Shown: in pieces, positions 1 through 23,354 of the stretch
How positions within the stretch are numbered: position 1 is the first letter of the stretch
Layout: every line of letters begins with the position of its first letter
From: Promethearchaeota archaeon
GTDB lineage: Archaea; Asgardarchaeota; Odinarchaeia; Odinarchaeales; JBHLKK01
Reading direction: 5' to 3'
DNA length: 23,354 bases
NCBI GenBank assembly: GCA_048939465.1
Contig: JBHLPL010000005.1
Span: 1-23,354, forward strand
The notes under the pieces: generated by a model
What the model was told of the DNA's origin: nothing
Databases searched by the model: none
The model's input: only the letters and a program-made list of their open reading frames with translations
Program-made: the position numbers and the translations under genes

Positions 1-995
1 CGGTATACCACGAGTTTTTTAAGAGAATGTCCAACCTCAGCAGCCTTTTCTGCTACTTCCAAAAATGTTTCACCAATATAGAAGGATTTTGAGTTCTTAA
101 TCCGTTCCCAATCTACTTCAGAAGGGGAGACAGAAAGTGCAGTATCGGACCCCTTCAACACGAAAATACGTTTGTTGCCCTTAGCAATTGTGATAAAAGT
201 CTGAATTGTTGTGCTTCTATCGTCTACAATGATGTGCTGTGTGTCGACACCGCTTCCCTGTAGGGCAGCCAGTAATCTTTTTCCCGCCGAATCTCCTCCA
301 ACCTTCCCTACCAAGCTCACACTAAGGCCTAACTTAGCGATTGCGTTGGCAACATTTGCAGCAGAACCCCCAGGCAAATGAAGCGGATCATCTATCAATA
401 CCGTTTCATCTGTTGCTGGAAAATCGTCTAGCATTCCTACAGTATCCAGCGCTATGGAGCCAAATACTATAACGTCTCGTTCGGCTACCAGCTTCTTGAG
501 AGATTGTTTTATGATATCTTCAAATTCATATGGACTGACTCCATAGGATTGACCTAGGGATACCACCTTCTCAGAATATATTTTGAACAGTTCTTTAATT
601 ATCTCCCTCATTTTTTCTGGCTCTTCACTTTTTCTAGAGAGAAGTAAGGTTAGATACTCTCCCATGACTGTTGGTTGATAATACTTTAACCAAACAGCTT
701 TTTCCTCCCGTTCAACCCTTTCCATTTCCTCACCGAGTACCTCAATCTTTACCATGTTTTGAAGATGAGTAATCACAGATTTGTTTGAATGTTCTTTCAG
801 TTCGGCTATAATTTCAGATTGAGATATTTTCTTTCTTTTTGAGAAGAGGCGTAGGATTTTTATTGGTATTTTTGAGCCAAAAGCAGAAATGAACAGAGTT
901 TCTTGTTCTTTTAGTTCTGTCGGCAGAAGCAGTAAATATGGCCAAAGCTTCATTTTGCGGGAACCCAAGGATATCCCTTCTTTAGCTATTTTCAT
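1..995 (-). CDS. N-terminal winged-helix-like domain fused to PfkB/ribokinase-family carbohydrate kinase (C-terminus runs off the left edge)
   Basis: Not in the ORF track; translated by hand from ATG at 995 and open to base 1. N-terminal part: MKIAKEG...FGSKIPIKILRLFSKRKKISQSEIIAELKEHSNKSVITHLQNMVKIEVL...VWLKYYQPT (HTH-like). From about aa 173: RDVIVFGSIALD...PGGSAANVANAIAKLGLSVSLVGKVGGDSAG, the PfkB signature-1 region. Confidence 0.88.
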   Translation of the reverse strand, partial: MKIAKEGISLGSRKMKLWPYLLLLPTELKEQETLFISAFGSKIPIKILRLFSKRKKISQSEIIAELKEHSNKSVITHLQNMVKIEVLGEEMERVEREEKAVWLKYYQPTVMGEYLTLLLSRKSEEPEKMREIIKELFKIYSEKVVSLGQSYGVSPYEFEDIIKQSLKKLVAERDVIVFGSIALDTVGMLDDFPATDETVLIDDPLHLPGGSAANVANAIAKLGLSVSLVGKVGGDSAGKRLLAALQGSGVDTQHIIVDDRSTTIQTFITIAKGNKRIFVLKGSDTALSVSPSEVDWERIKNSKSFYIGETFLEVAEKAAEVGHSLKKLVVY

Positions 996-999
996 GATA

Positions 1000-1066
1000 A
1001 ATAGGCTTATAAATTAGTTTTAAGCATTATGTTGAAGAGTACATAGCATAGTAAAAAATTACATTC
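1000..1066. promoter_or_regulatory. Divergent promoter region between the wHTH-PfkB gene and the ECF S-component, with a short inverted repeat
   Basis: AT-rich ~80-bp gap with TATA-like TTATAAA and TTTTAAG; inverted repeat TATGT-N8-ACATA at 1028-1045. Confidence 0.35.
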
Positions 1067-1067
1067 G

Positions 1068-1853
1068 GTGATGATGATGACAGAACTGAGCAGAGCATCG
1101 TTAGTGAAGGGTGCAAGAAGCGATGCCATGATAGCCATGTTTGCGGCCCTATATGTTGTGATCTCCATGCTTCCGGGGATACCAATCCCTGGCCTTCCGC
1201 AACTTACCATCGAGATTGAGGCTGCCTTTGCATCAGTCTTTGGAATAATTCTCGGACCCTTTCTTGGTTTTCAAACATCATTATTAGGTGCCATCATTGC
1301 TTGGCTCATAAATCCTTGGGCCCCTGCGGATCCTTTTGGTCTGCCGTTTTTGATTAATCCAGCTTTCAACGCTCTCGTAACTGGACTCATATATGAGGGG
1401 AAATGGAAACATGGCTTTGTCATATTTGCAGCGTCTATTGTTGTGTTCCCATTTATGCCACCGAGTCAGCCCATTACCGTGTACTATTACGTTGCATTGT
1501 TAGTGCTGTGGGACAAGATCCCCGCACTATTTCTCATAATCCCTACAATTTACCTTAACAAGGAAGATTTGAACTTAAAAAGTAAGACGGCTACGGCACT
1601 TTTCTTCATTCTAGCATTCATAGGAAACCAAGCAGACAATGCATTAGGTGCTGACATCTTTGCCACCCCTATGGTTTATGGAGGACTTTTCGGACTCACG
1701 ATAGACGTAACTCGACTGCTTTTTACTGTAAGTCCATTTTTCTACCCCATAATACGATTGATACAAGCAGGTATAGCCACGGCTATAGTTATTCCACTAA
1801 CTTTAGCGATGGTAAGGATTGGATGGTATACCACCAAGAAGACGCCAGCATAG
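1068..1853 (+). CDS. ECF transporter substrate-binding (S) component, specificity unknown; start probably ATG 1077
   Basis: Hydrophobic multi-TM protein with the S-component N-terminal pattern AMIAMFAALYVV...AFASVFGIILGPFLG...GAII. GGTGA RBS at 1067-1071. No T or A module genes in the window. Confidence 0.75.
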   Translation: MMMMTELSRASLVKGARSDAMIAMFAALYVVISMLPGIPIPGLPQLTIEIEAAFASVFGIILGPFLGFQTSLLGAIIAWLINPWAPADPFGLPFLINPAFNALVTGLIYEGKWKHGFVIFAASIVVFPFMPPSQPITVYYYVALLVLWDKIPALFLIIPTIYLNKEDLNLKSKTATALFFILAFIGNQADNALGADIFATPMVYGGLFGLTIDVTRLLFTVSPFFYPIIRLIQAGIATAIVIPLTLAMVRIGWYTTKKTPA

Positions 1854-1928
1854 CATTTTATTCATTCTTTTCTTGATAAGGCAGAAGCGTAGCAAAATGA
1901 AAGAACAACTGATAAGCGAGAAGCAAGT

Positions 1929-2053
1929 GTATTAAGGGCAAGAGAAGGTGATTTCATAGAAACTGTTGACAGCCTAATCTTTGTCAAGGGATCATGGTCC
2001 ACCATCCAGATTGTGTGACCGCATACTTACGATATTGCCCAAATCCCGAATAA
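1929..2053 (+). pseudogene. Truncated, frameshifted 5' remnant of a COG1665-like nucleotidyltransferase
   Basis: Reads VLRAREGDFIETVDSLIF-VKG / (frameshift) MVHHPDCVTAYLRYCPNPE*, matching LRAREGDFLETNEHLIFDVKGLIHPPDRLIAYLRYYPDSNG of the ORF at 2650. No in-frame ATG; stop at 2051-2053. Confidence 0.8.
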
Positions 2054-2088
2054 AAAATAGACCTATAGTAGATTAATTTGGTTTTAAT

Positions 2089-2412
2089 TCACTTACGTTC
2101 TGCCTCTGAAAGCTCCGTTGCTTTGCCCCGAGTACAATAATGATCCCAGCGGAGGCTCATTGTCCGCGAGATTGGGCACTGAAGGCACAAACAGTCTTTT
2201 TGCTCGCGGATTATCGAACTTTTTCCTAAGGCACAAAAGGCGAGAGTGGTTTCCCCCGTGCCCTTATAAGTTGGGCATTTACCACAATAATCCTCACAGA
2301 AACCGATCACATTTTCCACGGTTCTTGCTAGATCTGCCTCCGACATGTGTGCCATCATTTTCATTTTTTCTTCAAAAGGGGCAGCAGAGAAATTCTCTTC
2401 AGAATTTGCCAT
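2089..2412 (-). CDS. Small Cys-rich protein, DUF2769-like
   Basis: C-x3-C-x2-CPTY...FC-x2-GKS...CLC-x2-CP...YC-x2-G pattern, as recalled for DUF2769. Confidence 0.7.
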   Translation of the reverse strand: MANSEENFSAAPFEEKMKMMAHMSEADLARTVENVIGFCEDYCGKCPTYKGTGETTLAFCALGKSSIIREQKDCLCLQCPISRTMSLRWDHYCTRGKATELSEAERK

Positions 2413-2649
2413 TCATAACACCCGCATTCCATTCATTTTGAGATTGCTATGCAATTGGTTCTTTAGCAAGAATTACCTTTTATTGCTTTTGGGAGCATTT
2501 AAGCTAGTGAAAACTAAAAGGATTTTGGTTTCATTGAAAAATCATAGGGTGTTTCCTCGAAAGATTACGAAGTCTATCACAAAATTAAACTTTATGTAAA
2601 AGGAGCCGAATATTGTGGATCTGGCTAATCGATAATCAGAGGGAGATTT

Positions 2650-3678
2650 TTGACAGGAAAGTTGAGAGCTAGAGAAGGAGATTTTCTAGAAACCAATGAA
2701 CATCTGATATTTGATGTGAAAGGTTTGATTCATCCTCCGGATCGCTTAATTGCTTATCTGCGATACTATCCGGATTCCAACGGGGACAGAATTAGAGGAA
2801 ATCAACGTTTCTCCAAAATCTATCCGATTTCCGAACGTTATGAATTCTTGAGGAAGTTTTTCCCTCAGTACCTATTTTTCGATTCGGTTAGTAAATCGAT
2901 GCTACAGGCAATTCCTTTGGATTTCATCAAAAAGCGATATGATCCAGCTCAGAAACTAAGAGAAATTGTAAGAAAGGGGGCACAAGATAGCGTTGAGAAG
3001 GATGTTATGGCTTTTGGAAACATCATCAAAGAAGCATCAGGGATCCCGTTTGAGAAGCTAGGAATTAGTGGCTCAGTCCTAGTTAGCTTACATAAGGATG
3101 AATCGGATATAGATTTGGTAGTCTATGGATCAAGAAATTGCCGGAAGGCCTATGAGGCACTTGAGCATTTGCTCGATGATTCCAAAAGCCTCGTAAGAAA
3201 GTATGATATGAAAGGGCTAAGGAATATGTTTGACTTTAGGGTAAAAAGTGCCCCCGTGAGTTTTAGAGATTTCGTGAAGTATGAAAAAAGAAAGAGGCTT
3301 CAAGGTTATTTCAAGACTCGGGATTTCTTTATTAGATTCGTTAAGGACTGGGACGAAATCTCAGAAGAATACGGAGATTTTTTATATGAACCCATCGGAC
3401 GGTGCAAAGTTCAGGGAATTGTCATTGACGAATCAGAAGCAATCTTTACGCCATGTAAATACATTTTGGGGAAATCAAAAGTGATGAGTGGAGTCAAAGT
3501 CAAGGCTATTCAAGAAATCGTTTCATATCGAGGAAGGTTCTGTGAGCAAGCTCGAGCAGGAGAGAGTATTTCTGCGAGTGGAAAAATCGAATTAGTAAAG
3601 AGTAAAGATGGAGAGAAATACTACAGGCTTTTATTGGGTGGAAATGATAGGGACTTCATGGTACTCCCGGAATCCTAG
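2650..3678 (+). CDS. Predicted nucleotidyltransferase (Pol-beta superfamily, COG1665/AF1967-like), copy A
   Basis: GISGSVLVSLHKDESDIDLVVYG carries the GS...DxD motif; N-terminal REGDF...HPPDR..AYLRY; C-terminal beta-rich SYRGRFCEQA...GKIE segment. Confidence 0.8.
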   Translation: MTGKLRAREGDFLETNEHLIFDVKGLIHPPDRLIAYLRYYPDSNGDRIRGNQRFSKIYPISERYEFLRKFFPQYLFFDSVSKSMLQAIPLDFIKKRYDPAQKLREIVRKGAQDSVEKDVMAFGNIIKEASGIPFEKLGISGSVLVSLHKDESDIDLVVYGSRNCRKAYEALEHLLDDSKSLVRKYDMKGLRNMFDFRVKSAPVSFRDFVKYEKRKRLQGYFKTRDFFIRFVKDWDEISEEYGDFLYEPIGRCKVQGIVIDESEAIFTPCKYILGKSKVMSGVKVKAIQEIVSYRGRFCEQARAGESISASGKIELVKSKDGEKYYRLLLGGNDRDFMVLPES

Positions 3679-3689
3679 GAGGCTATGAA

Positions 3690-4742
3690 ATGCGAAAGGC
3701 TAAGGACAGAGACTTTATTCAAACATCGGAGGACTTTCTTTTCTGCGTAGTTGGGTATCAGCATCCAAAAGATAGATACACTGCATATTTGAAATATGTA
3801 CCTTCTGCGTCTGGAAAATGGGGTGATCAACAACACTATCGACGAGTAATTCCGTATTACGCCGCAGCGTCTGTAATTGACACCTTTGATTTTCTTAGGA
3901 AGAACTACCCGAAATACCTCTTCCAATGCCCCGTAAGGAATATTGATTTCTCAGCAGTTCCTAGGGAGGATGTTAAAACATATTTCTATCCTGAGAAAAA
4001 ACTCGTAGAGTTGTGTAAAAAGTCGAATTTGGACAGTCTGGAAGAAAGAGTCATCGAACTGGTCGAGTCACTCGTGGATGAAAGCGGAATTCCTTGGGAT
4101 TCCATGGGAATAACTGGCTCAATCTTGATTGGTATTCACAATCCAGAATTCTCAGACATAGACCTTACCGTTTACGGTCGAGAAAATTCCTTGAGAGTCA
4201 AAAAAGCAGTTCAAGGACTAATAAGGACATCCAAAAGTGGTTTCAATGGGCTTGATGAAGCAGTCGCCTCTGACTGGGGTGATAGGAAAATAGGCGTGTT
4301 TCCCCTAGGTTCAAAACAGACGAAAGTCATTTTCAATCGTAAATGGAACTTTGGCGTCTTCAAAGGAACTAGATTTTCAATACACCCTACAAGAGCAGAC
4401 AAAGAGATTTCGGAGAAATATGGAGACAAGACATACACTGGAGATGACATTGTCAAAATTAGGGCGAAAGTCTCGGATGATATTGATAGTATTTTCAACC
4501 CCTGTTATTATAGATTAGCTGATGTTGAAGTTTTAGAAGGGCCGCAACTGAAGGATATTATCGAAGTAGTCTCGTATGAGGGGGTCTTTTGCGACATAGC
4601 CCATAAAGGAGAGATCATAATAGCAAAAGGGAAGCTAGAGAAGGTTTTGGATAAGCGTAATGGAGAAGTTTTTCATCGGATTTTGGTTGGTTCGCCAAAG
4701 GGGGCAGGAAAAGAGTTTATCTATCCGATCGTTCAGGACTAA
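3690..4742 (+). CDS. Predicted nucleotidyltransferase (COG1665-like), copy B, tandem paralog
   Basis: GITGSILIGIHNPEFSDIDLTVYG; KDRDF...HPKDRYTAYLKY; SYEGVFCDIA...GKLE. Lies 11 bp after copy A with a GGAGG RBS. Confidence 0.8.
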   Translation: MRKAKDRDFIQTSEDFLFCVVGYQHPKDRYTAYLKYVPSASGKWGDQQHYRRVIPYYAAASVIDTFDFLRKNYPKYLFQCPVRNIDFSAVPREDVKTYFYPEKKLVELCKKSNLDSLEERVIELVESLVDESGIPWDSMGITGSILIGIHNPEFSDIDLTVYGRENSLRVKKAVQGLIRTSKSGFNGLDEAVASDWGDRKIGVFPLGSKQTKVIFNRKWNFGVFKGTRFSIHPTRADKEISEKYGDKTYTGDDIVKIRAKVSDDIDSIFNPCYYRLADVEVLEGPQLKDIIEVVSYEGVFCDIAHKGEIIIAKGKLEKVLDKRNGEVFHRILVGSPKGAGKEFIYPIVQD

Positions 4743-4849
4743 ACCCGTTAGTCAATTATCTGAAGAGTAATTCTCCTTTGCGATGTAAGAAAGCATTTTA
4801 ATTTGATGCAGAACAATATAACCGATAGTGTTTATGCGAGGGGTAGTAA

Positions 4850-6079
4850 GTGATTGTATATGTTTTAACATCTATCGCAGGTATTTTTGGATTGGATGAG
4901 AATGCAAATGTTATTGAGTATGTTGGCTTCCCGAGGAGTCCCAAGGAGATCGCTTATCGCATGTCTTTACTTCAGGAAGGCAAATCTATTAATGAGTTTG
5001 AAGAATTGGTAGGTAGTCTTGTTGAGAAGAAGGTAGAAGAAATCATCGTAGAAAATGTTGAACTTGCCAAAGAGATTAGAAAAATGAAAGATTCGCCGGT
5101 TGTAAGCGTAAGCAAAGAAGCCGACATTCCTTTATTCTTCCGACAGAACGTTGTAGAAATGTGTATTGATGTGGGGTTCGTAAGTTCGGAAAATGAATTT
5201 ACTTCAATTCTATACGAAACTAGCATGTTTCTTGCAAGAACAAGAGTAAAGAAGGCATCTGAGAGAAGAGATCAATTAGTGAAACAAGCTATTGAGGCCA
5301 TTGACGATATAGACAAGTCGCTGAATGTATTTGCATCAAGAATTCGTGAGTGGTACAGTCTTCATTTTCCAGAGTTGGATGAATTATTGTCAAGTCATGA
5401 GACCTTCGTGAGAACGCTACATAGGATTGGCCTAAGAGAAAGATATAATCATGAGACATTGGCGAAGATTGGTTTATCTGAAGAACATATCAAGAAGATA
5501 GTGGAAAGGGCGAAGACTTCAATAGGGGCAAAAATGGTTGAGGAAGATTTCAACCCAATAGGAGATTTTGGCGGAAATATAATTAGTCTGTACCGACTCA
5601 GAAAAAAACTGGAAGACTATGTCGACAAGGTAATGATTGAAGTGGCTCCGAATCTGAGAGAATTGGCTGGCCCTCTCCTTGGTGCTAGACTCATAAGTCT
5701 TGCAGGAGGAATTGATGTACTCAGCAAGATGCCTGCAAGCACGGTTCAGGTCTTGGGAGCTGAAAAGGCTCTATTCCGATCGCTCAAATCCGGTAGTAGA
5801 CCACCAAAACATGGTGTGATTTTTCAGCATCCTATGATTCATTCCGCACCTAGATGGCAAAGAGGAAAAATCGCAAGGAGTTTGGCTGGCAAACTATCAA
5901 TAGCCATAAGGGTAGACGCCTATTCCGGAAATATCGTGGCCGATGATTTGATGGCTAGTATTGAAAAACGAATCGAAGAAATAAGAAAAAAATATCCAAA
6001 ACCACCCCCAAGGAAAGCAAAAAAGAAGAAAGTAAGAAAGCATGAAAAGAAAAGGAGACCAAGGACGCGAACAAAATGA
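4850..6079 (+). CDS. nop5: C/D box snoRNP scaffold Nop5 (Nop56/58)
   Basis: REWYSLHFPEL, APNL...GPLLGARLISLAGG, LGAEKALF, PPKHGVIFQHP, RGKIARSLAGK; Lys-rich tail. Confidence 0.97.
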   Translation: MIVYVLTSIAGIFGLDENANVIEYVGFPRSPKEIAYRMSLLQEGKSINEFEELVGSLVEKKVEEIIVENVELAKEIRKMKDSPVVSVSKEADIPLFFRQNVVEMCIDVGFVSSENEFTSILYETSMFLARTRVKKASERRDQLVKQAIEAIDDIDKSLNVFASRIREWYSLHFPELDELLSSHETFVRTLHRIGLRERYNHETLAKIGLSEEHIKKIVERAKTSIGAKMVEEDFNPIGDFGGNIISLYRLRKKLEDYVDKVMIEVAPNLRELAGPLLGARLISLAGGIDVLSKMPASTVQVLGAEKALFRSLKSGSRPPKHGVIFQHPMIHSAPRWQRGKIARSLAGKLSIAIRVDAYSGNIVADDLMASIEKRIEEIRKKYPKPPPRKAKKKKVRKHEKKRRPRTRTK

Positions 6080-6795
6080 ATTTTACGGTAAAACCACATG
6101 ACAAATTTAGAGCAGTGTATACAATAGTCTTTGAGGATGGGAGTACGCGGATAGCAACACGTAATCTCTATCCAGGAAATAAGGTGTACGGTGAACAGCT
6201 TCTCCAAGCCGGTGATGAGGAGTATAGACTCTGGGAACCCTACAGAAGCAAGTTAGCCGCAGCCATCCTGAAAGGCATAAACAAAGTTCCCATAAAGCCC
6301 GGAAACAAGGTGTTATACCTCGGTGCGGCGACTGGCACAACGGCCAGCCACGTATCAGACATCGTCGGATATGATGGACTTGTGTATTGTGTAGAATTCT
6401 CCTCAAGAGCCGTCAGGCAGCTCCTATCTGTTTGTGAATATAGGAAAAATATGCTGCCGATTCTAGCAGATGCGCGGATTCCGGAAATGTATAGCATGAT
6501 CGTGGGAGGAGTAGACACCATCTACTGTGATGTGGCACAACCGGAACAGGCAAGACTTCTGGCAGACAATGCCGATTCGTTCTTAAGAACTAACGAGTAT
6601 GTCATGTTAGCAGTGAAGGCTAGATCAATAGACGTGACAAAGGAGCCAGTCGAGATTTACAAAAGAGAGATCGAGGAGCTTCAAAAGAGGGGATTTACTG
6701 TGCACGATGCCAAGAAAATGGAACCATTTTCTTCGGATCACACGATGATACTGGCGGAATTCGAAAGGAAATCTAGAAAGATTCAAAATGAATAA
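6076..6795 (+). CDS. flpA: Fibrillarin-like rRNA/tRNA 2'-O-methyltransferase
   Basis: VYGE, EYRLWEPYRSKLAAAI, VLYLGAATGTTASHVSD, DVAQPEQA; 4-bp ATGA overlap with nop5. Confidence 0.97.
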   Translation: MNFTVKPHDKFRAVYTIVFEDGSTRIATRNLYPGNKVYGEQLLQAGDEEYRLWEPYRSKLAAAILKGINKVPIKPGNKVLYLGAATGTTASHVSDIVGYDGLVYCVEFSSRAVRQLLSVCEYRKNMLPILADARIPEMYSMIVGGVDTIYCDVAQPEQARLLADNADSFLRTNEYVMLAVKARSIDVTKEPVEIYKREIEELQKRGFTVHDAKKMEPFSSDHTMILAEFERKSRKIQNE

Positions 6796-6870
6796 ACCCA
6801 GCATTTTTGTGTCAGTTTTCCCAACATTTTCTCAAACTTGATAGGCTAATTTAAAGAGCTTAATAAGTCG

Positions 6871-7428
6871 GTGGTTTTTTTGGAGAAGAAAAGCGAAGTC
6901 TCGAAAGCGTACGACAAAACTGCCAAGTCCTACGATCGTAGATATTACAGAATTCAGTTGGCGAAGTATGATTTTCTTCTAAGTAATACTAGACTGAATT
7001 CAGATGATTTCATTTTAGATGCTGGCTGCGGAACTGGACTTTTCATGAAACGAATTGGTCATATCGTAAATAGAATAATCGGTATCGATGTCTCTGAGAG
7101 AATGCTTAGAATTGCCACAAACCGCGTTTGTGGTGGAATCTTTGTTCTAGCTGATGTCGATTCTTTGCCTTTCAGAAGTCAGTTGTTCTCAAAGGTGTTT
7201 TCAATAACCCTTCTTCAAAATGTTCCAAATCAATTAGGTTCATTAAGAGAGCTGGTAAGATCAATACGAAATGATGGTTTCCTCATAGTTACCACATTGA
7301 GGAAGAAGATGAGTGTTAAAGAGCTTCGCAGACTGCTTCAAGAATTAAGACTTGATGGAATAAGGGCTGGAGAGATACCCGGAAGTGAGGATATTTGGGG
7401 GATTGGTGCGACCTTGTCCACAAGTTAG
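6871..7428 (+). CDS. Class I SAM-dependent methyltransferase
   Basis: Motif I ILDAGCGTG, GIDVSERML, ADVDSLPF. Confidence 0.85.
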   Translation: MVFLEKKSEVSKAYDKTAKSYDRRYYRIQLAKYDFLLSNTRLNSDDFILDAGCGTGLFMKRIGHIVNRIIGIDVSERMLRIATNRVCGGIFVLADVDSLPFRSQLFSKVFSITLLQNVPNQLGSLRELVRSIRNDGFLIVTTLRKKMSVKELRRLLQELRLDGIRAGEIPGSEDIWGIGATLSTS

Positions 7429-7580
7429 ATCCAGAAATAAAGTCTTTTGGGAAACTGGAGCCGCCGAGCTGGAGTCAAGTAGTCTGAGTCCCTTAAAGCA
7501 ATATCACGACAGAAATTATATTAAAGAGTTCATCTGCTTAAACGTCTTTCGTGGCAAAATTCGATTAACAATCAAGTATC

Positions 7581-8543
7581 TTGAGTGTGTGTCAATTGAC
7601 GAGAATTGTTGTTGCTCTAGGAGGGAACATGATTCATAGGGTGACTCAGAGAGGAACAGCTGACGAACAGCTCGAAAATGTCCGAAAAATCAGTTTTGAA
7701 CTTGTAAAAATTGTAAAAATGGGCTACGAGATGCTGATAACTCATGGAAATGGCCCCCAGGTCGGAAATATACTGCACCAAAATGAAAGGTCAAAGGATG
7801 TAATACCACCCATGCCACTGGATGTCTGCGGCGCAGAAAGCCAAGGTATGATAGGATATATGCTACAGAATTCATTACATAATGCGTTTAGGAAATCTGG
7901 AATCGAGAAAGTACCAATAAGCATCGTTACTCGGGTTGTGGTCGATGAAAGAGACCAAGCTTTTAGTAATCCTACAAAGCCGGTAGGGCCCTACTACGGG
8001 GCTGAAGAATTGGATAAAGTAAAAAAGGAAGGATGGGACTTGGTGAAAGATTCAAGAGAACGGTACAGAAGGGTTGTACCATCGCCATATCCCAAAAGGA
8101 TAGTTGAAGGAGCCATCATTAGGAGGTTGGTGAATTTAGGTTTAACTGTCATTGCAGGCGGTGGCGGTGGTATTCCCGTCATAGAAGAGGAGAATGGTAT
8201 GCTAAGAGGAGTTGAGGCAGTAGTGGATAAGGATTTTGTGGCAGAAAAACTCGGAGTAGAAATCGGTGCAGACATAATTTTGTTTGTTATGGATGTCGAA
8301 AAAGTTGCTATTAACTTTGGTAAACCTAATCAGCAGGATCTGGATAAGTTGAGTTTGATGGAAGCTGAAAAATATATGGATGAAGGGCATTTTCCCCTGG
8401 GCAGTATGGGTCCCAAGATTAAGTCAGCTATCGATTTTTTGAAAGCAGGTGGCAAAAGAGTTGTAGTTTCATCTCTTGAAAAAATTGAGGATGCACTTTC
8501 AGGGAAGGCGGGCACAACGTTGTATCAAAACCAGTCAAGCTAA
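7581..8543 (+). CDS. arcC: Carbamate kinase (start probably TTG 7596)
   Basis: VVALGGN, ITHGNGPQVG, GAESQGMIGY, PTKPVGP, RRVVPSP, GGGGIPV, EAVVDKD, GSMGPK. Confidence 0.95.
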   Translation: MSVCQLTRIVVALGGNMIHRVTQRGTADEQLENVRKISFELVKIVKMGYEMLITHGNGPQVGNILHQNERSKDVIPPMPLDVCGAESQGMIGYMLQNSLHNAFRKSGIEKVPISIVTRVVVDERDQAFSNPTKPVGPYYGAEELDKVKKEGWDLVKDSRERYRRVVPSPYPKRIVEGAIIRRLVNLGLTVIAGGGGGIPVIEEENGMLRGVEAVVDKDFVAEKLGVEIGADIILFVMDVEKVAINFGKPNQQDLDKLSLMEAEKYMDEGHFPLGSMGPKIKSAIDFLKAGGKRVVVSSLEKIEDALSGKAGTTLYQNQSS

Positions 8544-8556
8544 TCTATCGATTAAG

Positions 8557-9876
8557 TCAACACACACCTTCCTTGAGTTTGGTAGATTTCAAGTATTTGC
8601 CGAGTATCTTTAGGGAGCAATATGGACCGCACATAGTGCATGTCTCTTGTTCACCGATATTCTTTCTTTTATATATCTTACTGGCTTTTTCAGGGTCCAG
8701 CGCCAACTCTATGGTTTTCTCCAAATCAAGGTTTGACCGTGCTTTAGATATGTCGAGATCTAATTGCATTGGCATTTCTCCACGTTTCGCGATATCAACC
8801 GCATGGGCCGCTATTTTTGTCGCTATAACTCCTTCTTTCACATCTTCAATAGTTGGAAGACCCAGGTGTTCAGACGGAGTTACATAACACAGAAAATCGG
8901 CCCCGGCGAGTCCTGCCAAAGCGCCTCCTATTGCAGCAACTATATGATCGTAGCCAGGGGCAATATCAGTAACAAGCGGTCCCAACACATAAAAAGGTGC
9001 CCCGTCACATACATTTTTCTGTAGTTCCACATTTGCTTTAATTTGATTAAGAGGAATATGTCCTGGACCCTCGACAATGGTCTGAACATTTACGTCCCTT
9101 GAGCGTTTTACCAAATCCGAGATTGTTAATAATTCCTCAATTTGAGCCCAATCAGTCGCATCTTGTATGCATCCTGGACGCAGTCCATCGCCCAGGCTCA
9201 GTGTTAGATCGTATTCTTTTGCCAGCTCCAGTAGATAATCGAAATTAGAATAAAGCGGATTTTCCTTCTCATGATATAGTATCCAGGCGGCGTGGAACGT
9301 CCCTCCACGACTGACCATGTTAATTAACCTAGGGTGCATTACCAGACGTTCAATTATCCGCTTTATAACACCACAGTGCACAGTAACGAAGTCGATTCCA
9401 TCCTTTGCGTGTTTCTCTATGGCATTAAACATATCATCTTCGCTCATTTTAACAATAGCACCGTTCTTAGTTAACGCATCGATACCCGCTTGATATATAG
9501 GTACAGTACCCACCGGGACGTCTACCGCCTTCATTATCATCTTTCTCGTCTGATCAATATCACCACCGGTACTTAGATCCATTATAGTATCCGAGCCATA
9601 TTTCACAGCAACCTTGGCTTTTTCGACTTCTTCAGCCACATTGGCAACATCTTCAGATGTTCCTATGTTTGCATTTATCTTTGTGCTCAGTCCTTCACCG
9701 ATTCCAACGGGGCTCACATTTTCATGCATCAAATTGTGAACGATTACAGCCCTACCATTAGCTATCCTACGTCTAAGATGCTCAACGGGTATCTTTTCTT
9801 TTTCTGCGATCTCTTTCATTTCTTCGGTTATCACACCACGTTTTGCAAGCTCCATAACAGACGTCATACCGCACAC
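8557..9876 (-). CDS. thiC: Phosphomethylpyrimidine synthase ThiC family radical-SAM enzyme (start probably ATG 9867)
   Basis: KINANIGTS, DTIMDLSTGG, TVHCGV, VSRGG, LSLGDGLRPG, EGPGH, GYDHI, EHLGLP and C-terminal CTMCGPYC (CX2CX4C). The BzaA/B/F paralogs are not excluded. Confidence 0.88.
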   Translation of the reverse strand: MCGMTSVMELAKRGVITEEMKEIAEKEKIPVEHLRRRIANGRAVIVHNLMHENVSPVGIGEGLSTKINANIGTSEDVANVAEEVEKAKVAVKYGSDTIMDLSTGGDIDQTRKMIMKAVDVPVGTVPIYQAGIDALTKNGAIVKMSEDDMFNAIEKHAKDGIDFVTVHCGVIKRIIERLVMHPRLINMVSRGGTFHAAWILYHEKENPLYSNFDYLLELAKEYDLTLSLGDGLRPGCIQDATDWAQIEELLTISDLVKRSRDVNVQTIVEGPGHIPLNQIKANVELQKNVCDGAPFYVLGPLVTDIAPGYDHIVAAIGGALAGLAGADFLCYVTPSEHLGLPTIEDVKEGVIATKIAAHAVDIAKRGEMPMQLDLDISKARSNLDLEKTIELALDPEKASKIYKRKNIGEQETCTMCGPYCSLKILGKYLKSTKLKEGVC

Positions 9877-10007
9877 CTGTGGATAGTTTACTCAAATCTC
9901 TTAAAAATGTATCAAATTCTTAGAAAGCAAATCACGCGTTTATAAATCGATATGCAAAATGTTTATTAACACCGGAAGTGAATTACGGTTAATTCGGAGG
10001 CAGAACA

Positions 10008-10256
10008 ATGGAAAGACAGCCAATAAAGGTTCTAATGAAAGCGTTAAACAATCTTGTGCTTGTAAGACTAAAGAACCGTAAGGAATTTCGAGGAAGGCTT
10101 GTTGAAATCGATGTTTATATGAATCTTGTTTTGAACGGTGCCGAGGAAATGGAAGATGGCAAGCCCATTGCAAGATATGGAGAGGTGTTCATTCGAGGCA
10201 ACAATGTATTATTCATAAAACCGGATGTTACCGATGTTTTGAAGGGGGAGAAGTAG
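10008..10256 (+). CDS. Sm-like archaeal protein (SmAP/LSm)
   Basis: Sm1 VLVRLKNRKEFRGRLVEIDVYMNLVL and Sm2 YGEVFIRGNNV. Confidence 0.95.
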   Translation: MERQPIKVLMKALNNLVLVRLKNRKEFRGRLVEIDVYMNLVLNGAEEMEDGKPIARYGEVFIRGNNVLFIKPDVTDVLKGEK

Positions 10257-10271
10257 CCACCTATAGAGTAT

Positions 10272-12311
10272 TTAGTCTTCCTTTCTGTACTTGTATTCTC
10301 TAATCATTCGGCGGAAGGCTTCAGCAGTTTTCTCATATCTCCTTTCTTCAAGTTCCTTTTGAGAAATAAAGATTAGTCTCTCAAGTTTTTCCTTTTCCAC
10401 AACTGCAAATTCGCCTACGCGTTTTACATCTGCATCAGTTGTAGATATCACTGGGATACCTATTTCAAGGAATCTTTCTTTTGCCAAGTGAGACATGGGT
10501 GTCATTATCATAATGGCTTTGACGCATCTCTCAATCAAGGATTCTGCGGTCGACGAACCACCCCCACTCGCATCAAGAAACAAGACTATGTCTCCACGTT
10601 TTATTCCAAACTTCTCATCCACTTCAATTATGCTATTCTGAGCAAAAGAATCGATAACCTTTAGAGGAACAGCGTCACCTCTCGTTTCTAGGATTTTCAT
10701 GTTTCGTAAGTTTGACAGTTGGGTTTTTAATTCAGTTATTCTCTGTCCAAGTTGCAGAATCTCACTCTTTAATGTCTTAATTTCTGAATCGCGAATCGTA
10801 AATTCTCTCGTTTTTCTCAACTCTAAGGATTCCTTGGAGCGCTTTTCTTTTGCTTGTTCGTTCAGTTTTGAAATCTGATCCTTAAGTTGTTGATTTTCTT
10901 CCTCTAACTGTTCATTAAGTCTCGTAAGACCATTAATCTTTTTTCTCATTAGCGTCATTCTTTCAGTAACACGTTTCAATCTCTCTTCATAAGTAACCTT
11001 TTCTTTCTCTGGCACAGCAGGCGTTGGCTTCTCCTTATCAATTCTAGGAAGCATCTGCGCTATTACTGTCTTGATCGGAAGATTCCGTCTGATTACCTGA
11101 ACCCCAACTTCGTCATATGACAAATTCACACCTGTCTCCTTTACGTGCGCCTTTATCTTCTCAAACATGCCCCTGAAATTAGAATATGCCTTAATCGCTG
11201 AGGCGAGCGCATCACGTTGGTGAGAATCTGCCACCTTAATTCTCTTCTGTTTTATATATTGTTGAACAATTTCTTGTTTTTCTGCGACGGACAAGATCCT
11301 TGAGGGAGCATAAAGCCGAGCTTTCAGAGTATTAGCCAGTTTTTGCACGAAATCCGGAGTAGGAATAACATCTGTGGCAATAATAATAGCAGTTCCACGC
11401 TGGGAGACCATACGGACTATTTTGCTTCGAGAAAACATCTTTGTACTACGCAATGTCAGTATGTTGCCATCAAAATCTAGCATTGCAATTCCTATAGTCG
11501 TTCCCGGGTCGACTCCTACAATAAGGTTCTTTCGGAGTCTTTGAGGAGCTTCTTGGGCGGACAGGGGGAAGAATTCGAGATTCTCCCTTTTTATGGGAGA
11601 TATGCGAACATAGATATCCGGGCCCTTTTGCACTTTGAAAAACCTCAGAAGTTCTTCCTTATTTGAGTGCACAATAAATCTACTTCGATCCAACCCGAAA
11701 TCAGACTCTCTCTTCATGAAGTCAAAATCTAGCCCCTCATTCTCCAGCTTCTCTTTAATCTCCTTGGTAGCAGCTGATACTAGTGCATGAAGTCTTCGGC
11801 GCCATCGTGTTTGACTCCAACCTCCTGGACCAAGACTTCTTGCCCGAGATATTGTTATTTGGGTTTCATTCTCGAACGCCGAAACCGCGTATCCTACATT
11901 CTTTGCAGCAAGTTTTGCTACAATTTCCGCAGTCTGTAGTGGAGTAGGTTTTCCGGATATGGATATACCATACTTGGGGGCTATGACACTCAAAGGTTGC
12001 ATTCCATGAGTTGGAGAGCCGGTTACCTGTACAAGACTGGTTTTGGGTGGGAGTCTTGATAAAAAAGACATTAATTTTCTCTTGCTTGGCAAGACCTCAA
12101 AGATGTTATCTATAGCTATGATGGCGGGTTTAGAATTGTTTATAAGCTTGAAAAGTTTTGATGAACTGACCTTATCCTGGGCTTCAACTATATTTCCATT
12201 TTTCATTAAGACAAGCGCGTATTTCGGGGGGGATTTTGACAAAGGAGATTGGCCTGGAAGTATATCGATACCTATTATTGTTGTATCGCACATCTCAACT
12301 ATATTCCTCAC
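10272..12311 (-). CDS. DUF460 (COG2433) protein with RNase H-like segments and a long coiled coil
   Basis: IIGIDILPG at the N-terminus, LIVGVDPGTTIGIAMLD, SHQRDALASA, coiled coil at about aa 440-540. Confidence 0.85.
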   Translation of the reverse strand: MRNIVEMCDTTIIGIDILPGQSPLSKSPPKYALVLMKNGNIVEAQDKVSSSKLFKLINNSKPAIIAIDNIFEVLPSKRKLMSFLSRLPPKTSLVQVTGSPTHGMQPLSVIAPKYGISISGKPTPLQTAEIVAKLAAKNVGYAVSAFENETQITISRARSLGPGGWSQTRWRRRLHALVSAATKEIKEKLENEGLDFDFMKRESDFGLDRSRFIVHSNKEELLRFFKVQKGPDIYVRISPIKRENLEFFPLSAQEAPQRLRKNLIVGVDPGTTIGIAMLDFDGNILTLRSTKMFSRSKIVRMVSQRGTAIIIATDVIPTPDFVQKLANTLKARLYAPSRILSVAEKQEIVQQYIKQKRIKVADSHQRDALASAIKAYSNFRGMFEKIKAHVKETGVNLSYDEVGVQVIRRNLPIKTVIAQMLPRIDKEKPTPAVPEKEKVTYEERLKRVTERMTLMRKKINGLTRLNEQLEEENQQLKDQISKLNEQAKEKRSKESLELRKTREFTIRDSEIKTLKSEILQLGQRITELKTQLSNLRNMKILETRGDAVPLKVIDSFAQNSIIEVDEKFGIKRGDIVLFLDASGGGSSTAESLIERCVKAIMIMTPMSHLAKERFLEIGIPVISTTDADVKRVGEFAVVEKEKLERLIFISQKELEERRYEKTAEAFRRMIREYKYRKED

Positions 12312-12395
12312 TTCTCCTTCTCAGGTCTTTACCAGAGGATGCGAAGCAAAACTGTTGACTTTTATTAATTTGCCGATACTCGTGCCACAATTCAT

Positions 12396-12960
12396 CTATC
12401 CTGCCATAATATTCTCAGTGACGATTTTAGAGTCTCTTTTTTCATCATATTTTCTCCTGAAATACTTCAACACATTCTTAATGTCCCGTTCAAGACGAAA
12501 TTTCCAATCTCTGTTGAGTCTTACATCAATCCATTGACCCCAATCCATTATAAGAATGTCTGTAGGAGGGGTTACTAGAATATTGAATTCGCTTAGATCT
12601 CCGTGTGCAGCATCTGCTTCATTGTGAGCTAATGAGACCTTATCAATTATGCAATCAAGTATCTCGGAGGGTGCAGGAAGACTCTTACACCAATGGAGCT
12701 CGGCACCTTCAATAGCACTCATAACGATCACGTGCCTATCTTGTGCAGTGGACACAGATACAACAACTCCCGCATCGTGCACACGACTTAGGGTCGGATA
12801 CTCTCTTTTTGCTGCCAATATTGACAGCTCAAACCATGATTTGGATGGTCATCTTGCAACACAATCACGATACCTTCTTATGTGCTTAAAGCGAGGTCTT
12901 TTTTTGACAGCCTCTTGGCTATTTCGATGGCCCCCAAGAACGCTGACCTCTGAAGTTCTT
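12396..12960 (-). pseudogene. rio2: Degenerate RIO2-type atypical Ser/Thr kinase
   Basis: The C-lobe is kept (AAKREY, RHVIVM, HGDLSEFNIL, DWGQW, ERDIKNVLKYFRRKY). Upstream in the same frame FKHIRRYRDCVAR*PSKSWFELS has a TGA at 12851-12849, and one extra base (12891) separates KTS from F. No P-loop or catalytic Lys is visible. Confidence 0.8.
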
Positions 12961-13109
12961 TACTATAGATTACAGTCTGAAAGAAAATATGATAGTTGAC
13001 TTAATGCTTTTATGGGTTATATCGGAAGTGGTAGAGTACTTTAAATCATCTAATTAAAGATGTTGGCATATTCTAAATAGTATAATATTTACGCTAATCT
13101 TTATGTGAA

Positions 13110-13140
13110 TAGATAACTTTATAAGTGATTGTACAACAGA
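13110..13140 (+). promoter_or_regulatory. Putative TATA box with downstream palindrome for the ArsR gene
   Basis: TTTATAAG at 13118-13125 followed by the palindrome TTGTACAA at 13129-13136 in an AT-rich gap. Confidence 0.3.
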
Positions 13141-13187
13141 TATTCTCGCAATTAAACTAAATAGATAATTAGCTGATTAGTGGTGGG

Positions 13188-13469
13188 TTGGTCATGCAGG
13201 AGGTAGATATCAAAGAGAAGGATGTCACAAAAGTTGCCAAGGCATTGGCCTCAGTAACACGATGGGAGATACTAAAACTTCTTAGAGATAAGAAAATGGA
13301 CATAAGTAGGATAGCCGAGGCTTTAGGACAGACTGAGGCCAACATTAGCGCTCAAGTGAAGATTCTTGAAAAAGCAGGGTTAATCCGATCCTACTATGAG
13401 CCAGGAGAACACGGGGTTAGAAAGGTTTGTGAGGTCGCGCTTAAACGTTTGGTAATTAATGTGAAATAG
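13188..13469 (+). CDS. ArsR/SmtB-family winged-helix transcription regulator
   Basis: KALASVTRWEILKLL...ISRIAEALGQTEANISAQVKILEKAGLI...PGEHGVRK. Confidence 0.9.
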   Translation: MVMQEVDIKEKDVTKVAKALASVTRWEILKLLRDKKMDISRIAEALGQTEANISAQVKILEKAGLIRSYYEPGEHGVRKVCEVALKRLVINVK

Positions 13470-13507
13470 GCAAAATCTCATGAAGGGGCTAGGAGCTTTT
13501 TTGGTCA

Positions 13508-15007
13508 TCACGAACTCCCTTCAAATCTTTTTGCCGCTTCTTCCAGCGTAAGGCTATGAGCAGGTTCTCTAGACTTTCTTCTTCTAATCTTGACGAATAC
13601 TGGATAGTTCACAGCCGCTCCTACAATCAATGCTTCTCCAACAGGCAAGGTACTTATCATTTTTAGACTTTCCCGAGTAATCTGCTCAGAGGAGGCCTTT
13701 ATGTGATCTAAATCATAGGGATTAGTTACCCGCAGAATAATATGAGTGTTACATTGGCTTAATACGGTCGTCGAAAGCCTGACCGGTCTTTGACTTATTA
13801 AACACAAGGAAGAATGGAATTTCCGCCCCTCACGAGCAACCGTTTCTATTATGTTCTTTGAAATAGCAGATGATATCTTGGCTTCCGGACAAAACTGATG
13901 AGCTTCTTCCAAGAAGATTACAAACGGTGCAATTTCACCTGCCTTCCTTAATGAGAAAAGACGCCATAAAAGATAGGCCACTATGATCTGTTTTTTCCGA
14001 AGACTAGTGGTTTCGCTAAGGTCCAGAATCAGGCACTTTCCAGGCTGGATGGTGCTTTTCAAATCAGGATTCTCTTCATACCCAAATAGACCTGTATTCT
14101 CGAGACCGTAGAGCCAACCCAAGAGCGCTTCCCTTGTTCTTACATTAATATGGTCATCAGCTTCAGTTGCTTTGATAACATTGGTAATGGAAAATGGTTT
14201 AGTTCCTTTGCCGACGTTGGACAAGATACGATCGAGCTCTCGTAGTTGAATTGGAGATATTTGCGGTTGGAACACACCATACATACCCGCCCTGAGCAAG
14301 GGGGTGGCTATTTGAACATATGGGCTCCTTATGACATCTACTCTATCTGAAAAATCTCCATCCGCGAAGACGGTGTATTCGCCGTGTACATCTATGACGA
14401 TTGTTGCTATTCTTCCCTGGTTTTCGTTCCGTGACAAAAGCTCCTCAATTAGAACCGAACTCAAGTAAGACTTCCCTCCACCAGACATAGCAAGAACAGC
14501 AACATGCTTCTGAAAAAGCTTTGTTATATTTAATCGAGCCGAAACCTCATGGTATCTAATATTTCCTATGTCCAACCCCCTATCGGAATCTAGTCCTAGA
14601 AATTGAGTCAGAATGCTCTCCTCAGCAAGATATACTTTTTCGCCCGGCGAAGGGGGAAAGCTCACCCTATCAATACTACCATTCGCAAAAACACCCATCG
14701 GAAGCGCCTTGGCAAGAACAAATTCCCATCTGTCGGCAGGAAAAATCGTGGATAATGGATGACCGCCTCGTTCATACTCACGAACAGACTCCGCCCTACT
14801 GAAATAACGATTGGATTTTATGATCTCGGTTACCATGCCAACTAGCATGCCGTCCTCGGATTTAATGCATATAAACTGACCAGTCCTGACGGGAATTGCG
14901 GTGGCGTTATTAGTTACAACGAAACTAAATTCTGTAGCACTAGGTCCATCAAAGGTGCACACTAACGTTCCAACCTCGTTTGAAGAAATATCATTCTTTC
15001 TTGACAT
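13508..15007 (-). CDS. herA: HerA-family ATPase/helicase (HAS barrel plus FtsK/HerA ATPase)
   Basis: Walker A AMSGGGKS, Walker B IFLEEAHQF, AREGRKF, ISQRP, N-terminal beta-barrel. Confidence 0.88.
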   Translation of the reverse strand: MSRKNDISSNEVGTLVCTFDGPSATEFSFVVTNNATAIPVRTGQFICIKSEDGMLVGMVTEIIKSNRYFSRAESVREYERGGHPLSTIFPADRWEFVLAKALPMGVFANGSIDRVSFPPSPGEKVYLAEESILTQFLGLDSDRGLDIGNIRYHEVSARLNITKLFQKHVAVLAMSGGGKSYLSSVLIEELLSRNENQGRIATIVIDVHGEYTVFADGDFSDRVDVIRSPYVQIATPLLRAGMYGVFQPQISPIQLRELDRILSNVGKGTKPFSITNVIKATEADDHINVRTREALLGWLYGLENTGLFGYEENPDLKSTIQPGKCLILDLSETTSLRKKQIIVAYLLWRLFSLRKAGEIAPFVIFLEEAHQFCPEAKISSAISKNIIETVAREGRKFHSSLCLISQRPVRLSTTVLSQCNTHIILRVTNPYDLDHIKASSEQITRESLKMISTLPVGEALIVGAAVNYPVFVKIRRRKSREPAHSLTLEEAAKRFEGSS

Positions 15008-15018
15008 GAAGTTACATC

Positions 15019-16182
15019 TCAGAACGGTTTTTTCTCCCTTCTTAGTCTCAACATGGAAGGGGACAAACCAACACGCTCAATAAGTCGCTCATAGATAATA
15101 TCCAAATCGCTTTCTAGGAGTCTTGCTTGGGTGTCGGCTTCAACCAAGACCGTCGGTAGCCCGTATTCTGCATGGTGTGACGACAAGGGTAAAATGACGG
15201 AGGCTAGTTTTTCTGCTACTTTACCAGTATCATTGCCAAACGTTAGGAATTCTATGCGAAGGGGACGATCATATTCCACGGTCTTCAAATAGAAAGCATG
15301 CAATTGCTTGGGCCAGTTCTTGTTCTCAAAATCCCGTAATGTGAGGTTTTGCTTAAAATTCTTAGAATAACTAAAGATGAAGCTCCTTTCTCCAATATCC
15401 AAGACGCGATACAGGAGATCCGTATCCCTGATACGGAGGATTGTTTTTCGATAATCAAGCTTTAGAAGCTTTCTTAGGGAAGGTATCTGATTCATGAGGT
15501 GAGGGATAATACTGCCCAGAATCTGTGCAAACCTTGTACTTCGGCTGTCTTTTACAACACCGCATAAAAGGGTGCTTTGCTTTTCACATTTGCTGTAGAG
15601 CTTTTCATAAAGTCCAATCAAAGTCGTATATTTGGGCAAAATTGTGGAACTAGCCTGCGGCCTATCACTTGGGATAGGTGTGATGGACCCGTCCATAAAA
15701 AGAATATCAAGATGACGAAAATCAAGAACTTGTATGGCGGCGTTCAGCTCGCTCCTTATCCGTTCCAAAGAGGTATTCAGCTCGAAGTCAAATAGCGACA
15801 AGGGTTCCAGATTTGAGATTATCTGGGGGGAAGGGCACTCTTCAGGATAATACTCTACGAATGGCGTTCCTCGTTTATCGAAGTCAAATATGACTGCTAT
15901 CGCTCTAGTAATGATTAGGTCTATACCATGGAATGACCGGCCCACAACACCTCCGTCAACTGCACCGACCCGCAATCCACCTAAGTTTGTTGGAGAAACT
16001 CTGCAAAATAACCGATTTTCCAAGATATCGGAAAAACCAGCTCGGAGGTTCGATAAATCAATTTGGTTTTTTGCATCTTTGATACTACTCGCTAGCTTGG
16101 ACTTGTCCTTCTCGATTCTTCGAATTTCTGCAGCAATAGTGTTTACAGTAGCCCACATGTTTGTATCGCCGGAGTTAGACAT
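15019..16182 (-). CDS. nurA: NurA-family nuclease
   Basis: GAVDGG, MDGSI, GVVKDS, GLPTVLVEAD. Start set at ATG 16182 after a GAGGT RBS that overlaps the pyrG stop (the track starts at 16209). Confidence 0.88.
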   Translation of the reverse strand: MSNSGDTNMWATVNTIAAEIRRIEKDKSKLASSIKDAKNQIDLSNLRAGFSDILENRLFCRVSPTNLGGLRVGAVDGGVVGRSFHGIDLIITRAIAVIFDFDKRGTPFVEYYPEECPSPQIISNLEPLSLFDFELNTSLERIRSELNAAIQVLDFRHLDILFMDGSITPIPSDRPQASSTILPKYTTLIGLYEKLYSKCEKQSTLLCGVVKDSRSTRFAQILGSIIPHLMNQIPSLRKLLKLDYRKTILRIRDTDLLYRVLDIGERSFIFSYSKNFKQNLTLRDFENKNWPKQLHAFYLKTVEYDRPLRIEFLTFGNDTGKVAEKLASVILPLSSHHAEYGLPTVLVEADTQARLLESDLDIIYERLIERVGLSPSMLRLRREKKPF

Positions 16183-16189
16183 TTTTACC

Positions 16190-17879
16190 TCATAGCTGTT
16201 GTCTTGCACGGCTGTATTTTAAGGCCTCTTTGACGAACGCATGATAAATCGGAGATGGTGCATCCGGCCGCGATCTGAATTCTGGATGGAACTGAACACC
16301 TACTATCCAACTATCTCCTGATAGCTCGATTGCATTAATTATTCTCCCGGTAGGATCATACGCAGATGCAATTAGTCCTTTCTGCTCAGCTTGTTTCGCA
16401 TACTCGTTCATTATGTGATAACGATGTCTAAACCTCTCAACCACTCGCTCTTTTCCGTACGCCTCGAATAGTTTCGTGCCTTTTTTAATAAGGATTTCTT
16501 GCGCGCCTAGTCGCATGGTCCCGCCTTTACTGTCGACCTGCCTCTGCTCAGGAAGCAGGTCTACAACTGGGAATTTTGTATCTGAATCGACTTCGGTCGA
16601 ATTTGCCCCCTCTAATCCCAGCATTGAACGGCAAAAAGTAACAAAAAGAAGTTGGGCTCCAAAGCAGATTCCCAGGTAAGGAATCTTATGTTTTATCGCA
16701 TACTCAGCACATTTAGTCATTCCTTCCACTCCCCTGAAGCCAAAGCCAGGCGTTAAAAGTATACCATCGAATCCCTGCAATGCGGAAAGCTTGCTCGGAT
16801 TCTCTTCAAATTCTTCAGTCTCAATCCATTTTATCTCAACTTCAGCACCCGCGTGCGCACCAGCGTGCAATAAGGCTTCATTAATACTAACGTAGCTGTC
16901 AACAATTTCGCAATATTTTCCAGGCATAGCTATGTTAACAACTCTCCTTCGGTTCTTGAATAGCTCAGATATGCTCTTCCATTTATCCAAATCTGGTTTC
17001 TGTTTTTCTAGATTCAGGATTCTGCACAGGTATTTCCCAAGTCCCTGTTCCTCAAATATTAAGGGCATGTCGTACACCACATCTATATAGAGGCTGGAGA
17101 TAACCGCCTCCTGTGGAACATTACAGAATAGGCTAATCTTTTGTCGAATATCATCAGTCAGATCAGTCCGAGCACGTCCCACCATTACATCTGGCTGCAA
17201 ACCCATACCCTGCAATGCTTTGACGCTATGTTGGGATGGTTTAGATTTCAGTTGACCTACCTTTTCTAAATAGGGAACAAACGTTACGTGCACCAGCGCT
17301 GTGTCACCAGGGGGTTCTTCTAATCTAAATTGACGAATGGCCTCCAAGAAAGGCATAGCTTCTATGTCGCCAACCGTACCACCAACCTCGGTTATTACTG
17401 CGTCCGTTTTAGTTGTTTCTGAAACTAGGCGGATGCGCTTCTTTATCTCATCAGTAATGTGAGGAATGACTTGCACTGTCTTGCCGAGAAATTCTCCTTT
17501 ACGTTCTTTCAAAATCACAGAGAGGTAGATTTGTCCGCTAGTGATATTATTTCGGGGATGGATAGGATGACCCAGGAAACGTTCATACGTTCCAAAATCT
17601 TGGTCTATTTCAGAGATCGTGAATACAGAATCCTTAACGGGCTCGAAATCCCAGATTTCCTCCGTAACAAATACCTCGCCATGTTCACGTGGATTCAGTG
17701 TACCAGGATCCACGTTCAAATAGGGATCAATCTTTATGATATCCACGGAATAGCCTCGAAATTGCAGTATTTTTCCTATGGATGCTGCAGTAGCGCCTTT
17801 GCCTTTAGGCCAACTTAGGAGATTGTCCAGAAGGTATGCCCGACATGACGCCTCCTACAACGAATATATACTTTGTCAA
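16190..17879 (-). CDS. pyrG: CTP synthase, predicted spliced CDS join(17879..17836,17804..16190), 552 aa
   Basis: TTG 17879 gives MTKYIFVVGGVMSGI. After removing 31 nt the frame continues GKGATAASIGKILQFRGYSVDIIKIDPYLNVDPGT...KTVQVIPH...EVGGTVGDIE...GICFG...GGTMRLG...RHRY...QFHPEF. The track's 518-aa ORF lacks the N-terminus. Confidence 0.92.
17805..17835 (-). other. Putative 31-nt bulge-helix-bulge (BHB) mRNA intron in pyrG
   Basis: Pre-mRNA ...UGUC GGGC AU^A CCUUCUGGACAAUCUCCUAAGUUG GCCU AA^A GGCA...: 4-bp helix GGGC/GCCU, 3-nt bulges AUA and AAA, exon stem UGUC/GGCA extended by GGCGUC/GGCGCU. Cutting after nt 2 of each bulge restores the frame. Confidence 0.8.
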
Positions 17880-17899
17880 CTTTATCTCACACCATAAAT

Positions 17900-17925
17900 C
17901 TTGTTAATATTAAGAGCTTTTTAAC
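17900..17925 (-). promoter_or_regulatory. Putative BRE/TATA for the pyrG-nurA-herA transcript
   Basis: Minus strand AAAAAGCTC-TTAATATT about 30 nt upstream of the TTG start; GGTGTGAG just before the start. Confidence 0.35.
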
Positions 17926-18097
17926 GTTTCCGAGACAAGTTCCATTTTTGTGGAATTTGAGCCTGCATTTTAACAAATCCACTTACTTGCTCTTCAGATA
18001 TCTCCGTGGAGTTACAGTCTGTTTGATGCGTTTCTGCTGAAGTTTTGGCAGAAGTTGATTTTAACGTTCACTGAAAAACTTCCACACAATCAATCAT

Positions 18098-18411
18098 GTG
18101 AACTACCCGTATCTCTCGCAAGGGGCTTCCTCCCTCGCTCTCCGGATCGCTAATAGGTCTCCTTTCACAGCGGTGAACCCCGGCGAGGTTTGGGGCTTGT
18201 TCACTTCCCGTTGCAAGCAGTCACAGGCTGCTGGAAAGCCGTTTTCTTAAGCGAATATTCTGAGAGCCGGTTACGTGTGTTGACGCGGCTGCTCGACACC
18301 CTTCTTCACTTTCGAGACCACAGACCTCAGCCTTAAATATCCAAGAAAATACTTAAACGCAATGCAATTTATCCCCACGCTCTCGAATGGAGGCCTCTCG
18401 TGGAGAAAGAG
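18098..18411 (-). mobile_element. Non-autonomous IS200/IS605 (IS1341/tnpB-type) remnant or MITE with both end motifs
   Basis: Minus strand ends GGAAGCCCCTTGCGAGAGATACGGGTAGTTCAC (right-end-like, TCAC at 18098). The other end reads ACGAGAGGCCTCCATTCGAGAGCGTGGGGATAAATTGC (left-end-like). An internal frame EVCGLE...HVTGSQNIRLRK resembles the TnpB C-terminus. The left boundary is approximate. Confidence 0.6.
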
Positions 18412-18427
18412 ATAAAGGTGCTGTCAA

Positions 18428-18802
18428 ATGCAATTTGATGACGCAGACGATTATCTCAATAAGGCGTCGAAGCATGTTGATAAAGCGATCTCTAATCTGG
18501 CAGATTACGATAATACTGGTATTTACGATGCGGCTTGGCATGCCAGATCAGAGCTAGAGTGTTTTACCATAATACTAGCCCTGAAGCTCGAAGATGACGT
18601 TGAAAAGCCAGAAATGTTGAAACGTGTCAGGGTAAGTTCCAAAGACAGAAAAAAGGACGTGTTGCTCGCCTCTGCCCAGAGTCTTCTGAATAATTCTACT
18701 GAGGCGTTTGGCAAGAAAAACTTTGAAGACGCGTTGAAATATAGCTGGAGGGCCAAGGAAATGTTGACGGCACTAATTAGACTGATTAAATCTAAGAGCT
18801 GA
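18428..18802 (+). CDS. Hypothetical all-helical protein with an apparent two-fold internal repeat
   Basis: 124-aa ORF with a GGTG RBS; LNKASKHVDKAISNLADYD...AAWHAR versus LASAQSLLNNSTEAFGKKN...YSWRAK. Confidence 0.65.
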   Translation: MQFDDADDYLNKASKHVDKAISNLADYDNTGIYDAAWHARSELECFTIILALKLEDDVEKPEMLKRVRVSSKDRKKDVLLASAQSLLNNSTEAFGKKNFEDALKYSWRAKEMLTALIRLIKSKS

Positions 18803-18825
18803 TTTCTTCCTTTTCAAGGAGTGCC

Positions 18826-19848
18826 TTACAGAAGTTCCGAACGTCTGTCGATAGTTTCGACGGCATCAGGTCCCGTTCCTATAAGAGTTACAGGAAGCCT
18901 TAATTCCTCTTCGATTTTTCTAATGAAATCCTTGCCGGTATTTGGCAATTCATCGAAAGTCTGAGAACCTTTGCATTCAGGATAAATAACATCGAGTTTA
19001 GTTACCGCCGCTTGCGTAGCACCATTTATGAAAGCCGCTCTTTTGGCTAGCTCAAAATTGAACGGAGCCGAGCGTCTTTTTCGACCGGTAACCGTAGCGA
19101 CTTCGAACCAGCCTCGCTTCTTCGACTCTTCTTCACTCAGTTCTCCAGGCAACGGTCCACCCCCAACTCGAGTTGTATAAGCTTTGAATACAACGATAAC
19201 ATCTGTAACATTTGTCGGACCGATTCCAAGGTCCGAACAAGCAGCAGCAGCACATACATCTTTGCTTGTACAATAGGGATAGGTCCCGTGAAATAGAGAG
19301 ATATAGGTTCCTTGACTGCTTTCAACCAGTATTTTTCCATTTTTGCTAAGTGTTTGATTTATCTCTAAGGGAACATCGGTTATCCATCTCTTGAGTTCTG
19401 GTACTTCTTTGGCTATTTTTCCGATTCTTTCGACCCGATCTACATTTGCGGGTCCACACCCCGTCCCTGTGCTCCCGATTTTCCCTTTCAGATGATCTGA
19501 GGACTTGTCTCTATCGATGTGCTTCTGCTCAATTACACCACATTGCTTATCAATTCCCACACGGTCACTTATACCAGTCAACTCTATTTCTTTAAGAAAG
19601 ATGTTGGGGTCTACTAGCACACCAGGCCCTATGAGAATCCTAGCATCCTTCGCTATAAAGCCACTCGGTATTTGCCTGAGTTTGTAAGTTTTTCCTTCGT
19701 ACTGTACTGTATGTCCAGCATTCGTGCCGACACCTGCTCGCGCTACTATATCGGGGTTATCCTTTATGGATAGATGAGATATTATCTTCCCTTTACCCTC
19801 GTCACCAAAAAATCCTCCCACAAGAATAGTGCATGGCATAAATTTCAC
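18826..19848 (-). CDS. purA: Adenylosuccinate synthetase (short archaeal type; start probably ATG 19839)
   Basis: GGFFGDEGKGK, GTNAGHT, IGSTGTGCGPA, ESSQG, GTYPYCTS, YTTRVGGGP, ATVTGRKRR. Confidence 0.96.
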   Translation of the reverse strand: MKFMPCTILVGGFFGDEGKGKIISHLSIKDNPDIVARAGVGTNAGHTVQYEGKTYKLRQIPSGFIAKDARILIGPGVLVDPNIFLKEIELTGISDRVGIDKQCGVIEQKHIDRDKSSDHLKGKIGSTGTGCGPANVDRVERIGKIAKEVPELKRWITDVPLEINQTLSKNGKILVESSQGTYISLFHGTYPYCTSKDVCAAAACSDLGIGPTNVTDVIVVFKAYTTRVGGGPLPGELSEEESKKRGWFEVATVTGRKRRSAPFNFELAKRAAFINGATQAAVTKLDVIYPECKGSQTFDELPNTGKDFIRKIEEELRLPVTLIGTGPDAVETIDRRSELL

Positions 19849-19923
19849 CCCAATTTAGCTAATCGGTTTAGCTTTAAAAGCTATCGGTGATAATTCTTGT
19901 TTTCCGGATCTTCGTATTGTGCA

Positions 19924-21153
19924 CTATGCAAGAGATTGTTTGATTCGTTCTTCGATTATGTTCCTGGATCGTTCCTCCAAAACATAGGCGGGGATGTCAT
20001 ACAGCGTTATACGGCCACGTCTTCCTCGTCTTCCTCTCCCTATGGGGCCGACTATCATACCAATAATCCCTAAATCAGACAAAACGGATACATGTTTTCT
20101 GAAAGTAGGTTTGGTATGCTTTCTTGTATTGAACTCTTCGCATGCGATCTTGTAATATTCATATGCTTCATCTATTGTTGTAGCAGTAATACTGCGGCGT
20201 TTCAGACGTTTTGCTATACCCATTGCGGTGAGAAGCTCATGAGTCTTCAGATTGTAGAAAACGTCAGGTCTGAGCTCAGGATACACATCTCCTTTTACCC
20301 TTCTGATCATCTCCGGCGTTATGATGTCCTCAGCCATATAGTCCGCCAATTTTCCGGACAGATGAAGCATTTCAATTCCGTGCCGAGCATTTTCTGTCTT
20401 AGAAGCTACTTCCGCTATCATATCAATAACTTCAGAGGAGATGACTTTTGGCTTGAAGGCGAGCTTTGCCCGATAGTCTATGATCTCTAGTAAATCATTT
20501 TTGTTATACCCCTTCATGTCAATCTGATCTTGGATATGGCCAGAAAGCTGAGCATCTAACATGGTTTTCCATTCGGTCGGTCGGCTAATTATTATGGTTG
20601 AAATACTTGACCGGCCGAAGCCATAAACCTCTGCGGCATGTATCAAGCTCAGAATGGCATCACCGCCAATTATACACGCCTCATCTATCACTAGGAGGAG
20701 CCTGGCTTGTTCACTATTGAGGCGCTTTATTAGCATGCTTAGCAGTTCTTCATCCGAAAAACCACGACTAGTTATGTTAAATCTCTCAGTAAGCAAGTTA
20801 CGTAGAATGGCGGTTTTTGTGCGGAAGGTATAGCAGTTGTAATATGCAAAATATATCGTGACATCGTTTTTCTGTTTGGCCTTCTTGACAAGACGCTCGC
20901 CTAGGTATTTAACCATGGCTGTCTTTCCAGTACCTGGACCGCCTATGACTGCTACGTTAACAGCATAAGCCCCTTCTTTTATAAGTAAAGGTTTGAAGTC
21001 CCGGCCTATCATAATAATCTCTTTTTCACGTCTCGGTAATTCATCGGGTATGAACTCAGGGAATAACTTGGTTTCACCTTCTTTCTTGAAGACTGATGTC
21101 CCAAATAGAGCACGTTCGACTAAATCATTTGCTTCCCTCAAGTCATCCACCAT
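19924..21153 (-). CDS. cdc6: Orc1/Cdc6 family AAA+ replication initiator
   Basis: LFPEFIPDELPRRE, Walker A GGPGTGKT, YYNC, Walker B LVIDE, NARHGIEML, C-terminal winged helix (GRGRRGR). Confidence 0.9.
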   Translation of the reverse strand: MVDDLREANDLVERALFGTSVFKKEGETKLFPEFIPDELPRREKEIIMIGRDFKPLLIKEGAYAVNVAVIGGPGTGKTAMVKYLGERLVKKAKQKNDVTIYFAYYNCYTFRTKTAILRNLLTERFNITSRGFSDEELLSMLIKRLNSEQARLLLVIDEACIIGGDAILSLIHAAEVYGFGRSSISTIIISRPTEWKTMLDAQLSGHIQDQIDMKGYNKNDLLEIIDYRAKLAFKPKVISSEVIDMIAEVASKTENARHGIEMLHLSGKLADYMAEDIITPEMIRRVKGDVYPELRPDVFYNLKTHELLTAMGIAKRLKRRSITATTIDEAYEYYKIACEEFNTRKHTKPTFRKHVSVLSDLGIIGMIVGPIGRGRRGRRGRITLYDIPAYVLEERSRNIIEERIKQSLA

Positions 21154-21310
21154 AATCTAGTTTCATAATTCTGTTATTTAACGAATTCGGCTGGGTGTCA
21201 AATCTGAAAGATTGGTAGGTTAATATATGTTAGGCCCTTTCATTGAGGTAAGAATACAGCAAACAAAAGACTTTAAGAGGGGTTTGAGTTTCTCACCTTA
21301 ATGGTGAAAA

Positions 21311-21523
21311 TTGTTGCGTTGTCCAGAATGCGCCGGGGAAATGAAGTTTAATCGCGATACATATCATTACGTTTGTATGAGATGCGGGCTAGCGCTTACT
21401 AGAAGTGAGCTTGACAAAGCGAGAGAAAAGCAAAGAGAGCTATACAGGAAAGAAAAAGAAAGAGATGTCGGTAAAGAAAATAGAAAAGATTACCTCAAAT
21501 GGTGGCTTTCAAGAAAGGAATGA
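21311..21523 (+). CDS. Small Zn-ribbon protein of unknown function
   Basis: CPECAG...CMRCG, charged helix and YLKWWLS tail; GGTGA RBS. Confidence 0.8.
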   Translation: MLRCPECAGEMKFNRDTYHYVCMRCGLALTRSELDKAREKQRELYRKEKERDVGKENRKDYLKWWLSRKE

Positions 21524-21539
21524 ACAAGAATCGGAGAAC

Positions 21540-22376
21540 TCACTCTAGGAACACTCTCAGAAGATCTTGATCCCGTATGAGCCCGGAGAGTCTACCTTCT
21601 GCGTTTAACACCGGAACCTGATCAATATCGGATTTTTTCATTTTGGCAGCGCACTCACTAACGGTTACTTGTTCAACGACTGTTATTACGTTGCTGATCA
21701 TGATCTCATTTATAGGTTTTTGAGGCAGCTTCAGCTCCTTCTTCGTTATGTAAAGAATATCTTCGGTATCCCATGACCAGCCTGTCCCTTCGCTCGTAGC
21801 CTGCATACTTGAGACCTTGTTATCAGATATGATCTCACTGTGTGAGAATATGTCAACCTCCGAGACTATGCCGCAGAGTTCACCATTATCGTTCAAAACA
21901 TGAAGAACTCTCGTTTTTGCAAGATCCATAATGGTATATGCCACAGGTAAGGGCGTCCCATCCCATACTGCAATAACGTTTCTCACAACATAAGGCTTGA
22001 TTGTCTTCGGAAGATCCATTTTAGGAATCGCTTTCCAGACGACATCCGCAACCGTAACTATACCTACTAAGACATCTCCATCTACCACAGGAATTCTTCT
22101 GATTCTATGGTCCAGAAGTACACGAACAACGTCAGCAACAGACATGTCAGGAGTTACAGTAACAGGATTCCTCGACATTAAAAGAGCAATTTGATTTTCA
22201 TCGGGCTTCTTCAACAAGTCCGTCTTTGTTATCATACCAACAACAGTTCGAGTGCCTTTCTTGACGACGGGTAGTCCATCAAGCTTGTGTTTATTCATTA
22301 GGTCTAGGAGTTCGGTTCTTGTACCTGGAACCTCGGCAAATCTGACATCAGGTGTCATTATTTCTTCAACTTTCAT
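21540..22376 (-). CDS. CBS-domain protein (four CBS repeats)
   Basis: VEEIMT, LPVV, GMITKTDLL, IRRIPVVD..LVGIVT, VPVL..GRLSGLI. ATG 22376 follows GAGGTGA (the track starts at 22385). Confidence 0.9.
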   Translation of the reverse strand: MKVEEIMTPDVRFAEVPGTRTELLDLMNKHKLDGLPVVKKGTRTVVGMITKTDLLKKPDENQIALLMSRNPVTVTPDMSVADVVRVLLDHRIRRIPVVDGDVLVGIVTVADVVWKAIPKMDLPKTIKPYVVRNVIAVWDGTPLPVAYTIMDLAKTRVLHVLNDNGELCGIVSEVDIFSHSEIISDNKVSSMQATSEGTGWSWDTEDILYITKKELKLPQKPINEIMISNVITVVEQVTVSECAAKMKKSDIDQVPVLNAEGRLSGLIRDQDLLRVFLE

Positions 22377-22758
22377 CTGAATCACCTCAGTGATTCTCCT
22401 TCCGAAATGTGGAGAGGAATTGAGTGGTTCTTAGATCCGTTTTTCCATGCATGCAAATATGTCTGAAGACACACCTCTCTCCGATTTGGAAACGGTTAAT
22501 GACCGATGCGGGTGGGTAAGATAGGTTGTACAGCCTGACGCTACATGCAGATTACTGGGCTGGGGTTCAGTAAACCACCTCTTGATTTGACGTGGGAATA
22601 GAGCAAAGGCGGTAGGAGAGTTGTGGCCTCGTATAGTCATAGACTCCTCCCTCGCGGAAGGAGTAGTTTACTAAGAGCATCCTCCGTAGGTTGGTTAAAG
22701 TCATAAAAGGTATCCTCCGAAAAGATTCCACCCCATAATCTATTGATACTACAGTCCT

Positions 22759-23076
22759 TTAAAATCTTCTGAAATTGGGATTTCCTGGCTCCAGATTACA
22801 CGTACAAGGAATATTTCCGCATCGCGGACAATAACCAGGGTATTTCTGCTTGGCTGCGCTTTCCAAATCAACGTCAGCAATGTTTGCCAGACCGCATAAC
22901 CAAGCAAAAACGTCGGCAAATTCTTCCTCAAGCGACTTCCTATCTTTTTTTAAAATAGCATCAGAAAGTTCACCAATCTCTTCAACAAGCCACATAAAGG
23001 TTCGCGGTATGCCTCTTCTTAAATCATTCTTTATGTAAATGTCTCTAATCAATTCTTGGAACTGCTTGATCCGCAC
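22759..23076 (-). CDS. MazG-like nucleotide pyrophosphohydrolase (COG1694-like) with C-terminal Cys cluster
   Basis: LVEEIGELS...EEEFADVFAWL...KYPGYCPRCGNIPCTC. Start moved to GTG 23076 because the longer track start overlaps glyA. Confidence 0.85.
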   Translation of the reverse strand: MRIKQFQELIRDIYIKNDLRRGIPRTFMWLVEEIGELSDAILKKDRKSLEEEFADVFAWLCGLANIADVDLESAAKQKYPGYCPRCGNIPCTCNLEPGNPNFRRF

Positions 23077-23098
23077 CTTATTTACCACCAGAGGAATT

Positions 23099-23354
23099 CT
23101 AACAGATCTTAATATATTCGTATGCATCTGTAGAATCATCAAAACAGTAATGCACTTTTTGAAAATCCTTCCTAAACTCCTTTACTTCTTCCTTTATTCT
23201 TTCCGGACTTTCTCTGTCAATTACTACCCGCTTCATGAATTCTGCGATTGCATCCATTTCCGATTCTTTCATTCCTATATGCGTGACTTCGCTGGTACCA
23301 AGCCTTATTCCGCCTGGGCGCTTATAGTCTCTTCCTTCTCTTACATCCCATGGT
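23099..23354 (-). CDS. glyA: Serine hydroxymethyltransferase, 3' end (N-terminus off the right edge)
   Basis: Hand translation: PWDVREGRDYKRPGGIRLGTSEVTHIGMKESEMDAIAEFMKRVVIDRESPERIKEEVKEFRKDFQKVHYCFDDSTDAYEYIKIC*, stop at 23101-23099. Confidence 0.9.
   Translation of the reverse strand, partial: PWDVREGRDYKRPGGIRLGTSEVTHIGMKESEMDAIAEFMKRVVIDRESPERIKEEVKEFRKDFQKVHYCFDDSTDAYEYIKIC

Follow-up and report, generated by a model that had tools for sequence, protein, structure and literature searches.

Introduction

In ThiR, a fusion of an enzyme with a regulator, the enzyme-like domain serves as the sensor. NadR and BirA are likewise enzyme-regulator fusions, and RbkR is an archaeal riboflavin kinase and regulator with a regulon that changes from biosynthesis genes in producers to an ECF transporter in auxotrophs (PMC5397151). 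Here, we describe an archaeal locus of comparable design, in which a winged helix-turn-helix (wHTH) domain is fused to a domain of the ribokinase (PfkB) family and the fusion gene is transcribed divergently from the gene of an ECF S-component. The locus lies at the start of the window (i.e. the whole stretch of DNA that was analysed, 23,354 nucleotides). Our overall reading, to which we assign a probability of about 0.65, is that the fusion protein is a repressor of methanopterin supply with a sensor PfkB domain, and that the S-component imports methanopterin or a precursor bearing its side chain. To our knowledge, neither a regulator of methanopterin biosynthesis nor a methanopterin transporter is known; a literature search (with most subscription papers outside its scope) returned neither of them, no functional study of the regulator family, and nothing relevant on this family, on COG1665 or on ECF transport in connection with methanopterin.

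Results

A regulator gene split over two contigs

On the minus strand of the window an open frame extends from 995 to 3 (331 aa, ORF scan) and runs off the contig end, as the first base of the window is also the first base of contig C116 (genome of 1.96 Mb, a MAG estimated to be 91% complete). Residues 332-476 are encoded by C31:3-440 (the two contigs overlap by 4 nt), where the 3' part of the gene is followed by mptD (PF04038), mtd and ftr. A full-length homologue (P0001) is 92% identical to the regulator. Close homologues bear Odinarchaeia or Hodarchaeota labels, from which we place the genome among the Asgard archaea. The gene is missing from the ORF track and had been proposed, as a wHTH-PfkB fusion, in a preliminary description of this DNA; the open frame and its match to PF00294 establish that it is real, and the GAGD motif sought beyond the window is present on C31 (as DPTGAGD). 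Judging by its homologues, most of which begin at that point, the protein more probably starts at ATG 953 than at 995 (Table 1).

The regulator family is compact, with 86 representatives (E < 1e-10). Strong matches were found in 64 of 301 Asgard genomes (a phylum sample that includes families named Freyarchaeota, Borrarchaeum and Thorarchaeota) and in 55 of the 141 genomes of a class taken to be Bathyarchaeia, while some Desulfurococcaceae also carry members. One member has been automatically annotated as a ribokinase/MarR fusion.

The N-terminal region (~170 aa), in which an HTH-like segment had been noticed, folds as a winged helix: in the AlphaFold model (pLDDT 86) three helices that form an HTH core are followed by a beta-hairpin wing and two more helices. 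Its top structural matches are nearly all winged-helix proteins, mostly regulators of the HxlR, MarR and PadR types, with Z-scores of 10-11 (VIA-align: 11.2 to 1yyv and 10.3 to the DNA-bound PadR structure 5x11). The two-helix linker is a possible dimerisation or effector site. The homodimer prediction for the regulator scored 0.30 against a mark of 0.42, which we take as evidence neither for nor against a dimer.

Table 1. Features of the locus in window coordinates
Feature	Position	Strand	Basis and remarks
wHTH-PfkB regulator gene, 5' two thirds	3..995	-	Pfam; homologue P0001; probable start ATG 953; last 145 codons at C31:3-440
PfkB/ribokinase-fold domain, N-terminal half	3..476	-	Pfam, structure, alignment; ribose-pocket Asp, Gly-Gly, Asn and Glu kept
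Two-helix linker	480..626	-	AlphaFold model, family comparison; kept in stand-alone forms
Winged helix-turn-helix domain, HxlR/MarR/PadR-like fold, predicted DNA-binding	630..932	-	AlphaFold model, VIA-align
TATA-like element in the promoter of the S-component, assigned by its position	1007..1014	+	Sequence; anchored promoter comparison
Operator box 1, putative (core of palindrome 1028-1045)	1030..1043		Conservation, matrix scan
Operator box 2, putative, 20 bp after box 1	1050..1063		Conservation, matrix scan
ECF S-component of a family without a name; predicted substrate, methanopterin or a precursor	1077..1853	+	Pfam, curated profiles, comparison
Two paralogous nucleotidyltransferase-like genes	2650..4742 (2650-3678, 3690-4742)	+	Pfam; neighbourhood survey

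The S-component and its pairing with the regulator

The divergent gene encodes a protein of 258 aa that exceeds the Pfam cut-offs of PF07155 (34.4 bits, cut-off 26.7) and PF12822 (32.1, cut-off 30.7) and stays below the curated ones of FolT (TIGR04518, 33.6 vs 60) and RibU (32.2 vs 99). It is therefore an ECF S-component, and by the curated cut-offs neither FolT nor RibU; the FolT family is, below its cut-off, the best curated match for 9 of 21 S members. The head-to-head arrangement at ~80 bp given in the preliminary description is confirmed (81 bp, counted from the first ATG of the regulator), and the S-component is an orphan, as it was called there, in its immediate surroundings but not in the genome, which encodes an EcfA-A'-T operon elsewhere (C55:2044-4479). 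S homologues were also found within S-A-T operons.

The presumed pairing of the two genes proved to be conserved in the neighbourhood survey, as the S-component is divergent from the regulator in 35 of 46 homologous loci. The 11 others comprise two cut by a contig end, one with unrelated upstream sequence and eight of Freyarchaeia type with the order mptD-regulator-mptE. The pairing holds down to about 30% regulator identity, at which the neighbour is a complete S-A-T operon. Recurrent neighbours are mptD, mtd, ftr, fwd, mer-like, cofE-like and citG-like genes, and a nucleotidyltransferase pair.

Several individual loci deserve mention. The window's S-component is 58% identical to the S of another Asgard family (G029) and only about 30% identical to the S that its closest relatives carry at this locus (L004 and L121 were compared). 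By these comparisons the S gene looks to have been swapped under an unchanged promoter, because it diverges in spite of 92% identity between the regulators and a retained operator. In a genome of the same genus (L048, G044:C180:1-459) the region upstream of the regulator bears no relation to S, contains no operator and may be an insertion. The S homologues of L105 (G111:C18) and L106 (G062:C34) are located within or next to mch-fwd-ftr clusters and have neither regulator nor operator. Thorarchaeia-type genomes commonly encode a second family of S paralogues, weaker in score (70-105 bits) and possibly serving another C1 cofactor, and in Odinarchaeum-like loci (L052-L055) two Mer-like F420-dependent genes stand behind S in place of the nucleotidyltransferase pair.

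A conserved operator and its regulon

The palindrome TATGT-N8-ACATA reported between the two genes lies at 1028-1045, and its core is one of two TGTA-N6-TACA boxes, the second of which had been overlooked. Taken singly, the palindrome is at chance level in the window (34 one-mismatch matches vs 34.2 expected); its significance derives from the second copy 20 bp away (1050-1063), from its position and from its conservation. The TGTA-N6-TACA motif, which was picked by eye, is common to the intergenic regions of the regulator loci, where it occurs in tandem with a period of 20-21 bp and fixed beside the S start. As it was picked in these very regions, the independent tests that follow carry more weight. 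A matrix trained without the window's genus and then run genome-wide ranks the pair at 1030/1050 first in the 1.96-Mb genome (22.3 bits, the next scoring 14.6). Regarding further regulon members, no second convincing box pair was found in this genome, the intergenic single boxes being without a partner; the best single box (C46:4938, near folP) was rejected for lying inside an ORF.

In relatives, the box pair (16-34 bits) stands just upstream of the mptG operon in all ten of the Freyarchaeia-type genomes with the regulator and no S that were examined. The operon so preceded reads mptG-DUF1464-dmrX-DHPS-like-mptA-NT-NT (NT, nucleotidyltransferase-like; one contig stops after dmrX). The sequence ahead of mptG has no such pair (at most 3.3 bits) in 12 genomes that lack the regulator, a control weakened by the fact that mptG may not lead its operon in some of them. 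Upstream of S genes, the pair is absent in 13 of 13 cases from 12 Thorarchaeia-type genomes without a detected regulator, and in the Bathyarchaeia-class sample it is present in 12 of the 21 regulator-positive vs none of the nine regulator-negative genomes. In that class it also precedes mptA-mptE-mptD-dmrX operons, DUF447-mptG operons and citG-like genes. Hence, the motif expected upstream of orthologous S-components is a conserved palindromic operator that is present or absent together with the regulator gene, and we infer that the regulator binds it. The regulon is very probably that of methanopterin. The boxes lie between the TATA-like element and the start codon, which makes repression, rather than activation, quite probable (a sigma-70 promoter scan of the window is not meaningful for an archaeal host).

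Two other ligands were considered and rejected: thiamine, since thiC (window 8557-9876) has neither a box pair nor a conserved link to the locus, and riboflavin, since the RibU score is far below its cut-off.

The PfkB domain

PF00294 matches residues 174-314 of the regulator (E 4e-24), and the domain scores below every curated equivalog cut-off. Its fold is that of ribokinase (TM 0.83-0.85 over the target, vs E. coli RbsK 1rkd and the M. jannaschii nucleoside kinase 2c4e). With bacterial HTH-PfkB fusions, of which E. coli YeiI is an example, the match (PRK09954) is confined to the PfkB part. The GxGD anion hole with the catalytic Asp is present in the part encoded on C31, and the NxxE position reads NSQG (i.e. 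Glu is replaced by Gly). The NxxE motif binds magnesium (PMC5931981, PMC3118340), and adenosine kinase requires the Glu of this motif (PMC3118340). This Glu is missing from all 41 family members with an intact GxGD, and was found in 12 of 13 control PfkB proteins. Within a non-redundant set of 74 members, 35 have kept the ribose pocket as well as GxGD, and 33 have lost GxGD; catalytic residues are thus not conserved across the regulator orthologues.

GxGD is gone in one Freyarchaeia family and in Thorarchaeia, where the domain has decayed, and the domain is absent altogether from Odinarchaeum-like genomes and most Bathyarchaeia. The resulting stand-alone wHTH forms (~160 aa) are nested among the fused ones in the tree and retain perfect operators, and a separate PfkB orthologue was found in none of five genomes that encode them. 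Considering that the domain is lost or decayed and no replacement was found, DNA binding appears to be the constant function and kinase activity not to be required for the uptake system; the perfect operators of the stand-alone forms indicate, moreover, that the PfkB domain is not the sole possible sensor. Most likely, in our view, it is a sensor that binds a ligand and has little kinase activity, if any, and on balance we judge that it is not an active kinase of the pathway. From the idea of a bifunctional kinase-regulator that was put forward in the preliminary description, the regulator is therefore retained and the kinase is doubtful; similarly, of the suggestion that the domain 'senses or phosphorylates' the imported substrate, sensing is plausible and phosphorylation is the weaker half.

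The same regulon could also be served by an active salvage kinase, a trigger enzyme like RbkR, that converts RFA into RFAP or phosphorylates the terminal ribose of dephospho-methanopterin. The ribokinase fold, the members in which the catalytic Asp of GxGD and the ribose-binding Asp, Asn and Glu are kept, and the nature of RFA (ribofuranosyl-aminobenzene), a C-nucleoside that would suit a nucleoside-kinase pocket, speak for it, as does a stand-alone PfkB of the same subfamily on a metagenome contig (L269:5787-6683), which ends a thiamine ECF cluster and faces a nucleotidyltransferase pair. We nevertheless consider such a kinase unlikely, given the loss of the NxxE Glu from all 41 members with an intact GxGD, the many S-bearing genomes in which the domain is lost or decayed (with no replacement found in the five examined), the 28 Asgard genomes that have S and in which no regulator was found, the retention of the domain in producers without S, and the lack from this genome of the DHPS-like gene, the candidate user of RFAP. 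The stand-alone PfkB of L269 is likewise devoid of the NxxE Glu.

That the domain is a decaying passenger, with the wHTH and linker helices sensing the effector or the repressor being constitutive, would agree with the nested stand-alone forms that keep the operator and with the frequent loss of GxGD, but is improbable, since members from Asgard, Bathyarchaeia and Desulfurococcaceae at 30-45% identity conserve both the anion hole and the ribose pocket, which implies selection.

S and mptG in H4MPT-using archaea

Methanopterin synthesis has RFAP synthase (MptG) as its first committed step (PMC6787355). In the Asgard survey, where Mch served as the marker of H4MPT use, 203 genomes were positive, of which 76 have S only, 106 mptG only, one both and 20 neither; S occurs in merely three of the 98 Mch-negative genomes. 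We stress that genome counts overstate the exclusion, as families share ancestry and kinship inflates any P value. At the family level, S was found in five lineages and mptG in 13, with no family holding both apart from one genome. In this sole Asgard genome with S and mptG (G145; L068, L118) the regulator is truncated (390 aa), the operator is weaker and mptG is divergent and without an operator, so that synthesis was possibly regained. The exclusion is not universal: Bathyarchaeia-class S homologues frequently adjoin mptG and share its regulation, and one Thermoproteota-like genome has both genes.

In the genome under study no mptG, DUF1464 or TIGR00284 DHPS-like gene was found (the absence of any single gene from a 91% complete MAG being weak evidence by itself), while mch, mtd, ftr, a dmrX homologue, a citG-like gene, mptA, mptD, mptE and folP are present. 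The canonical folP is located beside gcvT, gcvH, a cofE-like gene and mptE (C46:5314-10831). This genome thus probably makes folate while being without methanopterin side-chain synthesis. Its pterin genes do not fix the substrate of S, because they may serve folate via folP; the loss of early side-chain genes and the retention of later ones would point to the import of methanopterin itself or of a pterin-linked intermediate. One Thorarchaeia genome retains the DHPS-like gene and could use RFA alone.

That S carries a side-chain-bearing compound is, in our assessment, likely. Were the regulator correctly read and S an importer of pABA, a pterin or folate instead, one would understand its resemblance to FolT (best match, below cut-off), the folP, mptA, mptD and mptE kept in this genome, and the Bathyarchaeia-class S genes that adjoin mptG, whose substrate is pABA. 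This is hard to reconcile, however, with the near confinement of Asgard S to Mch-positive and mptG-negative genomes, in which pABA cannot enter methanopterin, with a near-complete S-positive genome (G041) that has no MptE and no clear FolP, and with the S homologues inside mch-fwd-ftr clusters, so that we hold import of these compounds to be rather improbable.

The nucleotidyltransferase-like pair

In producers, tandem nucleotidyltransferase-like genes stand last in the mptG operon; in importers, such genes flank S. They probably belong to the same pathway as S and mptG and are candidates for a late, unassigned methanopterin step; the pair was not found in the complete Odinarchaeum-like genome G001. 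In the window, a frameshifted remnant of a nucleotidyltransferase 5' end (about 1900-2050, plus strand) and a DUF2769 gene (2089-2412, minus strand) lie between S and the intact pair, and in a genome of the same genus the pair is directly behind S.

Discussion

The system is real and conserved. It consists of a new family of regulators, with an operator that is defined and a regulon of methanopterin genes, and of a candidate methanopterin importer. In the mechanism that we propose, the repressor, presumably as dimers, would bind the two TGTA-N6-TACA boxes 20 bp apart and, as these separate the TATA box of its target from the start codon, would block initiation. The S-component would be its only clear target in this genome and, energised by the shared EcfAA'T module, would import methanopterin or a precursor already bearing the aminophenyl-ribose/ribitol side chain. 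Such import would bypass RFAP synthase, absent here while the H4MPT-dependent enzymes are kept, and the same boxes would control the mptG operon in cofactor-making relatives. The PfkB domain may sense a pathway compound that bears ribose-5-phosphate. Both effector and transported compound are putative.

Archaea such as this one probably scavenge methanopterin from their neighbours. We lean slightly towards the wider proposal of a transcription factor dedicated to methanopterin biosynthesis and salvage, with a ribokinase-derived pseudo-enzyme as sensor, an S-component that founds a methanopterin-importer family, and Asgard archaea that are auxotrophs. If true, the whole lineages of Thorarchaeia, Odinarchaeia and Borrarchaeum would be such auxotrophs and depend on methanogens or further producers for methanopterin or its side chain. 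Methanopterin cross-feeding would become testable, as 76 of the 203 H4MPT-using Asgard genomes would have an importer instead of RFAP synthase, and methanopterin would be a concrete medium supplement for cultivating the importer-bearing lineages. The operator would delimit the pathway and thereby nominate DUF1464, DUF447, the CitG-like protein and the nucleotidyltransferase pair for unassigned steps of methanopterin synthesis. The family would further document how a ribokinase turns into a sensor, with members in which the domain is intact, decayed or deleted.

The described system that resembles this one most in its manner of working is RbkR, of which the regulator is not a member. Both join a wHTH to a domain of kinase fold, have palindromic operators, have lost the domain in some lineages, and govern biosynthesis genes in producers and a transporter in auxotrophs (the ECF RibU in the case of RbkR; PMC5397151). 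They differ in fold (PfkB here, a CTP-dependent riboflavin kinase in RbkR), in what is regulated (methanopterin genes and a non-RibU S-component here, riboflavin there) and in the catalytic motif, which is lost here. The operators here lie downstream of the TATA box and suggest repression, whereas RbkR is a proposed activator (PMC5397151). With ThiR, NadR and BirA the regulator shares the placing of a cofactor regulon under a DNA-binding domain joined to an enzyme-derived one, while enzyme folds, cofactors and operators are different and no sequence match was seen. Among ribokinase/PfkB proteins (RbsK 1rkd, 2c4e) it is at home by its fold, ribose-pocket residues and DxTGAGD anion hole, and set apart by NSQG in place of NxxE and by the added N-terminal wHTH. 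The S-component, finally, resembles the group II ECF proteins FolT and RibU in its Pfam matches (PF07155 and PF12822), its encoding apart from the energising module and the pterin-like ligand to be expected, and is distinguished from them by scores below both curated cut-offs and by its ties to methanopterin genes.

What the first reader, a model, noticed from the sequence alone, without database searches (positions are those of the whole stretch)
17792..17852. Candidate BHB-type spliced intron interrupting the nucleotide-binding motif of CTP synthase (pyrG) mRNA
Seen: pyrG starts at TTG 17879 as MTKYIFVVGGVMSGI, then reads PSGQSPKLA* (a 24-aa dead end), and the conserved GKG.TAASIG resumes in another frame. 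Removing exactly 31 nt (17835-17805) restores SGIGKG and a full 552-aa protein. The RNA folds as a BHB: central helix GGGC(17841-38)/GCCU(17810-07), bulges AUA(17837-35) and AAA(17806-04), and an exon-exon stem UGUC/GGCA, 1x2 loop, then GGCGUC/GGCGCU. The intron side is weak: one C-G pair, then CUU/AAG and GGA/UCC. Established: archaeal splicing endonuclease EndA cuts after the second nucleotide of each 3-nt bulge, and here that gives exactly the frame-restoring junction. The best-established archaeal protein-gene precedent I know is the short cbf5 intron of Crenarchaeota; I do not know of one in pyrG. Inference: CTP synthesis, and possibly the coupled nurA-herA, depends on the tRNA-splicing machinery, which could act as a post-transcriptional control point. 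The excised intron may circularise.
Basis: partly seen in the sequence, partly recalled or inferred. Interest (0 to 1): 0.95.

Follow-up and report, generated by a model that had tools for sequence, protein, structure and literature searches.

The report
tRNA-type intron splitting Asgard pyrG
The only CTP synthase gene of this uncultured Odinarchaeia (Asgard) archaeon is broken by a 31-base insert shaped like a tRNA intron, so the enzyme can almost certainly be made only after the mRNA is cut and re-joined, a process documented in archaea for hardly any protein gene.

Summary
pyrG (minus strand, TTG at 17879) stops after 24 codons. Removing 17835..17805 (31 nt) gives GGVMSGIGKG and a 552-aa CTP synthase. 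[quoted passage not shown]

It is not an artefact. Contigs of four DNA runs carry the insert, and 11 assemblies hold six sequence versions, all 31 nt with the same BHB.

It is not a pseudogene. It is the only pyrG in the genome, and dN/dS is 0.05-0.08 at dS above 1.

The genome encodes two EndA paralogs and two RtcB homologues. Odinarchaeum and the other Asgard genomes searched lack the insert.

A motif-free comparison with Odinarchaeum ORFs found the same kind of insert in ahcY, an mtaD-like gene, DRG, aIF5B, EF-2 and a gatA-like gene. Two other Asgard lineages carry BHB introns elsewhere in pyrG.

No RNA data could be found, so splicing itself is inferred. The proposed regulatory role has no support.

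This scan has already noted such introns in Asgard genes on other DNA (142 notes, at least 71 genomes). The literature searched documents only cbf5 and HVO_1309.

The parts
17836..17879 (-). pyrG exon 1 (44 nt): TTG start, codons 1-14 and the first two bases of codon 15 (MTKYIFVVGGVMSG + AU of Ile15)
   Evidence: Differences from G001/G002 in these 44 nt are mostly synonymous (four synonymous and one V-to-A against G001; one search prints the sequences). K3-I15 are 13 residues, which equals the 13 CTP_synth_N profile positions that exon 2 lacks.
17805..17835 (-). 31-nt BHB intron. It holds the in-frame UAA that ends the 24-aa dead-end ORF.
   Evidence: Six sequence versions in 11 assemblies are all 31 nt. 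DNA contigs of four runs cover it and none skips it. There is no second copy in the genome.
16190..17804 (-). pyrG exon 2: third base of Ile15, then GKGATAASIG... to the stop (537 codons)
   Evidence: Pfam CTP_synth_N profile positions 14-265 start at residue 1, followed by GATase. dN/dS is 0.05-0.08 against G001/G002.
17842..17852 (-). Outer (exon-exon) helix h, 5' strand: GGCGUC, A, UGUC
   Evidence: MFE fold; pair list.
17838..17841 (-). Central 4-bp helix H, 5' strand: GGGC (exon 1)
   Evidence: It is AGGU in G001/G002 and still pairs with GCCU through wobble-compatible synonymous changes.
17835..17837 (-). Bulge 1: AUA. Predicted 5' cut between 17836 and 17835.
   Evidence: AUA in all six versions.
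17811..17834 (-). Intron hairpin h' (24 nt): closing C-G, CUU/AAG, GGA/UCC. Weak here, 6-8 bp in G001/G002.
17807..17810 (-). Central helix H, 3' strand: GCCU (intron 3' end)
   Evidence: GCCU in five versions and GCCC in one, while the rest of the intron is about 42% diverged between G000 and G002.
17804..17806 (-). Bulge 2: AAA. Predicted 3' cut between 17805 and 17804.
   Evidence: AAA or ACA in the six versions.
17792..17803 (-). Outer helix h, 3' strand: GGCA, AA, GGCGCU (codons of GKGA in exon 2)
17880..17908 (-). 5' leader with an SD-like GGUGUGAG at 17886-17893 (inferred)
   Evidence: The stretch is identical in G001 and G002. Its function is inferred only.

Best explanation
The 31 nt at 17835..17805 are an archaeal bulge-helix-bulge intron inside the coding sequence of the only pyrG gene of an uncultured Asgard archaeon. 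GTDB places it in the same order as Odinarchaeum. The DNA occurs in mangrove and other sediment metagenomes.

Inferred mechanism: in the pre-mRNA, codons 9-14 of exon 1 pair with the intron's 3' end and with the first codons of exon 2. This forms an outer helix, a 4-bp central helix (GGGC/GCCU) and two 3-nt bulges (AUA, AAA). The heteromeric splicing endonuclease (two EndA paralogs) cuts after the second base of each bulge. RtcB joins ...GGC AU to A GGC AAA..., which restores Ile15-Gly16 and the GGVMSGIGKG nucleotide-binding loop of a 552-aa CTP synthase. Unspliced mRNA yields only a 24-aa peptide.

Shown here: the anatomy, its conservation, selection on the exons, the presence of the enzymes, and the same kind of insert in other genes. 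Inferred: the cleavage and ligation themselves.
For: (1) Removing exactly the BHB-defined intron gives the conserved motif and an open 552-aa frame. Exon 2 starts at CTP_synth_N profile position 14, and exon 1 supplies 13 fitting residues.
(2) A BHB of this quality at a fixed register occurs at 1.6e-4 of genome positions.
(3) Six distinct intron versions in 11 independent assemblies (G000-G002, four further NCBI MAGs, Logan and JGI contigs) all have 31 nt, the same bulges and the same helices. All splice to GGVMSGIGKGATA, although the intron interior has diverged.
(4) Exon 2 has dN/dS 0.05-0.08 at dS 1.1-1.2 between G000 and G001/G002, with no other break.
(5) There is one pyrG in a genome that is 91% complete.
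(6) DNA contigs of four runs from four studies contain the insert and none joins across it. The strain variant reconstructed is identical to L216/L217.
(7) Two EndA paralogs and two RtcB homologues are encoded. Asgard EndA is reported as the (alpha-beta)2 type with the L1 loop, which tolerates relaxed BHBs (PMC5829648).
(8) A motif-free tblastn census with ORFs from 400 kb of Odinarchaeum found 22-32-nt inserts in six other genes. In each, an exact-register BHB cut restores the conserved motif.
(9) Two other Asgard lineages have BHB introns at other pyrG sites. One of these is 31 nt in one species and 32 nt in a congener, and both splice in frame.
Against: There is no RNA evidence: no RNA run holding this DNA was listed. 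The intron-side helix of G000 is weak, and the overall fold is not unusually stable (z = -1.9). The central helix shows only wobble-compatible one-sided changes, with no double compensatory pair, and G001 has an A/C mismatch in it. The 5' half of the BHB is coding sequence, so its conservation is not independent evidence. The genome is a MAG, so a second pyrG on an unbinned contig cannot be excluded.
Confidence: 0.88

Rival explanations
1. The functional product is the N-terminally truncated protein that public annotation calls: 516-518 aa from GTG 17746 (MDIIKIDPY...). On this view the upstream piece is a decaying remnant.
For: NCBI records name 516-518-aa products of this gene cluster 'CTP synthase'. 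An ORF from GTG 17746 exists.
Against: That product lacks the GGVxSxxGKG loop and profile positions 1-35 of CTP_synth_N. Exon 1, the start codon, the leader and the 19 codons between GKG and the GTG are conserved across species at dS above 1, with mostly synonymous changes. A remnant should have decayed.
Confidence: 0.04
2. The ribosome deals with the insert by recoding, without RNA splicing. This could be a translational hop (as in T4 gene 60) or a frameshift that reads the insert as about 10 extra residues.
For: The second frame is open across the insert in G000 and G002. GGC codons lie on both sides of the insert.
Against: A GGC-to-GGC hop would delete Ile-Gly from the invariant loop. In G001/G002 the take-off codon is GGU and the landing codon is GGC. 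In G001 the second frame has a UGA inside the insert, leaving a two-codon window for any shift, and no conserved slippery site exists. Ten extra residues inside the nucleotide-binding loop have no precedent among 120 homologues. Neither model explains the conserved BHB or the intron's conserved 3' end.
Confidence: 0.03
3. pyrG is a pseudogene inactivated by a small insertion.
For: A premature stop lies 24 codons in.
Against: dN/dS is 0.05-0.08 over 537 codons with dS above 1, and no further stops or frameshifts occur in any of 11 assemblies. It is the only pyrG found. The insert is not a repeated element.
Confidence: 0.02
4. The insert is an assembly or sequencing artefact.
For: The genome is a fragmented MAG of 152 contigs.
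Against: Contigs of four runs from four studies cover the insert with no joint across it. Eleven assemblies from NCBI, Logan and JGI carry it in six diverged versions.
Confidence: 0.01

Closest known systems
cbf5 pre-mRNA BHB intron of Crenarchaeota (Watanabe 2002; Yoshinari 2006; Yokobori 2009, PMC2738675)
   Same: It is a short intron inside a protein-coding sequence, flanked by a somewhat relaxed BHB. The hosts have a heteromeric (alpha-beta)2 EndA. Exon ligation restores the frame, and presence is patchy among related taxa.
   Different: The gene (pyrG), the phylum (Asgard, Odinarchaeia-related) and the habitat (mesophilic sediment) all differ. It is unrelated in sequence and position, so it is a separate gain. 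It is one of several such introns in the same genome, whereas cbf5 is the lone case in its hosts. cbf5 splicing was shown experimentally; this one was not.
HVO_1309 mRNA BHB of Haloferax volcanii (PMC7714728; discussed in PMC10485636)
   Same: It is an mRNA substrate of the archaeal splicing endonuclease. [quoted passage not shown]
   Different: It is a different gene in a euryarchaeon with the alpha2 enzyme (PMC10485636). It has experimental support, which this one lacks. Here the intron sits inside an invariant catalytic-loop codon pair of an essential enzyme.
Non-canonical-position BHB introns of Asgard and TACK tRNA genes (PMC5829648; bioRxiv 10.64898/2026.10.13.758758)
   Same: The motif, the size range (about 15-50 nt) and the presumed enzymes are the same. 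This genome also looks rich in tRNA introns: ARAGORN recognises only 15 tRNAs, 12 of them with an intron.
   Different: The host RNA is an mRNA, so the outcome is a restored reading frame. No tRNA body is available as an additional recognition element.
HAC1/XBP1 unconventional splicing in eukaryotes (IRE1 cleavage, then tRNA-ligase or RtcB joining; PMC13149111)
   Same: It works in a similar way: protein-only, structure-guided excision of a small mRNA intron, followed by ligation by the tRNA ligase, which changes the reading frame of the product.
   Different: The endonuclease (IRE1) and the recognition motif (twin stem-loops) differ, and that system is stress-regulated. No regulation is shown here.

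Membership tests
Archaeal BHB (splicing-endonuclease) intron | Two 3-nt bulges on opposite strands separated by a 4-bp helix, each bulge 3' of its central-helix strand | tested here: met
   GGGC[AUA]...GCCU[AAA]. The unconstrained MFE fold gives the central helix and the AAA bulge. The same geometry is present in all six versions.
Archaeal BHB (splicing-endonuclease) intron | Flanking helices h (outer) and h' (inner) | tested here: met
   h is 4 bp, a 1x2 loop, then 6 bp. h' is weak in G000 (one closing pair, then 3+3 bp) and 6-8 bp in G001/G002. In G000 this is therefore a relaxed, hBH-like form.
Archaeal BHB (splicing-endonuclease) intron | Cutting after the second base of each bulge gives a functional mature RNA | tested here: met
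   It restores GGVMSGIGKG and a 552-aa frame. The same rule restores conserved motifs in eight further inserts found without the motif. The rule itself comes from established knowledge of canonical 37/38 tRNA introns.
Archaeal BHB (splicing-endonuclease) intron | The host encodes EndA and an RtcB-type ligase | tested here: met
   Two EndA paralogs of 204 and 191 aa. Two RtcB homologues, one in a 973-aa frame.
Archaeal BHB (splicing-endonuclease) intron | Position and structure are conserved in relatives while the intron sequence drifts | tested here: met
   Six versions, all 31 nt. The 3' end G-GCCU-A is kept while the interior is about 42% diverged. Only one-sided (wobble) changes occur in H.
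Archaeal BHB (splicing-endonuclease) intron | Excision and exon ligation observed in RNA | not testable with these tools
   No RNA run was listed.
cbf5-intron lineage (homologous intron) | Located in cbf5 at the conserved crenarchaeal position | tested here: not met
   The host gene is pyrG. It is a separate gain and resembles the cbf5 intron only in mechanism.
Programmed translational bypass (T4 gene 60 type) | Matched take-off and landing codons whose use gives the functional protein | tested here: not met
   A GGC...GGC hop would delete Ile-Gly from the invariant loop. The codons differ in G001/G002 (GGU against GGC).
Self-splicing group I / group II intron, or intein | A ribozyme core of hundreds of nt, or an in-frame protein-splicing domain | tested here: not met
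   The insert is 31 nt, out of frame and contains a stop. There is no Rfam match at E up to 1.

The most novel reading that the evidence does not exclude
The pyrG intron is one of several dozen endonuclease-dependent introns in protein-coding genes of this lineage. About 10 were found in about 7 of about 346 genes compared, including EF-2, aIF5B, DRG, ahcY and pyrG. None of the six genes detected in the census, nor pyrG, is interrupted in Odinarchaeum, and other Asgard lineages have gained introns at other pyrG sites. That would mean ongoing gain of non-spliceosomal introns into essential mRNAs in the closest prokaryotic relatives of eukaryotes. Their expression would then depend on the tRNA-splicing machinery, and that dependence could be used for control.
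Probability: 0.65. Interest if true: 0.9.

Novelty: new member of a known kind. Interest (0 to 1): 0.8.

Why it matters
A 2023 review (PMC10485636) counts only two archaeal mRNAs as spliced by the tRNA endonuclease: cbf5 and HVO_1309. Six full-text searches here found no report for Asgard archaea.

Here an essential nucleotide-synthesis enzyme, and apparently several core translation factors in the same genome, can be made only after such splicing. This has three consequences:
- Public annotation is wrong for these genes. pyrG is deposited as a truncated 516-518-aa protein.
- Automated gene calling and completeness or pseudogene estimates for Asgard MAGs are biased.
- It gives a concrete, testable system for asking how introns enter protein genes in the prokaryotic lineage nearest to eukaryotes.

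Tried and rejected
(1) RNA evidence: no RNA holder was listed for the window or for pyrG alone. This says nothing either way.

(2) A genome-wide scan for BHB plus ORF fusion, with shifted-cut controls, showed no enrichment. The null was dominated by same-strand gene boundaries, so the test as built was uninformative. I replaced it with the motif-free tblastn census.

(3) A degenerate pattern scan of metagenome contigs for an insert at this site returned 72 loci, all chance matches such as a gut-bacterial gene.

(4) Proteins that start at MSGIGKG (P0007, P0010, P0106) suggested further N-terminal interruptions. Their DNA shows uninterrupted N-termini, so these are only gene-calling differences.

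(5) Two inserts in an ahcY-like piece on C118 (490..464 and 329..297) have no convincing BHB and may be ordinary indels. A 1-nt split on C106 (about 11606-11610) was not resolved.

(6) Rfam found no family in 17500-18200.

(7) The intron has no other copy in the genome, and the introns found share no sequence, so this is not a repeat family.

(8) One look-up (P0127) returned no DNA.

(9) The artefact, pseudogene, bypass, frameshift and truncated-product readings were rejected, as set out under Rival explanations.

Full report
**Observation.** On the minus strand, TTG 17879 opens MTKYIFVVGGVMSGI. The frame then reads PSGQSPKLA and stops, giving a 24-aa ORF at 17805..17879. The frame that encodes GKGATAASIG... 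begins at 17803 and is open to 16190. Deleting 17835..17805 (31 nt) joins ...GGC AU to A GGC AAA... and gives a 552-aa protein with GGVMSGIGKG. Among all 31-nt deletions, only two equivalent registers give this motif. Exon 2 matches Pfam CTP_synth_N from profile position 14 at its first residue, followed by GATase. K3-I15 of exon 1 are exactly 13 residues, the number missing from the profile. The unconstrained MFE fold of window:17785-17860:- shows the outer stem GGCGUC/GGCGCU, a 1x2 loop, UGUC/GGCA, the central helix GGGC/GCCU, the AAA bulge and a weak intron hairpin. Stability is unremarkable (z = -1.9). However, a BHB of this quality at a fixed register occurs at only 1.6e-4 of positions in this genome, and here it lies exactly at the frame-restoring junction.

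**Organism and context.** The window is contig C116 of a 1.96-Mb MAG with 152 contigs, 91% complete. The nearest named relatives of its pyrG are Candidatus Odinarchaeia, including Odinarchaeum yellowstonii at about 70% identity. The genome search lists Odinarchaeum as 'same order'. Submitters' labels for the same gene cluster vary (Promethearchaeota, Hodarchaeota). The DNA occurs in mangrove and other sediment metagenomes of eight studies. pyrG is followed by nurA and herA and preceded by purA. pyrG and nurA are also adjacent in relatives.

**Not an artefact.** Contigs of four DNA runs from four studies cover 17805-17835, and no contig joins across it. One run holds a strain variant whose differences cluster in the intron. 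My reconstruction of that variant proved identical to two independent assemblies fetched later, L216 and L217.

**Conservation.** Both other species of the genus (G001, G002) carry a 31-nt insert at the same codon. Odinarchaeum (four genomes) and the 26 other Asgard genomes whose pyrG 5' end I read have an uninterrupted GG[VL]xSG[ILV]GKG or close variant. Through protein clusters I fetched eight more contigs (four further NCBI MAGs, three Logan contigs, one JGI contig). In total, 11 assemblies give six distinct versions. All six are 31 nt. All have AUA and A[AC]A bulges, a central helix GGGC or AGGU against GCCU (GCCC once, giving an A/C mismatch), the same outer helix and a closing C-G. All splice to GGVMSGIGKGATA. 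Between G000 and G002 the intron differs at 13 of 31 positions, yet its 3' end (G, GCCU, A) is unchanged. The intron hairpin is kept by different pairings: CUU/AAG plus GGA/UCC in G000, and AUUGGA/UCCAAU in G001/G002. There is no clean double compensatory pair, and the exon half of the BHB is also constrained by coding. The structural argument therefore rests on the conserved geometry and the conserved intron 3' end, not on covariation statistics.

**Not a pseudogene.** Exon 2 is 537 codons in all three species. dN/dS is 0.05-0.08 and dS is 1.1-1.2 between G000 and the other two. Changes in exon 1 are mostly synonymous. The leader and the TTG start are identical. PF06418 finds one pyrG in the genome.

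**Machinery.** The genome has two EndA paralogs of 204 and 191 aa. This agrees with the (alpha-beta)2 enzyme with the L1 loop reported for Asgard archaea, the type that accepts relaxed BHBs (PMC5829648). There are two RtcB homologues, one in a 973-aa frame that suggests an intein. ARAGORN recognises only 15 tRNA genes, 12 of them with an intron. This fits the heavily interrupted Asgard tRNA genes described in bioRxiv 10.64898/2026.10.13.758758.

**Is pyrG an isolated case?** First-reader notes of this scan list BHB inserts in several other genes of this genome. I tested this independently and without using the motif. ORFs of at least 100 aa from 400 kb of Odinarchaeum (L117-L136) were compared with the genome by tblastn. 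Among 346 queries with hits, short inserts that break conserved motifs appeared at these places:
- an mtaD-like amidohydrolase (C118:3291..3265, 27 nt)
- ahcY (C24:7509..7483, 7334..7305 and 7289..7268; 27, 30 and 22 nt)
- DRG GTPase (C113:448..471, 24 nt)
- aIF5B (C69:18515..18543, 29 nt)
- EF-2 (C68:10915..10945, 31 nt)
- a gatA-like amidase (C77:44591..44560, 32 nt)

In every case a 4-bp helix (3 of 4 pairs in two cases) with two 3-nt bulges lies in the exact register. Cutting after the second bulge base restores the motif: CHTHAAMT|LLRGY, NTGH|FNVE, IPRH|KGT, REAGGI|TQHIG, EEQERG|ITIK and NMDEFA|MGSS. This also validates the cut rule within this genome. pyrG itself escaped this census because exon 1 is too short, so the count is a lower bound. 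Extrapolation suggests a few dozen such introns. The introns share no sequence, and the pyrG intron is single-copy.

**Other pyrG introns.** Two genomes of another Asgard family (G022, G032) have an insert at KIDP|YLNV with a CCC[UC]/GGGG helix, UAA and AAU bulges and a 9-11-bp hairpin. It is 31 nt in one and 32 nt in the other, and both splice in frame. Splicing explains this; reading the insert through as extra codons does not. A third family (G023, G033) has a 31-nt BHB insert at FGTY|ERF.

**Rivals.**
- A translational hop between the flanking GGC codons would delete Ile-Gly from the invariant loop, and the codons differ in G001/G002.
- A frameshift would insert about 10 residues into the nucleotide-binding loop. 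It has no conserved slippery site, and in G001 it is confined to two codons by a UGA.
- The publicly annotated 516-518-aa product from GTG 17746 lacks the loop altogether and does not explain the conserved exon 1.
- Group I or II introns and inteins are excluded by size and frame. Rfam finds nothing.

**Mechanism, and what is inferred.** The pre-mRNA folds so that Gly-rich codons of exon 1 pair with the intron's 3' end and with the GKGA codons of exon 2. EndA cuts both bulges and RtcB ligates the exons. Because the BHB begins 26 nt after the start codon, an elongating ribosome would melt it. Splicing must therefore precede or compete with translation, and unspliced mRNA gives a 24-aa peptide. 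These steps are inferred. Nothing obtained here bears on regulation, on an effect on nurA-herA, or on circularisation.

**Novelty.** A 2023 review lists cbf5 and HVO_1309 as the archaeal mRNAs spliced by the endonuclease and expects more to be found (PMC10485636; also PMC2738675, PMC7714728). Six full-text searches found no report of BHB introns in Asgard protein genes. The new Asgard tRNA-intron preprint does not treat mRNAs. Within this scan the phenomenon has been noted often: 142 notes in at least 71 genomes. The mechanism is the known one, so this is a new member of a known kind. It sits in an essential metabolic gene of an Asgard lineage in which such introns appear to be numerous.

Noticed in passing
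G000 contigs outside the window: C118:3265-3291(-), C24:7483-7509, 7305-7334 and 7268-7289(-), C113:448-471(+), C69:18515-18543(+), C68:10915-10945(+), C77:44560-44591(-): Inserts of 22-32 nt with exact-register BHB motifs interrupt conserved motifs of an mtaD-like gene, ahcY (three inserts), DRG, aIF5B, EF-2 and a gatA-like gene. They were found by a motif-free tblastn comparison with Odinarchaeum ORFs. Odinarchaeum has these genes uninterrupted.
   Followed up: partly
L024 (G022) about 1460-1500 and L025 (G032, reverse strand); L137 (G033) and L138 (G023): Two other Asgard families carry BHB introns at other pyrG sites. One is at KIDP|YLNV (31 nt in G022, 32 nt in G032, 9-11-bp hairpin). The other is at FGTY|ERF (31 nt, central helix with 3 of 4 pairs). 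pyrG has therefore been invaded at least three times.
   Followed up: partly
Public records of this gene (P0003, P0122-P0125, P0128; P0002, P0126, P0127): Gene callers and NCBI annotation give this pyrG as a 516-518-aa 'CTP synthase' that starts at an internal GTG, or as a 546-aa product that starts inside the intron. The intron is not annotated.
   Followed up: yes
Whole genome G000: ARAGORN finds only 15 tRNA genes in a 91%-complete genome, 12 of them with an intron. Most tRNA genes are probably too interrupted to be recognised.
   Followed up: no
G000:C31:2961-5708(-): One RtcB homologue matches the Pfam profile in two pieces (positions 1-57 and 45-426) inside a single 973-aa open frame. 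This suggests an intein of about 450 aa in the ligase.
   Followed up: no
G000:C106:11606-11610(+): A 208-aa Odinarchaeum ORF matches in two frames with a 1-nt offset. This could be a frameshift, a sequencing error or a spurious antisense match.
   Followed up: no
window 16190-16209: The pyrG stop and the GTG start of nurA overlap by 20 nt. In relatives nurA follows pyrG within 4-13 nt, and the pyrG-nurA pairing extends to a Baldrarchaeia contig (L220).
   Followed up: partly
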